A stretch of DNA of 64,000 bases from Elusimicrobiota bacterium (lineage in GTDB: Bacteria; Elusimicrobiota; Endomicrobiia; Endomicrobiales; Endomicrobiaceae): assembly GCA_031274365.1 (NCBI GenBank), contig JAISQF010000007.1, positions 8,081 to 72,080 on the forward strand, read 5' to 3'. A program made the position numbers and the translations under genes. Under the pieces are notes generated by a model, which was given only the letters and a program-made list of their open reading frames with translations, made no database searches and was not told where the DNA came from. Below, piece after piece: positions 1 through 64,000 of the stretch (its first letter is position 1; each line of letters opens with the position of its first letter).

Positions 1-284
1 CCGCAAGTTACCACTATATTTTCATTTGGATTAATTTTTAATCCCATATAAGCGCTCTGTTTTCTGGAAAGCTCGTCGCGAAAAACCTGAGCGCCCCAAG
101 TAATTTCATATTGATGAGGTCCGGTGTCGGCGATTACTTTTAAGGCGTCCGTAATTTCTTTAGGAGGATCAAAATCTGGAAAACCTTGAGACAAGTTGAT
201 AGCGCCGTATTGATTTGAAATTCTTGTCATTTTTCTTATTATAGATTCACCAAATCCGTCTAATCTCTTTGATAAATTAGGCAT
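1..284 (-). CDS. class I/II PLP aminotransferase (YbdL/kynurenine-aminotransferase-like), N-terminal part; rest lies beyond window start
   Basis: Hand translation from ATG 284-282: MPNLSKRLDGFGESIIRKMTRISNQYGAINLSQGFPDFDPPKEI...; AAGGAGAAA SD just upstream. Confidence 0.75.
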   Translation of the reverse strand, partial: MPNLSKRLDGFGESIIRKMTRISNQYGAINLSQGFPDFDPPKEITDALKVIADTGPHQYEITWGAQVFRDELSRKQSAYMGLKINPNENIVVTC

Positions 285-355
285 AATTTTCTCCTTTTTT
301 AATATTAAAATTGCGGCTGAGGCTAATCGATAGACAAAACTTATTTTTCAAAATC

Positions 356-1231
356 TCATTCTTTATTTAATTGTGCCGCCGCTTTATTTATTCCCGTTGC
401 CGCATAAAATTCTTTAATCGACATATCCTGCAATGCCAACAATGTTTCTTTATCTTTTGAGCCGGCTTGGCAATTATTTATATGACTAACGCCGGCGCAA
501 AACAAACCGCAATTTGAAATAATAATTTCGTCCGCATTCATCATTTCATCAATAGTGAAAGGCTGTTCAATTACGGGAATGCCCAAAGCACGGCAGTTTT
601 TTATCAAATGCGCTCTCGCAACTCCCGGCAAAATCAAATTGTCCGTCGGAGCAGTCTTAAATTGCTTGTTTTTCAAAATATGTATATTGCTGTGCGAACA
701 TTCCGTCACTTGCCGCCCCCTGCAAAAAACCGCTTCATCGCATCCCGCTTCTTTTGCTTTTTGCATTGCCAAAACATTAGGCAATAAATTTAATGTCTTA
801 ATATTGCAATGAAAATAACGAGTGTCTTCGACTGTAATCAATTTTAATTTTTTATAAATATCATCGATAGAATCTTTACGCAGAGTTATCCAAAGATTAG
901 CTTTTTGATCCGCGTCAAAAGCATGCGTTCTCTCGGCAGACGACGCGCGGGTAACTTGCCAATAAACTAATTGTTGAGGACTGTCTAATTTTTTTACTAA
1001 AGAGCATAACAAATTATTCAATTCTTTTTTTGATATTGGAACTTTGATTCTAATTGCCTCGGCGCTTTTATAAAAACGATCTATATGTTCGTCTAATGCG
1101 AAAATAGTATAGTTTGCGCACATTGCCGCATCATAGACTCCGTCGCCAAACCAACAAACTCTGTCGCTTACGGGAATACGCATATCCTCAATAAGTCCTA
1201 TTTCGCCGTTATAATATCCAAGATTTTTCAT
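356..1231 (-). CDS. dat: class IV aminotransferase, D-amino-acid (D-alanine) aminotransferase-like
   Basis: 291-aa ORF; N-terminus MKNLGYYNGE..RVCWFGDGVYD and overall length typical of fold-type IV D-aa/branched-chain aminotransferases. Confidence 0.75.
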   Translation of the reverse strand: MKNLGYYNGEIGLIEDMRIPVSDRVCWFGDGVYDAAMCANYTIFALDEHIDRFYKSAEAIRIKVPISKKELNNLLCSLVKKLDSPQQLVYWQVTRASSAERTHAFDADQKANLWITLRKDSIDDIYKKLKLITVEDTRYFHCNIKTLNLLPNVLAMQKAKEAGCDEAVFCRGRQVTECSHSNIHILKNKQFKTAPTDNLILPGVARAHLIKNCRALGIPVIEQPFTIDEMMNADEIIISNCGLFCAGVSHINNCQAGSKDKETLLALQDMSIKEFYAATGINKAAAQLNKE

Positions 1232-1315
1232 CCCCTGTCTTTCCCCCGAAATATTTTCTCAAAACTTTTTTATTTTTATTTTCAATAAAAAAATCTCTCC
1301 CCATAATTAAACAAA

Positions 1316-1339
1316 CAGCGAGTATTTTCATACCCGCTG
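1316..1339 (-). terminator. rho-independent terminator downstream of metQ
   Basis: Minus strand CAGCGGGTA-tgaaaa-TACTCGCTG followed by TTTGTTTAATT. Confidence 0.6.
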
Positions 1340-1412
1340 TTGTTTTAACTGCTTATTAATTATCTATAACAATGTTAGATTTACAAATTAGCATATCTCG
1401 TCATAGAAATTA

Positions 1413-2228
1413 TTACCAAGCCGGTTGATAAGCGCCCTTAAAATCTTTCAAGATAACCGCTTTAACTTCGTCGGTATGATAAGCATCGACAATTTTCTTA
1501 TAGATGGGATTATCTTTATCTTCCGTGCGAGCGGCAATGATATTTATATAAGGATTATCCTGCCCTTCTTCTTGTTTTTCAAGCAAAAGACTGTCTCTCT
1601 CGGGATTAAGTCCGGCGTCAACGGCATGCCCGCCGTTTATAAAAGCAGCTGTAACATCGTCAAGCAAACGAGGAGTTTGAGCCGCTTCAACCTGAATGAA
1701 TTTCAGATCCAATGGATTTGAAGTTATGTCGCTGACATTTGGAAGATAGCCGCCTTTTGGATGAACTTTAATTAAACCCGCAACCTGTAAAACCAAAAGC
1801 GCTCTGCCTCCATTGACCACATCGTTTGGAATCGCAATCGTATCGCCTTTTTTAAGTTCGGATATCGATTTGATTTTTTTCGAATAAAGTCCGATAGGGG
1901 CGATAATCGTTTTTCCAATAGCTGTTATTTTATAACCCTTTGTTTTAATTTCATTATTCAAATAAGCATAATGTTGAAAAGCATTAAGATCAATTTCGCC
2001 GCTTGCGAGAGCCTGATTTGGCAAAACATAATCGCCAAATTTGACTAATTCAATTTTGATACCCTCTTTTGCGAGATTCTTTTTTATAACTTCCCACTGA
2101 GGATTATTATCGCCGACTATACCTACTTTAACGACAATTTCATCCGTCTTTTTTGCGCAAGAACTAAAAGCCGCTATTCCGGCAATACCTACCGCTAAAG
2201 CTAAAACTGCAATACTTATTTTCTTCAT
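1413..2228 (-). CDS. metQ: methionine ABC transporter substrate-binding lipoprotein (MetQ/NlpA family)
   Basis: ORF 1413-2294 trimmed to MKKISIAVLALA.. (ATG 2228-2226) preceded by GGAGGAAG SD; signal peptide with FSSC lipobox; NlpA-family sequence. Confidence 0.9.
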   Translation of the reverse strand: MKKISIAVLALAVGIAGIAAFSSCAKKTDEIVVKVGIVGDNNPQWEVIKKNLAKEGIKIELVKFGDYVLPNQALASGEIDLNAFQHYAYLNNEIKTKGYKITAIGKTIIAPIGLYSKKIKSISELKKGDTIAIPNDVVNGGRALLVLQVAGLIKVHPKGGYLPNVSDITSNPLDLKFIQVEAAQTPRLLDDVTAAFINGGHAVDAGLNPERDSLLLEKQEEGQDNPYINIIAARTEDKDNPIYKKIVDAYHTDEVKAVILKDFKGAYQPAW

Positions 2229-2325
2229 ACTTCCTCCTATTTTATTTTCCATCGCTAAATAATTAGCATTTATTAAAAAGTCCGAATTTAACAAGATTTA
2301 ACAAACTGCGGGCTGTCATATTTTC

Positions 2326-2355
2326 ATTATAATTTATCTTTTTTTAACGCGTCAA
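2326..2355 (-). promoter_or_regulatory. sigma70-like promoter for metQ
   Basis: Minus strand TTGACG (2355-2350) - 18 nt - TATAAT (2331-2326). Confidence 0.5.
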
Positions 2356-2370
2356 CATTTTGTAACATCA

Positions 2371-2762
2371 CTTAACATACTAGACTTTTTATAATAATAG
2401 GTTAAATGAACTTGACAGCATAATTTAATTATTTTGTCGTGTCTTTATTTATATAAAGTTTTTTAGCGGAGACCGAGCAGCCTGAAAGGCTGGATTTTCA
2501 TAACCGTAGGCCAGCGGCCTGCGGAAAAGCCCCCCCCACGTTTTTTCTGCCTGAAAGGCAGGACTACATAAAGGCAGCACGGCACGGGGGCGCGAGCAAG
2601 CTCTGCGCAAGGTAGAGAGAGCAGATGTTATTACAATCCACGGGTCGTTGACCCGCGGTTATGAAAATCCAGCCCTACGGGCTGTAATGCAAAATAAAGT
2701 GTCGCCCCGTGCAAAACTTCTACGACAAAAACATAAGTCTATTATCTGTTTGAGGTTTTTCA
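2371..2762 (+). repeat. modular intergenic element, architecture L arm - class A core - R arm (copy 1)
   Basis: L arm and R arm near-identical to 56281-56657 and related to 5621-6466; core homologous to 5822-6127; no conserved ORF. Confidence 0.85.
2475..2715 (+). ncRNA. candidate structured RNA, class A core (unclassified)
   Basis: Perfect 15-bp long-range helix 2492-2506/2656-2670 plus at least 5 local hairpins; G+C-rich island in AT-rich DNA; strand inferred from G.T pairs. Confidence 0.4.
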
Positions 2763-2775
2763 CATTTTTATAAAA

Positions 2776-3456
2776 CTAATGTGAGATTTTTTTAATAACA
2801 TAATCTCCAAGCGTTTGAATCGCCGTTACTATAAGAACTAAAATTACAACCGTGACTATAGTCACATCCGTTTGATAACGTTGATAACCATAACGAATTG
2901 CAAAGTCTCCAAGTCCTCCGCCGCCTATCGCGCCCGCCATAGCGGTAAGACCCACTAAACTGATAAATGTAATAGTCACTCCGCGTATAATTGACGGAAT
3001 GCTTTCCTTAAAATATACGCGAAAAATTATGCTCACGGGGCTTATGCCCATAGCCAAAGCCGCTTCTATCGTTCCTCTGTCAATTTCTGCCAAAGCCGCC
3101 TGCATCTGTCTTGTGAAAAACGGCGCCGTGCCGACTATTAAAGGCACCATTGCGCCTTTCGTTCCTATCGCCGTGCCGACGATAGCTCTGGTAACAGGTA
3201 TTAAAAGAGCAAGCAAAATTATAAAAGGAACTGAGCGGAAAAAATTTATCACTTTATCAAGAATAGTCCAAAAAACCAGATTCTCCAAAATATCGCCTTT
3301 TCTTGTTACCACAAGCAAAACTCCAAAAACAATACCTATACAAAAAGATATTATTCCGCTGATAAGCATCATATAAAGAGTTTGTCCGGTGCAAAGCAAA
3401 AGCTCGGGAATTTTGTCCATAACATTTGGAAAAAGATATTCTATAATTTTAGTCAT
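2776..3456 (-). CDS. metI: methionine ABC transporter permease
   Basis: 226-aa polytopic membrane ORF, MetI-type BPD permease; overlaps metN stop by 8 nt. Confidence 0.9.
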   Translation of the reverse strand: MTKIIEYLFPNVMDKIPELLLCTGQTLYMMLISGIISFCIGIVFGVLLVVTRKGDILENLVFWTILDKVINFFRSVPFIILLALLIPVTRAIVGTAIGTKGAMVPLIVGTAPFFTRQMQAALAEIDRGTIEAALAMGISPVSIIFRVYFKESIPSIIRGVTITFISLVGLTAMAGAIGGGGLGDFAIRYGYQRYQTDVTIVTVVILVLIVTAIQTLGDYVIKKISH

Positions 3457-4486
3457 AAGATTTTATAATCTCCACTTTAACTCCTCTTTCTCTGACATAA
3501 TCAAAAGCTTTTTTCTGATTTTCTTTTGACCCGCTTATTATAAGTATCAATCCGCCCATAGGCATATCGAGAATGATGTCTAAATCCGCAAAAATTATAT
3601 TGAGTCTTATATCAAACATTGCGGAAATTGTAGAAATCAAAGCTTCCACAACGCTGGGACCGGAATAACTAAAATGAGCGAGAGTCTCGCCGGGCTTTAA
3701 TGTCGTAACAATAGAATTTTCGGCAAGCAAATCATAGATCTTATTGAGATTTGAAGTCGTCGCTATGAAATCCTTTGTAATCTTATGTTTGGGATTGGCA
3801 AATATATTAAAAACTTCGTCCGTCTCTATTACTTCACCCGCCTCCATAACCGCAACCTCATTACATATCGATTTTATTATATTCATTTCATGAGTAACAA
3901 TAACTATCGTTAGATTGAGTTTTTTATTTAAATCTTTAAGTAATGCCAAAATTGACAAAGTAGTTTTAGGGTCAAGAGCGCTGGTGGCCTCGTCGCAAAG
4001 CAAAATTTTTGGATTTGTCGCAAGAGATCTGGCTATGCCCACTCTTTGTTTTTGTCCGCCGGAAAGCTGAGACGGATATCCGTTTATCTTGCTTTCAAGA
4101 CCAACTAATTCCAAAAGCTCGGTCACTCTATCGTCTATTTGTTCTTTTGTATATCCTCTGTGCTGCAGAGGAAAAGCGATATTTTCAGCTATCGTGCGAG
4201 AACGAAAAAGATTGAAATGTTGAAAGATCATTCCTATATCTTTTCTTTTTTCTCTGATTTGAGCGGGCGAAAATTTCATCAAATCGTCTCCGTTCACTAT
4301 TACCGAACCGGAATCCGGACGCTCCAAAAGATTTATACATCTAATAAGAGTGCTTTTTCCCGCTCCGCTCAAACCGATTATTCCAAAGATTTCTCCATCC
4401 TCAATTGTTAATGAGACATCTTTTAGCGCCCTCACCGTAGAATGTTTAGTATTAAAAGTTTTGCTGACGTCTCTTAACTCTATCAA
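3449..4486 (-). CDS. metN: methionine ABC transporter ATP-binding protein with C-terminal NIL regulatory domain
   Basis: 345 aa; Walker A GLSGAGKST, signature LSGGQKQR, Walker B ILLCDE; about 100-aa C-terminal extension typical of MetN. Confidence 0.92.
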   Translation of the reverse strand: MIELRDVSKTFNTKHSTVRALKDVSLTIEDGEIFGIIGLSGAGKSTLIRCINLLERPDSGSVIVNGDDLMKFSPAQIREKRKDIGMIFQHFNLFRSRTIAENIAFPLQHRGYTKEQIDDRVTELLELVGLESKINGYPSQLSGGQKQRVGIARSLATNPKILLCDEATSALDPKTTLSILALLKDLNKKLNLTIVIVTHEMNIIKSICNEVAVMEAGEVIETDEVFNIFANPKHKITKDFIATTSNLNKIYDLLAENSIVTTLKPGETLAHFSYSGPSVVEALISTISAMFDIRLNIIFADLDIILDMPMGGLILIISGSKENQKKAFDYVRERGVKVEIIKSYD

Positions 4487-4518
4487 TTTATTTCCTCTAT
4501 TTTTTCATATAATGAAAC

Positions 4519-5331
4519 TTAAAAAGCCGGAACCACAGCTCCATTATATTTCTTTTCTATAAATTTTTTCACATCGTTTGATTGCAAACTTTTTACCAAA
4601 GCCTTAATTGCTGGATCATTTTGTCTTGACGTTTTAACCACTATTAAATTTGCATAAGGCGAATTTTTAACGCTTTCGCGCGCAAGAACCGGATCTTTTA
4701 TTCCAAATTCCAAAATTCTATTGGTGTTTGTTATATATGCGTCAAACTGATCTCCCGAGCGAACTATCAAACCTGCGTCTAATTCCTTAAGTTGAACAGG
4801 CTTTAGGAATTTTTCAATATCGTTTTTTGTGGCTTGATAAGATTTAATACCCTTTTTTAGCGTCAAAAATCCTTCTTGCTGCAATAATAAAAGCGCTCTG
4901 TATTCATTTGACGGATCGTTTGGAATAGCGATTATAGGATTTGCGGGAAGGTCCGAAAGTTTTTTGTATTTATGAGAATACAAACCAATCGGCTCTATAT
5001 GAATAGCGCCCACAGACACTAAATCAAGTTTTCTGCCCACAGACGCGGCTTCCAAAAAAGGCAAATGTTGAAAATAATTTGCGTCATAATATCCCTCATC
5101 GGTTTGAGTATTTATCAAAGTCCATTCACTCGTTACATAAATTTGCAAATCAATCCCTTCTTTAGCAAGTTTAGGTTTTACAAATTCTAAAATTTCAGCA
5201 TGGGGAACTGCGTCTGCCGCAACTTTTAACACAACCTTTTTAGCTTGAGCCGATACATCCTGATTTCCAATAAACAAAATTCCCGCAATTGAAAATGCGG
5301 CGATTGTTAATACTGATAATATTTTTTTCAT
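4519..5331 (-). CDS. metQ: MetQ/NlpA-family substrate-binding protein (second paralog)
   Basis: 270 aa, signal peptide, NlpA-family similarity to 1413-2228 product; first gene of metQNI unit. Confidence 0.88.
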   Translation of the reverse strand: MKKILSVLTIAAFSIAGILFIGNQDVSAQAKKVVLKVAADAVPHAEILEFVKPKLAKEGIDLQIYVTSEWTLINTQTDEGYYDANYFQHLPFLEAASVGRKLDLVSVGAIHIEPIGLYSHKYKKLSDLPANPIIAIPNDPSNEYRALLLLQQEGFLTLKKGIKSYQATKNDIEKFLKPVQLKELDAGLIVRSGDQFDAYITNTNRILEFGIKDPVLARESVKNSPYANLIVVKTSRQNDPAIKALVKSLQSNDVKKFIEKKYNGAVVPAF

Positions 5332-5393
5332 TTTTTTCTCCTTTCTTAAATTATTAAATTTTTAATACATTTTCAATACTATTTCCCACTTTA

Positions 5394-5456
5394 TTAAAAT
5401 TTTTGATTAAGACAACATCGGAATCCGATTATAACTTCTTTTAATACATTTTTCAT
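5394..5456 (-). CDS. candidate 20-aa leader peptide MKNVLKEVIIGFRCCLNQKF
   Basis: Hand-found mini-ORF in the metQ2 leader, AAAGGAG SD 5 nt before ATG, tandem Cys codons; below ORF-track size cutoff. Confidence 0.3.
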   Translation of the reverse strand: MKNVLKEVIIGFRCCLNQKF

Positions 5457-5543
5457 ATTTTCTCCTTTTGTTATCATATACTACATATACTATATGATAT
5501 GCAATTATTTATATCAATCTCCAAAATTTGATATATTTCACAC

Positions 5544-5604
5544 ATAACATATAAAACATACTTGTTATATATGTTATATTAAATAATTATAAAAATTTTG
5601 TCAA
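5544..5604 (-). promoter_or_regulatory. sigma70-like promoter of metQ-metN-metI with overlapping 10-bp inverted repeat
   Basis: Minus strand TTGACA (5604-5599) - 17 nt - TAATAT (5581-5576); ATAACATATA (5544-5553) / TATATGTTAT (5568-5577) perfect IR overlapping the -10. Confidence 0.55.
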
Positions 5605-5821
5605 GTTTTTGTTAAATTTTTTAATATATTAGACTTTTTATGATAATAGGTTAAGCGAATTTTATGGCATAATTTAATGACGTGTAAAAATTCAACAATG
5701 CGCGCGGATTTTTTATATTTTTTATTTTTATTGTTTTAGCTTTTCTCTTTATAGCCTTAAAGGATAGATTTCCATAACCGTGTGCGACTATGCAAGGGAC
5801 GGATTAGTATCATATGGCGCA

Positions 5822-6127
5822 CAGCCTGAAAGGCTGGATTTTCATAACCGTAGGCCAGGCCTGCGCAAGCAAAATCACCCGTCTGCTCTCTGCCTGAAAG
5901 GCAGGACCCTCTGCCTAAAAGGTAGGCTACATAAAGGCAGCACGGCAATGGGCGCGAGCAAGCTCTGCGCGAGGTAGAGGGAGCGGATGCGACTACAGTC
6001 CACGGGTCGTTGACCCGCGGTTATGAAAATCCTGCCCTACGGGCTGCAAGGCAAAATAAAGTCCAAAACAGAAAACAAGAAAACTAAAGTAAAACAAAGC
6101 CTGAAACAAAACCAAGTGCGCCCGTGC
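5822..6127 (+). ncRNA. candidate structured RNA, class A core (copy 2, with insertions)
   Basis: Same 15-bp helix (5836-5850/6018-6032) and hairpins as copy 1; one extra hairpin and an A-rich insertion. Confidence 0.4.
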
Positions 6128-6199
6128 TAAACTTATATATCAGAGATTATAGCTTTTGTCTTGTAGTGTCTTTATTTATCAAAGTTTTTTAGCGGAGAC

Positions 6200-6427
6200 C
6201 GCATTAGAGGACGAGACTATGAGTGAAATGTTTTTTTGGATTATCATTTGACGATGTGTGAGCCGCCCTTCCTTATGTCGTAATGCGCGGGGGCGGCGAG
6301 TTTGGCAAATGCCAAAAGAATGTTTGGCGTTTGCCAAAAAAACATAAACGAATGTCCGAAGCGGGCAGAGCTAAAAAACAAAAAAATATTTTAATGATAA
6401 AGAGTAAAGGCAAGTATCGTCTCTGCA
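6200..6427 (+). ncRNA. candidate structured RNA, class B core (copy 1)
   Basis: About 90 percent identical by eye to 56381-56607; pseudoknot-compatible helices and twin TTTGGC-N4-GCCAAA hairpins. Confidence 0.4.
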
Positions 6428-6514
6428 AGATTTTTACGACAAAAACACAAGTCTATTATATAGTTGTCTGTCATTACAATTTTGATGACTTGTTGAGGGA
6501 TGCAATTTTAATAC

Positions 6515-8383
6515 TTAACCGATATGCGCCGCCGAAGTTTTTGAGCGGATATATTTTCCGCCCCAGAAAAGCAAGGCAAATAAAATCCATCCAGCTGCGG
6601 AAAGAATATAACTGCTATGAATTGCAGTTATGATTACAATGGCATAAAGCAATTGTTCAAAAGTTGTAATTTTTTGTTCGGTATATCCTTGAATTATAAT
6701 AGCGGCAGAATAACAAATTGTAAAAGAAGAAAGCCAAGTGGATAGAGTCAAGAAATCAAATCCAAAATGAAGATAATCGGAATTCAAAACAAAAGTAAAA
6801 GGCAAAGCAAATCCGGCAATTCCTAATTTTACCGCCGTAAGTCCTATTTTCATAGCATTCTCGCCGGCTATACCGGCGGCGGCATAAGAAGCTACTGCCA
6901 CAGGCGGAGTGATGGCTGAAATTGATGCAAAATATAAAAGAAATAAATGAGCGGGTAAAGGCGCAATGCCAATTTTTACCAAAGCCGGCGCAATAGCTGT
7001 GGCGCAAATAATATATGCCGCCGTCGTCGGCAAACCCATACCTAAAATAATACAAATCAGCATAGCGAGTATCAAACTTAAAAGTATGCTGTTTCCGCCA
7101 AGCTGAACGATGAAATTAGAAAACTTAAGCCCTAATCCCGTGATTGCAAACATCGCTGTTACTATTCCGGAACACGCGCATGCGGCAACAACTTGAGGCA
7201 AAGTTCGTCCCGCCATTTGAAATCCTTGTAAAAATTTTGAAATCGACAGACGATTATCTTTAGCGATAATGCCGCAAACGGTTAAAGCCAAAAGAGAATA
7301 AATCACAGACATCATCGGAGTCATTTTCAATACTAATAAAGTAAAGAGTAAAACTCCAAGCGGAACTGAAAGTTTAAAACTTCTTTTTAATTCCGTTTTT
7401 AATTGAGGAATATCTTCCGGCGGCAACCCTTTCAAATTATATTTAACAGATTCTAAATCAACCATCTTAAAAAGCGTAACATAATACATCAAAGCCGGAA
7501 GCAAAGCCGCAAGACAAACTATCGCATAAGGAACACCAGCGATATCGCTAAGCACAAAAGCAGCGGCGCCCATTATCGGCGGCATAATCTGTCCGCCTGT
7601 GGAAGCCACTGATTCGACTGCGCCGGCAAAGCGCTTTGCATAACCCATTCTTTTCATCAACGGAATTGTAAAAGATCCGGTTGACATAACGTTTGCAACA
7701 ACGCTTCCAGAAATAGTCCCGAACATACAACTTGCTAAGACTGCCATTTTAGCCGGACCGCCGCGTTTTTTTCCGGTAAAAGCTATGGCAATATTTTGAA
7801 AAATTCTATCGGCTCCCAAAACATTTAGAAATGCCGCAAATAATAGAAATAAATAAATGTTTGACGCCGAGACTGCTATCGGCGTTCCGTAAACTCCTTG
7901 ATCGCTAAAAATTGTCAATACAACGCGCATAACGCTATATCCCCGATGACCAAGCAAGCCGGGCAAATCTCCGCCAAATAATGCATAAAACACAGTGGTG
8001 AGAGAAATCAGCGGCAAAATCCAACCAATTGCGCGGCGAGCCGCTTCTAAAACGAGCAGTGCAATAATAATTCCCATAATTTCATAGAAAAAATCAGGTC
8101 TGCTGTTTTGCATAATCACTATAAAATTATCATAATTTGCAATTACCGATATGCCCACTGAAAGAGAAAGAGCGATTAAAAACCAATCTAAAACGAGCCA
8201 TTTTTTTGAACCGTTTTGAGCGCTCGGCTTGTATAAAAAAACAAATGTCAAACCGAGCATAAGATGCCAAGCGTAAAAGCGGATGCTTTCCATCGGAAAA
8301 AATGTGAATTGTCCAATATGAATAAATCCTGTCCATACTCCGAGAAGTATTGCAAAATAATTTCGAAATCTATCGTAAGTCAT
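6515..8383 (-). CDS. TRAP transporter fused permease subunit (TAXI-associated type)
   Basis: 622-aa highly hydrophobic ORF directly downstream of a TAXI-family receptor gene. Confidence 0.85.
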   Translation of the reverse strand: MTYDRFRNYFAILLGVWTGFIHIGQFTFFPMESIRFYAWHLMLGLTFVFLYKPSAQNGSKKWLVLDWFLIALSLSVGISVIANYDNFIVIMQNSRPDFFYEIMGIIIALLVLEAARRAIGWILPLISLTTVFYALFGGDLPGLLGHRGYSVMRVVLTIFSDQGVYGTPIAVSASNIYLFLLFAAFLNVLGADRIFQNIAIAFTGKKRGGPAKMAVLASCMFGTISGSVVANVMSTGSFTIPLMKRMGYAKRFAGAVESVASTGGQIMPPIMGAAAFVLSDIAGVPYAIVCLAALLPALMYYVTLFKMVDLESVKYNLKGLPPEDIPQLKTELKRSFKLSVPLGVLLFTLLVLKMTPMMSVIYSLLALTVCGIIAKDNRLSISKFLQGFQMAGRTLPQVVAACACSGIVTAMFAITGLGLKFSNFIVQLGGNSILLSLILAMLICIILGMGLPTTAAYIICATAIAPALVKIGIAPLPAHLFLLYFASISAITPPVAVASYAAAGIAGENAMKIGLTAVKLGIAGFALPFTFVLNSDYLHFGFDFLTLSTWLSSFTICYSAAIIIQGYTEQKITTFEQLLYAIVIITAIHSSYILSAAGWILFALLFWGGKYIRSKTSAAHIG

Positions 8384-8408
8384 CCGCTTATCGCCTTATC
8401 ATTTTTCA

Positions 8409-9425
8409 CTAATCTTTATATTCCGGAGGTATTAAATGTTTTGGAACTTTAACACCAATCTCTTTCAAATAACGAACGGTCCCTGCATGCAAAGGAATAT
8501 TAAATTTAGACTCGTTTGCAGGCGTCATATATTTTGCGCTATTGTGAACGGCGACTAAATCAGCTTGATTTTCAAAAAGAGTTTTCGTTATCAAATAAGC
8601 CAAATCCTCGGGAATATCGGAACTGCCCACTAATAAATTCCACTCCGAAACTCCCGGAACATCTTTAGGAGTTCCTTTGTATGAACCCGCGGGTATAGCA
8701 TCTTTGCTATAAAAAGGATATTTTTTCACCAAATCGTTTTGTTCTTTTGAAGTAAGAGGAACAAAATAAAGTTCTTTTGAACTTTCAAGTTCGGCTATCG
8801 CTGGAAAAGGCGGATATGAGAATAATAATGCAGCGTCAATAACTCCATTATTGAGAGCGGTTGCGGTGGCGCCGTGTCCGTCATTGTGAATCTGAGCCGG
8901 AACAATTTTTTCATCGGCTAAAAATTGACGGAAAATTGAATTCATAGAAGCGCCCCTTGAACCAAGCCCAATGCGCTTGCCGTTAAAATCTTTCAAACTT
9001 TTTATGCCCGACGTTCTTAATGTGTAAATAGTAAGCCACGACGGATAAAGAGGAGCTATGCCTCTTAGTTTTGTATATTTTTTTCCGGCCGTCCATTCTC
9101 CCTCTCCGCGCACAGCTTCATAAAGAGACGAAGTCATCGCTATGCCTAATTCCGCATCTCCGTTTTCAATCATTGTAAGATTTGCAGTTCCTCCTCCAGT
9201 GGCTTCGGCTGTGAACAAGAAATACTTAGGCAAATGATTATTTAGTATTTGAGCTATTGCTCCGCCAAATACATAAAAATTTCCGCCTATTGAGCCTCCG
9301 GCGACAGAATACTTATAAACCGATTTTGGAATAGGAATCTCTTTGCTCGACGGAGCCGCCGTCACAAAAATTGCAAAAGACGCTATCATCAAAACACTTA
9401 ACATTGCTACAATCTTTTTTTTCAT
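8409..9425 (-). CDS. TRAP transporter solute receptor, TAXI family
   Basis: 338 aa with signal peptide; TAXI/TTT-like periplasmic binding protein sequence (..GGGTANL..). Confidence 0.85.
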   Translation of the reverse strand: MKKKIVAMLSVLMIASFAIFVTAAPSSKEIPIPKSVYKYSVAGGSIGGNFYVFGGAIAQILNNHLPKYFLFTAEATGGGTANLTMIENGDAELGIAMTSSLYEAVRGEGEWTAGKKYTKLRGIAPLYPSWLTIYTLRTSGIKSLKDFNGKRIGLGSRGASMNSIFRQFLADEKIVPAQIHNDGHGATATALNNGVIDAALLFSYPPFPAIAELESSKELYFVPLTSKEQNDLVKKYPFYSKDAIPAGSYKGTPKDVPGVSEWNLLVGSSDIPEDLAYLITKTLFENQADLVAVHNSAKYMTPANESKFNIPLHAGTVRYLKEIGVKVPKHLIPPEYKD

Positions 9426-9520
9426 TTTCTTCTCCTTTTTTATTTACCAACATTTTTACAAACTTCCATTTTCTATTTTGTTATTTTTTCTTACGCGCAT
9501 TTCGCGCGATAACATTTCTT

Positions 9521-9934
9521 CTAAATTGAAGCGGCGATAAGCGGCGGATGAATAAAAATATTCACGCCTCTAAAAGCCCGCCCTCTCAAAAATCCGCCGC
9601 CATAAATATGCGATCCCGCAACGGCGACACTTGCATGAATATGTATAAAATAATCTCCGTCAATCGGATAAATAGTTTTCATCGGAGGAGGAACTAAATG
9701 CGCGGGAATAATTTCTCCGCTAAAAGAAAGCAATTCTCCCGCCGACGGACAACTTACAAATTCAATTTTTGGAGGATATTCGTTTGATGCCGGAACTGCA
9801 AAACAAACGTCTTTTACAGAACCGATGGCGCCGCTAATATATCCGCCTTTCCAAGAATTTTTTAAGATAAATTTGCTTATTTTTTCTCTCAAATCTTCGT
9901 CTTTATAAACTTCAATTTGATAACCGCTATTCAT
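9521..9934 (-). CDS. PPC/DUF296 domain protein
   Basis: 137-aa ORF with DUF296 (PPC) style sequence; function unknown. Confidence 0.6.
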   Translation of the reverse strand: MNSGYQIEVYKDEDLREKISKFILKNSWKGGYISGAIGSVKDVCFAVPASNEYPPKIEFVSCPSAGELLSFSGEIIPAHLVPPPMKTIYPIDGDYFIHIHASVAVAGSHIYGGGFLRGRAFRGVNIFIHPPLIAASI

Positions 9935-9935
9935 T

Positions 9936-10847
9936 TCAAACCCCGTATTTTTTTACGATACCCGTATCATTGAGCAAATTTTTTAACGATTCTAAATGAC
10001 GCCCCGCATAATCGAGATACGGTTTTCTCAAATGTCCTCCGGGCAAACCTAAAATATTAAGAGCGGCTTTTATAACTATGGGATTAGAAAGACGATAAAG
10101 TTCTTTTAGCAAAGGAAGCCGCTTAAAATATTCTTTTTTACACTCGTCGATAATTTTCATATCCGTCCACGGACGAGAATAAATAGCCGCTTCCTCGGGA
10201 ATAATATTTCCGCCTATATTTGCAGTTCCGTTTCCACCTATGGCAAGAGTTGGAATTACTATCGAATATTTCGGAAAATCACAGCAAAGAATATTTAATT
10301 TATCCCCGCAAAGTCTTTTAACGTCAACCAATTGGCTGACATAAGGCATAGCCTCTTTATCGGCGACAAAATTGGGATGACGATTTACCAATTCAAAAAT
10401 TGTTTCGGGGTCCACATTGACTCCAAGACGCGAAGGATTATTGTATATTCCGCAGGCGGTATTTACAGACGACATACACGCGTCAAGATGAACTAATACG
10501 GCGTCCTGCGGAATAAGAACATACGGAGGAACTGTAAAAACAATTCCGTCGGCATTTTCAGATTCGCAAAAACGCGCAAGATCAACGGCGCCTTCCGTCG
10601 TCGGAGCGGCGCAGCCGAAGAAAACGGGAATACGTCCTTTGGTAATTTTGATAATGTTTTTGATAATTTCTTTTTTCTCTTCAATTGAGAGCAATGTCGT
10701 TTCTCCCGCGGAACCGAGAATAAATAATTCCGACGTCCCATATTGAATTTGTCTGTCAATCAAAAGCTTAAACGCTCCAAAATCAATTTTGTTGTCTTTT
10801 GAAAACGGGGTTGGCATTGCAACCCATGAACCTGTGGGTCTAAACAT
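9936..10847 (-). CDS. dihydrodipicolinate synthase/N-acetylneuraminate lyase family (class I aldolase) protein
   Basis: 303 aa; N-terminus ..WVAMPTPFSKDNKIDFGAFKLLIDRQI.. and GSAGE motif typical of the DapA family; substrate not inferable. Confidence 0.75.
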   Translation of the reverse strand: MFRPTGSWVAMPTPFSKDNKIDFGAFKLLIDRQIQYGTSELFILGSAGETTLLSIEEKKEIIKNIIKITKGRIPVFFGCAAPTTEGAVDLARFCESENADGIVFTVPPYVLIPQDAVLVHLDACMSSVNTACGIYNNPSRLGVNVDPETIFELVNRHPNFVADKEAMPYVSQLVDVKRLCGDKLNILCCDFPKYSIVIPTLAIGGNGTANIGGNIIPEEAAIYSRPWTDMKIIDECKKEYFKRLPLLKELYRLSNPIVIKAALNILGLPGGHLRKPYLDYAGRHLESLKNLLNDTGIVKKYGV

Positions 10848-10931
10848 AATAAATTTTCCTTTTTATTTTAATTTGTTATTAGAAAGCATTAGAGATTGCC
10901 GACAGCCAAGTCATTACCCCAATAACAATTC

Positions 10932-11618
10932 TTAAATTAAATGTCTTTTTTTCAAAATTCTTTTCGACCAAACCGCGCCGGTTATTTGTATAAATTCCAC
11001 TAAAACTAAAAGCGTTGAAACCGCGGCAATTAAAATATCCGAGCGAAAACGCTGATATCCGTAGCGCACGGCAATATCTCCAAGACCGCCGGCTCCAAAA
11101 GATCCGGCTATTGCCGTAACAGAAATTAGAGCGATAATCGTAACTGAAAAATTTCTTATCAAACTCGGCAATGCCTCGGGAACCATAACTTTCAAAATTA
11201 TATCCATATCTTTTGCGCCCATAGCTTTTACTGCTTCTATTTTTCCTTTTGAAACTTCTAAAAGACTTGTCTCGATAAGTCTTGCAAACATCGGAATACA
11301 AGTTACGGATAAAGCAATTATACAGGCCTTGGGACCGTAAGTAATACCAATAATAAGTTTTGAAATCGGCAGAGTTAAAATTATCACAATCATAGACGGC
11401 AAAGATAAAACGGCATTTGTAATTCCTCCAAAAAAAGCGTTAAAAGCGCGGCATGGACGAAGTCCGTCTTTATCCGTTACGACTAAAAGCAGACCGCATA
11501 TCAATCCAAATACGGCTGTAATCAAAGTGGCCGTCGCAGTCATATAAAGAGTGTCTAAAATTGAGGGCGCGACTATTTCCCATACCGGTTTGCTAAAAGC
11601 AAGAATAAAAGTTTCCAA
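10932..11618 (-). CDS. MetI-like ABC transporter permease (third paralog)
   Basis: 228-aa membrane ORF, paralogous to 2776-3456. Confidence 0.85.
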   Translation of the reverse strand: METFILAFSKPVWEIVAPSILDTLYMTATATLITAVFGLICGLLLVVTDKDGLRPCRAFNAFFGGITNAVLSLPSMIVIILTLPISKLIIGITYGPKACIIALSVTCIPMFARLIETSLLEVSKGKIEAVKAMGAKDMDIILKVMVPEALPSLIRNFSVTIIALISVTAIAGSFGAGGLGDIAVRYGYQRFRSDILIAAVSTLLVLVEFIQITGAVWSKRILKKRHLI

Positions 11619-11658
11619 TCAAATCTCCTTTCTTTAAGTTTTAATAAATAAAAAAACG

Positions 11659-12450
11659 CTAAATCCCCTCGCCTTTGTCAGCCCAGTCGTTACGTAAAAA
11701 ATTTTCATTTATATTTATAAATAGATTGGCCGTTTTGCTTTTCGGATTCAAAAAAATATCTCTAACTTTTCCTTTTTCCACAATCTTTCCTTCCTCAAGA
11801 ATAGCCACATTATTGCACGCATATTTAACAACATCCAATTCGTGAGTAATTAAAACTATAGTGAGCCCAAGTTTTTTATTTATATTTTTAAGCAAATCCA
11901 ATACCGCAAGAGACGAAACCGGATCCAAAGCGCTTGTCGCTTCGTCGCTTAATAAAACAAAAGGATTATTGACTAAAGCTCTCGCAATACCAACCCTTTG
12001 CTTTTGTCCGCCTGAAAGTTGTCCAGGATAAAAATCTTTTTTATCTACTATATCGACAAGTTCCAAAAGTTCAAGCACTCTTTCTTTAATTTCTTTTTTA
12101 CTCTTATTGACTATTTCTAAAGGAAAAGAAACATTCTTAAAAACAGTTCTGGAATCAAGCAAGTTAAATTGTTGAAAAATAATGCCTATTTTTTGTTTAT
12201 ATAAATTAAGTTCCGGCGGCGATAAATTTTCAATGTCATAATTGCCGACTCTTATAGATCCTCCGTCTATTTTTTCAAGACGATTGACGCATCTTATAAG
12301 AGTGCTTTTTCCAGCTCCGCTAAAACCTATAATCCCAAATATATCGCCTTCCTCAATAGATAAATCAATCCCTTTAAGAACGGGAAATTCTTTATCTTGC
12401 TGGCGAAAAGTTTTTATTACATTTTTAAATTCTATAAACGGAACAGACAT
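11659..12450 (-). CDS. MetN-like ABC ATPase lacking the C-terminal NIL domain
   Basis: 263 aa; GFSGAGKST, LSGGQKQR, LLSDE motifs; ends about 80 aa earlier than the 345-aa MetN. Confidence 0.85.
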   Translation of the reverse strand: MSVPFIEFKNVIKTFRQQDKEFPVLKGIDLSIEEGDIFGIIGFSGAGKSTLIRCVNRLEKIDGGSIRVGNYDIENLSPPELNLYKQKIGIIFQQFNLLDSRTVFKNVSFPLEIVNKSKKEIKERVLELLELVDIVDKKDFYPGQLSGGQKQRVGIARALVNNPFVLLSDEATSALDPVSSLAVLDLLKNINKKLGLTIVLITHELDVVKYACNNVAILEEGKIVEKGKVRDIFLNPKSKTANLFININENFLRNDWADKGEGI

Positions 12451-13641
12451 TTATAATCCAACCTTTTCCAAAGCCTGATCCAGATCTTTGATAATATCTT
12501 TGGCATCTTCTATGCCTACGCTAAATCTAAAAAAGCCGTTATGAAATTCCTCGGGATATAAATATTGTCTCTCGTCGTTAGCTCCGAGAAAAGCTATCAA
12601 GCTTGTATCATGCCCTAAAGAAACTGCGGAAGTTATAAGACGCAGTTTAGAAACAAATTCATTGTGTTTGTCTTTATTTCCTTTAATTCCAAAAGACAAC
12701 ACTCCTCCAAAACCCGGAGACATTTGACTAACAGCCGTTTTATATCCTCTATGATTTTTAAGTCCGGGATAAGAAACAAAACTTATATTTTTTCTGCTCT
12801 CTAAATATTGAGCGATTAGAATAGCATTTTCATTATGCTGCCGCATTCTTAAAGGAAATGTGGAGCTTCCCCGCATTATAAGCCAAGCATTAAAAGGACT
12901 TATGACGGCGCCTAAATTTATTTGCGCCTGTGCGCGTATGATGTCAAGATATTTTTTCTCGCCGCTGATGGATCCACCCATAGCGTCTCCGTGTCCGTTG
13001 ATATATTTTGTCAAACTCTCTATGGAAAAATCCGCGCCGAGCTCTATCGGTCTTTGATTAAACGGACTTGCCAAAGTATTGTCAACAGAAAGTAAAGCGC
13101 CGTTTTTATGAGCTATTTGCGCAATAGCTTTTATGTCTGAAATTGAAATAGTCGGATTTCCCGGAGTTTCAATATGTATGAGTTTTGTATTCGGACGAAC
13201 GGCGGCTTCAATGGCGGATAAATCCGTAGTGTCGGTTATGGAGGTTTCTATTTTAAATTTATTGTTAAAAAGTTCGTTTAATAGACGATAAACAGCTATA
13301 TAAGTAACGCTTGAAAAAATCACATGATCGCCGCTTTGCAGTAAAGAAAAAAACAAACCGGACAGCGCGCCGACTCCGCTTGCTAAAACAACGCAATCCT
13401 CCGCTCCCTCAAAGGAAGCTATTTTTTCTTGCAAATACTGCTGATTTGCGCCGCCGTTTCTTGTGTATAAATTTTTCCCCGCTGAACTCCAATTTATGTC
13501 CGTAGGATCATAAGGCAGTTCATAACTATTTGCCATCACAATAGGACGCTTAATTGCGAGGCTGTCTTTATCAACGTCATTTCCAGTGTGAACGGCTCTT
13601 GTATTAAAACCAAATTCTTTTCCATACTTTCTTTCTGGCAT
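12451..13641 (-). CDS. Cys/Met-metabolism PLP-dependent enzyme (methionine gamma-lyase / cystathionine gamma-synthase family)
   Basis: 396 aa; family-typical SLTKYINGHGD PLP-lysine region. Confidence 0.85.
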   Translation of the reverse strand: MPERKYGKEFGFNTRAVHTGNDVDKDSLAIKRPIVMANSYELPYDPTDINWSSAGKNLYTRNGGANQQYLQEKIASFEGAEDCVVLASGVGALSGLFFSLLQSGDHVIFSSVTYIAVYRLLNELFNNKFKIETSITDTTDLSAIEAAVRPNTKLIHIETPGNPTISISDIKAIAQIAHKNGALLSVDNTLASPFNQRPIELGADFSIESLTKYINGHGDAMGGSISGEKKYLDIIRAQAQINLGAVISPFNAWLIMRGSSTFPLRMRQHNENAILIAQYLESRKNISFVSYPGLKNHRGYKTAVSQMSPGFGGVLSFGIKGNKDKHNEFVSKLRLITSAVSLGHDTSLIAFLGANDERQYLYPEEFHNGFFRFSVGIEDAKDIIKDLDQALEKVGL

Positions 13642-13803
13642 AAAATATCCTTTTTATTATTTCTTAAATATTGATAATGTTAATTTTCTCGCCGCTTATT
13701 TAATCGATAAGCAAAGAATTTCAACCGCCTTATAAAAATATAAAATTCTCACTTGTTTTTATAAAACAAATTTCTCAAGATAAAATAAGCGGCAAATAAA
13801 ATA

Positions 13804-15096
13804 TTATTTTATCGCTTCAAAAGCATTTGTAAGATCGGCTATTATATCGTCGATATGTTCCGTTCCTATCGATAAACGAATAGTCGAGGGTTTAATACTC
13901 GACGCAAGCAATTCTTCTTTACTCAATTGAGAATGCGTCGTCGAAGCGGGATGTATAACCAAAGATTTAACATCCGCGACATTTGCAAGCAAAGAAAATA
14001 ATTTCAAATTATCGATAAATCTTTTCGCCTTAACGTCATCGCCTTTTATTTCAAAAGTAAAAATAACGCCGCCGCCGTATTTTGAAAAATATCTCTTGTA
14101 AAGAGCGTGATCGCGGTGATCTTTAAGCGACGGATGATTTACTTTTTCAACTTGAGGATGATTTGATAAAAACTCAACGACTTTCAAAGTGTTAAAAACA
14201 TGCCTTTCCACGCGCAATGATAAAGTTTCAAGTCCTTGCAAGAGCAAGAAAGCGTTAAAAGGACTAAGAGCCGCGCCCGTATCTCTCAAAAGAGTGGTGC
14301 GGGCTTTAATTATATAAGCAAGATTTCCAACAGCTTCCGTAAACACAATTCCATGATAACTTGGATTAGGTTTTGAAAGACCCGGAAATTTATCGTTTTG
14401 AGCCCAATCAAAATTTCCGCTGTCAATAATTAATCCTCCGATTGTAGTCCCGTGTCCTCCGATAAATTTTGTCGCCGAATGAACGACAATATCGGCGCCG
14501 TATTCAATCGGACGAAGAAGAAAAGGCGTGGCAAAAGTATTGTCAACTATCAAAGGAATACCGTGTTTATGAGCTATATTGGAAACGGCTTCCAAATCTA
14601 TAATCGTGGAATTTGGATTTCCCAAAGTTTCAAGAAAAATGGCTTTTGTATTTGCTTGAATTGCTTTTTCAAAATTTTGCGGATTATCTCCGTCAACAAA
14701 AGTGGCGGTTATACCGGAATCTTCAATAGTATGCGCAAGATAATTATAAGTGCCCCCGTAAATTGCATTATCCGACACTATATGATCTCCGGAGCGAGCG
14801 ATATTTTGTATGGCATAAGCGGTAGCCGCCGCGCCCGAAGCAGTCGCAAGAGCGGCCACTCCTTTTTCTAAAGCGGCAATTCTTTTCTCAAGAACATCCC
14901 AAGTGGGATTCATAATACGCGTATAAATATTTCCAGTTTCCGTAAGAGCAAATCTGCCCGCAGCCTGAGCGGCATCCTTAAAAACATAAGAACTGGTTTG
15001 ATAAATCGGAACTGCTCTCGCATCCGTAGCCGGATCCGGTTTTTCCTGTCCGACATGAATTTGTAAAGTTTCAAACTTGTAATTTGTATTACTCAT
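13804..15096 (-). CDS. metY: O-acetylhomoserine (thiol)-lyase module with its own SD and ATG
   Basis: MSNTNYKFETLQIHVGQEKPDPATDARAVPIYQTSSYVF.., 430 aa; AAAGGAG 8 nt upstream of ATG 15096-15094; SATKFIGGHG PLP-lysine motif. Confidence 0.85.
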   Translation of the reverse strand: MSNTNYKFETLQIHVGQEKPDPATDARAVPIYQTSSYVFKDAAQAAGRFALTETGNIYTRIMNPTWDVLEKRIAALEKGVAALATASGAAATAYAIQNIARSGDHIVSDNAIYGGTYNYLAHTIEDSGITATFVDGDNPQNFEKAIQANTKAIFLETLGNPNSTIIDLEAVSNIAHKHGIPLIVDNTFATPFLLRPIEYGADIVVHSATKFIGGHGTTIGGLIIDSGNFDWAQNDKFPGLSKPNPSYHGIVFTEAVGNLAYIIKARTTLLRDTGAALSPFNAFLLLQGLETLSLRVERHVFNTLKVVEFLSNHPQVEKVNHPSLKDHRDHALYKRYFSKYGGGVIFTFEIKGDDVKAKRFIDNLKLFSLLANVADVKSLVIHPASTTHSQLSKEELLASSIKPSTIRLSIGTEHIDDIIADLTNAFEAIK

Positions 15097-15891
15097 TATA
15101 AATCTCCTTTTTGCTATTCTAAAATTATCGGCGTCTTTTGCAGAGCCGTATTCCTGACAATGTTTTATTCCATCATTAGATACTGATTTATTTCCATAAA
15201 TTTGTCTATCATGCCCCGAAGGGCACATCATAATGCAAACTCCGCAAGGATAACGATGTTCCTCTTTCAAAAATTTATGATATGCGGCGCATCTGTATTG
15301 ATCCATATCGCCGATTAAAGAATTTGGATTTTCGGAAAAAGCGCTTATCGGACAATTTTTTTTGCAAAGACCGCACTTTGTGCAAAGCTCTGTAGTCAAA
15401 GGTTTATCGGCATCTATTTGAGCATTTGTAATTACGGAAACAAATCTAACGCGCGGTCCGTATTGAGGCGTAAGTAAAGTATGATTAAAACCTATAGTCC
15501 CAAGTCCCGCATATTTAGCGGCAAAAACTTGAGAAAAAGCGGCTTTAGGTTTTCTAATCAAATCTGATATTTCGCCATAACCGTCGCGCGGTAAAAAAAT
15601 AGCTTTATATCCTTTGACATTTAGAAAATTAGCAATTTTATAAGCCATCTCGTCTAATATTCTATTAGTAGTGTTATAAAGCTCGGAATAAATAACAGAA
15701 GGAGTAGTTTCAATAATCGGGAGGAAAATTGGAATGCCTAAAACTATGACAGTTTTGCTCCAATCCCAGATATTTTGAGGATAAAATTGAGATTGCATTT
15801 CTTGATATTCTTGCCAGCGGCAAATATCTGCAAAACCTATAAGGTTAGCCCCATAATCCTTAGCTTTACTTTGTATCTCAGCTTTTAACAT
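13804..15891 (-). CDS. uninterrupted 695-aa ORF: QueG/reductive-dehalogenase-like 2x[4Fe-4S] domain fused in frame to MetY
   Basis: No stop between the N-terminal Fe-S module (CTKCGLCKKNCP, CGVCIMMCP) and the MetY module; see finding. Confidence 0.55.
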   Translation of the reverse strand: MLKAEIQSKAKDYGANLIGFADICRWQEYQEMQSQFYPQNIWDWSKTVIVLGIPIFLPIIETTPSVIYSELYNTTNRILDEMAYKIANFLNVKGYKAIFLPRDGYGEISDLIRKPKAAFSQVFAAKYAGLGTIGFNHTLLTPQYGPRVRFVSVITNAQIDADKPLTTELCTKCGLCKKNCPISAFSENPNSLIGDMDQYRCAAYHKFLKEEHRYPCGVCIMMCPSGHDRQIYGNKSVSNDGIKHCQEYGSAKDADNFRIAKRRFIMSNTNYKFETLQIHVGQEKPDPATDARAVPIYQTSSYVFKDAAQAAGRFALTETGNIYTRIMNPTWDVLEKRIAALEKGVAALATASGAAATAYAIQNIARSGDHIVSDNAIYGGTYNYLAHTIEDSGITATFVDGDNPQNFEKAIQANTKAIFLETLGNPNSTIIDLEAVSNIAHKHGIPLIVDNTFATPFLLRPIEYGADIVVHSATKFIGGHGTTIGGLIIDSGNFDWAQNDKFPGLSKPNPSYHGIVFTEAVGNLAYIIKARTTLLRDTGAALSPFNAFLLLQGLETLSLRVERHVFNTLKVVEFLSNHPQVEKVNHPSLKDHRDHALYKRYFSKYGGGVIFTFEIKGDDVKAKRFIDNLKLFSLLANVADVKSLVIHPASTTHSQLSKEELLASSIKPSTIRLSIGTEHIDDIIADLTNAFEAIK

Positions 15892-15947
15892 CTAAAAATA
15901 TTCCCTTTGATAAAATTCTAATCAAATCTATCCAAGCCTATTCATAT

Positions 15948-16002
15948 AATTCATATCTAATAAGTATGAATTGATTGTATATAAAATTCCCATCTTTGTC
16001 AA
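15948..16002 (-). promoter_or_regulatory. sigma70-like promoter plus AATTCATA-N9-TATGAATT operator upstream of the Fe-S/metY unit
   Basis: Minus strand TTGACA (16002-15997) - 17 nt - TACAAT (15979-15974); perfect 8-bp IR at 15948-15955/15965-15972; extra half-site 15940-15946. Confidence 0.6.
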
Positions 16003-16075
16003 TTATACATTAAATCTCTTGGCGTAATAGATTTTTCATTATAATAAATATGCGCGGCGTTCTCTTTACTTTTTT

Positions 16076-16912
16076 TTATTTTTTTGGCGAAATTGCAAAA
16101 ACTCTGCTCGTAAAACCTGTTCCGCCTTTGATATTAGGAAAAGTTACAAAAACTATCGCGCCTATTGGAGGAACCTTATCAAGATTTTTCAAAAGCTCGA
16201 CATTTAATTTTCCATTATCAAGAACATAATTTTCAGCTGGCATCGTATCGCCGCCAGTAATAGCGGAATCCGTATCCGGAGTCTCATGACCGATAACCGC
16301 CACTTTGCGCTCTTTTATAAGAAATTCTAAAGCTTCTACGCTCCAACCCGGATAATGAGGATTTCCGGCTTTATCTTTATTTTCATATTTCTCAGCGGAA
16401 CGTTTTGACCAATCGCTGCGAAAAGCCACAAAAGAATTTGCGGGAATTTCTCCGTATTTTGCTTCAAAATCCAAAACATCTTGTTTTGTCAATTGATAAT
16501 CGGCATTTTTAGCAACTTCTTTTGACTTATCAATAACTACAAGTTTATACGCTAAATCCTTAACACCGTAAGAATCTGCCAAACGTCCTTTCGGATCAAA
16601 ATGTCCCGGGAAATCCGTATGCGTTCCGTATTGTCCGGGCAATGTGTAAAGATATGCCAAAAATACGCCATCCGTTCCTTTAGGAGACTTCTTCGAACTT
16701 TCAAAAGTATATTTTTCCTCTACGACAAGCGCGTCAAAACCATACCAATGCGGAGTTTTTGGACTCAATTCAAAGCTAAGATCAACCCATTCGTAGTTTG
16801 ATTTTAAGTTATCAAGCTCATTCCATAAATCATTCTTTTTAGACTGTGCAAAAACATTTCCTACCGTTAAACTCACAAAAAACAGCACTGCTAATAAGAC
16901 TTTTTTCTTCAT
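16076..16912 (-). CDS. secreted cyclase-family protein (kynurenine formamidase/arylformamidase-like)
   Basis: 278 aa, signal peptide, HxGTHxDxPxH-type motif (YGTHTDFPGHF). Confidence 0.7.
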   Translation of the reverse strand: MKKKVLLAVLFFVSLTVGNVFAQSKKNDLWNELDNLKSNYEWVDLSFELSPKTPHWYGFDALVVEEKYTFESSKKSPKGTDGVFLAYLYTLPGQYGTHTDFPGHFDPKGRLADSYGVKDLAYKLVVIDKSKEVAKNADYQLTKQDVLDFEAKYGEIPANSFVAFRSDWSKRSAEKYENKDKAGNPHYPGWSVEALEFLIKERKVAVIGHETPDTDSAITGGDTMPAENYVLDNGKLNVELLKNLDKVPPIGAIVFVTFPNIKGGTGFTSRVFAISPKK

Positions 16913-16962
16913 TTTTTTCTCCTTAAACTATAATTTTATTTATAAAACAAGTATAATTCAAT

Positions 16963-17045
16963 CTATTCATACTATTCATACTATTCATACTATTCATACT
17001 TGTTAAATATGAATTAAGTGTATATAAAATTTATAGCTTTGTCAA
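16963..17045 (-). promoter_or_regulatory. paralogous promoter with the same operator plus a 9-bp x4 tandem repeat
   Basis: Minus strand TTGACA (17045-17040) - 17 nt - TACACT (17022-17017); AATTCATA-N9-TATGAATA; then GTATGAATA x4 (plus strand CTATTCATA x4, 16963-16998). Confidence 0.6.
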
Positions 17046-17401
17046 TACTGTGTTAAATCTTGCAAGTTCAATATGCTAATGCAACACTCTTGATTAAAAG
17101 AAGTCAAATCTGAAACAGGCGTTATAAGCACGGCGGAACATCTAAAATCTTAAGCGAATAGATGCATAGCGACCTGAAAACACAAACCATCATGAATAAT
17201 TTGGACATTGGGAAACTGACTTAATAGAGGGGCAAGGAGCGAGCTGACTATTGATTAGTGTGGAAAGATAAAAGTGATTAACTAAAATGCGTAAAGTGCA
17301 AAACAAGCATAGCGTCAAATTTGGATGTTTTTAATTATTCTATTGCAATAGCAATGTAAATGCGCCTATTTATAATATTTACTCATTATATTTCCCATCA
17401 T

Positions 17402-18133
17402 CTACAAATATTTTTGTAAATCATTTTTAATCAACGCAATGGCATTTTTGAGAATACTATCCGTTAACGGTTTGAAATGTTTATGTATCGGATTGTTTAT
17501 ATCTCTCTCTCCTTTTAAGAATGTAACGATATTTAAGTCAACATCGTTAAAATAACTCATTATTGCATGCGTTGAATGAGCACCAAATACAGTTTTGGGT
17601 AATTCTGAATAATCCCCGCCGAGCTGGCTTTCAAGTTGAAACAAATAGCAAGAAATATGCGGATATAAAGATTTTAGCAGATGAAAATCAACGAGTATTC
17701 TTTTAAGCATTGCATTTTCCGCATAGGCTTTACATTCTATACCCATAACAAATTTTCCATCGATGAAAATATGTTTGTCAACACTTAATCCATAAACGTA
17801 ATCTGCAATATGTTCTTTAATATATTTTTTCACTTTTTCATTTTTGATATTTTCAATATATGATTTTTGTATGGGAATTTTTATTTTATTTGAATTAATC
17901 CCAAGCCGCTCTTGTTTGCCTTTTAGATTAGTCCAAGCAAGTCTGATAATTGCTTCCGTTATTGTTTCTTGCAATTTACCTTTAACCATACGGACAACTC
18001 CGCCATACGCTCTATCAGTCTGTTCTTTGGCTTTATCGTCAACAACCCTCACAACAGTTTCGTAAGTTCGGATTATTTCTTCCACACTAATGTCGGTTTT
18101 GTATGGTCTTATCATTTCTGACACTGTAAACAT
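17402..18133 (-). CDS. putative type II restriction endonuclease (PD-(D/E)XK-like)
   Basis: 243-aa ORF 2 nt downstream of a DNA methyltransferase gene; candidate catalytic motif ..VDKH..GIECKAY..; family not recognised. Confidence 0.55.
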   Translation of the reverse strand: MFTVSEMIRPYKTDISVEEIIRTYETVVRVVDDKAKEQTDRAYGGVVRMVKGKLQETITEAIIRLAWTNLKGKQERLGINSNKIKIPIQKSYIENIKNEKVKKYIKEHIADYVYGLSVDKHIFIDGKFVMGIECKAYAENAMLKRILVDFHLLKSLYPHISCYLFQLESQLGGDYSELPKTVFGAHSTHAIMSYFNDVDLNIVTFLKGERDINNPIHKHFKPLTDSILKNAIALIKNDLQKYL

Positions 18134-18135
18134 TA

Positions 18136-19266
18136 TTACTCCTCGTCTGATTTTTGATTAAACAAAGTGTCGGCTTCCTTCAAACGTTCTTTAGCGGTTT
18201 TACAATATTTTTCATCAATATCTATTCCAATAAATTTTCTATCGAGTTCTTTGGCAACTTTTGTAGTTGTGCCAGCCCCGTTGAAAGGATCAAGGATAAT
18301 ATCATTTTTATATGAAAATAATTTTATCGCTCTCCTTGCTAATTCTTCCGGAAACATTGCGTCGTGTTTATACTGTTTCATTTTTCTTTCAGGTGCAATA
18401 GACCATTTCCCATAAACCCATTTTTTAAATTCTTCAGCTGAAATATCTATATTATATTTTTCTCCGTCTTTCTTTAATGAATTTTTACAAAAAATTTCAA
18501 TGAATTCCCAAGAATATTTTAAGTATGGCGAAGACGGACTTTGCCAACTTCCCCAAGTGCAGTATTTACAATTGTAATTATTTTTTTCCCATATAATTTC
18601 ACCTTTCCAAATAAGACCTTCTTTGAAAAAGAAATTAGATATGATGTGATGTGTTGGAATGTAGTCTGAAAACAAAGGCTGGATATTAACAATAAACCGC
18701 CCGCTGTCTTTGAGAATTCTAATACACTCTCTAAAAATTGCGAACAATTTTTCAAAATAATTTTCCCAAACATTAACATCATTGGTATTATTGTAGTTTA
18801 TCCCAAAATTATATGGCGGCGAAGTTAAAATCATATCTATACAATTATCTGGTAAAGTTTTCAAAAAATCCAAAGAGTTAGCGCAATGAATTTTATTGAC
18901 TAATTTTTCAGGAACTGTATTGTTAATGTTGGGGAAATTCTTTTTATAACACTCATAACCCAAACGTTTTTTTTTATTTGCGTCTTTATTAGCAACTTTT
19001 TTCGCTTTGTTAAAACTTTTATAAACTATTTTCCCATTAGCGCTTGAGAATGAGCGTATTTTATGCAATTCTTCAACAACGCGAAGTATCAATGGGTTTT
19101 TATCAAAAGTTTCTAAAAACCTCAAATCTACCGCATCAAAATTACAACGCAATACGTCCTCGTCAATAATCATCTCAACGCCGGAAGAACTCAATATCGG
19201 CAAAGAAACATTTATATCATTTTTTTTATAAGTATTTTTCAATTCAAGCGTTTTATACATTTCCAT
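18136..19266 (-). CDS. beta-class N4/N6 DNA methyltransferase (motif order IV then I)
   Basis: 376 aa; TSPPYNF (motif IV) precedes DPFNGAGTT (motif I); about 130-aa N-terminal extension of unknown function. Confidence 0.85.
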   Translation of the reverse strand: MEMYKTLELKNTYKKNDINVSLPILSSSGVEMIIDEDVLRCNFDAVDLRFLETFDKNPLILRVVEELHKIRSFSSANGKIVYKSFNKAKKVANKDANKKKRLGYECYKKNFPNINNTVPEKLVNKIHCANSLDFLKTLPDNCIDMILTSPPYNFGINYNNTNDVNVWENYFEKLFAIFRECIRILKDSGRFIVNIQPLFSDYIPTHHIISNFFFKEGLIWKGEIIWEKNNYNCKYCTWGSWQSPSSPYLKYSWEFIEIFCKNSLKKDGEKYNIDISAEEFKKWVYGKWSIAPERKMKQYKHDAMFPEELARRAIKLFSYKNDIILDPFNGAGTTTKVAKELDRKFIGIDIDEKYCKTAKERLKEADTLFNQKSDEE

Positions 19267-19425
19267 AATTTGCTCCTAAAATCTACGACTTAAAATGGCG
19301 CTTTAGTATGCCGGCAATACATCTTATATCACATAAAATATACAAAATATAATAATTATATTCCAACTTTTGATTATGCGGGAAAGCCTGACAAAAAAGG
19401 CTGACACGAAAGCAATTGCAAAATA

Positions 19426-20121
19426 TTAAATAAGTCCGTATTCTCTAAAACTAAAATATTGAGAGCCCGCTATAATAATATGATCTTGCAAAACAATATC
19501 TACGGTTATTAGAGCGTCTTTGACAGATTTCGTGGCTTCAATATCGTTTTGAGACGGTTTTAGAGTTCCTCCCGGATGATTGTGGGCAATGATAACTCCT
19601 ATAGCTTTATTTTTTAACGCCTCTTCGACTATTTTTCTCGGTTGAATAACCGCTCTGTTGACCGTTCCGGATTCAAGAATAACATTCTTTATCAATTTAT
19701 TGCCGGCATCAAGACTTAGCATACAAAGTTTTTCAACTTTTTCGCCGCTTAAAAGAGATGAAAAATAATCGCTTACAAGTTTTGGAGAATCCAAGAGACG
19801 TCTTTGTTGAATGTTTAGAAGTGAGTAAAGCGCGGAGAAATCTTTTAAGAATTTAATATATATTGCAGTGTGAATTGAAATTCCTTTCACACAACAGAGT
19901 TCTTCTATAGGGGCGTCAATTGCCTGCTTTAGCGTGCCGAATTTATCAATAAGATTTTTGGCTATACTTTTTGTATCTTGACGGGGCATAGCAAATATAA
20001 GAGCAAACTCCAATTTTTCATAATCGTTTGGAAAAGCGTCGTTAAAATTTAATTGTAAAAATTTTTCTTTTATACGTTTTCTATGTCCTAAATAATTCGG
20101 CTGTTGTTTTTGATCGTCCAT
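19426..20121 (-). CDS. radC: RadC-family JAB/MPN domain protein
   Basis: 231 aa; HhH region plus HNHPGG JAMM-like motif. Confidence 0.85.
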   Translation of the reverse strand: MDDQKQQPNYLGHRKRIKEKFLQLNFNDAFPNDYEKLEFALIFAMPRQDTKSIAKNLIDKFGTLKQAIDAPIEELCCVKGISIHTAIYIKFLKDFSALYSLLNIQQRRLLDSPKLVSDYFSSLLSGEKVEKLCMLSLDAGNKLIKNVILESGTVNRAVIQPRKIVEEALKNKAIGVIIAHNHPGGTLKPSQNDIEATKSVKDALITVDIVLQDHIIIAGSQYFSFREYGLI

Positions 20122-20144
20122 AGAAACCTCCCTGTCGGGCAGGA

Positions 20145-20555
20145 TTAAAAATCCGGCTTTCCCCTTAATTCCTTTTTTAGAGAATTTTTCTTTTTATTTT
20201 CAAGCATTTTTTCTTTGGCTCTTTTTGAACGTTTGCGTTTTTGTCTTTTTATCTTTTCTATCTTTTTTTGTCTATCCGATAAATCTCCCAAAACAATTTC
20301 TTGAATTTTTTGAGCAAGCAATTTTCTTGCCAAAAATCTGTTTATCGCCTGAGTTCTTTCACGCGAACATTTTATTTCAATGCCGCTTGGAATATGTTTT
20401 AGATAAACCGCTGTGGAAACTTTATTTACATTTTGTCCGCCCTTACCCGAAGAGCGTATAAATTTTTCTTCAATATCGCTCTCCTTTATGCCGAATTTTT
20501 CAAATGTTTCATAAAGTTTAATTTGTTTTAATTTGCTTATACCAAAATCAATCAT
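20145..20555 (-). CDS. arfB: alternative ribosome-rescue factor / peptidyl-tRNA hydrolase (class I RF domain)
   Basis: 136 aa, GGQ motif (SGKGGQNVNK), basic C-terminal tail. Confidence 0.85.
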   Translation of the reverse strand: MIDFGISKLKQIKLYETFEKFGIKESDIEEKFIRSSGKGGQNVNKVSTAVYLKHIPSGIEIKCSRERTQAINRFLARKLLAQKIQEIVLGDLSDRQKKIEKIKRQKRKRSKRAKEKMLENKKKNSLKKELRGKPDF

Positions 20556-20625
20556 AAATAAACCTCTGCATCGAGCCTGTTTTTTTACTCCAAGAATAAT
20601 AAATTGTGATTTTTATTTTATCTGA

Positions 20626-21171
20626 TTAGAAATATTTTTCGTTTTTTGAAAAAGACGGAAGTTTTAAGTCTTTGTCTGAAAGTATCGGATTTTTTGTATT
20701 CCAAGCGATGTTTAACGACGGATCGTTATAAATAATGCCGCTTTCATATTTTGGAGCATAGACCTGAGTGCACAAATACTCAAATTCAACAATATCTGAA
20801 AGAACTTCAAACCCGTGGGCAAAACCTTCCGGAACATAAAGCATATTAAAAACTTCTCTTTCAAGACATACGCCGACCCATTGCCCAAAAGTTTTTGAAT
20901 TTTTTCTTAAATCCACGGCTACGTCAAATATTTTTCCCGAAACAACTCTTACTATTTTCCCCTGCGCGTAAGGATTTAATTGAAAATGCAGTCCTCTTAA
21001 AACGCCCTTTGAAGATTTTGAAAAATTTATCTGCTTTATAGGCGCTATGCCCGCTTGAGAAAAAACATCTTCTTTATAAAGCTCTGCAAAAAATCCGCGC
21101 GAATCTTCAAATTTTTTCGCTTTTATAAGAATCACGTCGGGAATTTCTAATTTTTCAAATTCAAAAGGCAT
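20626..21171 (-). CDS. rfbC: dTDP-4-dehydrorhamnose 3,5-epimerase
   Basis: 181 aa; F.D.RG.F and RGLH cupin motifs of RmlC. Confidence 0.88.
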   Translation of the reverse strand: MPFEFEKLEIPDVILIKAKKFEDSRGFFAELYKEDVFSQAGIAPIKQINFSKSSKGVLRGLHFQLNPYAQGKIVRVVSGKIFDVAVDLRKNSKTFGQWVGVCLEREVFNMLYVPEGFAHGFEVLSDIVEFEYLCTQVYAPKYESGIIYNDPSLNIAWNTKNPILSDKDLKLPSFSKNEKYF

Positions 21172-21188
21172 TTTAATTTTCCTTTTTA

Positions 21189-21758
21189 CTAAAAATAAAA
21201 TCTAATTCCGGCATTAGGCAGCCAATCCGCATAAACTCCAAAAGAATTTCCCACATTTGAATTTGAATTGCTTAAAAATGCCAATCCGCATTCGGTTGAT
21301 ACGGCAAGATGATCCAAAACAAACCATTCTACTCCTAATCCCGCCCCAATTTTGAAAATGAATGCCGATGCGTCTTCATCGTTTGGATTATTGCTTGCAT
21401 CGCCAAAACCTCCAAAAAATGAGGCGTAAAGATTAAGAGTTTTATAATTTTTAACAATAGCGAGAAGTTTTCCGCCGACATAATATAAATCCGAATGTTT
21501 TCCGGAACTAAAAGCAAAAGTCCCTTCAATTCCGACATTATCGTCAAACCAAAAACGGGCGGCTAAAGCCGGCGCAGTATCTTGACCGTTAAAACCGCGA
21601 TAGGAAATGAAATTAAAACCCATTCCTATTTTACCAGCGAGATTTTGCGCGACGCTCTCAGTATAATCCACAACTTTAACGTTATTAGCCGCATAAAGAT
21701 GCGGAATTGAAGTAAAAAAAACTACAGAAAACAATATTATAAATATTATTTTTTTCAC
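21189..21758 (-). CDS. small outer-membrane beta-barrel protein
   Basis: 189 aa, signal peptide, alternating beta-strand pattern, C-terminal aromatic (..GIRFYF). Confidence 0.7.
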   Translation of the reverse strand: MKKIIFIILFSVVFFTSIPHLYAANNVKVVDYTESVAQNLAGKIGMGFNFISYRGFNGQDTAPALAARFWFDDNVGIEGTFAFSSGKHSDLYYVGGKLLAIVKNYKTLNLYASFFGGFGDASNNPNDEDASAFIFKIGAGLGVEWFVLDHLAVSTECGLAFLSNSNSNVGNSFGVYADWLPNAGIRFYF

Positions 21759-21782
21759 TAAAAAACCTCTCGCATTTTTATA

Positions 21783-22421
21783 TTATTGACCTATGGCTCC
21801 AAGCGTATTTTGCGCAACCTGAGCTTCTTCCGTAGCTGGAAATTTGCTCAATATTTCATTGCATACTCTCCTTACTTCTTCAACAGAACCTAAAAACGCA
21901 TAATATCTCGCAAGAGATATATAGATGCTTTTTGTAAGGAAATGATTAGGATAAGTCTTTACAAATTCCTCAGCCGCGTCTTTTGCATTTATAAATTCAT
22001 TTCTAACGTCGTAGAGATAAATAATTCTTGCAAGCGCCAACGGTCTAAGTTCCGCAGGTTTGGCTTCAGTTTTCGTATTGGATAAATATGTCAAAGCCTC
22101 GGCAAAATTCCCGATGTTCGTGTAATAATCTCCAAGAAACAATCTTGCTTGATATGCAGCCGAAGTTTTTGGATATTTTTCCACCACTTCGTTTAATAAA
22201 GCTAATCCTTGCGCGTCATTTCCCATAGCAAAACTTGTATAGGCTTCAGAAAGATTATCGGAAGCTATATCGTTAAACTTAGCGCTTCTCTGATTAAAAA
22301 ATATAAACAAAATAATCACCGCGACTATTACGACTGCCCCGACAATAATAACCGTCTTTTTATTGTCTTGAAAAAGTTTGTTAATCAATGATGTCTTTGA
22401 ATTAAATACTGTGTTGTCCAT
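21783..22421 (-). CDS. membrane-anchored TPR-like protein (YfgM/YbgF-like)
   Basis: 212 aa, single N-terminal TM helix followed by TPR-like helical repeats. Confidence 0.6.
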   Translation of the reverse strand: MDNTVFNSKTSLINKLFQDNKKTVIIVGAVVIVAVIILFIFFNQRSAKFNDIASDNLSEAYTSFAMGNDAQGLALLNEVVEKYPKTSAAYQARLFLGDYYTNIGNFAEALTYLSNTKTEAKPAELRPLALARIIYLYDVRNEFINAKDAAEEFVKTYPNHFLTKSIYISLARYYAFLGSVEEVRRVCNEILSKFPATEEAQVAQNTLGAIGQ

Positions 22422-22464
22422 TACTCATTTTCTCCTTTTTATTTATACCGTATTCTACGGTAAT

Positions 22465-23112
22465 TTATTCGTATTTGGAAATAATTTCCAATGAATGTTT
22501 CTGCATAATTTCAAAATATTCCGCAGGCAGACCGGCTTGCGATAGAGTTTTTATTATCAGCTCTTTACTCATTAGATTTTCCGGAGTATGCGTATCCGTA
22601 TCTAAAATAAGTTTCGATTTTGCTTCTAATGCCGTTGCGGCAACTTCTTTATTTGCAACGCTGTGATGCTTTCTCGTCGTAATTTCTATTTTTATATCTC
22701 TTGCAGCGGCAATCTCGGCAACTTCTCTGCTTAAAATTCCGGGATGAGCCAAAATATCTATATCCGCATTTACGGCATAAAAATTAGTTTCCGGCGGAAC
22801 GCTCTCCGCGACAGTCTGGCCATGAACAACTATAACTTTTGCGCCCAGCTCTCTGCATTGAGCGGCGGCGTCTTTTATAAGTTTTGGCGGAACATAAGTC
22901 AATTCTGCTCCGGGTAATACTTTAATATCATAAGACTGCGAAAGCATTTTTACAACTTTGACTATTCTTGGAATTACAAAATCCATATTGGAAAAATCAA
23001 TATGGTCGGTTATAGCCATCGCCGTATAGCCTTTTTGTTTTGCCGTATAAACAAGTTCAGACGGAATTAAAATCCCGTCTGAAAAAAAAGTGTGCGTATG
23101 TAAATCTATCAT
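22465..23112 (-). CDS. PHP-domain metal-dependent phosphoesterase (histidinol-phosphatase-like)
   Basis: 215 aa; MIDLHTHTFFSDG PHP motif I. Confidence 0.8.
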   Translation of the reverse strand: MIDLHTHTFFSDGILIPSELVYTAKQKGYTAMAITDHIDFSNMDFVIPRIVKVVKMLSQSYDIKVLPGAELTYVPPKLIKDAAAQCRELGAKVIVVHGQTVAESVPPETNFYAVNADIDILAHPGILSREVAEIAAARDIKIEITTRKHHSVANKEVAATALEAKSKLILDTDTHTPENLMSKELIIKTLSQAGLPAEYFEIMQKHSLEIISKYE

Positions 23113-23399
23113 TTCTATTTTCTCTTTTCTCTTTTCATAAAAAATCTATGAATTTGCAAACTCAATAACCGCTTTCAGATTTTTTACCTAATTACAAAAG
23201 ATTATATAATAAGAAATATTTTTAGTCAATTTCTTATATTGCAAATTATAACTCGCCGCTCATAACAATATAATATAGTTATTGTGTTTAACACACTATT
23301 TTTATAAGATATATCCGTCTTTCAAAAAATGAAATAAAGTTTCACCAATATAATAAACAGTAGCAATAGTAGTAATAAAAATTTTTGAGAGGTGGCGTT

Positions 23400-25910
23400 A
23401 TGCAAGCGGTAATTATGGCAGGAGGATTTGGAACAAGACTTAGACCCATCACGTGCAATATCCCTAAACCTATGGCTCCCATCGCAAATGAGCCGATGTT
23501 ATGTCATATTATTAATCTTCTAAAACAACACAATTTCCATGACTTAACAATGCTTTTGTATTATCAGCCCGAAGTAATCTCGCAGTATTTTGGCGACGGA
23601 AAAAAGTTCGGAGTAAATATCAATTACCTGCGTCCCGACGGAGATTTAGGAACAGCAGGCAGCGTAAAATTTGCCCAGAAATTGATAAAGGACACTTTTC
23701 TTGTAATCTCGGGCGACGTTTTAACGGATTTTGATTTAACTCAAGCGCTTGAATTTCATAAACGCAAAAAATCTATAGCGACTATGGTGCTTACAAGAGT
23801 TCCAAATCCTTTACAGTTTGGAGTCGTCATAACCGACAAGCATGGGAAAATAGAAAAATTTCTCGAAAAGCCGTCGTGGGGAGAAGTTTTTTCCGATTCA
23901 ATAAATACGGGAATCTACGTTTTAGATCCAAAAGTTTTTGATTATATTCCCGCCGATAAAGATTTTGATTTTTCAAAAGAACTTTTTCCTTTATTATTAA
24001 AAGAGAAGAAACCTCTTTACGGATATATAGCCGACGGATATTGGAAAGATATCGGAAGCCACGACGAATACAGGCACGCTCATTACGATATTCTCGACGG
24101 AGTGGTTAAGATAGAAACTAAAGGGAAAAAACTAAAAATCGGCGGAAATGAAATTACGGTCGGCGAGGGCGTTGAAATAGGAAAGGATGTGTCCGTTGAC
24201 AGCAATGCGATTTTGGGCGATAATGTTATAATTAAAGACGGCGCAAAAATTTCGCGCACCGTAATAGGTTCAAATACAATAATAGGCGAAGGAGCGGAAG
24301 TTTTAGGATCTATACTTTGGGATAATGTGTCGATAGGAAATGAAGCCCGCCTAAAAGAAAATGTCATAGGGAGATCCACAACTATCGGCGATAGAAGCGT
24401 TATTCAAGTGGGGACCGTTATTTCGGACGAATGTTCTATCGGCGGAGATGTCGTTATAAAAACAAATTTAAGAATTTGGCCTAATAAAATAGTGGAGTCC
24501 GGAGCGGTTTTGTCGAGCAGTTTGGTGTGGGGAGAAAAGTGGAATAAAGCGCTCTTTAACGCCACGGGCATTACTGGTCTTGCTAATGTTGAAATCACGC
24601 CGGAATTTGCGGCAAAAATAGGTTCGGCATACGGCGCTTTTATAGGAAAAGGATCTTATATTCTCACAACAAGAGACACACACCGCGTTTCAAGAATGAT
24701 AAAGAGAGGATTAATATCAGGACTTCTTTCCGCGGGAGTAAAAGTTGGAGATTTGAGCAATGCCCCTATCCCTGTGGCAAGATACCAAATCGGCAATGAG
24801 GGCGAAGCCGGAGGAATTCACGTCAGACAATCCCCTCTTGACGCAAAGATGATTGATATTAAATTTTTTAATTCAAAAGGCAGAGACATTTCGCTAAAAC
24901 AAGAAAAATCGATAGAGCAGCTTTTTTATAGAGAGGATTTCAAAAGAGCCGACATAAAAGATATTGGAGAAATTGTAGTTCCTCCGCGCGCTATAGATTA
25001 TTATAGAACTGGTTATCTCAACACTATAAAAAAAGATATTATTAGAAATTCAAATCAAAAACTTGTGATAGACTATGCAAATTCCTCAGCCACAATGATT
25101 TTCCCCGCCATACTCGGAGAGCTTGACATAGAAGTCGTGGCTTTAAACGCTTTTGTAACTTCGCGCGAAAGCAAAACAAAATCTACGGAAGAATTTCAAA
25201 ATTCATTATTGCAGCTTTCTAATATAGTAACCACGCTTGAAAGCAATGCTGGTTTTTTAATTGATTCCGGCGCTGAAAAATTATTTTTTGTGGACGAGAA
25301 AGGTAGGATTATGCATAATGACTTGGCTATGTTTGTCGTCACATATCTTGTTTTGAAAACAAATGCCAATAAAAATGCGACTATAGCCGTTCCCGTATAT
25401 GCTTCTTCCGTCATAGACACTCTTGCAAAAAAATTCAAAGTTAAAGTTAAGAGAACGGGAACAACCCCAAAAAGCATTATGGACGCGGCGGCTCAAGAAG
25501 ACGTGATTTTTGTTGGAGACAGCCAGGGCGGATTTATTTTTCCTCAATTCCAAGCTTCTTTTGACGCGATGTTTGCCATAGGAAAAGTTATTGAAATGCT
25601 TGCCGAGCTGAAAATGTCTTTAAGCAATATAGAAAAACAAATTCCCCCTTTGCTTGTTTTACATAAAGCCGTCGCCTGCCCATGGGATAAAAAAGGACAG
25701 GCTATGCGCCAAGCAATAGAATATTCTAAAGATAAAAAAGCTGAACTTATAGACGGAGTAAAAATTTATTTGCCGGACAATAAATGGGTTCTTATGTCTC
25801 CGGATCCCGACGACGCATTTTTTCATATTTGGGCTGAAGCTAAAAAACCGGCGGAGGCAAAAACAATAATTGATTCGTATGCAAAGCTAGTAAAAAAATG
25901 GCAGGAATAA
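23400..25910 (+). CDS. sugar-1-phosphate nucleotidyltransferase / left-handed beta-helix / phosphohexomutase-like fusion protein
   Basis: ORF trimmed to ATG 23400 (GAGG SD 8 nt upstream); MAGGFGTRLRP NTP-transferase motif, hexapeptide repeats, C-terminal PGM/PMM-like domains. Confidence 0.8.
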   Translation: MQAVIMAGGFGTRLRPITCNIPKPMAPIANEPMLCHIINLLKQHNFHDLTMLLYYQPEVISQYFGDGKKFGVNINYLRPDGDLGTAGSVKFAQKLIKDTFLVISGDVLTDFDLTQALEFHKRKKSIATMVLTRVPNPLQFGVVITDKHGKIEKFLEKPSWGEVFSDSINTGIYVLDPKVFDYIPADKDFDFSKELFPLLLKEKKPLYGYIADGYWKDIGSHDEYRHAHYDILDGVVKIETKGKKLKIGGNEITVGEGVEIGKDVSVDSNAILGDNVIIKDGAKISRTVIGSNTIIGEGAEVLGSILWDNVSIGNEARLKENVIGRSTTIGDRSVIQVGTVISDECSIGGDVVIKTNLRIWPNKIVESGAVLSSSLVWGEKWNKALFNATGITGLANVEITPEFAAKIGSAYGAFIGKGSYILTTRDTHRVSRMIKRGLISGLLSAGVKVGDLSNAPIPVARYQIGNEGEAGGIHVRQSPLDAKMIDIKFFNSKGRDISLKQEKSIEQLFYREDFKRADIKDIGEIVVPPRAIDYYRTGYLNTIKKDIIRNSNQKLVIDYANSSATMIFPAILGELDIEVVALNAFVTSRESKTKSTEEFQNSLLQLSNIVTTLESNAGFLIDSGAEKLFFVDEKGRIMHNDLAMFVVTYLVLKTNANKNATIAVPVYASSVIDTLAKKFKVKVKRTGTTPKSIMDAAAQEDVIFVGDSQGGFIFPQFQASFDAMFAIGKVIEMLAELKMSLSNIEKQIPPLLVLHKAVACPWDKKGQAMRQAIEYSKDKKAELIDGVKIYLPDNKWVLMSPDPDDAFFHIWAEAKKPAEAKTIIDSYAKLVKKWQE

Positions 25911-25933
25911 TAAAAACATAAAGGAGCAATGCA

Positions 25934-27358
25934 ATGGATATAAAATTTGGAACATCGGGATGGAGAGGAATAATCGGCGAAGATTTTACCTATGATAATG
26001 TAAGAATAGCAACACAAGCGATAGCCGATATTGTAAATGAGGAAACAAATAATTCCGCATCTATAATTATAGGTTATGACACAAGATTTATGTCTGAAGA
26101 TTTTGCAAAAGCCTGCGCGTCGGTTTTAGCGGGAAACGGCATAAAAGTTTTGCTTTGTAAAAGAGATACTCCGACACCCGTTTTAGCTTATGAAATTATT
26201 CGCTTAAAACTTACGGGAGGAATAAATTTCACGGCAAGCCACAATCCGTATTTATATAATGGAATTAAATATTCACCCTCTTGGGGCGGTCCCGCTTTAC
26301 CCGAGACAACAAAAAAAATAGAGGAACTTTGCGCAACAATAGACAAATCGTCTATAAAAAAACTTCCGTTTGAAGAAGGAGTAAAAAATAAACTTATAGA
26401 ATTTTATAATCCCCGCCCGGCATACCTTAGAAGAATAAAACAATTGATAAATTTCAAAGCGTTAAAAAAAGCAAAAATCAAAGTGGCCGTCGATGTTTTG
26501 CACGGAACGGCTAACGATTATCTTGATTCTTTACTCGACGAGGCTGGAATTAAACAAAAAACTATCAATAAAAATAGAGATACGATGTTTGGCGGACACG
26601 CGCCCGAACCGTCTGAGGAAAATCTCAAAGATTTGTTTAAAATAGTAAAAAATGAATCCTGCAAACTCGGACTTGCAACCGACGGCGACGCCGATAGATT
26701 TGGCATAATTGATTCAAATGGAACTTTTATAACGCCAAATCAAGTCATTCCGATTTTGTTTTATCATTTGAATAAAACGAGAGGATGGACAGGAATAGTC
26801 GCAAGAAGCGTTATGACCACTCATTTAATCGATAAACTTGCGGCAAAACTCAATGTGGAAGTAATAGAAACCCCCGTCGGTTTTAAATATATCGGAGACG
26901 TTATGGTCAATCATCCGAAAGAATTTATTATCGGAGGAGAAGAATCCGGAGGACTGACAATCAGAGGACATATTCCTGAAAAAGACGGAATTCTTGCCTG
27001 CCTTTTAATGGCTGAAGCCGTGGCGATGAATAAAAAATCTGTCGCCGCTTTACTTAAAGATATAGAAAAACTTACCGGAAAAGTTTGGACGGCAAGACTG
27101 AATTTTCATTTGCCCGTTCCCGTAATGGAAGCATTTAGAACAAAACTTAAAGAAACGCCTATTGATGAATTTGCGGGAATAAAGATTCAAAAGAAAATCA
27201 CTATAGACGGAGATAAATTTATTTTAGACGATAATAATTGGATAGGTTTTAGACTTTCGGGAACAGAACCCGTAGTCCGCGTTTATGCTGAATCCGATTC
27301 GCAAAATAAACTCAATAAAATCTTAAAAGCCGGGAGAAACTTCGTATATGGAAAATGA
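25934..27358 (+). CDS. phosphoglucomutase/phosphomannomutase family protein
   Basis: 474 aa; active-site TASHNP, metal loop DGDADR. Confidence 0.9.
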   Translation: MDIKFGTSGWRGIIGEDFTYDNVRIATQAIADIVNEETNNSASIIIGYDTRFMSEDFAKACASVLAGNGIKVLLCKRDTPTPVLAYEIIRLKLTGGINFTASHNPYLYNGIKYSPSWGGPALPETTKKIEELCATIDKSSIKKLPFEEGVKNKLIEFYNPRPAYLRRIKQLINFKALKKAKIKVAVDVLHGTANDYLDSLLDEAGIKQKTINKNRDTMFGGHAPEPSEENLKDLFKIVKNESCKLGLATDGDADRFGIIDSNGTFITPNQVIPILFYHLNKTRGWTGIVARSVMTTHLIDKLAAKLNVEVIETPVGFKYIGDVMVNHPKEFIIGGEESGGLTIRGHIPEKDGILACLLMAEAVAMNKKSVAALLKDIEKLTGKVWTARLNFHLPVPVMEAFRTKLKETPIDEFAGIKIQKKITIDGDKFILDDNNWIGFRLSGTEPVVRVYAESDSQNKLNKILKAGRNFVYGK

Positions 27359-28109
27359 CATTATAAAACCTCGTAAAACGTTCAAAGAAAAAATTGTGCG
27401 CATACTCAAAAATTATCTCGTGATGGGAATTATAATCATTATCCCTCTATGGCTTACCTATTTTGTAGTCTCTATCTTATTTGGCTGGGTGAGCAATTTT
27501 ACTTTTCCGATAATTTCCGCCGTGCTAAACGCTTTTACTTCAGACCATAAATACTATTTATTAGCCGTAAAAATCTCCAGTTTTTTTATTTCTATGACTC
27601 TTATATGTTCTTTAGGATTTATAGCTAATAATCTTTTTGGTAAAACCATTATTAAATTTATTGAACAAATTATAAGAAAAATACCAATGGTCGGCGCCGT
27701 CTATTTTTCAGCTCAACAATTTGTGAACTTTATTTTTTCAGACGATAAAACAAAAGGATTTAAGCAAGTGATTTTAGTTCCTTATCCTAACGAGTATTCT
27801 CTTTCCGTAGCTTTTCTAACTAACAAAACCGTTATACAAGGCAAGGAATATATTTGCGCTTTTATGCCGACAACGCCAAATCCATCCACCGGTTTTCTTA
27901 TGCTTTTTAACGATGAGAAAAAAATTATTTACACAGACTACACCATAGAGCAAGCTTTTCAATTTATAATTTCCGTCGGTGTAATAAGTTTGGGCGAAAA
28001 ATACAAAACGTCAGACACAGACAATAAAGATATGAATGAATTAAAAGAAGAAATTGAAAAATTAAAAAAAGGAACAAAAAAAGAAGAGGTCTTAAAAAAT
28101 GACAATTAA
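27348..28109 (+). CDS. DUF502-family membrane protein
   Basis: 253 aa, two N-terminal TM helices, conserved ..P.P.STG.. region; Lys/Glu-rich tail. Confidence 0.65.
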   Translation: MENDIIKPRKTFKEKIVRILKNYLVMGIIIIIPLWLTYFVVSILFGWVSNFTFPIISAVLNAFTSDHKYYLLAVKISSFFISMTLICSLGFIANNLFGKTIIKFIEQIIRKIPMVGAVYFSAQQFVNFIFSDDKTKGFKQVILVPYPNEYSLSVAFLTNKTVIQGKEYICAFMPTTPNPSTGFLMLFNDEKKIIYTDYTIEQAFQFIISVGVISLGEKYKTSDTDNKDMNELKEEIEKLKKGTKKEEVLKNDN

Positions 28110-29343
28110 CGCTCCCCGCGGCGTTCACGATATTATAGGCGCAAACGCTTTTAAGATGACGGAACTTGAAAATAATGCAAAATTTATTTTTGCAAGACAC
28201 GGTTTCATAGAAGCAAGAACGCCGATATTTGAAGACATCGCTTTGTTTATACGTTCAATCGGAGAACAGACCGATATAGTCAGTAAAGAAATGTATGTTT
28301 TTGAAGATAAAAAAGGGAAAAAATTCGCTTTGCGCCCCGAGGGAACGGCTTCTTTTGTCAGAGCTTATATAGAGCATAGACTTGATATGTCTTATCCTGA
28401 AGGAAAATTTTTTTACAGCGGCGAGATGTTTAGATATGAAAGACCTCAAGCTGGCAGATACAGACAATTTCATCAAATAGGAGGAGAGTTTTTAGGAAAT
28501 TCCTCTCCGTCGGCCGATGCGGAAATTATAATTATCACAGCCGACATTCTCTCGTCGGTGGGAATTAAGGAATTGTCAATACATATAAATTCTCTCGGCT
28601 GCTGCAATTGCAGACCTAAATTTAGACAAGCTCTTATAGATTATTTTTCGTCTATAAAAGATCTCTGCCAAGATTGTCAAATCAGACTTGAAAAAAATCC
28701 GCTGAGACTGCTTGATTGCAAAATTGATTCATCCAAATTTACAAACGTTCCAAAGATGACTGATTTTTTATGCCCCGAATGCAAAGAAAATTTCAGCATC
28801 GCGCAAGATTTATTAAAAAGCGCGGGTTATAAATTTAGAGTTGACGATAAACTCGTTAGAGGTTTGGATTACTACAATAGAATTGTTTTTGAAATACGTT
28901 CGTCCGTTTTAGGAGCGCAGGACGCTCTTGCCGGAGGAGGAAGATATGATAATCTTGTAAAGGATTTAGGCGGCCAGCCAATACCGGCCGTGGGTTTTGC
29001 ACTTGGATCAGAAAGAGTTATTCTTGCCGCTCAAGAAACTGATTTTTTTGAAAAAAAAGAGAAAGCAAAAAAAATATATATTGCCGTTGCCGACAAAGAA
29101 CTTATAGGAGACGCTTTTGCTTTTGCAATAAGAATCACAAAACAAGGATTGAAAAATAATAAAAACATATCGGTTTATCCCCCTCTAATTGATAAAAATT
29201 TCACCAATCAATTGAAATTTGCAAATAAAATCAACGCCGACGAAACTATAGTTTTTGCTAAAAATGAATTTGACAATGGAAACTTAATTGTAAAAGATAT
29301 GAAAGCAAGAACACAGATAGAAATTCCAATTTCTGAAATTTAA
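28099..29343 (+). CDS. hisS: histidine--tRNA ligase
   Basis: 414 aa; class II motifs (RPEGTA.., FHQIGGE, GGGRYD). Confidence 0.93.
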   Translation: MTINAPRGVHDIIGANAFKMTELENNAKFIFARHGFIEARTPIFEDIALFIRSIGEQTDIVSKEMYVFEDKKGKKFALRPEGTASFVRAYIEHRLDMSYPEGKFFYSGEMFRYERPQAGRYRQFHQIGGEFLGNSSPSADAEIIIITADILSSVGIKELSIHINSLGCCNCRPKFRQALIDYFSSIKDLCQDCQIRLEKNPLRLLDCKIDSSKFTNVPKMTDFLCPECKENFSIAQDLLKSAGYKFRVDDKLVRGLDYYNRIVFEIRSSVLGAQDALAGGGRYDNLVKDLGGQPIPAVGFALGSERVILAAQETDFFEKKEKAKKIYIAVADKELIGDAFAFAIRITKQGLKNNKNISVYPPLIDKNFTNQLKFANKINADETIVFAKNEFDNGNLIVKDMKARTQIEIPISEI

Positions 29344-29374
29344 TTTTCCAGCAGACTATTTAGACAAAATATTT

Positions 29375-31399
29375 TTATTTCCAAGGATAGAACAATTCGG
29401 CTTCTTCGCGCTTTTGTCTGTTAAAAGACATATTTGTTTTTAAGTTAAACATAAAATAAAAATCGTGAATATATCCTTGATACAAATCTTTTCTAACGCG
29501 CACAGTCGCACCAAAATTATAACAGTGCAGATCTCTATAAAGTTTTATTTCATACTCGTTTATATTTATTGCCTGCGTTTTGAAATTAGAAATACTTCTC
29601 ATATTATAATCAAGCCGCCATTTTGGCGTTAACCATAAACCAAAACCCAAAACATTATCAATCACGTCCCTCTTTATTTCCTCATAAAAAATTCCCAATT
29701 TAATATAAGCTATTTCTGTCCTGCCTATGGTTATTTCAGACTGCAGCCCCTCAAATTTCACAGAAGGATCAAGAGTTTGAGTTTGTCTAATATAAATACT
29801 TAGATAAGATTTCGGAAGATACACAAGCTCATTTTCTATCGGCGACCAGCGCGTTATCTGCTCGGAAGAGTCTCTGAATTTTCTCAAGTCATACGAAACC
29901 ACATTTCTAACAGTCAAATTATCCGTTATATACATATAATTAGAATACGCTATTTTTTCTTTTGTGATCCCGTAATTGCCGCTGCTCCTATCAATCTCAA
30001 AAGAATTTCTATCCGTAATGGCCGCGATAGAATAATCAAAATTCCAATCCATCCAATTTGACGGTCTTAACCGCGTATTCAAACCGCCCGAATATGTAAG
30101 AAACATACTCTCGTCCATATTTCCAAGATCATCTTTATCATAGAAATTGCCGCCTATCCCCAAATACGGAGTAAAAGTTAAATTGTTTAAAGCTCTAAAG
30201 TTTTTTGATATCGCATCCTCAAAAACAACTGTATTTTTATAAAACAATTCTCCGTCTGAAATATATTTTTCTCCCGCATAATTATAAAGAACGTTAAAAT
30301 TATTTGAAATATCCCAAAATAATTTTCGCGGATATAAAGTATAAGAAATTCTTGGAACAGCTAATTGATAAGGTTCAAAAGCTTTAGTTTGCTCGTTATA
30401 ATAATCATATTTTTCAAAAACAAACATAATATTTGAGCTTGTCCCACTTCTTGTAAATGCGGCAAAAGAATGAGGATTATTTGAAACTCTATTCCAATTA
30501 TTACGACTAAAAATATTATTAAAATCAGGATCGCTTAAAAATTCAGCTTGAGATTGTATCGTCCAAATATCCGCGACTCTACTCCAAAAGGAAGGTCTTA
30601 TCGCCCATCTTTGAATACCGACGATTTCATCATTTATATTATAACCGTAAACGCTAAACTTCGTAATCTCGCCCGCATAATCAAGCTGAGTCCCGTATCC
30701 GGTTCCGGATTTTCCCAAATAATCTAAAAACAATTCGTCGCTAAGATTTTCAGTAATAGAAAATCCCACTGTTGTCTTTAAGGAAACGCCCGCTTCCTGG
30801 CTATAACCCGGCTCAACGGAAACGGTAAACGGTTCTTTGCCTCTCTCTAAACTTCTTGTAAGAACGGGAAAATAAAACACCGGCACATGAGCGATATAAA
30901 AAACGGCATTATATAAAGTGATTCTTTTTCCTTGTCTTAAAACTGCCCGCGAAGCCTTAAAGGACGTATGAGGATCGTCTAAATCGCAATTTGACATAAT
31001 AGTTTTTGACGCGGCAAAATTGTATTTATCAAGCCTTTGCATTTTTTCAGATTGTATGAAAGCCATATTAGACGCGGCTCTTGTTTTAATCAATTCGCCT
31101 TTTTCCTCGTCATAATAATAACTTATTGAATCTGCAAAAATAATATTTCCATCTTCTTCAATTGAAACATTGCCGCGGGCGTTTATAAATTTATTTTGAA
31201 GTTCAAACTCAACTTCATCGGCTTGTAAAAATTTATTTTGCCATAAAATAGAAACGTTTCCTTTAGCCAAGAGCAAATCAGATTCCTGACGATATTCCAA
31301 AACATCGGCTTTTATATCTATATCATAGGCAAAAGATATTGTTGAAAAGATTGTAATGATGGAGGAAAATAAAATAATTTTTATGAATAGTTTTTTCAT
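29375..31399 (-). CDS. lptD: LPS-assembly outer-membrane protein (LptD/OstA-like)
   Basis: 674 aa, signal peptide, OstA-like N-terminal region then a large beta-barrel-type sequence; assignment by architecture. Confidence 0.6.
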   Translation of the reverse strand: MKKLFIKIILFSSIITIFSTISFAYDIDIKADVLEYRQESDLLLAKGNVSILWQNKFLQADEVEFELQNKFINARGNVSIEEDGNIIFADSISYYYDEEKGELIKTRAASNMAFIQSEKMQRLDKYNFAASKTIMSNCDLDDPHTSFKASRAVLRQGKRITLYNAVFYIAHVPVFYFPVLTRSLERGKEPFTVSVEPGYSQEAGVSLKTTVGFSITENLSDELFLDYLGKSGTGYGTQLDYAGEITKFSVYGYNINDEIVGIQRWAIRPSFWSRVADIWTIQSQAEFLSDPDFNNIFSRNNWNRVSNNPHSFAAFTRSGTSSNIMFVFEKYDYYNEQTKAFEPYQLAVPRISYTLYPRKLFWDISNNFNVLYNYAGEKYISDGELFYKNTVVFEDAISKNFRALNNLTFTPYLGIGGNFYDKDDLGNMDESMFLTYSGGLNTRLRPSNWMDWNFDYSIAAITDRNSFEIDRSSGNYGITKEKIAYSNYMYITDNLTVRNVVSYDLRKFRDSSEQITRWSPIENELVYLPKSYLSIYIRQTQTLDPSVKFEGLQSEITIGRTEIAYIKLGIFYEEIKRDVIDNVLGFGLWLTPKWRLDYNMRSISNFKTQAININEYEIKLYRDLHCYNFGATVRVRKDLYQGYIHDFYFMFNLKTNMSFNRQKREEAELFYPWK

Positions 31400-31408
31400 T
31401 TGGAGGAT

Positions 31409-32353
31409 TTATTGTTCGGCAAGCATAGCGGCTCCCACAACCCCCAATTTATTAGACCATTTAGAACAAATCACATTGCAAATTCTTGCAGGAGTTTTAA
31501 AAGCCCTCATTTTCATTTCTTTTTTTGCCAGAGGCAAAATAAATTTCTCAGCCCGGCTTACTCCGCCGCACAAAACTATTGTGTCCGGATTTATAAAGTT
31601 GACTATATTAGAAAGCAAAACCCCGAGAATTTCTCCAGCATATTGCCAAAGTTCTAAAGCCGTCTTGTCTTTTCTGAGAGCGGATTTATAGAGAATTTCA
31701 ATAGTAAGTTTTGAGAAATCATTATCTATAAATTTCATTATAATCGGCGATTTATGTTTTTTTATATAGTTAACGCTGTATGCGGTTAAATTTTTTGCCC
31801 CAATATACGCTTCAACGCAGCCAATATTTTCACAATTACACACATTGCGGTCATAAGTTATTGTCATATGACCTATTTCTCCGGCGCTGGAACTCGAACC
31901 TCTGTATATTTTCTTATTTAATATTATTCCTCCTCCGATACCCGTTCCCAAAGTAATACATACGAGATTATTTGCTTTTCCTCCCGTATCAAGCCAAAAA
32001 GCTCCAAGTGAAGCGGCGTTTGCATCATTATCAATACAAACTTTTTTCTTTGAATATTTATGCAAAATATTTCTTACAAAAATATTTTTCCATTTGGGTA
32101 AATTATAAGCGCGGCGTAAAATTCCATTTTTAGAATCAACGTCTCCGGGTATTCCTAAACCAATACTTTTAACTTTATCATAACCTTCCAAACCGGCGGC
32201 AGCTTTTAGAATATCTTTTAAAACTTTTCGAGGCTCTTCTTTAATATTCGTTGGCAGCGAGGTTTGCGAAAGAATCTCTAAATCAGATTTTACTATTGCG
32301 ATTTTTACGCTTGTTCCTCCAATATCTATTCCTAAAAAATGTTTTTTAGTCAT
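31409..32353 (-). CDS. ROK-family glucokinase
   Basis: Trimmed to MTKKHFLGIDIGGTS (GGAG SD); ROK CxCGxxGC zinc motif (CNCENIGCVE). Confidence 0.85.
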   Translation of the reverse strand: MTKKHFLGIDIGGTSVKIAIVKSDLEILSQTSLPTNIKEEPRKVLKDILKAAAGLEGYDKVKSIGLGIPGDVDSKNGILRRAYNLPKWKNIFVRNILHKYSKKKVCIDNDANAASLGAFWLDTGGKANNLVCITLGTGIGGGIILNKKIYRGSSSSAGEIGHMTITYDRNVCNCENIGCVEAYIGAKNLTAYSVNYIKKHKSPIIMKFIDNDFSKLTIEILYKSALRKDKTALELWQYAGEILGVLLSNIVNFINPDTIVLCGGVSRAEKFILPLAKKEMKMRAFKTPARICNVICSKWSNKLGVVGAAMLAEQ

Positions 32354-33623
32354 AATAATCTCCAAGTTGATTTATAAAATTTAAAACTTCCCCGGCCAAA
32401 TATAAAGAGCCGACTGCCGCAACTTTTTCATTATTTTTAATCTGCCTAAAAACTTTTTTGATATTGTCAGTTTCAATTATTTCTATTTGACTATCCAACT
32501 TAAGAAACACTTCTTTTATTTTTTTTGTTTCCAAAGATCTTGGATTGTCTAATTTGGGTAAAATTATTTTGGAAGCAAAAGGATATAAAGCTTTGGCTAT
32601 TTTTCTATAATCTTTTTGTTTCATTAAAGCAAAGATAAGAGGTCTTTTCTTTTGCGCATAACCTTCGGATTTCCAAGTTTTTATAAAAGAATAAATTCCC
32701 TCTATATTATGCGCTCCGTCTATAATAAGTTCTATTTTTTTATTTTCAAGTTGTATTTTTTTAATATCAAATCTTGCGGTATGGACGCTTTCTAAAAGAG
32801 CCGCCACAAGCGATTGTTTATTTATTTTAAGCCCTAAAATAAGTTCTGCAGCGCAAACAGCTATAGCGCAATTTTGTATTTGATGCGCGCCGCTCATAGA
32901 TATTTTTAAGTTCTTAAAATTATTATTTATTCCATAATAATCAAATTCTTGAATTCCTTTCGCGGCATTTACATTTTTAACTCTAAAGCTTTTTGAAAAA
33001 ACATAAGGCTTTGCTTTTTTTTCAATTTCTTTCATCGCCGGTTTTACTAAAGGAGGACAAATAACAAAAGCATTTTTCTTTATTATGCCGGCTTTTTCAT
33101 AAGCTATTTTTGATAAAGACGAGCCGAGAATTTCCTCATGGTCAAAAGATATTGACGTTATTATACACGATAGAGGATTTTTTACAATATTAGTCGCGTC
33201 AAAACGTCCGCCTAATCCTGTTTCAAGAACGGCTGTGTCTATCTTTTTATCCGCAAAATAAATAAAAGCAATTGCCGTCAAATATTCAAAATACGAAAGT
33301 CCAAATTTTTTTGCGCAAGAATTATATTTTTTCAAAATAGCGTTAAAAGTTTTTTGAGATATTTCTTTTGCGTCTATTTTTATACGCTCGCAAACATTTA
33401 TCAAATGCGGCGAAGTATATAATCCCGTTCTATATCCGTGTCTTCTTAAAATATTGCTTAAAAATAAAGCTGTGGAACCCTTGCCGTTCGTGCCCGCTAT
33501 TTGAATAGATTTGAAAGATCTTTCAGGATTACCGATATGTTTGAGAAAATTTCTTATCCTTGAAAGTCCGGGCTTCATTCCCTGATATTCTTTTAAAGAA
33601 TCAAGATACTTCATTTTTGACAA
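32346..33623 (-). CDS. folC: folylpolyglutamate synthase/dihydrofolate synthase
   Basis: 425 aa; P-loop GTNGKGST, Mur-ligase architecture. Confidence 0.9.
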   Translation of the reverse strand: MSKMKYLDSLKEYQGMKPGLSRIRNFLKHIGNPERSFKSIQIAGTNGKGSTALFLSNILRRHGYRTGLYTSPHLINVCERIKIDAKEISQKTFNAILKKYNSCAKKFGLSYFEYLTAIAFIYFADKKIDTAVLETGLGGRFDATNIVKNPLSCIITSISFDHEEILGSSLSKIAYEKAGIIKKNAFVICPPLVKPAMKEIEKKAKPYVFSKSFRVKNVNAAKGIQEFDYYGINNNFKNLKISMSGAHQIQNCAIAVCAAELILGLKINKQSLVAALLESVHTARFDIKKIQLENKKIELIIDGAHNIEGIYSFIKTWKSEGYAQKKRPLIFALMKQKDYRKIAKALYPFASKIILPKLDNPRSLETKKIKEVFLKLDSQIEIIETDNIKKVFRQIKNNEKVAAVGSLYLAGEVLNFINQLGDYYD

Positions 33624-34425
33624 AAAAACGCAGTAATTTTATCAAAACATCCTTAATATCTTTTCTTTCAACAATCATATCGACCATACCGTGATTTCTT
33701 AAAAATTCAGGTCTTTGAAAACCGTCGGGCAATTGCTGTCTTATCGTTTGTTCAATAACTCTTGGACCCGCAAAACCGACTAAAGCCCCCGTCTCGGCAA
33801 TATTTATATCGCCTATCATAGCAAAACTCGCGGCGACTCCGCCCGTCGTAGGATCGGTTAATAATGAAATATATCCCAAACCGGCTCTGGCAAGTTTAGA
33901 TAAAGCCGCGTTTGTTTTCCCCATCTGCATAAGAGAAATTAATCCTTCCTGCATTCTTGCCCCGCCGGAAGCGGAAACTATAATCACGGGATATTTTTTT
34001 TTCAAAGCATATTCGACGGCGCGGACAATTTTTTCTCCGACTACCGAGCCCATACTTCCGCCCATAAATCCAAAATCCATCACTGCGATCACCACAGGCT
34101 GTCCCCCTATTTCCGCTTTGCCCGTTATAATTGCATCTTCGTGTGTTTTTTTTATTTTTTCTCCATATCCAGGAAATTTCAAAAAGTCCACAGGAAGTAT
34201 ATTTTCACAAAACTCTTCAAAAGAATCGGCGTCAACAGTAATATTAATTCTCTGGCGAGGCTGCAATCTCGCATAATGTCCGCATTTTGGACATACAAAA
34301 TAATTACCCTCATAATCTTTCTGTAAAAGAATTTGATCGCATTTTGGACATTTAGCCCAAAGTCCAGCCGAAGGCAAACTTCTCTTCTCAGATCTGTCTA
34401 TGGAATCTTTCTGCCGCTTTACCAT
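33601..34425 (-). CDS. accD: acetyl-CoA carboxylase carboxyltransferase beta subunit
   Basis: 274 aa; N-terminal CPKC..CPKC zinc finger and GGSMG region. Confidence 0.92.
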   Translation of the reverse strand: MVKRQKDSIDRSEKRSLPSAGLWAKCPKCDQILLQKDYEGNYFVCPKCGHYARLQPRQRINITVDADSFEEFCENILPVDFLKFPGYGEKIKKTHEDAIITGKAEIGGQPVVIAVMDFGFMGGSMGSVVGEKIVRAVEYALKKKYPVIIVSASGGARMQEGLISLMQMGKTNAALSKLARAGLGYISLLTDPTTGGVAASFAMIGDINIAETGALVGFAGPRVIEQTIRQQLPDGFQRPEFLRNHGMVDMIVERKDIKDVLIKLLRFFVKNEVS

Positions 34426-34461
34426 TTTTCCTCCAAGCGTTTATTTTTTATTTTTTTATTT

Positions 34462-35424
34462 TTATTCTGAAATTCCTTCCGCCAACAAATCTCCCTGTTC
34501 AAGACAACCTATAGGCTTTCCGTTTTTATCCACGACGGGAATATTATCTATATTATATTGTTTTAATATTTTTACGGCGTCTATGGCAAGCAAATCCGGA
34601 TCAATTGTTCTCGGAAATTTTGTCATAACGTTTTTTATCGACTCTTTTAACACGCGCTCGCCCTTAATCTGCAATTGACGTCTTAAATCTCCGTCTGTAA
34701 AAAAACCGACAATTTTTTCTTTCTTGTCAATTACGCTTGTCGCTCCAAGTCTAGTCCCCGTCATAACTAAAAGAGCGTCTTTAACTGTAGCATTTTCTTT
34801 AACAACCGGATTATAATTTCCTTTTCTCATAATATCTCTGACATGCATAGTAAGTTTTTTCCCGATAGCCCCCAAAGGATGAAGCAAAGCTAAATCGTCT
34901 TTTTTGAAACCCTTCATATGCGAAACCGTGAGAGCAAGAGCGTCCCCCATAGCTATTAAAGCCGTGGTCGAAGCAGTCGGCGCAAGATTATAAGGACAAG
35001 CTTCTTTTTTGACGCTGCAATTTATAATACAATCCAATCCTTTCCAAACTTCGGCGTTCACTTTTCCCGTCATAACAATTATTTTGATTTTCATCGTTTT
35101 AAGAATAGGCAAAATTTTCTTTATCTCTTCAGTCTCTCCGGAATAAGAAATCATTATTACTATATCGCCTTTCATAATCATTCCCAAATCTCCATGGAGA
35201 CTTTCCGAAGGGTGAATAAAAATAGAAGGAATGCCTATCGAAGACATTGTCGCCGAAATTTTTTTTCCGACAAGCCCCGATTTTCCAAGCCCCATAATTA
35301 TAACATGCCCCTTACAATTTTTCAGAGTCAATGCTGCGGCGTTAAAATTCTTATCAATGTGATCTATCTGATTTTTAACGGCTTGAGCTTCGATTAAAAT
35401 AGTTTCTTTGGCTATTTTATTCAT
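34462..35424 (-). CDS. kpsF: arabinose-5-phosphate isomerase (SIS + tandem CBS)
   Basis: 320 aa; GLGKSG SIS motif, C-terminal CBS pair. Confidence 0.88.
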   Translation of the reverse strand: MNKIAKETILIEAQAVKNQIDHIDKNFNAAALTLKNCKGHVIIMGLGKSGLVGKKISATMSSIGIPSIFIHPSESLHGDLGMIMKGDIVIMISYSGETEEIKKILPILKTMKIKIIVMTGKVNAEVWKGLDCIINCSVKKEACPYNLAPTASTTALIAMGDALALTVSHMKGFKKDDLALLHPLGAIGKKLTMHVRDIMRKGNYNPVVKENATVKDALLVMTGTRLGATSVIDKKEKIVGFFTDGDLRRQLQIKGERVLKESIKNVMTKFPRTIDPDLLAIDAVKILKQYNIDNIPVVDKNGKPIGCLEQGDLLAEGISE

Positions 35425-35428
35425 ATTA

Positions 35429-36061
35429 TTAACCCTTTAATCCATGCGATAGTTTTATGGCTTTGCTCATTTTATCGTAATCTTTTCTTTTTACAAGTCT
35501 TTCTATTTGGCAATCCAAATCAATGCCAAAAGGTAAAATTTTATCGATAGCGGTTTTTATATTTTCAATTTTTACTTCCGAAAGAAAAAAAGGAATGCCG
35601 AAATTTTGAACTTTTATAGGTAATTCAAAATTATATTTTCTTTCCTCTCCCTCAACTTCGGAGTATGAAAAATCTAAAACCAAATAATCAATTTTTCCAA
35701 TATAAGTTTCAATTTTTGCAAAAATTGATTCATCATTTTCTATCTTAAAATACTTGAAAACTTTAATTTGCGCATTCTTAAAATCCTCGCACATTTGCGG
35801 ACTTTCATCTCCGTTTAATTGAATGTTTTTTAATCCGGTTTTTTTCAAAACTTTTTCTATAGAAATTTTATCCGCATTCAAAAACACTCCGACAGGAATA
35901 ACAAAAGGCGGCAATTTCAAAATATATTCTTTCAACGCTTTCTCGGAAATTTTTTTAGGCGATTCCTTTATAAAATGAAAACCTAAAAAATCAGCCCCTA
36001 GATTAGTGGCTTGTAAAACGTCATTATAATTTGTCAGCCCGCATATTTTAATCTTTGCCAT
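35429..36061 (-). CDS. trpF: phosphoribosylanthranilate isomerase
   Basis: 210 aa; KICGLT N-terminus and TIM-barrel TrpF pattern. Confidence 0.8.
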   Translation of the reverse strand: MAKIKICGLTNYNDVLQATNLGADFLGFHFIKESPKKISEKALKEYILKLPPFVIPVGVFLNADKISIEKVLKKTGLKNIQLNGDESPQMCEDFKNAQIKVFKYFKIENDESIFAKIETYIGKIDYLVLDFSYSEVEGEERKYNFELPIKVQNFGIPFFLSEVKIENIKTAIDKILPFGIDLDCQIERLVKRKDYDKMSKAIKLSHGLKG

Positions 36062-36079
36062 TTATATCTCCCGATTTAT

Positions 36080-36472
36080 TTATTTTCCATAAACTTTTTT
36101 AGGATCAAACAAAGGTTTTCCGACAATTTCCGTCGAACCGTCGTCGTTGACTTTTGTAAAAAAACAACTTCTATGACCCGTATGACACGCCGCACCGCCG
36201 ATTTGATTAACTCTTAAAAGAATACAGTCGGCATCGCAATCGTAAAAAAATTCCTTTACTTCCTGAATATTTCCCGAACTCTCTCCTTTTATCCAAAAGC
36301 TCTGGCGCGAACGACTCCAAAACGTAGCTTTTTTTGTTTCAAGAGTTCTTTTAACGGACTCTTTATTCATCCAAGCAAGCATCAAGACCGCATTATCCTT
36401 ATAGTCCTGAACAATAGCCGGTATCAATCCCGATTTGTCAAATTTCATTTTTGAAATAATTTCATCAAACAT
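36080..36472 (-). CDS. hisI: phosphoribosyl-AMP cyclohydrolase
   Basis: 130 aa; ..GLIPAIVQD.. and C.TG..SCF motifs. Confidence 0.9.
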
Positions 36473-36572
36473 TTTTCACCTCGTATTTATATTTTTGATT
36501 CAAAACCCGCCTCAAAATTATTAGAAACGCATCTTTATAATTTTCTATAAATTTTCATTTACAAAATGTTAT

Positions 36573-37328
36573 CTATAATCTAACTTCCACACCTTTTGAT
36601 TTCAAATAATTTTTTAAGTCTTTAATCTCTATCTCCTTATAATGAAAAAGCGACGCCGCCAAAAGAGCCGAAGCGCCGGCTTGGCAGGCTTTGAAAAAAT
36701 GTTCCAAATTTCCAGCGCCCCCCGAAGCTATAACGGGGACATTAACTTTATCGCTTATGATTTTCAATAAATCTATATCGTATCCGTCTTTTGTTCCGTC
36801 TTTATCCATACTTGTAAGTAAAATTTCCCCCGCTCCGAGTTTAACCGCATTTTCCGCCCACAAAATAGCGTCAATACCGGTATCAATTCTTCCTCCGTTA
36901 ACAAAAACATTCCATTTGCCGTCGCTTATTTTTTTTGCGTCTATGGCGACAACGATGCATTGATTTCCAAAAATTTCCGCCGCCTCTTTTACAAATTGAG
37001 GATTTTTTACCGCAATAGAATTTAGAGAAACTTTATCAGAGCCGGCATTTAACAACTTTCTTATATCCTCTATCGTTCTTATTCCGCCGCCCACAGTCAA
37101 AGGTATAAAAACCTGCTCGGCAGTTTTTCTTACCAAATCAACGGTCGTCTGTCTATCCTCATGAGTGGCCGTAATATCTAAAAAAACAATTTCGTCCGCG
37201 CCCTCTTTATTATACCTTTTAGCGACTTCAACCGGATCGCCCGCATCGCGCAAATTTATAAAATTTGTTCCTTTAACAACTCTGCCTCTGTCCACGTCCA
37301 AACACGGTATTATGCGCACGCTAAGCAT
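36573..37328 (-). CDS. hisF: imidazole glycerol phosphate synthase cyclase subunit
   Basis: 251 aa; [16 protein letters not shown] motifs. Confidence 0.95.
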
Positions 37329-38049
37329 TTTCGCCGGCCTTTATGGCTTTTTGTAAATCAAAATTTCCCGTGTACATTGCGCTCCCGACTATAACTCCTA
37401 TTACTCCGCCGCTTTCATATTTTTTGAGTTTTATTATATCGTCCATATCTTTAATCCCGCCGGAAACAATTATCCTTAAATTTCTATCGATAAGTTTTTC
37501 TAATCCCTTAAAATCCGGACCGCTGAGAGTTCCGTCCCTTGAAACATCCGTATAAATAAACTCTTTTATCCCAACTTCAATCATTTGCAAAACAAAATCC
37601 TCAATATAAATTTCTGAAATTTCTTTCCACCCTTTGACTGCAACTTTTTCATCTTTTACGTCAAGAGCGATAATAATTTTTTCTTGACCGTATTTATCGA
37701 CGGCTTCTTTTACTATCTCGGGATTTTTTACAGCCGCAGTTCCTAAAATTGCAAAATCGGCGCCGGCGGAAAATATATTTTTAATTCTCTCCATATCCCT
37801 TATGCCTCCGCCGACTTCTATTTTCACATCGATTTCACCGCATATTTTTTTTATAATTGAAAAATTATCGATTGAATTTTGCAAAGCCGCGTCTAAATCG
37901 ACTATATGAATTCTTTTTGCCCCTTTTGATTTCCAGAGTTTTGCCGTCTCAAAAGGATCGTTTGAATGAATGGTTTCATTTTCAATTTTGCCTTGTTTTA
38001 ACCTAACCGAATTTCCATTACGTATATCTATCGCCGGTATTATTAACAT
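37321..38049 (-). CDS. hisA: ProFAR isomerase
   Basis: 242 aa; IIPAIDI.. HisA pattern; overlaps hisF by 8 nt. Confidence 0.92.
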
Positions 38050-38679
38050 TTATGCGCATGCTCCTATAAAATTTTTCATCAGCCGCAATCCGCAGTCTCC
38101 GCTTTTTTCCGGATGAAATTGACTGCCCCAAATATTATCAAGAGCTATAGCAGAACAAAAATCAAATCCATATTCCGTAAACGCCGCCGCTTGCCGCGAA
38201 TTTTTCAGCTCGGCATAATAAGAATGAACAAAATAAAATTGCTCGTTATTTTTTATACCGCCAAACATTTTTTTTGTATTGACATCGTCTTTATAACAAA
38301 CATTATTCCAACCCATATGCGGAATTTTCAAATCATTACCGTCGAAATCAAAACGTTTCACTTCTCCCTCGATAATATTAAGTCCGTCATATTCTCCATT
38401 TTCATAACTCTTTGTAAAAAGAAGCTGAAAGCCAAGACAAGTTCCATATAACATTTTACCAGCCGCAGTATAATCCAATATGGCTTTGTCAAAATCCAAC
38501 TTTTTCAAAAAATGAACGGCCGGTCCAAAAGCCCCCACACCCGGCAAAATAGCCCCGCTGTATTTAACAATATCTTTTGGCAAATTTATTACCGCGGGTT
38601 CCGCTCCGCAATAAGCGACGGCGTTTATAACGCTTTTAACATTTCCAAAACCATAATCAATTATTGCAATTTTTTTCAT
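38050..38679 (-). CDS. hisH: imidazole glycerol phosphate synthase glutaminase subunit
   Basis: 209 aa; class I GATase (GTCLGFQ, FHPE). Confidence 0.93.
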   Translation of the reverse strand: MKKIAIIDYGFGNVKSVINAVAYCGAEPAVINLPKDIVKYSGAILPGVGAFGPAVHFLKKLDFDKAILDYTAAGKMLYGTCLGFQLLFTKSYENGEYDGLNIIEGEVKRFDFDGNDLKIPHMGWNNVCYKDDVNTKKMFGGIKNNEQFYFVHSYYAELKNSRQAAAFTEYGFDFCSAIALDNIWGSQFHPEKSGDCGLRLMKNFIGACA

Positions 38680-38711
38680 ACTTGTTTTTCCTGTTTTTAT
38701 CGTCTAAAAAT

Positions 38712-39482
38712 TTATCCAAATCTTCCGGAGACATAATCGTCGGTTTTTTTGTCGCCCGGATTAGTAAAAATTTTTGAAGTCTTATCAAATTCAATCAATT
38801 CGCCAAGCAGCATAAAAGCCGTATCCTGAGAAACTCTCGCCGCCTGCTGCATATTATGAGTGACAATAACTATCGTATAATCTTCTTTCAGCCTCATCAT
38901 CAATTCCTCTATGCGTTGAGTGGCGTGAGGATCTAAAGACGAACAAGGTTCGTCAAGCAAAATAATCTGCGGACGGACTGCAATAACTCTTGCAATACAT
39001 AATCTTTGCTGCTGCTCAAGCGTCAATAAAAGAGCGGACTTTTTCAATTTATCTTTTATATCGTCCCATAACAGAACGGATTCAAGCGATTTTTGAACGA
39101 TTTCGTCTATGACGTTTCTTTTTCTTTCTATCCTATTTACTTCCAAACCAAAAGAGACATTATTATAAACGGATATTGGAAAAGGATTAGGTCTTTGAAA
39201 AACCATACCGACATTGCGTCTCAGAACGTCTATATCAATATTTTGATCATAAATATTATTTCCCGCAATATTTATTTCTCCTTCCGTTTTTACTCCTTCT
39301 ATCATATCGTTCATTCTATTTATAGAGCGCAATAAAGTTGACTTGCCGCAGCCCGACGGACCTATCATCGAAGTAATTCTTTTTTCCTTTATAGTCATAT
39401 TCACATTTTTTAGACCTTGGAACGAGCCGTAATAAAGATTAAAGTTTTTGATTTCTATCTGAGCCATTGTTGATATTTTCAC
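38712..39482 (-). CDS. pstB: phosphate ABC transporter ATP-binding protein
   Basis: 256 aa; GPSGCGKST; C-terminal ..DYVSGRFG typical of PstB. Confidence 0.92.
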   Translation of the reverse strand: MKISTMAQIEIKNFNLYYGSFQGLKNVNMTIKEKRITSMIGPSGCGKSTLLRSINRMNDMIEGVKTEGEINIAGNNIYDQNIDIDVLRRNVGMVFQRPNPFPISVYNNVSFGLEVNRIERKRNVIDEIVQKSLESVLLWDDIKDKLKKSALLLTLEQQQRLCIARVIAVRPQIILLDEPCSSLDPHATQRIEELMMRLKEDYTIVIVTHNMQQAARVSQDTAFMLLGELIEFDKTSKIFTNPGDKKTDDYVSGRFG

Positions 39483-39532
39483 CTTAAAGTAATTTAACTT
39501 TTTAAGATTTATTTTCCCTCTTGTTTTTTGAA

Positions 39533-40315
39533 TTATCCGAATCGTCCGGTTATATAATCGTTTGTTTTTTGTTCTTTAGGGGAAACAAAAAGTTTAGCCG
39601 TACCGCCTATTTCTATAAGACGTCCCATAAGAAAAAAAGCCGTTCTGTCCCCGACTCTTGAAGCCTGTTTGACGTTATTTGTCACAAGAACTATCGTATA
39701 TCTCTTTTTCAAGGCTATCATAGTTTCCTCCACTTTAGCCGTGGAAATCGGATCAAGCCCAGAACACGGTTCGTCAAATAAAATAACCTCAGGATTTATA
39801 GCAAGAATTCTTGCTATACAAAGTCTCTGCTGCTGTCCGCCCGACATTTTCATAGCCGAAGAGTCAAGCCTGTCTTTTACCTCGTCCCATAAAGAAGCGT
39901 CTCTTAAAGCCTGCTCGACAATAGCGTCCATTTCGCTTTTTTTCCCGTGTTTTATAACGCCAAGTCTTTTTGGAGCATAAATAACATTTTCATAAACCGT
40001 CATCGGCAGAGGTATCGGCATAGCAAAAAGCATTCCGACTCTCATTCTCAATTTTTCCATATTCATATGAAAAATATTTTCTTCGTCTAAAAAAACATTT
40101 CCCTTTCTCGAAAAATCAGAATTAAAATCATTCATTCTATTTAACGTCCTCAAAAAAGAAGTTTTGCCGCTATTTGAAGGACCTATTATCGTTAAAATTT
40201 CATTTTTTATTATGCTTAAAGACACATTTTCCAAAACGCATTTGTTTGAAAAAAAACAGCTGAGATCATCAATAAGCATTTTATTTTGATAAAGATTAGT
40301 TTTCATTTTCACCAC
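39533..40315 (-). CDS. pstB: phosphate ABC transporter ATP-binding protein, second paralog
   Basis: 260 aa; GPSNSGKTS, MSGGQQQR, ..DYITGRFG. Confidence 0.88.
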   Translation of the reverse strand: MVKMKTNLYQNKMLIDDLSCFFSNKCVLENVSLSIIKNEILTIIGPSNSGKTSFLRTLNRMNDFNSDFSRKGNVFLDEENIFHMNMEKLRMRVGMLFAMPIPLPMTVYENVIYAPKRLGVIKHGKKSEMDAIVEQALRDASLWDEVKDRLDSSAMKMSGGQQQRLCIARILAINPEVILFDEPCSGLDPISTAKVEETMIALKKRYTIVLVTNNVKQASRVGDRTAFFLMGRLIEIGGTAKLFVSPKEQKTNDYITGRFG

Positions 40316-41163
40316 TTCCTGCGTTTTCTAAAATATATTCTTGCAATAATGGCGATAAGACTCATACTCAACACCATCATCAGAAGAACGAGAGCCGTCG
40401 CAAAAATTATATTTTTAGGCATATTTGGTATTTGTGTGGAAATTATATAAAGATGATAAGGCAAAGCCATCACTTGATCAAAAGGAGATCGCGGAATATG
40501 TGGGAGATAAAAAGCCGCGGCTGTAAAAAGAATCGGCGCCGTTTCTCCCGAGATCCTTGCAATACTTAAAATTGCTCCGGTTAAAATGCCGGGCAAAGCA
40601 TTCGGCAAAACAATATGTCTTATCGTCTGCCATCGGCTTACTCCGAGCGCTAAACTTGCTTCTCTAAAAGCCGGCGGAACACTGTTAAGAGCGCCTCTTG
40701 CCGTCGTAATAATTACGGGAAGCTCCATAATCGAAAGAGTTAAAGCTCCGGCTATAATCGACACGCCAAAACCCAAAAACATCACAAAAATCCCAAGTCC
40801 GAATAGTCCATAGACCACCGACGGAATTCCGGCAAGATTTACAATGGCAAGTTTTATAAGCCTTGTAAGCAAAGTATCTTTAGCATATTCGTTTAAGTAT
40901 ATCGCGGCGCAAACTCCTATCGGCAGCGTTATTAAAATTGCGCAAAAAACTATCGAGAGAGTTCCCACTATCGCGGGAAAAATTCCTCCGCTTCTCATCC
41001 CGTTCGTAGGCATAGCGGTTAAAAATTCTAAAGATATGGCCGAATATCCGTTTTTTATAATAATAAAAATTATTATTACGACGGGAATTATCGCAACTAT
41101 CGTCGCGCAAAATAAAAACGCCACTGCAAACTTTTGAGATAATTTCGGATTTAATTTTATCAT
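40309..41163 (-). CDS. pstA: phosphate ABC transporter permease PstA
   Basis: 284-aa membrane ORF between pstC and pstB. Confidence 0.88.
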   Translation of the reverse strand: MIKLNPKLSQKFAVAFLFCATIVAIIPVVIIIFIIIKNGYSAISLEFLTAMPTNGMRSGGIFPAIVGTLSIVFCAILITLPIGVCAAIYLNEYAKDTLLTRLIKLAIVNLAGIPSVVYGLFGLGIFVMFLGFGVSIIAGALTLSIMELPVIITTARGALNSVPPAFREASLALGVSRWQTIRHIVLPNALPGILTGAILSIARISGETAPILFTAAAFYLPHIPRSPFDQVMALPYHLYIISTQIPNMPKNIIFATALVLLMMVLSMSLIAIIARIYFRKRRKW

Positions 41164-42029
41164 TTGTTTTTACTTCTTCCTAAAAATAGATCTGCAATAA
41201 AATTTACCAAAAAAGTAATGAAGAATAAAACCAAAGCGATTGCAAATAAAGCCCTATAATGCAAACCGCCTGTTACCGTTTCGCCCATTTCGGCGGCTAT
41301 CGTCGCAGTCATCGTTCTGACCGGCTCAAAAATCGAATGAGGAATATGAGCGGCGTTTCCCGTTATCATCATAACGGCCATCGTCTCGCCGATAACGCGT
41401 CCTATACCGAGCATTATGGCGGCTATTATTCCGGGCATAGCGGCTTTCAAAACAATTCTTCGTATCGTCTGCCACTTGGTTGCGCCTAAAGCAAAAGCTC
41501 CTTCTTTATACTGCCAAGGAACAGAACGAATGGCGTCTTCCGATATTGTAACTATAGTGGGCATAGCCATAAAAGCAAGCATTATCGAACCTGTAAAAGC
41601 CGTAAGTCCCGTCGGAATATTAAAAAAGACGCGCACAAGAGGAGCAAGCGAAACCATTCCGACAAAACCTATTACTACGCTCGGGACGGCCGCCATAAGT
41701 TCGACCAAAGATTTAAGAATATCTTTTATTTGTTTAGGCGCGAGTTCGGAAATATAAACGGCGGCCATAATTCCGACCGGAACGGCTATTATGCATGCGC
41801 CCACAGTTACAAGAACGGAGCCGACTATTAAAGATAAAATGCCAAACTCAGGAGGATTTGCCGACGGATACCAGAACTTTCCGATAATAAAATCGACAAT
41901 TCCAAATTCCTTAAAGAAAGATATTCCTTCTTTTATCAGAAAACCAAAAATTAAAACTACAAAAACGATTGATAATATTCCGCAAAAGAATATTATTTTT
42001 TCAATAATATCATCTTTAATTTTTCTCAT
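41160..42029 (-). CDS. pstC: phosphate ABC transporter permease PstC
   Basis: 289-aa membrane ORF following pstS. Confidence 0.88.
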   Translation of the reverse strand: MRKIKDDIIEKIIFFCGILSIVFVVLIFGFLIKEGISFFKEFGIVDFIIGKFWYPSANPPEFGILSLIVGSVLVTVGACIIAVPVGIMAAVYISELAPKQIKDILKSLVELMAAVPSVVIGFVGMVSLAPLVRVFFNIPTGLTAFTGSIMLAFMAMPTIVTISEDAIRSVPWQYKEGAFALGATKWQTIRRIVLKAAMPGIIAAIMLGIGRVIGETMAVMMITGNAAHIPHSIFEPVRTMTATIAAEMGETVTGGLHYRALFAIALVLFFITFLVNFIADLFLGRSKNK

Positions 42030-42051
42030 AATTTCTTCCCTTTCTTTATTT

Positions 42052-42924
42052 TCATTTTATCGGGACAAAATCTGTTTCTAAAACTATTTTCTGGCCTTCG
42101 GGCGAAAGCGCAAAACTTATAAACTCTTTAACCGTAACAGACGAATCTTTTTTTGTATAAAGAAATAAAAGTCTTGAAATAGGATAAGAATTGCTTAATA
42201 TATTGCCGGGAGTTGGCGCGATATATTTACTTTTTTTATCCTTTGCTATTTTCAATACTTTTACCTCGTCGTTTGAAAAACCCATTCCCACATATCCGAC
42301 GGCATGCGGATTTTGAGAAACTTCGTCAAAAATTGCCTGAGACGACGGCATCAACAAAGCGTATGGAGAAAATTCATCTTTGGCTTTAGGGTTTCCGCGT
42401 CTTAAAACTTTTTCCTTAAAAAACATATGTGTGCCGGAATTTCCCTCTCTTGATAATATGACAATTTCCAAATCGTCTCCGCCGAGCTCTTTCCAATTTG
42501 AAACATTCCTCATAAAAATATCGCGCGCCTGATCCATAGTAAGTTCGTTTATGGGATTGTCTTTGTTTACTAAAATCACAAGACCGTCGAGACCGACGAC
42601 AATTTCTTGGACGGTAAGATTATTTTTCGCGGCTTCATCCTCTTCCCTGTCTTCTATTTTTCTCGACGACATCGCTATGTCGCAAGTTTCATTTATCAAA
42701 GCCGCAAAACCGGTCCCAGACCCCCCGCCCGTAACCCCGACATTTACTTCGGGTCTATTTTCAACAAATTTCTCCGCCCAGACTTGAACAAGATTTACCA
42801 TAGTGTCCGAACCTTTTATCTGTATTGAATTTCCTTTTGAATTTCTTTCATTAGCGCAGGAAATTAAAAACAAAAACAGAAATAAACAAATCGATAGAAA
42901 AATATTTTTTCTCATTATTCCCAC
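42052..42924 (-). CDS. pstS: phosphate-binding lipoprotein PstS
   Basis: 290 aa; LISC lipobox; GSDT and GGGSGTG phosphate-binding motifs; start may be the MRKN Met at 42915. Confidence 0.9.
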   Translation of the reverse strand: MGIMRKNIFLSICLFLFLFLISCANERNSKGNSIQIKGSDTMVNLVQVWAEKFVENRPEVNVGVTGGGSGTGFAALINETCDIAMSSRKIEDREEDEAAKNNLTVQEIVVGLDGLVILVNKDNPINELTMDQARDIFMRNVSNWKELGGDDLEIVILSREGNSGTHMFFKEKVLRRGNPKAKDEFSPYALLMPSSQAIFDEVSQNPHAVGYVGMGFSNDEVKVLKIAKDKKSKYIAPTPGNILSNSYPISRLLFLYTKKDSSVTVKEFISFALSPEGQKIVLETDFVPIK

Positions 42925-44447
42925 TCTATTGTAGCCGGCGGTTTATTTGAAATATCATAGACCACTCTATTGGCTCCTTTGACTTCATTTATTATCCTTG
43001 AAGAAATTATGCCGAGCAAATCGTAAGGAAGTTTAACCCAATCGGCCGTCATAGCATCTTGAGAATTAACGGCTCTTAAAACAATAACATATTCGTAAGT
43101 TCTCGCGTCGCCCATTACTCCGACGGTTTTTACCGGAAGTATGACCGCAAAGGACTGCCATATTTTTTCATAAAGTCCCGCTTTTCTAATTTCATCCTCA
43201 ATTATAAAATCAGCTTTTTTCAAAATATTAAGTTTTTCACGCGTAATTTCTCCAAGCGTCCTAACTGCAAGACCGGGACCGGGAAAAGGCTGCCTGTCTA
43301 TAATTTCCGACGGAAGTTTAAGCTCTCTGCCCAAAACTCTCACCTCGTCCTTAAAAAGAAATTTCAACGGCTCCACTAATTTTAATTTCATTTTTTTAGG
43401 CAGTCCGCCAACATTATGATGACTTTTTATCGGAACTTTCAATCCTTTTATAGAAACGCTTTCTATAATATCGGGATAAATTGTTCCTTGCAAAAGAAAA
43501 TCTATATTTTTTATTTTCTTGGCTTCTTTTTCAAAAACATCAATAAAAGTTTTTCCAATAATTTTTCTTTTAAGTTCGGGGTCGGTTACATTTTTTAATT
43601 TTGAAAGAAAGAGTCGTTGAGCGTTAATTATTTTCAAATTCTTTCCAAATTTTTTACCGAAAGTTTTTACAACTCTTTTTGTCTCTCCAAACTTTTGAAG
43701 TCCATGATCCACATAAACGCAAAAAAGATTTCTGCCGATAGCTTTATATAAAATCATAGCCGCAACGGAAGAATCAACCCCTCCGGAAAGAGCGCATAAA
43801 ACTTTGGAATTTCCCACTTCTCTCCTAACTCTTTTTATTTCTTCGACCACATACGATTTCATAGTCCAATCTTTTTTTTCTTTGCAAATATTAAAGATAA
43901 AATTTTGAAATATTTTTTGACCATTGACGGAATGTTTTACTTCAGGGTGAAATTGAACGCCGAAAATATTTTTTGAAAGGCTTTCCAAAGCCGCGTATGG
44001 CGAATTGCTTGACTTAGCTATCGCCTTAAAATCTTTTGGAAGTTTAGAGACTTTATCCCCGTGGCTCATCCACAATATTTCTTTTTTCAAAAGGCCTCTA
44101 AACAAAATACTTTTTGTGTTTATATCCACTAAAGCAAGACCAAATTCTCTACGTTTAGAAGCGTTCACTTTTGATCCAAAATATTGAGCTATCAATTGAA
44201 GACCGTAACAAATACCCAGTATGGGAATACCTAAACTCCAAATTCTGCTATCGGGCTTAGGCGAATTTTTTTTATAAACGCTCGCATATCCGCCAGAAAG
44301 TATTATACCTTTTACATTGTTGAAATTTGAAATATCATCAATGTTTTTATCGCCGGGATAAACCTCGCAATATACTTTCTCTTCTCTTATTCGTCTTGCT
44401 ATCAGTTGAGTGTATTGAGCGCCGAAATCTAAAATTAAAATCATCAA
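42915..44447 (-). CDS. guaA: GMP synthase (glutamine-hydrolysing)
   Basis: 510 aa; GATase plus SGGVDSS PP-loop; C-terminal ..PPATIEWE. Confidence 0.95.
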   Translation of the reverse strand: MMILILDFGAQYTQLIARRIREEKVYCEVYPGDKNIDDISNFNNVKGIILSGGYASVYKKNSPKPDSRIWSLGIPILGICYGLQLIAQYFGSKVNASKRREFGLALVDINTKSILFRGLLKKEILWMSHGDKVSKLPKDFKAIAKSSNSPYAALESLSKNIFGVQFHPEVKHSVNGQKIFQNFIFNICKEKKDWTMKSYVVEEIKRVRREVGNSKVLCALSGGVDSSVAAMILYKAIGRNLFCVYVDHGLQKFGETKRVVKTFGKKFGKNLKIINAQRLFLSKLKNVTDPELKRKIIGKTFIDVFEKEAKKIKNIDFLLQGTIYPDIIESVSIKGLKVPIKSHHNVGGLPKKMKLKLVEPLKFLFKDEVRVLGRELKLPSEIIDRQPFPGPGLAVRTLGEITREKLNILKKADFIIEDEIRKAGLYEKIWQSFAVILPVKTVGVMGDARTYEYVIVLRAVNSQDAMTADWVKLPYDLLGIISSRIINEVKGANRVVYDISNKPPATIEWE

Positions 44448-44483
44448 CTATTCCTTATTGTCATCATTGTCATCATTTTGTAT

Positions 44484-45011
44484 TTATAAAGAAACATTTT
44501 CCAAAGATTCCCAACGATTAGACTTAGTTTTTAGACAAAAGAAAATTATAATAACGACAGCACCTATAATAGAGAGAGTAAAACTTACATTTATAATATT
44601 TGATAATGTCTGAACTATGGCTAAATTGTCAGCGGAGAAACCGTCAACACTGTAAAAAGCCTGAAAAGAAAAGACGGTAAAAGCTATATATGAAACTATG
44701 AGAACCGCAATAGGAATAATACCGATTAAAAGCCACCAGCCTCTAAAATTTATATCGTGCAATCTGCGGACTTTTATTGACAAAGACGGAAGCAATAATC
44801 CTAACAGAACAATTAAATTCAAAATTCCGACGGCTGAGGACAATGTGAATGCGCCCAAAGCGATAAAAATTAAATTAACAAAGTAAAGAATCAAGAGAAC
44901 AATAACGGCGCACAAAGAGAAAAGCCAGAATGTTTTTCTTGGAACACAACCCTTAAAATCAACATAATGTTTAGTAATTATCTCTAAGAAATATAATTTA
45001 ATAAAATTCAT
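44484..45011 (-). CDS. DUF805-family inner-membrane protein
   Basis: 175 aa; RRLHDINFRGWW motif. Confidence 0.75.
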   Translation of the reverse strand: MNFIKLYFLEIITKHYVDFKGCVPRKTFWLFSLCAVIVLLILYFVNLIFIALGAFTLSSAVGILNLIVLLGLLLPSLSIKVRRLHDINFRGWWLLIGIIPIAVLIVSYIAFTVFSFQAFYSVDGFSADNLAIVQTLSNIINVSFTLSIIGAVVIIIFFCLKTKSNRWESLENVSL

Positions 45012-45046
45012 TTTATCTCCTTTTGTCCATAATTAAATTTTTACAA

Positions 45047-45592
45047 TCAAACTTTTGACGATACTATCTCTTTTTGTTTTTGATATTTTCCTTTTCTATC
45101 CGCATAAGAAACTTCGCAAATTTCACCGGCTTGCAAAAACAAAACTTGAGCTATGCCTTCATTTGCATAAACTCTTACGGGAAGCGACGTTGTATTTGCT
45201 ATGGATAATGTTACAAAACCCTCCCACTGAGGTTCAAAAGGAGTAATGTTTACAAAAATTCCGCACCTTGCATATGTGGATTTGCCAAAAGCTATGGTGA
45301 TAATATCGCGCGGAATTCTAAAATACTCCAATGATTTTCCCAAAACAATAGAATTAGGTTTTACATCTATAAAATCTTTTACCTCAACGGGCTTAAAAAC
45401 TCCGCTTGAATTTTTCGGATCTAAAATACCGTCGGTTTTCATTATCATAAATTCATTTGACAATCTCATATCATATCCGTAAGAAGAAGTCCCAAAAGAA
45501 ATTTTTCCGTCTTTTATCTGGCCCGGCTCAAACGGCTCTATCATTTTATTTTCAAGAGCCATTTTTTTTATCCATCTGTCATTTTTTACCAT
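45047..45592 (-). CDS. dcd: dCTP deaminase
   Basis: 181 aa; ..SSYGYDMRL.. Dcd/Dut-fold motifs. Confidence 0.9.
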
Positions 45593-46294
45593 TTAGTCCC
45601 GGCCTTCTGCAAATTTAACGGCGGCTCTTGCAAGAGCATAATTTGCATCTACCGCCGTTATTTTTGAAACTATAGAATTCATCAAAATTGGTATTTCCGT
45701 GCAAGCCTCTATAAAAGCGTCCGGTTTTAACGCGTCCGAAATTTCATTTATGATTTTTTGAAAGCTGTCTGCAAAATCGCACGCCTTACCCTTTTTTACG
45801 CCGTCATAAATCGCAGACATTATTTTTTTCTCTAAATCATTTGGAATATCTAAAACATTATATCCGTTTTCAATAAGAGCTTTGTCGTAAATCTTAGCGG
45901 CTTTTGTTCCCGTCGTCGATAAAACCGCAATATTTTTTGCGCAAGGATTTAACTCCTTTAATTCATTTATCGCCGCATCCACTATACTAATAAAAGGAAT
46001 TTTTATTTCATTCCTTAAATCCCGCTCAAAAAAATGAGCCGTATTACAAGCCATTATAAGAACGCCGGCGCCGGCATTTTCTAAAAGTTTAGCGCTGGAC
46101 AAAATATATTCTTTCGGATTTTTATCGCCAAATAAAATAAAATTCGTTCGGTCCGGGATCTGAGGATAATTATCAATAATAATATGAATATGATCTTGAT
46201 CTTTCTTTGCTGGCGTAAGTTTTATAATTTTAGCAAATAGATCTAATGTCGCCTCAGGTCCCATCCCGCCGATAATTCCAATCGTTTTAGGCAT
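45593..46294 (-). CDS. aspartate racemase family protein
   Basis: Trimmed to MPKTIGIIGGMGPEAT (ATG 46294); two catalytic-Cys regions (ACNTAH, ACTEIP); start uncertain (alternative ATG at 46315). Confidence 0.8.
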   Translation of the reverse strand: MPKTIGIIGGMGPEATLDLFAKIIKLTPAKKDQDHIHIIIDNYPQIPDRTNFILFGDKNPKEYILSSAKLLENAGAGVLIMACNTAHFFERDLRNEIKIPFISIVDAAINELKELNPCAKNIAVLSTTGTKAAKIYDKALIENGYNVLDIPNDLEKKIMSAIYDGVKKGKACDFADSFQKIINEISDALKPDAFIEACTEIPILMNSIVSKITAVDANYALARAAVKFAEGRD

Positions 46295-47612
46295 TCGCCC
46301 CGTCGAATTTTTCATATTTAGCTCTATCAAATTCTTTTTCAGAATTGCTGACCACAATAGTTCCCGCGACATCTCCCGTAACATTCATACAAGTTCTGCC
46401 CATATCTAAAAGAGCGTCAATTCCTAAAATCATCGCATAAGCCGCCGCCACAACCGAACCTGCCTCCACCTTTAGTCCGACCGATTCAAGAACAAGCAAA
46501 AGCATTATCGCTCCGGCTCCCGGCACTCCCGCGGTTCCTATTGCCGCTAAAACGGCGGTCAGCATTACCATAAGCATTTGGCCAAAATCAAGCGGCGAGC
46601 CGACGGCATTTGCAATAAACATCACGCATATCGCTTCATAAATAGTCGTGCCGTCCATATTTATTGTGGCGCCTAAAGGAAGAGAAAAAGAATAAACGCC
46701 TTTTGACACTCCCATATGTTCGGCCGTTCTAATTGAAATGGGCAATGTTCCTCCGCTTGAACGCGTGGCAAAAGCGGTAAGCATCGGAGCGCGCGCTTTT
46801 TTTATAAAACCAAAAACGTTTACTTTGTTTGCAAGCAGAAAACCGCCGTAGACAAAAATCAAATGAACCGCCAAAGCCGCATAAAGAATTACGGTTACTC
46901 CCACAAGCGGTCCCACAACTTTTGCGCCGTTTAATGAAAATACCGTGGTCAATAATGCAAAAACTCCGATAGGCGCATATTGCATAACCCATCCGACTAT
47001 TTTGAAAATAATCTCCACCATTCCTTCAAAGAAAGAAAAAACCGCTTCGGCATTTTTCTTTATTTTTTCATTTTTAGAATCTCTCAAAATAGCAAGAGCA
47101 AGCCCGATTAAAATTGCAAAGAAAATTATTTGAAGAACCGATCCTCTATTCATAGCGTCAAACATATTTGTGGGAATAATATTAAGAATAATAGACGACA
47201 CCGGAGTTTTTGCCGCTTCTTTTGCCACGGCGTCCGCAACGACTAAATTTATTCCGGTACCGGGTTTCAAAACAATTGCAAAAATCAAACCTATAATCAC
47301 GGCGCAAACGGAAGTTGCGGCATAATAAAGAATCGTTTTTATGCCGACTTTCCCAAGCCTTGAAGGTTCAATACTTGCCGTCCCGACTATCAAAGTAAAC
47401 AAAATCGTCGGCACAATAATCATCTGAAGTAATCGAACAAAAGCGTTACCAAAAGGGGCTATATAAGAATTAACTTTCATAACCGTTTCGGCAGGGGATG
47501 ACGACAGAATAATCCCGACTACAGCTCCTAAAACCAAACCCAAAAAAATACGAATTAGCAGATTGGTCTTAAAATACCAATCAAAAATACCTCTCTTACT
47601 TGACATAACCAA
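46287..47612 (-). CDS. dicarboxylate/amino acid:cation symporter (GltP/DAACS family)
   Basis: 441-aa polytopic ORF with DAACS signature regions (..SSGTLP.., ..NMDGT..). Confidence 0.88.
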   Translation of the reverse strand: MVMSSKRGIFDWYFKTNLLIRIFLGLVLGAVVGIILSSSPAETVMKVNSYIAPFGNAFVRLLQMIIVPTILFTLIVGTASIEPSRLGKVGIKTILYYAATSVCAVIIGLIFAIVLKPGTGINLVVADAVAKEAAKTPVSSIILNIIPTNMFDAMNRGSVLQIIFFAILIGLALAILRDSKNEKIKKNAEAVFSFFEGMVEIIFKIVGWVMQYAPIGVFALLTTVFSLNGAKVVGPLVGVTVILYAALAVHLIFVYGGFLLANKVNVFGFIKKARAPMLTAFATRSSGGTLPISIRTAEHMGVSKGVYSFSLPLGATINMDGTTIYEAICVMFIANAVGSPLDFGQMLMVMLTAVLAAIGTAGVPGAGAIMLLLVLESVGLKVEAGSVVAAAYAMILGIDALLDMGRTCMNVTGDVAGTIVVSNSEKEFDRAKYEKFDGANA

Positions 47613-47715
47613 ATACCTCCCTAATTATACTTTACCTCTTGTACTGCTATCTTACAATTTTTTCATCTTAAACTTTTTTGTCCCTTTCAGGCTAACGATA
47701 TAGCGCAAGTAACAT

Positions 47716-48183
47716 CTATGATCTTACAATTTTTTTTATTTTAAACCTTTTTGTTCCGGCCGGAAGCTCCACGTCGGAAATTTCTCCAACTTTATATTCA
47801 AGCAACCCTTGAGCAAGCGGAGATTGAACGGAAATTTTATTTGCCTGCGGATCGGACTCTTCGGAATCAACTAAAGTATAAGTCCATTCCTCTCCGTCCT
47901 CATCTTCAATCGTTACCGTAGCGCCGATTAAAACTTTGCTTGTGTCTATATTTTGCTCGTCAATAAGTTTTGCCATGGAAAGTTTCGTATTTATATCGGA
48001 AATTCTGCGCATAAGATTTGTTAATGTTTCTTTTGCGGCATGATATTCCGCATTTTCTTTGAAGTCCCCATGCTCTCTGGCTCTTGCAATTTCGTCTTGT
48101 ATTGCGGGTTTTCTTTTTTGAAGTTCTTCTAATTCTTTAATGAGATTTTCTCTTCCTTGTCTTGTTAAAAAAATATTTGCCAT
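47716..48183 (-). CDS. greA: transcription elongation factor GreA
   Basis: 155 aa; ..GDFKENAEYHAAKE.. motif. Confidence 0.93.
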   Translation of the reverse strand: MANIFLTRQGRENLIKELEELQKRKPAIQDEIARAREHGDFKENAEYHAAKETLTNLMRRISDINTKLSMAKLIDEQNIDTSKVLIGATVTIEDEDGEEWTYTLVDSEESDPQANKISVQSPLAQGLLEYKVGEISDVELPAGTKRFKIKKIVRS

Positions 48184-48193
48184 TTCATACTCC

Positions 48194-49282
48194 TTAACTG
48201 TTTTGATAACGACTAATCATTGAAAGAATAGTCTTTACCCAATTTTTCGGTTTTACTTTTCCAATTATTTCTCCATTCTCAAAAAGCAAACCTCCGTCTT
48301 TTGTTCCCGCTATCCCAAAATCAGCGTCTTTGGCTTCGCCCGGACCGTTTACCACACAGCCCATCATCGCAATTTTTATTGGTTTTGATAAATTTTTAAG
48401 TCTTTTCATTTTAGACAACGCTTCCTCAGTCTGACAAACCATATTTATTAAATCAACCTGACATCGCGAACAAGTCGGACAAGAAATTATTTCTATTCCC
48501 GAATTTCTAAGTCCGAGCGCTTGAAGCAAACAATAGCCGGCTTTTACTTCTTCGACGGGATTTGCCGTAAGCGAAACCCTTATAGTGTCGCCAAGCCCAT
48601 CATAAAGCATTATTCCAAGACCGGCGGCCGATTTAATATTCCCGCTAAAAAGCGAGCCTGATTCCGTAATGCCAAGGTGCAATGGATAATTTCTTTTTGA
48701 AGCAAAAATTTTATAAGCCTCCGCGGTAATTGAAATATTTGAAGATTTAAGCGATACGACAATATCATAAAATTTATGCCTTTCAAAAATCTTGACATTA
48801 TCCATAGCCGCTTTTACGAGTTCTTTTGCGCGTAAAAAATTATCGTTTATTTTTCGGATTGATTTTAATGAACCCGCATTCAATCCTATTCTTATAGGTA
48901 TATGAGCTTTCTTTGCTTCCTCTACAACGGCTGAAATATTTTCTTTTGCGCCGATATTTCCGGGATTAAGTCGCAATTTATCAATTCCTTGTTTTATAGC
49001 CTCTATAGCTATGCGGTAATCAAAATGAATGTCGGCAACTAAAGGAATTTTTATTCTTTTTTTTATTTTTGAAATATCTTGAGCCGTCTGAATATCCGGC
49101 AAAGAAATTCTGACAATTTCGCAGCCCGCATTTTCTAATTCTTTAATTTGCCGGACAGCCGCTTTCCAATCGCCTTTGTCAGTATTTACCATAGATTGAA
49201 CGGTAATAGGCGAACCGCCTCCTATAATAACTCCGCCGACATTGACTTTCCTCGTCTCATTTCTTTTATAATATTTCATCAC
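48194..49282 (-). CDS. ispG: 4-hydroxy-3-methylbut-2-enyl diphosphate synthase
   Basis: 362 aa; IspG/GcpE pattern and CPTCSRC / GCVVNGPGE cluster motifs. Confidence 0.93.
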   Translation of the reverse strand: MMKYYKRNETRKVNVGGVIIGGGSPITVQSMVNTDKGDWKAAVRQIKELENAGCEIVRISLPDIQTAQDISKIKKRIKIPLVADIHFDYRIAIEAIKQGIDKLRLNPGNIGAKENISAVVEEAKKAHIPIRIGLNAGSLKSIRKINDNFLRAKELVKAAMDNVKIFERHKFYDIVVSLKSSNISITAEAYKIFASKRNYPLHLGITESGSLFSGNIKSAAGLGIMLYDGLGDTIRVSLTANPVEEVKAGYCLLQALGLRNSGIEIISCPTCSRCQVDLINMVCQTEEALSKMKRLKNLSKPIKIAMMGCVVNGPGEAKDADFGIAGTKDGGLLFENGEIIGKVKPKNWVKTILSMISRYQNS

Positions 49283-49305
49283 AACTCCGCCAAAAAAATA
49301 TAAAT

Positions 49306-50358
49306 CTATCCAAAAAGTTTTCCCACGCCAAGTCTTATTAAATCACTATATGTTGCAAAAATAAAAATACCGCCGATAATAATTATTCCAATCGTATTAT
49401 ATACTTGGATAATTCTAAGTCCAAGACGTTTTTTTATTATCCCTTCGATTAAAAACAAAACAATCATCCCGCCGTCCACAAAAGGAATGGGAAATAAATT
49501 AAAAAGTCCGAGAGCAACGGAAATTATCGCCAACAATGTGAGATAATTTTCAACTCCGTCTTTGGTTGCTTTTGCCATCACTTGCATAATCCCCAAAGGT
49601 CCGGCAATATCGGGTTTTTCAAGATTCAAAATTTTGTCAGCCAAATAAGATATAGTCATTATCGTTTGACCTATGGCGCTTCTTGCGCCATATTCTATAG
49701 ATTTAAATATACCGACATTTTCTCTTATTATTTTTGGATAAATACCTATAATGCCAAGATCCGTAACAGGATTTGGAGCGACGGCGACATTGACATTAAA
49801 AGTATATGTCCCTCTTTGAATTGTAAAAAGTATCGTTTTATTTGCTTTATCTTTAAGATTTTCTGAAATGTCAACCCATGTGTTTACAGATTTCCCGTCT
49901 ATATTTTTAATTATATCGTCAGATTTTAGACCCGCCTTATCGGCCGGCTGAGCTTCAACAGTGTCGCCAATTTGCGCTAAAGGAGACGCTTGAGTAACTC
50001 CCCAGAAATTAAAAATAGCCGCAAAAAAAACAACAGCTAAAATATAATTTGACAAAGGTCCAGCAAAAGCGATAAATATTTTTTTATACCACGGGAGAGA
50101 TAAATATTCGCCGCTTGCTCCTGTGGCTTTATCGGGATCTTCTCCTGCCATCGCCACAAAACCGCCGAAAGGAATTAGTTTTATACAATACTTTGTTCCT
50201 TTATATATATACTTTACAAGATCGGGTCCAAAGCCGAAAGAAAACGTTAGAACTCTCACAGAGCATAGTCTTGCCGCCGTAAAATGTCCAAGTTCATGAA
50301 TAAAAATAAGAAAGCCAAGTCCTATTCCTATCCCCAAAATTTGCAAAATTATCGTCAT
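49306..50358 (-). CDS. rseP: RIP site-2 metalloprotease (M50, with PDZ)
   Basis: 350 aa; HELGH zinc motif, internal PDZ-like segment. Confidence 0.9.
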   Translation of the reverse strand: MTIILQILGIGIGLGFLIFIHELGHFTAARLCSVRVLTFSFGFGPDLVKYIYKGTKYCIKLIPFGGFVAMAGEDPDKATGASGEYLSLPWYKKIFIAFAGPLSNYILAVVFFAAIFNFWGVTQASPLAQIGDTVEAQPADKAGLKSDDIIKNIDGKSVNTWVDISENLKDKANKTILFTIQRGTYTFNVNVAVAPNPVTDLGIIGIYPKIIRENVGIFKSIEYGARSAIGQTIMTISYLADKILNLEKPDIAGPLGIMQVMAKATKDGVENYLTLLAIISVALGLFNLFPIPFVDGGMIVLFLIEGIIKKRLGLRIIQVYNTIGIIIIGGIFIFATYSDLIRLGVGKLFG

Positions 50359-51521
50359 TATTTTCTCCCGTTTTGAATTAAACTATCAGCATATCCTCTT
50401 GCCCAAACATCCGCTTCCAAAACATTTTCTATGCTTTCATTGTTTATAACTTTATGCGCCGACATAGTCTTTGAAATAATATCCGCAATAGAAGTAAATT
50501 TTATTTTCTTATTCAAAAAAGCCTCCACAGCTTTTTCATTTGCCGCGCTCATAACAGTTGGAAAAGTCCCGCCTTTTTTTGCCGCGCTTAAAGCAAGTTT
50601 TAAGCAGGGAAATTTGTCAAGCCGCGGTTTATAAAATTCAAATTTTGAAATTTTTGCTAAATCAATAGGCTTTATACTCGACACGCTTCTTTGCGGATAG
50701 GTCAAAGCAAATTGTATGGGAAGCCTCATATCTGGATTTGACATTTGAGCAATTACCGAACCGTCAACATATTCCACCAAAGAATGAATTACTGATTGGG
50801 GATGAATGACAATTTCAATTTTATTTATATCAATGTCAAAAAGAACAGCCGCTTCTATAACTTCAAGTCCTTTATTCATAAGAGTGGCGCTGTCTATCGT
50901 TATCTTTTTTCCCATTTTCCACGTCGGATGAGCCAAAGCCTGCTCGGGCGTAATTTTTGAAAGATCTTTTTTATATTTATAAAAAGGACCGCCGGAAGCC
51001 GTCAATAAAATTCTTTTTATATCCGATTTTTTTCCGCATAGACAACATTGAAAAATAGCGGAATGCTCGCTGTCCACCGGCAAAATATTCACGGCTTTTT
51101 TTTTGGCAAGAGACATTATTTGTTTTCCCGCCATAACCAAAGCTTCTTTATTTGCCAACGCTATATTTTTACCGGCCTCTATCGCTTTTATCACAGGTTT
51201 AAGTCCAGCCGCTCCGACGACGGCGGATACAATCATATCCGCTTCTTTCATTGAAACAAGTTTTTCCAAACCATCAATCCCCGTAAAAACTTGCGTTTTT
51301 AATTTATTTTCTTTAAGCCATTTTCTTAAATTTTTTTCATCCTCTAAAGCCGCCGCGCAAACGGCTTTAGGATTAAACTGTTTTATCTGGCGCTTTAATA
51401 AAGCGATATTTGAATTAACCGATAGACCAACCACAGTTATATCTTTCAACTTTGAAACTATATCCAAGGTCTGAATGCCTATTGAACCTGAAGAACCTAA
51501 AATAACAATTTTTTTCATCAA
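50358..51521 (-). CDS. dxr: 1-deoxy-D-xylulose 5-phosphate reductoisomerase
   Basis: 387 aa; GSSGSIG NADPH motif, ..LANKE.., ..DSEHSA.. Confidence 0.95.
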   Translation of the reverse strand: MMKKIVILGSSGSIGIQTLDIVSKLKDITVVGLSVNSNIALLKRQIKQFNPKAVCAAALEDEKNLRKWLKENKLKTQVFTGIDGLEKLVSMKEADMIVSAVVGAAGLKPVIKAIEAGKNIALANKEALVMAGKQIMSLAKKKAVNILPVDSEHSAIFQCCLCGKKSDIKRILLTASGGPFYKYKKDLSKITPEQALAHPTWKMGKKITIDSATLMNKGLEVIEAAVLFDIDINKIEIVIHPQSVIHSLVEYVDGSVIAQMSNPDMRLPIQFALTYPQRSVSSIKPIDLAKISKFEFYKPRLDKFPCLKLALSAAKKGGTFPTVMSAANEKAVEAFLNKKIKFTSIADIISKTMSAHKVINNESIENVLEADVWARGYADSLIQNGRK

Positions 51522-51540
51522 AAATTAACCTAATTTTTTA

Positions 51541-52347
51541 TCAATAATTTGAACCTTGTAAAAATACCAAAACAAAATAAACTATCGGCGCCGCAAAAAA
51601 ATAAGAATCAAATCTATCCAAAACGCCTCCATGCCCCGGCAAAATCTTTCCCGAATCTTTTATATCGGCGTCTCTTTTAATAAGCGATTCCGCTAAATCG
51701 GAAAACTGTCCGCATATGGCTATGATTAGACCCAAAAGAGCCGCTTGTTTAATAGTAAAAAGATCAAAAACAAAATTTCCTATAACTATAGAAGTTATAA
51801 TTCCAAAAATTAAACCCGCGGCGGCGCCCTCTACCGTTTTCTTAGGACTAATGCTTGGCGAGAGTTTATGCTTGCCAAATTTTTTTCCCGCCGCATAAGC
51901 CGCGGTGTCCAATACCCAAACTGTTATAAAAAATAAAAAGATGTATTCTCCTCCGGAATACAATTCTCTGATAAAAATCATAAAAGACAAAGTTGTTGGA
52001 AAGAAAAAAGTTCCAAAAAAAGAAACGCATATTCTCTCCGTGGCATTGTTCGGTTTTTGGCGGTATATTTCTAAAACAAAAAATACTAAAAATATAACAA
52101 CCGCCTCAAACATTAACATTTCAATCGATTGTTTTTGGTGAAAAGACAACGATATGAAATATAATGCGCCTAATATCAGAGAAATGAAAACGCTGGGATT
52201 ATATTTTTTGCAGATATTTAAGTATTCTTTAATACAAAAGAAATTTACTAAAAACATCAAAGAGAAAAAAAGCCAGCCGCCTAAATATATGCATATAAAA
52301 ATTATAGGAATACCGAGCAATGCCGTAAGAATTCTTGTTTTTAACAT
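51541..52347 (-). CDS. cdsA: phosphatidate cytidylyltransferase
   Basis: 268-aa membrane ORF; C-terminal ..PGHGGVLDRFDS.. signature. Confidence 0.92.
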   Translation of the reverse strand: MLKTRILTALLGIPIIFICIYLGGWLFFSLMFLVNFFCIKEYLNICKKYNPSVFISLILGALYFISLSFHQKQSIEMLMFEAVVIFLVFFVLEIYRQKPNNATERICVSFFGTFFFPTTLSFMIFIRELYSGGEYIFLFFITVWVLDTAAYAAGKKFGKHKLSPSISPKKTVEGAAAGLIFGIITSIVIGNFVFDLFTIKQAALLGLIIAICGQFSDLAESLIKRDADIKDSGKILPGHGGVLDRFDSYFFAAPIVYFVLVFLQGSNY

Positions 52348-52429
52348 TATATTTTATCCTTTTATTTGCAATGAATTATTAATCTAAAAAACTTCAAACA
52401 AACTCTTAACACTTTCTAAAAAATTTATT

Positions 52430-53131
52430 TTACAAACCGCCGAAACGTCTCTGTCTTTTTTGAAAATCAACAATCGCGGCTATTAAATCGTCTTTACGAA
52501 AATCAGGCCATAACTTATCGCTTATGTAAAACTCGGCATAGGCTATCTGCCATAATAAAAAATTGGATATTCTCATTTCGCCGGAAGTTCTAATAAGTAA
52601 ATCGGGGTCAGGTTGTCCGCAAGTATATAAAAAAGAGCCTACGTCTTTTTGCGTAGGATTTTTTATGCCGGCTTCCGTCATTTTATTGAAAGCATAAATC
52701 AATTCCTGCCTTGCTCCATAATTAAGCGCTATATTTAATTCTAAATCTTTATTGTCCTCGCTTTGCTTACATGCTTTGATTATTTCATCTTGAATATTTT
52801 GAGGAAATTTCGTTAAGTCGCCAAGCGTTCTTAACTTAACGCCCCCGTCTATCAATTCCTGAAGTTCAATTTTTATAAAAGTTAAAAGCAAGTTAAATAA
52901 ATATGAAATTTCACTTTCGGGTCTTTTCCAATTTTCAGTTGAAAAAGCATACAGGGTCAAGACTTTAATGTTAAGACTTTTTGCAGCCTTAACAATTTCT
53001 TTTACGCTCTGGACCCCTGCTTTATGTCCTAAACTTCTTGGCAACATTCTTTTCTTTGCCCATCGTCCATTCCCATCCATTATAATTGCAATGTGATTTG
53101 GTATGGGCAAAGACAAATCTATAACGTTCAC
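52430..53131 (-). CDS. uppS: undecaprenyl-diphosphate synthase (GTG start)
   Basis: 233 aa; HIAIIMDGNGRWA, ..FSTENW.., ..RTSGE.R.SNFLLWQ.. Confidence 0.95.
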   Translation of the reverse strand: MNVIDLSLPIPNHIAIIMDGNGRWAKKRMLPRSLGHKAGVQSVKEIVKAAKSLNIKVLTLYAFSTENWKRPESEISYLFNLLLTFIKIELQELIDGGVKLRTLGDLTKFPQNIQDEIIKACKQSEDNKDLELNIALNYGARQELIYAFNKMTEAGIKNPTQKDVGSFLYTCGQPDPDLLIRTSGEMRISNFLLWQIAYAEFYISDKLWPDFRKDDLIAAIVDFQKRQRRFGGL

Positions 53132-53136
53132 TTAAT

Positions 53137-53304
53137 TTACGATATAGCGCCGACGGGACATTGCCCTTCGCAAGCTCCGCAATCAACACATACCGCTTCG
53201 TCTATTACATATTTATCGCCTTGCTGCGAAATAGCTTCAACGGCGCAACTTCCCGCGCAACTCCCGCACCCTACGCATACCGCGGCATCAATTTTCTTTG
53301 CCAT
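53137..53304 (-). CDS. small 2x[4Fe-4S] ferredoxin (55 aa), not in ORF track
   Basis: Hand translation MAKKIDAAVCVGCGSCAGSCAVEAISQQGDKYVIDEAVCVDCGACEGQCPVGAIS; two CxxCxxCxxxC(P/A) motifs; AAAGGAGG SD 5 nt before the ATG. Confidence 0.85.
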   Translation of the reverse strand: MAKKIDAAVCVGCGSCAGSCAVEAISQQGDKYVIDEAVCVDCGACEGQCPVGAIS

Positions 53305-53320
53305 AAGCACCTCCTTTGAT

Positions 53321-53881
53321 TTATATTTGCATAACCTCTTTTTCTTTTAGAGCTATGCTTTCGTCTATTTTTTTTATGTAATTATCGGTAATTTTTTGAG
53401 CTTCTATATCGGCTTTTTTTCTATCGTCTTCCGTAATCGTTTTTTCTTTCTCCGCTTTTTTTATTCCCTCGATTAAACTTCTCCTCTCATTGCGAATAGC
53501 GACTCTAAATTCCTCGGCTAATTTTCCAATGGATTTTGCTATCTCTTTTCTTCTTTCCTCAGTCAAAGGCGGAATAGATATTCTTATAAGTTTTCCATCA
53601 TTGACGGGAGTCAATCCTAAATCCGCTTTTATTATCGCTTTTTCTATGGCTCCGAGCAATGACGGATCCCACGGTTTAATTTCAATTGTTTTTGCATCCG
53701 GAACATTTACTCCGGCAACCTGATTTATCGGCATAACGGAACCATAACTTTCAACCTTAACGTTTTCAACTACGGAACTATTGGCTCTGCCCGTCCTTAT
53801 CGAAGTCAATTCTAATTTTAATTTTTCTATTGTTTTTTTCATTCCTTCTTCAGCCGCTAAAAAGAAACTGTCAACACTCAT
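53321..53881 (-). CDS. frr: ribosome recycling factor
   Basis: 186 aa, Frr sequence pattern. Confidence 0.95.
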   Translation of the reverse strand: MSVDSFFLAAEEGMKKTIEKLKLELTSIRTGRANSSVVENVKVESYGSVMPINQVAGVNVPDAKTIEIKPWDPSLLGAIEKAIIKADLGLTPVNDGKLIRISIPPLTEERRKEIAKSIGKLAEEFRVAIRNERRSLIEGIKKAEKEKTITEDDRKKADIEAQKITDNYIKKIDESIALKEKEVMQI

Positions 53882-53889
53882 ATATCCTC

Positions 53890-54585
53890 CTATTTTACGA
53901 CAATCGTTCCTATTTTCTCGCCCGACAAAACTTTTTCCAAATTTCCTTTTTTATAAAAATCAAATACCAAAATATTGATGTTTGCGTCTAAACACAAAGC
54001 AAAAGCTGTTTCGTCCATTATGCGCAAATGTTTTTCGAGCGCTTCATTAAATGACAATTTGTCAAATTTTACGGCTTTCGGATTTTTTTTAGGATCATCG
54101 CTGTAAATTGCGTCCGTCTGCGTGGCTTTCATCACTATATCCGCTTTTATCTCGGCGGCCCTTAAAGCCGCTCCGCTGTCAGTCGTAAAAAAAGGATTTC
54201 CCGTCCCGCCCGCTAAAATAGTTATATATCCTTTTTTAAGATATTTAATGACTTTTTCATTGTCATACTCTTTAACAAGAGCGCTGACTTTTGACGGACA
54301 AAAAACCTCGGCTTTCAAATTATTTCTTATCAATTCGTCTTTTAGAGCTATAGAATTCATAACCGTGGCAAGCATTCCAATTTTGTCGGCGGCAACTCTA
54401 TCCATATCTTTTTGCGCACCGCGCCAAATATTTCCCGCTCCCAACACAATGGCAAGCTCGACGTGGTTTGTTTCTAAAGCTCTTTTTATTTCGTCTGAAA
54501 CAATTCTTAAAGCGTTTGGACTAATTGACGAATCTCCCGAGGATAAAGTTTCTCCCGAGAGTTTTAACAGCGCCCTTTTATACAT
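53890..54585 (-). CDS. pyrH: UMP kinase
   Basis: 231 aa; KLSGE.. and GGTGNPFFTTD motifs. Confidence 0.95.
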   Translation of the reverse strand: MYKRALLKLSGETLSSGDSSISPNALRIVSDEIKRALETNHVELAIVLGAGNIWRGAQKDMDRVAADKIGMLATVMNSIALKDELIRNNLKAEVFCPSKVSALVKEYDNEKVIKYLKKGYITILAGGTGNPFFTTDSGAALRAAEIKADIVMKATQTDAIYSDDPKKNPKAVKFDKLSFNEALEKHLRIMDETAFALCLDANINILVFDFYKKGNLEKVLSGEKIGTIVVK

Positions 54586-55181
54586 TACTCCTCTCCGAGT
54601 TTAAATCTTGCAAATCTTTTGACGACTATATTTTCTCCTATTTTTCCAATGGCTTCGTCAACCAAATTTTTAATCGTCTGTTTTCCCGTCGTATCTCTCA
54701 TATAAGGTTGATCATAAAGACATATCTGCCCGTAAAATTTCTCAATTTTACCCTCGATAATTTTATCCCAAACTTTTTCAGGCTTGCCTTCCTCTTTAAG
54801 CTGGGCTTTATAAATTTCTTTTTCAGTTTTTATAACGTCTTCGGTTACTTGCTCGCGCGTTACAAAAAGAGGAGAAGCCGCGGCAATTTGCATAGCTATT
54901 TCTTTTACAAGATTTTTGAAATCATCAGTTTTTGCGACAAAATCCGTCTCGCAATTTACCTCCACCAAAACTCCCAAAGTTCCATTTCCGTGAATATAAG
55001 AATGAACTAAACCTTGTTTTGCGCTTCTGCCCGCTCTTTTCACCGCGCTTGCCATACCCTTTTCCCTAAGCCATTGAACCGCTTTATCTATATCGTTTTT
55101 TGTCTCTTTAAGCGCATTTTTACAATCCATAATTCCCGCGCCCGTCATCTCTCTTAATTTTGTTATCAATTCTGTTGACAT
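54585..55181 (-). CDS. tsf: translation elongation factor Ts (short form)
   Basis: 198 aa; LRE.TGAG.MDCK.AL UBA-like N-terminus. Confidence 0.93.
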   Translation of the reverse strand: MSTELITKLREMTGAGIMDCKNALKETKNDIDKAVQWLREKGMASAVKRAGRSAKQGLVHSYIHGNGTLGVLVEVNCETDFVAKTDDFKNLVKEIAMQIAAASPLFVTREQVTEDVIKTEKEIYKAQLKEEGKPEKVWDKIIEGKIEKFYGQICLYDQPYMRDTTGKQTIKNLVDEAIGKIGENIVVKRFARFKLGEE

Positions 55182-56066
55182 TTATTTCTCCTCCGCGCTA
55201 TCTTCTATAATACTTTCTTTTAATTGATTATTATCCGCTTGCAAATTATTATTTTCATTTTCTTTCGCCGCTTGCTCGTCTTTTTCAGGCTCGGAATGTT
55301 TAACACTTTCTTCAACATTATTGTTTTGAGCATTTTCCGCGCCGGCTTCTGCTCCATTTTCTTTCTCATCATCCTGCTTTTCAATTACCCCTTTGCCTTC
55401 TAAAACGGCGTCGGCAATCGTTGAACAAAAAAGTTTTACCGCTCTAATAGCGTCATCATTTCCGGGAATTGGATAATCGACTAAATCCGGATCGCAATTC
55501 GTATCGCATACCGCGACGATGGGGATATTTAATTTTCTCGCTTCCGATACGGCCGTAGCCTCCTCATGAGGATCGATTACAAACATAAGTCCCGGAAGTT
55601 TATTCATATTTTTAAGACCTTCCAAAGATTTTTCAAGACGGACTCTTTCTTTCTCTATTCTTGATTGTTCTTTTTTTGAAAGGAAATCAAAAGTCCCCTC
55701 AGTTTTCATTTTTTCAATTTCTTTATAGCGCTGAATTGATTTTTTTAGAGTTTCAAAATTTGTAAGAGTGCCGCCCAGCCATCTTTCGCATACAAAAAAT
55801 GCACCGCAACGCAAAGCTTCCTCTTTAATTGGAATTTGAGCTTGCTTTTTTGTCCCGACAAAAATAACTTCTTTTCCCTCGGAAACATAATCTCTCACAA
55901 CTTTGTAGTTTTTCTTAAGTTCTTTTAAGGTTTTCTGCAGATCAATGATATGTATTTTATTTCTTGTTCCAAAAATATATCTTGCCATTTTCGGATTCCA
56001 TCTTCTCGTCTGATGTCCAAAATGAACACCGGCTTCCAGCAAAGCTTTCATAGTAATTGTTGCCAT
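55182..56066 (-). CDS. rpsB: 30S ribosomal protein S2 with acidic C-terminal extension
   Basis: 294 aa; ..[19 protein letters not shown]..; about 60-aa Glu/Asn/Asp-rich tail. Confidence 0.95.
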
Positions 56067-56200
56067 TTACCTCTCCTTTTAGTTTTTTCTTTTAGGCTGA
56101 TTTATAGCCTTTAGACCTCCGCGGTTTTCAATATCCACAACCCCTTAATTTAATTTTCGGGGACATATGGCTAATCCAACCGCGTGCGTATTTTTCTATA
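56067..56200 (-). promoter_or_regulatory. structured rpsB 5' leader (possible S2 autoregulatory element)
   Basis: Minus-strand helices: AACCGCG/CGCGGTT (56178-56184 / 56120-56126) enclosing GGGG/CCCC (about 56158-56161 / 56141-56144), then AGGCT-N7-AGCCT (56094-56110) next to the SD. Confidence 0.35.
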
Positions 56201-56280
56201 TTTAACAACAACGTTAAGTATATCAAAACTTAAATCATTATACCTATTTAATCTATTTTTGCAAAGATATTGCTAAATCT

Positions 56281-56657
56281 CTTAACATATTAGACTTTTT
56301 GGATGAGAGGTTTAATAAATTAATAGCATAATTTAATTATTTTATCGTGTCTTTATTTATCAAAGTTTTTTAGCGGAGACTGCCTTAGAGGACGCGTCTA
56401 TAAGTGAAATGTTTTTTTGGATTATCATTTGACGATGTGTGAGCCGCTCTTCCTTATGTCGTAATGCGCAGGGGCGGCGAGTTTGGCAAATGCCAAAAAA
56501 ATGTTTGGCCTTTGCCAAAAAAACATAAACGAATGTCCTAAGCGGTCGGAGCTAAAAAATAAAAAAATATTATAACAATAAAGAACAAAAGCAAGTGTCG
56601 TACTTGCAGGACTTCTACAACAAAAACATAAGTCTATTATCTGTTTGAGGTTTTTCA
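56281..56657 (+). repeat. modular intergenic element, architecture L arm - class B core - R arm (copy 3)
   Basis: Arms near-identical to 2371-2762; core about 90 percent identical by eye to 6200-6427. Confidence 0.85.
56381..56607 (+). ncRNA. candidate structured RNA, class B core (copy 2)
   Basis: Same pseudoknot-compatible helices and twin hairpins as 6200-6427; helix substitutions keep pairing only on the plus strand. Confidence 0.4.
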
Positions 56658-56747
56658 GACATCAAATATTAGAGAGCATCCTTAATCCGCGCTTCTGCAT
56701 ATTGGTCTTGTCATTATCCGCCGCTGTCCCTCGCCAATTTACAAAAT

Positions 56748-57212
56748 TTATTTTATATCGATTATTCTTTTAGCATAATCCTCATGATTACTTTTAACGG
56801 CTTCATAAGGATAATCAAATAAAGACGAAGATATAATAAAATCTGCCGAAGACAATGTGCAGGCCACCACTATATTTTCAATCGACGACAATCTAATCAA
56901 TGCCTTTACGTCAACATCATGAGGCTGCATAGTCATCGGATCCGTAAGAAATACAAGAACGTCTATTTGATTTCCGGCTATTAAAGCGCCCATTTGTTGA
57001 TCGCCGCCCAGAGGGCCGGATTTAAGTCTTTTAACTTTTACTTTTAATTCGGGATATTTTTCATCATAAAAATCCTGAATAAGTTTTCCCGTTGTTCCCG
57101 TGCAAATCAAATTATGCGCGCTTATTTTCTTGGCATTAAAAGAAACCCAGCCCACCATCGCTTTTTTACAAGCGTCATGCGCTATCAAACCAATATTCTT
57201 TTTCTTTAACAT
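56748..57212 (-). CDS. mgsA: methylglyoxal synthase
   Basis: 154 aa; ..IGLIAHD..K.. and ..TGTTG.. motifs. Confidence 0.9.
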   Translation of the reverse strand: MLKKKNIGLIAHDACKKAMVGWVSFNAKKISAHNLICTGTTGKLIQDFYDEKYPELKVKVKRLKSGPLGGDQQMGALIAGNQIDVLVFLTDPMTMQPHDVDVKALIRLSSIENIVVACTLSSADFIISSSLFDYPYEAVKSNHEDYAKRIIDIK

Positions 57213-57229
57213 TTAATAGATCTCCTTTT

Positions 57230-58876
57230 TTATTTTACTTTTGACTTATTGAATTCATCAATCAACCCTTTTGTAGAGCAATCGTGAGCGTTACTTTTAC
57301 CGTCTGAAAGTTCGGGCAAAATTATATTAGCCAAAACTTTTCCCAATTCCACTCCCCATTGATCAAAACTATTTATTCTCCATATCGCCCCTTGAGTAAA
57401 AACTTTATGCTCGTATAGAGCTATCAAAGCGCCTAAAGTTCTCGGCGTCAAATCTTTAATCAAAAAAGAATTAGTGGGTTTATTGCCTTCAAAAACTTTA
57501 TAAGGAGCTAATTTTTCAATCTCGTCTTTTGACATTCCGCTGTTTGTAAGATTTTCAATTACCTTTTCTTTTGATAAACCAAAAGCCAAAGCCTCCGGCT
57601 GAGCAAAGAAATTAGCCATCAACTTTTCATGATGAGAGCCAATTCTTTTTGGAGGATTTACAAAACCTATAAAATCCGACGGAATACATTTTGTCCCTTG
57701 ATGAATAAGCTGATAAAAAGAGTGCTGGCCGTTTGTCCCGGGCTCGCCCCAAATTATAGGACCGGTTTCATAATTTACTCTTTTAGCGTCGATGTTCACA
57801 GTTTTGCCGTTGCTTTCCATATCGCCTTGCTGTAAATAAGCGGGGAATCTGTGCAAATATTGACTATAAGGTAAAACGCAATGGCTTTGCGCTCCGAGAA
57901 AATTGTTATACCAAATGCCGAGCAACGCCATTATCACGGGAATATTTTTTTCATAAGGTGTATTCAAAAAATGTTTGTCGATATAATTTGCTCCGTCTAA
58001 AAGTTCTCTAAAACGATTAAAACCCACATTGCAGGCTATCGACAATCCTATTGCGGACCATAAAGAATACCGTCCTCCCACAAAATCCCAAAACTCAAAC
58101 ATATTTTTTTCATCAATCCCAAATTCTTTCACTTTTTTCTCATTGGTCGAGAGAGCGACAAAATGATTTTTAACGGAATTTTCTCCCATTTTACCAACGC
58201 TCCATTTTCTTGCGCTCAAAGCGTTTGTGATTGTCTCAAGCGTGGTAAAAGTTTTTGAAGCCACTATAAATAAAGTCGTCTCGGGATTTAGAGATTTCAA
58301 AATTTCATAAATATCGGCGCCGTCAATGTTAGAAAGAAAATGAGCGTTAGGTCCGTCGGCATAATATTTCAACGCCTCGCAAACCATTTTAGGCCCCAAA
58401 TCCGATCCGCCTATACCTATATTAACAATATCAGTTATTTTTTTACCCGTTGCGCCAATCCATTTTCCGCTTCTTAAATCATCGCTGAATTTTTTCATTT
58501 TATCCAACACGGCGTTTATCTGCGGCATTACGTCTTTTCCGTCCGCATAAATCGGATGATTGTCGGAATTTCTCAAAGCTATATGCAAAACGGCTCTCTT
58601 TTCAGTCCAATTTATTTTATCTCCGTTAAACATTTTTTTGGCATATTCATTAACGCCGGCCGCCTCGGCAAGTTTTATTAACAAAGAAAATATTTCTTTA
58701 TCTATAAGATTTTTTGAATAATCAAAAACAAGTCCCAATTCATTATCTTTTATTGAAAATTCTTTAAAACGATTTTCATCTTTGAATAATTCTTTTAAGA
58801 TTAAATTATTCCCTTCCTCTTTGCGCTTTTGCAAATTTTTCCAAGCGGGTGTTTGCGTAAGTCCTAAACTGTTCAT
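57230..58876 (-). CDS. pgi: glucose-6-phosphate isomerase
   Basis: 548 aa; ..[10 protein letters not shown].. and ..GGRYS.WSAIG.. signatures. Confidence 0.95.
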
Positions 58877-59042
58877 TTCAAACCTCCTAAATAAATATAA
58901 AAAATTTCTGCCGATAATCCAATCATTTATTTATCATAAAAAACATACATCTTGTATTTAAGAATTATAATAAATTCATTTTTATGAAAAAAGAGAAAAC
59001 TTATAATTTTTTTCAAACTTCTTAAAGATTAAATTTTACAAT

Positions 59043-59079
59043 AAAAAAGGCCGTCCTCATAATAAGGACAGCCGTTTTT
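59043..59079 (-). terminator. bidirectional-looking rho-independent terminator after tRNA-Asn
   Basis: GGCCGTCC (59049-59056) / GGACAGCC (59066-59073), 8-bp stem with one mismatch, A6 on one side and T5 on the other. Confidence 0.65.
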
Positions 59080-59091
59080 AATTATCAAATG

Positions 59092-59163
59092 CTCCGGCGG
59101 CTGGACTCGAACCAGCAACCGATCGGTTAACAGCCGATTGCTCCACCATTGAGCTACACCGGA
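59092..59163 (-). tRNA. tRNA-Asn (anticodon GUU), CCA not encoded
   Basis: Hand-folded 72-nt cloverleaf: acceptor UCCGGUG/CGCCGGA, D arm GCUC..GAGC, anticodon stem AUCGG/CCGAU with loop CUGUUAA, T arm GCUGG-UUCGAGU-CCAGC. Confidence 0.9.
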
Positions 59164-59225
59164 ATTCATTGATGAAAAAATTAAACAAATGATTAAAAAC
59201 CAAACTTATCGTGACTATTTCGCTT

Positions 59226-59253
59226 ATTATACCTATTTTAAGATTTTTTTCAA
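59226..59253 (-). promoter_or_regulatory. sigma70-like promoter upstream of tRNA-Asn
   Basis: Minus strand TTGAAA (59253-59248) - 16 nt - TATAAT (59231-59226). Confidence 0.5.
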
Positions 59254-59284
59254 GAGAGATATTTTTACTTGCGGCAACCACAAT

Positions 59285-60181
59285 CTAAATTTCAAAAATC
59301 TCTTTCATATCCTCAGCGAGCGGCGCTATAAACGTTAAATTTTTTGAAGTTTTGGGATGCGTAAAAGAAATTTGATAAGAATGAAGCATTTGACGGGAAT
59401 ATATTTTTGAATTGATAACCTGAGGGCCTCCGTATTGTTTGTCGCCGACAACGGGATGATTTATATATTTCATATGACTTCTTATCTGATGAGTCCTGCC
59501 GGTAATAATATGCACTTTGACAAGAGTAAAGCCGTCTCTTCGCGCCATTACGCTAAATTCGCTTATCGCCATTTTTGTCGCCAAAGGATTTACGGACATT
59601 ATCTTTCTATTTTCCGGCGCTCTGCCCAACGGCGCTTCTATTCTCCCTCTATTTTCAACAATAGTTCCTTTGACAGCGGCATAATAGATTTTTTTCACCG
59701 CCCTGTTTTGAAATTGTTTTGAAATGCTTATTTTGGATTTTTCATTTTTTGCAAAAAGTATAAGACCGGAAGTATCTTTATCAAGACGATGAACCAAATA
59801 AGGAATAAATTTTTCATCCGCATATCCCACCAAAGCGTTAAGCAAAGTTCCATCAAGATGTCCGTAAGAAGGATGAACGACTATGCCGAAAGGTTTGTTT
59901 ATGACGATAATATCGTCGTCTTCATAAATAATATCTATGTCTATTTTTTCCGCTTTTACGCCGAGATTTTCCAATTGCGCTGGAAATTCAATTTCTATAA
60001 AATCCCCGCGCTTTAATTTATAGCTTGAGGAAATATTTTTTTCATTAACTCTAACTCCTTTATTTCCCAAACTGCTTTCAATCAATTTTTGAAAATAAGA
60101 TCTCGAATATTCTTTATAAATCGAAGCTAAAAAAGAATCTATTCTTTCTCTTTCAAACTTTTCATATTTTATTTTCTGCAT
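59285..60181 (-). CDS. rluD: 23S rRNA pseudouridine synthase, RluA/RluD family
   Basis: 298 aa; S4-like N-terminus, HRLDKDTSG catalytic motif. Confidence 0.9.
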   Translation of the reverse strand: MQKIKYEKFERERIDSFLASIYKEYSRSYFQKLIESSLGNKGVRVNEKNISSSYKLKRGDFIEIEFPAQLENLGVKAEKIDIDIIYEDDDIIVINKPFGIVVHPSYGHLDGTLLNALVGYADEKFIPYLVHRLDKDTSGLILFAKNEKSKISISKQFQNRAVKKIYYAAVKGTIVENRGRIEAPLGRAPENRKIMSVNPLATKMAISEFSVMARRDGFTLVKVHIITGRTHQIRSHMKYINHPVVGDKQYGGPQVINSKIYSRQMLHSYQISFTHPKTSKNLTFIAPLAEDMKEIFEI

Positions 60182-60938
60182 TTCTATTCACCCGATAGAC
60201 GATAGTTAGACCGATAATAAAAACAAAAACGGATATAAATTGCGAAGTCGAAAGACCAAAAACCACCGTTCCTCTATAATCCCCTCTAAAAAATTCAATA
60301 ATGAATCTACAGACGGCGTAAGCGGTTAAATATGCGCCAATAGCAAGACCGTCTTTATGTTTTTTCTTATTATAAAGATGTAAAAGTATAAACAAAATTA
60401 AATTTGAAAAAGATTCATAAAGTTCCGCCGGATGAACGGGAATTCCTTTTATCATAGAAAGACTATGAGGATCTCTAAAAACAATTCCCCACGGCATATT
60501 CGTCGGTTTTCCAAAACAGCAGCCGGCCATAAAGCAGCCTATGCGTCCTAAAAAATGACCTAACGCTATTGCCGGCGCCAATAAATCCATAACTTTTGCA
60601 ATATTTAATTTTTTTCTTTTTATATAAAAAAACGCCGCTAATGCCGCCGCGATAAAACCGCCGTAAAAAGTAAGTCCGCCTTCCCAAATTGCAAATATTT
60701 CAAGGGGAGTTCTAAACAAAGAACGATTTTCAGCTATCACATAAAGAAGTCTTGCGCCGGCAATGCCGGAAATTATTATCCAAAATAAAAGATTAAATAA
60801 ATCATCTTGAGAAATTATTTGAGGAGATTTTTTAGCTTGATAAGACAGATAAAACATTCCCGCCGCAAAACCCAAAGCTACAAAAAATCCATAACTATAG
60901 AGAGTGAACCCTCCTATTGAAAAAAGAATCGGATGCAT
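60162..60938 (-). CDS. lgt: prolipoprotein diacylglyceryl transferase
   Basis: 258-aa membrane ORF; ..GRIGCF..GCC.G.. Lgt signature. Confidence 0.92.
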   Translation of the reverse strand: MHPILFSIGGFTLYSYGFFVALGFAAGMFYLSYQAKKSPQIISQDDLFNLLFWIIISGIAGARLLYVIAENRSLFRTPLEIFAIWEGGLTFYGGFIAAALAAFFYIKRKKLNIAKVMDLLAPAIALGHFLGRIGCFMAGCCFGKPTNMPWGIVFRDPHSLSMIKGIPVHPAELYESFSNLILFILLHLYNKKKHKDGLAIGAYLTAYAVCRFIIEFFRGDYRGTVVFGLSTSQFISVFVFIIGLTIVYRVNRNAENKI

Positions 60939-60939
60939 T

Positions 60940-61395
60940 TTATTTCTCCTTTACAAAACTAAAAATTATTAAAAACATCGCTATACAAACTGCCGAATCC
61001 GCGATATTAAAAGCGGGCCATCTCAAATTATTTATTCCAAAATCTAAAAAATCAACCACAGCTCCTCTAAAAATTCTGTCCGTCAAATTCCCAATGCCTC
61101 CGCTTAAAACAAGACAGAAAGCGTATTTTTGCAGCGGCGAAATTTTATTTCTATTTTTATAAAGCCATATCGATATTGCCGTTAAAAATAGAAACATAAA
61201 AATAATAAAAAACAAATTATTATTCTCAAAAAAACTAAAAGCAATTCCGGTGTTTGAGACATTTACTATATTAAAAAAATGAAATGTTTCGATAATATTT
61301 ACAGCCGACGCATAAGGAATAAATTTTTCTATAAAAAACTTGCTTGCCTGATCCAAAAGATAGACGAGACAGGCAAAAATAATCGGATTTCTCAT
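60940..61395 (-). CDS. lspA: lipoprotein signal peptidase II
   Basis: 151 aa; ..NTGIAFS.. and ..VVDFLDF..FN.AD.. motifs; classical ileS-lspA linkage. Confidence 0.92.
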   Translation of the reverse strand: MRNPIIFACLVYLLDQASKFFIEKFIPYASAVNIIETFHFFNIVNVSNTGIAFSFFENNNLFFIIFMFLFLTAISIWLYKNRNKISPLQKYAFCLVLSGGIGNLTDRIFRGAVVDFLDFGINNLRWPAFNIADSAVCIAMFLIIFSFVKEK

Positions 61396-64000
61396 TTTTT
61401 AACAACCTCTGCGCACCGCGGACAAAGACCGTCTTTTATCGCTTCAATATGCCGCCAACATCTCAAACATTTTTCAAATTTAGTTTTTTGGGCGGTAATT
61501 TCTAAAAATTCGTCTTTATCAGACGGCAAAAATTCCATATCCCAATTGCCCAAAGCAAGATATAAATTCTCTTTATCATCCAAAGCTTTTTTGTAATTTT
61601 TTCCATATTTTATAATTAAATGAGCTTCAAGATTTGAACCTATAATTTTTTCTTGTCTTAACTTTTCGCAGCACTCTAAAACTTGCCGGCGTATTTCTAA
61701 AACGGCTTCCCATTTTTCCAAATCCTCTCTATAGAGCTCGTATTTTTTATTACTTACGGGATAGTCGGTTAGAAAAATTGATTTCGGCAAATCCTGAGAT
61801 AACTTTCTTATTTCTTTCCACGCTTCCTCAGCGGTAAAAGAAAGTATCGGCGAAACAAGTTTTACCAAAACTTGAAGTATTTCAAACATTGCCGACTGAG
61901 CGCTTAATCTATTTTTACCGTCTTTATCGTCGCAGTAAAGAGTGTCTTTTAACGAGTCTAAATAAAAACCGCTCAAAAATACTCCGCAAAAATTATTTAT
62001 TGAGGAAGCGGCTTTATGGAATTCGTATTTTTCAAAAGAATCAACGACGATTTCCGCGACATTATTTAATCGGCTTAAAGCGTATTTGTCAATTTCTCTC
62101 ATATCGTTAAAATCAATTTTTTTAGACGGTAAAAAGTCCGACAAATTTCCTAAAAGAAATCTAAAAGTGTTTCTAATTTTTCTATATGAATCGCTTAAAC
62201 CTTTCAATATCTCGTCGGAAATTCTTATATCCTCTTTATAATCGCTCGAAGCCACCCATAATCTCAAAACATCGGCGCCGTATTGTTTTATAAGTTTTTC
62301 GCTGTCTATGCCGTTACCAGACGACTTGGACATTTTTTTGCCCTGTCCATCGACGACAAAACCGTGCGTTAAGACATTTCTATACGGAGGCTTACCTTTT
62401 TGCGCCATAGATAAAATCAAAGAAGTGTGAAACCAGCCTCTATGCTGATCGCTGCCCTCAAGATATAAATCCGCGGGAAAAGTTAAGTCCTTATAATTTC
62501 CGCTTGCCAAAACCGCTTCCTGAGAAGAGCCTGAATCAAACCATACGTCGAGAATATCCTCTTCTTTTTTGAAATCACAACAACCGCATTTTGCGCATTT
62601 AACATTATGTCCGGCAAGCAATTCTTTTTCACTCAAATCAAACCAAGAATCAGAACCTTTTTTAGAAAAAATTTCGGCAATTGACCTTATAACTTTTGCA
62701 TCCGCCAAAGGTTCTTGACAAGATTTACAATAAAAAACGGGAATTGGAACACCCCATAATCTTTGACGGCTTACGCACCAATCCGGTCTGCTTTCAAGCA
62801 TTCCTGAAATTCTATTTTCGCCGTATTTTGGTATCCAATTAACCGTTTTTACAGCATCCAAAAGTTTTTTACGCAAATCATTATGATCAATATCTATAAA
62901 CCATTGCGGCGTTGCGCGAAAAATTATCGGTTTTTTACATCTCCAACAATGAGGATAAGAATGCTGTATCTTATTTACGGCTAAAATTTTTCCCTCTTTA
63001 CTAAGCTTTTCAATTATCATCGGAACAGCCTTAAAAACGTGAATATTTTCATACTCTCTAAATTCTTTTGTGAACAAACCTTTTGAATTTACCGGCGAAA
63101 CAATTTCAAGTCCGTAAGCAAGACCGGCTTCATAATCTTCCAGTCCATGACCGGGCGCAATATGAACTATGCCCGTCCCGTCCTCTAAACTAACAAAATC
63201 TGCAAGAATGCCTCTCGAAAGCCTGTCTATTGAATCAAAAGGATTATGACACAGCATTTCAAGAAAATCAGAGCCTTTTGCCTGCAAAACAATTTCATAA
63301 CTTTTAGCGCCGATTTTTTCTTTAACCGCGTCAGCCAAATCTTTTGCGACTATAAGTTTTTCTTTGCGTCCCTCTAAATTAAAAACAGCGGCGATATAAT
63401 CTGCTTTTTCATTAAAAGCAAGTCCTGAATTTGAAGGCAATGTCCAAGGAGTCGTCGTCCAGATCAAAACAGAAAAATCTTTTAGCAAATTGCTTTTATC
63501 GTCAAGTTTTTTTGGAAGTTTGACTATCTTGAATTTTACAAAAATAGACTCGGCGCTGTGATCGGCATATTCAACTTCCGCATCAGCCAAAGCCGTTTCG
63601 CAATTTGAACACCACAAAACGGATTTATTTTTTCTATAAACAAAACCTTTCTCAACCAAACTTGCAAAAACATTCAAAATTGAAGCCTCGTATTTCGACT
63701 CTAACGTTAAATAAGGCGTGTCCCAATCCGCAAAAGTTCCAAGTCTTTTGAACTCTTCCTTTTGTATGCCGACGAATTTATTTGCAAAATCCGCCGCTTG
63801 TTTTCTAAAAACTTTTCTATCGACTTTATTTTTATCAGTTTTCAATTCTTTCAACGCAAGCTGCTCTATTGGCAATCCATGACAATCCCAACCGGGAGTG
63901 TATGGAACATAATAGCCGCTCATCGAACGATATTTAATAATAAAATCTTTAAGAACTCTATTGAGAGCCGTGCCGATATGAATATGAGCGTTGGCATAGG
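61392..64000 (-). CDS. ileS: isoleucine--tRNA ligase (N-terminus beyond window end)
   Basis: ORF stays open to the window edge; hand translation of 63924-64000 gives PYANAHIHIGTALNRVLKDFIIKYRS (HIGH motif); KMSKS present; C-terminal CLRC..CPRC zinc finger. Confidence 0.95.
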   Translation of the reverse strand, partial: YANAHIHIGTALNRVLKDFIIKYRSMSGYYVPYTPGWDCHGLPIEQLALKELKTDKNKVDRKVFRKQAADFANKFVGIQKEEFKRLGTFADWDTPYLTLESKYEASILNVFASLVEKGFVYRKNKSVLWCSNCETALADAEVEYADHSAESIFVKFKIVKLPKKLDDKSNLLKDFSVLIWTTTPWTLPSNSGLAFNEKADYIAAVFNLEGRKEKLIVAKDLADAVKEKIGAKSYEIVLQAKGSDFLEMLCHNPFDSIDRLSRGILADFVSLEDGTGIVHIAPGHGLEDYEAGLAYGLEIVSPVNSKGLFTKEFREYENIHVFKAVPMIIEKLSKEGKILAVNKIQHSYPHCWRCKKPIIFRATPQWFIDIDHNDLRKKLLDAVKTVNWIPKYGENRISGMLESRPDWCVSRQRLWGVPIPVFYCKSCQEPLADAKVIRSIAEIFSKKGSDSWFDLSEKELLAGHNVKCAKCGCCDFKKEEDILDVWFDSGSSQEAVLASGNYKDLTFPADLYLEGSDQHRGWFHTSLILSMAQKGKPPYRNVLTHGFVVDGQGKKMSKSSGNGIDSEKLIKQYGADVLRLWVASSDYKEDIRISDEILKGLSDSYRKIRNTFRFLLGNLSDFLPSKKIDFNDMREIDKYALSRLNNVAEIVVDSFEKYEFHKAASSINNFCGVFLSGFYLDSLKDTLYCDDKDGKNRLSAQSAMFEILQVLVKLVSPILSFTAEEAWKEIRKLSQDLPKSIFLTDYPVSNKKYELYREDLEKWEAVLEIRRQVLECCEKLRQEKIIGSNLEAHLIIKYGKNYKKALDDKENLYLALGNWDMEFLPSDKDEFLEITAQKTKFEKCLRCWRHIEAIKDGLCPRCAEVVKK

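What the first reader, a model, noticed from the sequence alone, without database searches (positions are those of the whole stretch)
6200..6427. Class B core: pseudoknot-compatible helices and two identical palindromic hairpins spaced 22 nt apart
Four segments occur in pseudoknot order: CATT..ACGA (6245-6248, 6251-6254), GCCGCCCTT (6262-6270), TCGTAATG (6278-6285), GGGGGCGGC (6289-6297). Segment 1 pairs with segment 3 and segment 2 with segment 4, an H-type pseudoknot topology. It is conserved in copy 2. Immediately downstream are two hairpins with identical stems: TTTGGC-AAAT-GCCAAA (6301-6316) and TTTGGC-GTTT-GCCAAA (6323-6338). Their starts are 22 nt apart in both copies (56482 and 56504 in copy 2), and only a loop base differs between copies (GTTT vs CTTT). 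The spacing is about two DNA helical turns. The pair could therefore equally be two dimer-binding DNA operators (TTGGC-N-GCCAA type palindromes) or two protein-binding RNA hairpins. A terminal hairpin (GCAAGT-GTCGT-ACTTGC in copy 2, a looser version in copy 1) ends the core.
Basis: seen in the sequence. Interest (0 to 1): 0.65.

Follow-up and report, generated by a model that had tools for sequence, protein, structure and literature searches.

The report
Hairpin-rich module of a mosaic intergenic repeat
The reported helices and twin hairpins are real and sit inside a roughly 300-400 base non-coding repeat found at three places in this Endomicrobia contig, but the proposed pseudoknot is no better than chance and the whole thing looks like a lineage-specific, modular intergenic repeat, possibly transcribed, not a known RNA or an operator pair.

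Summary
All the segments are at the stated coordinates, in both copies (6156-6459 and 56337-56640, 89.5% identical).

What holds up:
- A 9-bp G+C-rich hairpin (6262-6270 with 6289-6297). Its two substitutions between the copies both keep pairing.
- Two identical palindromes, TTTGGC-N4-GCCAAA, 22 nt apart. As a single strand they fold better into one 16-bp hairpin (-23/-19 kcal/mol) than into two short ones (-13.6/-12.9).

What does not hold up:
- The pseudoknot stem (6245-6254 with 6278-6285) never varies between the copies. Its duplex energy (-7.6 kcal/mol) is matched by 46% of shuffles.
- The terminal hairpin is degenerate in copy 1.

Context: the "class B core" is one module of a mosaic element. 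The order is left module, 5' module, core A or core B, 3' module. It occurs at three intergenic sites, always on the + strand between minus-strand genes. It is absent from Rfam, phage and plasmid collections, genome and metagenome scans, and from the rpsB loci of eight related Endomicrobia assemblies.

Two of those relatives carry variably present palindromic elements of about 125 nt with similar twin hairpins, different stem sequences and 29-31 nt spacing.

Best reading: a lineage-specific interspersed mosaic repeat (BIME/BOX-like). A plus-strand structured RNA is the main rival. A new member of a known kind, of modest interest.

The parts
6156..6459 (+). Class B unit, copy 1: end of the left module, 5' module, core B, 3' module. 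It is the second half of a tandem class A + class B element spanning 5596-6480.
   Evidence: 304 nt, 89.5% identical to 56337-56640. Identity falls to about 30% on both flanks.
56257..56657 (+). Complete class B element, copy 2: left module, 5' module, core B, 3' module. It lies between rpsB (55182-56066, minus) and an MGS-like gene (56748-57212, minus).
   Evidence: Full-length fold -104.1 kcal/mol, z = -5.25.
6262..6297 (+). Copy 2 is at 56443-56478.
   Evidence: -17.7 kcal/mol. Two substitutions, C6267T and G6289A, both keep pairing on the + strand (C-G to U-G, U-G to U-A).
6301..6338 (+). Twin palindromes TTTGGC-N4-GCCAAA, 22 nt apart. They also form a nested palindrome that folds into one 16-bp hairpin. 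Copy 2 is at 56482-56519.
   Evidence: 4 exact matches, 0.45 expected even allowing one mismatch. (long hairpin -23.1/-19.1 against two short hairpins -13.6/-12.9 kcal/mol). (16-nt arms, 94% complementary).
6245..6285 (+).
   Evidence: Complementary with a 2-nt bulge, but invariant between copies and at chance level. The nested alternative 6223-6230/6245-6252 is used in the consensus fold.
6166..6202 (+). Shared 5' module GTGTCTTTATTTAT..AGTTTTTTAGCGGAGAC. Also at 56347-56383, and at about 2443-2477 in front of a class A core.
6439..6459 (+). Best-conserved block of the shared 3' module, ACAAAAACAYAAGTCTATTAT. Also at 56620-56640 and 2725-2745. In copies 2725 and 56620 the similarity runs on to GGTTTTTCA (2762, 56657).
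6184..6379 (+). Candidate long-range closing helices: GTTTTTTAGC 6184-6193 with GCTAAAAAAC 6370-6379, GACCGC 6197-6202 with GCGGGC 6361-6366, and TCTTTATT 6169-6176 with GATAAAGA 6396-6403.
   Evidence: One-sided pair-keeping changes only. They are built on U-runs and A-runs with several alternative partners, so they are tentative.
6359..6438 (+). A-rich, poorly conserved 3' third of core B, including the terminal hairpin 6410-6426.
   Evidence: 78.8% identity against 96.4% for 6222-6358 (Fisher p = 8e-5).
56257..56340 (+). Left module, also at 2351-2430 and 5596-5678. Its left edge coincides with the -35 box of the minus-strand promoter of the downstream gene.
   Evidence: Minus-strand promoter-like sites TTGACG-18-TATAAT (2355..2326), TTGACA-17-TAATAT (5604..5576) and TTGCAA-16-TATAAT (56264..56237).
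2478..2700 (+). Class A core, in the same frame of shared modules. The second copy is at 5822-6062. It is hairpin-rich (CWGCCTGAAAGGCWG family) with 29-48 nt inverted arms.

Best explanation
The region is the central cassette ("core B") of a lineage-specific, non-coding, mosaic interspersed repeat of about 300-400 bp in an uncultivated Endomicrobia genome. It is the same kind of thing as BIME/REP clusters, pneumococcal BOX elements or Correia elements.

The element is built from modules, in this order:
- a left module that abuts, and may supply, the -35 box of the downstream gene's promoter;
- a shared 5' module;
- one of at least two unrelated hairpin-rich cores (A or B);
- a shared 3' module.

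Copies have spread or been copied independently of the flanking genes and have recombined. One locus carries a truncated tandem of A and B.

Core B consists of a 9-bp G+C-rich hairpin followed after 3 nt by a REP-like doublet of identical palindromes. Whenever the strand is single (during replication or transposition, or as RNA if transcribed), this doublet folds either as two small hairpins or, more stably, as one 16-bp hairpin.

Shown: the modules, the copies, the hairpins, the absence from relatives, and the chance level of the pseudoknot.

Inferred: that the element spreads as DNA, and that its main consequence is to place strong hairpins and a promoter-proximal module between co-directional transcription units.
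For: 1. Mosaic build. The left, 5' and 3' modules are shared at 77-94% identity between elements whose cores are unrelated (class A at 2478-2700, class B at 56384-56581). The locus 5596-6480 is a tandem of A and B with a truncated junction.
2. Four units at three intergenic sites in 64 kb, next to unrelated genes (metQ, metQ, rpsB).
3. Insertion-like presence. The gap upstream of rpsB is 681 nt here, against about 240-750 nt without any trace of the element in the eight relatives' assemblies looked at. The four added last were searched only by BLAST with other queries and for twin hairpins, not with the profile or the covariance model.
4. No homologue anywhere else. Rfam, phage and plasmid BLAST, a genome-collection scan, a metagenome scan, viral scans, and a profile and a covariance model run on relatives all gave nothing.
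5. No coding signal and no tRNA or tmRNA.
6. Twin palindromic hairpins of the same design form the centre of palindromic elements of about 125 nt in other Endomicrobia. Those elements lie at different loci in different genomes (L015 14970-15096 and L017 515-640, 76% identical, E = 1.6e-20). They are missing from the orthologous gaps of other relatives. There are 6 twin pairs in 145 kb of Endomicrobia DNA against 0 in 111 kb of control loci. Six further relatives' loci scanned have none.
7. The class A core is likewise built from repeated palindromes with compensated A-T/T-A swaps.
Against: - No terminal inverted repeats beyond an 11-nt match that I estimate is expected by chance. No target-site duplication, and no transposase or RAYT gene in the window.
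- The copy number in the whole genome is unknown.
- Conservation is uneven: 96.4% in the structured core against 78.8% in the A-rich third, p = 8e-5. This looks like selection on the core, or patchy gene conversion.
- All three loci have the same orientation.
- The element is G>C and A>T on the + strand (G/C skew +0.16 to +0.25 in core B). Other intergenic DNA here has skew -0.27.
- Wobble pairs fit only the + strand. These last two points fit a plus-strand RNA product.
- Sequence homology between the window's twin hairpins and the relatives' elements is not demonstrable: nhmmer E >= 1, and only a structure-driven covariance-model hit of 22 bits.
Confidence: 0.45

Rival explanations
1. A family of genuine structured small RNA genes transcribed from the + strand, antisense in orientation to all neighbours. 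The shared left module would hold the promoter and the shared 5' and 3' modules would form a common scaffold. Core B would fold as a multi-branch domain: closing helices, the 9-bp hairpin, and the 16-bp hairpin or twin hairpins that bind a protein or are cut by a double-strand-specific RNase.
For: - Plus-strand consensus fold -68.95 kcal/mol against -47.45 for the minus strand. Eight one-sided changes all keep pairs on the + strand.
- G>C and A>T on the + strand inside the elements, opposite to the surrounding intergenic DNA.
- Structured core 96.4% conserved against 78.8% for the A-rich linker.
- Full-length folds with z = -5.25 and -7.16.
- A promoter-like TTGyCA-N18-TAAyAT at the same position of the left module in all three copies (9/12 match in one; 7-8/12 in the others, read).
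- Same orientation at all three loci.
Against: - Folding z-scores are the same for both strands (-3.93 and -3.84), so the energy gap is largely compositional.
- The fold predicted from copy 1 alone is not kept in copy 2: 6 pairs kept, 8 broken.
- No pair changes on both sides.
- The candidate promoter is weak, and there is no consistent plus-strand terminator.
- The proposed stem between the 5' and 3' modules is broken by two changes in copy 2 (read).
- No homologue in any relative, no expression data, and no sequencing run found.
Confidence: 0.3
2. The twin palindromes are two operators on double-stranded DNA for a dimeric regulator, in a dimer-of-dimers arrangement two helical turns apart.
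For: - Perfect 6-N4-6 palindromes.
- Half-sites start at 6301, 6311, 6323 and 6333, so all lie on one face of the helix.
- The 38-nt stretch has only 2 changes between the copies.
Against: - The pair is about 230-250 bp from the rpsB promoter and about 700 bp from the metQ promoter, and downstream of any candidate plus-strand start.
- There is no other site at any promoter in 64 kb. The only near-match is inside a gene.
- The two loops are complementary to each other (AAAT and GTTT), which an operator does not need but a long hairpin does.
- Similar doublets in relatives change the stem sequence with compensation and have 29-31 nt spacing.
Confidence: 0.07
3. One reading: an RNA whose core is an H-type pseudoknot (segment 1 with 3, segment 2 with 4) followed by two protein-binding hairpins.
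For: - The four segments are in pseudoknot order and are complementary in both copies.
- The stem formed by segments 2 and 4 is solid.
Against: - The stem formed by segments 1 and 3 is at chance level: 46% of shuffles do as well.
- It is invariant between the copies.
- It competes with a nested helix, and with an apical extension of the 9-bp hairpin that uses 6282-6285.
- Loop 3 is only 3 nt. That this is too short is my inference from general pseudoknot geometry, not a tool result.
Confidence: 0.05
4. The element works on the minus strand, as the terminator or 3'-end stabiliser of the upstream gene followed by the promoter of the downstream gene. It would be a punctuation cassette between co-directional operons.
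For: - Terminator-like sites on the minus strand inside the elements: 56607..56591 GCAAGTACGACACTTGC+TTTTGTTC, 56519..56504 and 6338..6323 TTTGGCAAxGCCAAA+CATTyTTTT, 2684..2670.
- Strong minus-strand promoters at the left edge of all three elements.
- One element sits inside a metN-metI-metQ gene row.
Against: - The hairpins used would differ between class A and class B, and between the two class B copies.
- The stems are weak (6 bp, 3 G-C pairs).
- The minus-strand fold is poorer and turns the wobble pairs into A-C mismatches.
- 300-400 nt is far more than a terminator needs.
Confidence: 0.08

Closest known systems
REP sequences and bacterial interspersed mosaic elements (BIMEs)
   Same: Extragenic and built from short G+C-rich palindromes combined with other conserved motifs into mosaics. 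The palindromy is kept by complementary changes. They sit between co-directional genes and inside operons (PMC2817692).
   Different: No GTAG head and no RAYT gene seen. The units are much longer (300-400 nt). The two palindromes are identical, not alternately oriented imperfect ones. Copy number is unknown and there is no sequence similarity.
Pneumococcal BOX elements (boxA-boxB(n)-boxC)
   Same: Conserved end modules with a variable middle, strong predicted folding, no known transposase, and possible transcription with neighbouring operons (PMC3049150).
   Different: Here the middle is one of two unrelated cassettes, not 0-8 copies of one module. The phylum is different and there is no sequence similarity.
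Correia elements and other bacterial MITEs
   Same: Small non-coding interspersed repeats that can bring promoter elements to neighbouring genes and form RNA duplexes that are processed (PMC3049150).
   Different: No convincing terminal inverted repeats or target duplication here.
Palindromic elements of about 125 nt with twin central hairpins in other Endomicrobia (found here: L015 14970-15096, L015 11790-11908, L017 515-640)
   Same: GAG, then a TTTSGS palindrome, an A/T-rich spacer, a second near-identical palindrome, then ACA. The two palindromes can pair with each other. The elements are intergenic and variably present.
   Different: Stems are TTTCGC-type, not TTTGGC. Spacing is 29-31 nt, not 22. 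They are flanked directly by A/T-rich inverted arms and lack the 9-bp hairpin. There is no significant sequence homology to the window.
gyrA RNA motif (RF01740), the best sub-threshold Rfam match
   Same: Two adjacent hairpins over 6256-6352 and 56437-56533.
   Different: 17.4 and 14.4 bits against a gathering score of 45, E = 0.41 and 1.6. This is a chance-level resemblance.

Membership tests
H-type RNA pseudoknot | Two stems in crossing order, each better than chance | tested here: not met
   The stem of segments 2 and 4 is solid. The stem of segments 1 and 3 gives -7.6 kcal/mol, matched by 46% of shuffles.
H-type RNA pseudoknot | Covariation supporting both stems | tested here: inconclusive
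   Only two sequences exist. Stem 1 never varies, and stem 2 has 2 one-sided pair-keeping changes.
Any Rfam family | Covariance-model score at or above the gathering threshold | tested here: not met
   Only a tRNA in the whole window. The best local hits are 17 bits or less, with E >= 0.38.
REP/BIME | Extragenic, palindromic units assembled into mosaics | tested here: met
REP/BIME | Conserved 5' GTAG-type head next to the palindrome, and a cognate RAYT transposase | tested here: not met
   The heads are GAG, not GTAG. No transposase-like gene among the 20 window proteins scanned. The rest of the genome is not available.
REP/BIME | High copy number (tens to hundreds per genome) | not testable with these tools
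   Only 64 kb of the genome is available. It holds 4 units at 3 loci.
MITE | Terminal inverted repeats and target-site duplication | tested here: not met
   Only an 11-nt internal inverted match, ATAyTAGACTT with AAGTCTATTAT, which I estimate is expected by chance. No duplication at the borders.
MITE | Presence/absence polymorphism at orthologous sites | tested here: inconclusive
   Absent upstream of rpsB in all eight relatives' assemblies looked at, but these are distant (rpsB 80-89% identical) and the upstream gene differs.
Trans-acting sRNA gene | Own promoter and terminator on the RNA strand | tested here: inconclusive
   A weak conserved promoter-like site in the left module. A plus-strand terminator-like hairpin only after the class A copy at 2760-2792.
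Trans-acting sRNA gene | Detected transcript | not testable with these tools
   No public run holds this sequence.
Operator pair for a dimeric DNA-binding regulator | Palindromic sites in helical phase | tested here: met
   Centres are 22 bp apart in both copies.
Operator pair for a dimeric DNA-binding regulator | Position overlapping or adjacent to a promoter, and recurrence in a regulon | tested here: not met
   More than 200 bp from the nearest promoter-like site that faces a gene. No other site at any promoter in 64 kb.
Intrinsic terminator | G+C-rich hairpin followed by a U-run on the transcribed strand | tested here: inconclusive
   Not met on the + strand. Weak matches on the minus strand, 6-bp stems with 3 G-C pairs.

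The most novel reading that the evidence does not exclude
The elements are a family of stable structured RNAs that share one promoter and one 5'/3' scaffold but carry exchangeable core domains (A or B). They would be transcribed antisense to every neighbouring gene. In core B, the nested twin palindrome would be a switch between two hairpins and one long duplex, recognised by a dimeric RNA-binding protein or a double-strand-specific RNase. That would be a cassette-type RNA architecture not described in bacteria.
Probability: 0.12. Interest if true: 0.65.

Novelty: new member of a known kind. Interest (0 to 1): 0.3.

Why it matters
If the best reading is right, this is a first description of a modular interspersed repeat in an uncultivated Endomicrobia lineage.

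- It matters for annotation. The element explains three of the largest non-coding gaps in the window and produces spurious ORFs of 50-116 codons.
- It may matter for how such reduced genomes punctuate operons. One copy sits inside a metN-metI-metQ gene row, and each copy abuts the -35 box of the next gene's promoter.
- It could serve as a strain marker.

If the RNA reading is right, it would add a scaffold-plus-cassette family of structured RNAs from a phylum with almost no known non-coding RNAs.

The work also turned up a second family: palindromic elements of about 125 nt with twin hairpins in other Endomicrobia. This suggests that hairpin doublets are a recurring building block in this group.

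Tried and rejected
- **Known RNA families.** Rfam at gathering and at permissive thresholds on all three loci gave nothing. ARAGORN found no tmRNA or tRNA-like gene.
- **Homologues elsewhere.** BLAST of class B and of the class A element against phages and plasmids found none. A 19-mer of the 5' module in 185,579 genomes gave 2 chance hits. A 20-mer of the 3' module in metagenomes gave 3 chance hits. Four viral scans gave only chance hits or nothing.
- **Source genome.** Exact look-ups of the window's MetQ and S2 proteins found nothing on record. No sequencing run holds the sequence.
- **Synteny.** rpsB loci from eight relatives' assemblies lack the element. nhmmer profiles of core B, core A and the left module, and covariance model R1, found nothing convincing in the five relatives held at that point.
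- **More copies in the window.** None found by BLAST or by the covariance model with filters off.
- **CsrA-type sponge.** GGA is not enriched.
- **Coding.** Short ORFs are kept in both copies only because few bases differ. The 52-codon minus-strand ORF takes 7 amino-acid changes from 9 substitutions. The best plus-strand ORF (30 codons, 6302-6394) has 3 synonymous and 4 non-synonymous changes and no ribosome-binding site.
- **Stem between the 5' and 3' modules** (TTTTGTCGT with ACGACAAAA). It is perfect in the class A element but broken twice in copy 2.
- **Terminal inverted repeat.** An 11-nt match, which I estimate is at chance level.
- **Fold of copy 1 tested on copy 2.** 6 pairs kept, 8 broken.
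- **Homology of the window's twin hairpins to the relatives' twin-hairpin elements.** Not significant, nhmmer E >= 1.
- **Transposase, integrase or reverse transcriptase nearby.** None among 20 proteins scanned.
- **Literature.** Nothing on repeats or RNAs of Endomicrobia.

Full report
**Where the window comes from.** Ribosomal protein S2, encoded at 55182-56066 (minus strand), has its best database matches (80-89% identity) in Endomicrobium and Endomicrobia MAGs of the phylum Elusimicrobiota. No near-identical sequence is on record. The window's own proteins are not in the contig index, and no public run holds the sequence. The genome has 36% G+C, and almost all genes in the window are on the minus strand.

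**The observation.** The region belongs to a 304-nt repeat, 6156-6459 and 56337-56640, that is 89.5% identical. Identity falls to about 30% on both sides.
- Between the copies, the twin-hairpin stretch differs at the loop base G6329C and at one spacer base, G6318A.
- The terminal hairpin is perfect in copy 2 but loses two of its six pairs in copy 1.

**Which parts are more than chance.**
- The palindrome TTTGGC-N4-GCCAAA occurs four times exactly, against 0.45 expected even when one mismatch is allowed.
- The helix 6262-6270 with 6289-6297 is a -17.7 kcal/mol hairpin. Its two substitutions between the copies (C6267T, G6289A) both keep pairing on the + strand.
- The stem that would create the pseudoknot (6245-6254 with 6278-6285) is different. 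The best duplex between the 40 nt upstream and the 18-nt hairpin loop is -7.6 kcal/mol. Shuffled sequences average -7.65, and 46% do at least as well.
- All eight of its pairs are invariant. The consensus fold instead pairs 6245-6252 with 6223-6230 and extends the 9-bp hairpin apically, using part of segment 3.
- From general pseudoknot geometry (my knowledge, not a tool result), a 3-nt third loop is short for crossing an 8-bp stem with a bulge. The pseudoknot is therefore unsupported, though not disproved.

**The twin hairpins.** Because both palindromes have the same stem, and their loops (AAAT and GTTT) are complementary, the 38-nt segment is a nested palindrome.
- As a single strand it prefers one 16-bp hairpin (-23.1 kcal/mol in copy 1, -19.1 in copy 2) over two 6-bp hairpins (-13.6 and -12.9).
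- G6329C turns the central U-G of the long form into a U-C mismatch. In the two-hairpin form it is neutral.

**The larger structure.** The "class B core" is one cassette of a modular element.
- The three intergenic regions are 2351-2762, 5596-6480 and 56257-56657.
- They share a left module of about 80 nt, a 5' module (GTGTCTTTATTTAT..AGTTTTTTAGCGGAGAC) and a 3' module (..ACAAAAACAYAAGTCTATTAT..).
- Between the shared modules lies either core B or an unrelated, equally hairpin-rich core A (2478-2700 and 5822-6062, 80% identical). Core A carries a family of CWGCCTGAAAGGCWG hairpins with compensated A-T/T-A swaps and 29-48 nt inverted arms.
- The middle locus is a tandem of an A unit and a B unit with a truncated junction.
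- All units are on the + strand. The flanking genes are all on the minus strand: metQ, the metN-metI-metQ gene row, a TRAP transporter gene, rpsB and an MGS-like gene.
- The left edge of each element coincides with the -35 box of a strong minus-strand promoter-like site for the downstream gene.

**Searches for relatives.**
- Nothing in Rfam.
- Nothing in phage or plasmid collections.
- Nothing but chance hits in the genome, metagenome and viral pattern scans.
- rpsB loci from eight related Endomicrobia assemblies lack the element upstream of rpsB. Profiles and a covariance model found no convincing copy in about 93-100 kb of their DNA.
- The window holds no further copy.
- There is no tmRNA-like gene, no enrichment of GGA motifs, no coding signal, and no transposase among 20 neighbouring proteins.

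**An unexpected lead.** The covariance model of the 9-bp hairpin plus the long hairpin gave a 22-bit hit in a relative (L017 524-609). Following it showed that two related genomes carry twin palindromic hairpins of the same design:
- L015 11823 and 11852;
- L015 15008 and 15039;
- L017 554 and 583.

Their features:
- Each has GAG before the first hairpin, an A/T-rich spacer, and ACA after the second.
- The stems are TTTCGC-type where the window has TTTGGC, a compensated G-C to C-G swap. Start-to-start spacing is 29-31 nt.
- They form the centre of palindromic elements of about 125 nt.
- L015 14970-15096 and L017 515-640 are 76% identical (E = 1.6e-20) although they lie in different gaps of different genomes. 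The orthologous gaps of other relatives are much shorter.
- Twin pairs occur 6 times in 145 kb of Endomicrobia DNA and not at all in 111 kb of unrelated control loci. Six further relatives' loci have none.
- Sequence homology to the window's doublet is not demonstrable (nhmmer E >= 1), so this is a likeness of design, not proven kinship.

Where the design recurs, the palindromy is kept, but the stem sequence and the 22-nt spacing are not. That speaks for a hairpin in a single strand and against a sequence-specific duplex operator.

**Which strand, and RNA or DNA.** Points in favour of a plus-strand RNA:
- The consensus fold of the two copies is -68.95 kcal/mol on the + strand against -47.45 on the minus strand. 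All eight variable pairs change on one side only and stay paired on the + strand.
- The elements are G>C and A>T on the + strand (G/C skew +0.25 and +0.16 in core B). The other intergenic gaps of the window have skew -0.27.
- The structured part 6222-6358 is 96.4% conserved, against 78.8% for the A-rich part 6359-6438 (p = 8e-5).

Points against:
- Folding z-scores are equal on the two strands (-3.93 and -3.84).
- Class A folds equally well on both strands.
- The fold predicted from copy 1 alone is not preserved in copy 2: 6 pairs kept, 8 broken.
- No pair changes on both sides.
- The only plus-strand promoter-like site conserved in position is weak (9/12, 8/12 and 7/12 matches; and reading). 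There is no consistent plus-strand terminator.

**Verdict.** The sequence features are real.
- The pseudoknot reading is not supported.
- The operator reading is unlikely.
- The best-supported description is a lineage-specific mosaic interspersed repeat built from palindromic modules, comparable to BIME/REP clusters and BOX elements (PMC2817692, PMC3049150). Confidence is 0.45.
- The main rival is a plus-strand structured RNA family (0.3). The two are not fully exclusive.
- It is a new member of a known kind, of modest interest.
- A genome-wide census and strand-specific transcript mapping would settle the question.

Noticed in passing
L015 14970-15096 and 11790-11908; L017 515-640 (L016 duplicates L015): A family of palindromic intergenic elements of about 125 nt in other Endomicrobia. 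The centre is a doublet of near-identical TTTCGC-type hairpins 29-31 nt apart, flanked by A/T-rich inverted arms. The elements sit at non-orthologous gaps in different genomes and are absent from the same gaps in other relatives.
   Followed up: partly
window 56070-56200, minus strand: The rpsB 5' leader is conserved across Endomicrobia, with invariant blocks such as GCACGC..GGATT.GCC and GGA.A..GAAA.C.GCGGA (alignment A6). No Rfam family reaches threshold here. It is probably an S2 autoregulatory leader. In L015 the leader also contains twin hairpins at 8080 and 8096.
   Followed up: partly
window 5397-5456, minus strand: A 20-codon ORF (MKNVLKEVIIGFRCCLNQKF) with a strong ribosome-binding site (AAAGGAGAAAATATG). 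It lies in the roughly 245-nt leader between the promoter-like site and the metQ gene at 4519-5331. It could be a Cys-Cys leader peptide or a small protein.
   Followed up: partly
L003 1617-1800: In the closest S2 relative, the gap upstream of rpsB holds 3.3 tandem copies of a 56-nt G+C-rich unit (89% matches). This is a different non-coding insertion at the same place.
   Followed up: no
window 2478-2700 and 5822-6062 (also 5745-5780, 5890-5925): The class A core has five to seven hairpins of the family CWGCCTGAAAGGCWG or CAGCCCTACGGGCTG with compensated A-T/T-A swaps. It also has a 14-15 bp long-range helix, GGATTTTCATAACCG with CGGTTATGAAAATCC, and a G+C-rich helix (2583-2592 with 2703-2711). 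That helix is kept in the second copy across a 65-nt insertion.
   Followed up: partly
window 6063-6118: A T-poor, A-rich linker with repeated AAAAC units lies between the class A and class B units of the tandem locus. The single class A copy lacks it.
   Followed up: no
window 15938-16017 and 16981-17060: An 80-nt direct repeat (78% identical) in two neighbouring intergenic gaps that flank a cyclase-family gene (family D10). The 489-nt gap 16913-17401 also lacks the C-rich skew of the other gaps.
   Followed up: no
window 2760-2792, plus strand: The hairpin TCACATT..AATGTGA followed by GATTTTTTT looks like a plus-strand terminator right after the class A element. It overlaps the stop codon of the convergent metI gene. 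The two class B loci have no equivalent.
   Followed up: no
window 6283-6633 (+), 6179-6337 (-), 56360-56518 (-): Spurious ORFs of 52-116 codons run through the repeat. An automatic gene caller could annotate them as hypothetical proteins.
   Followed up: yes
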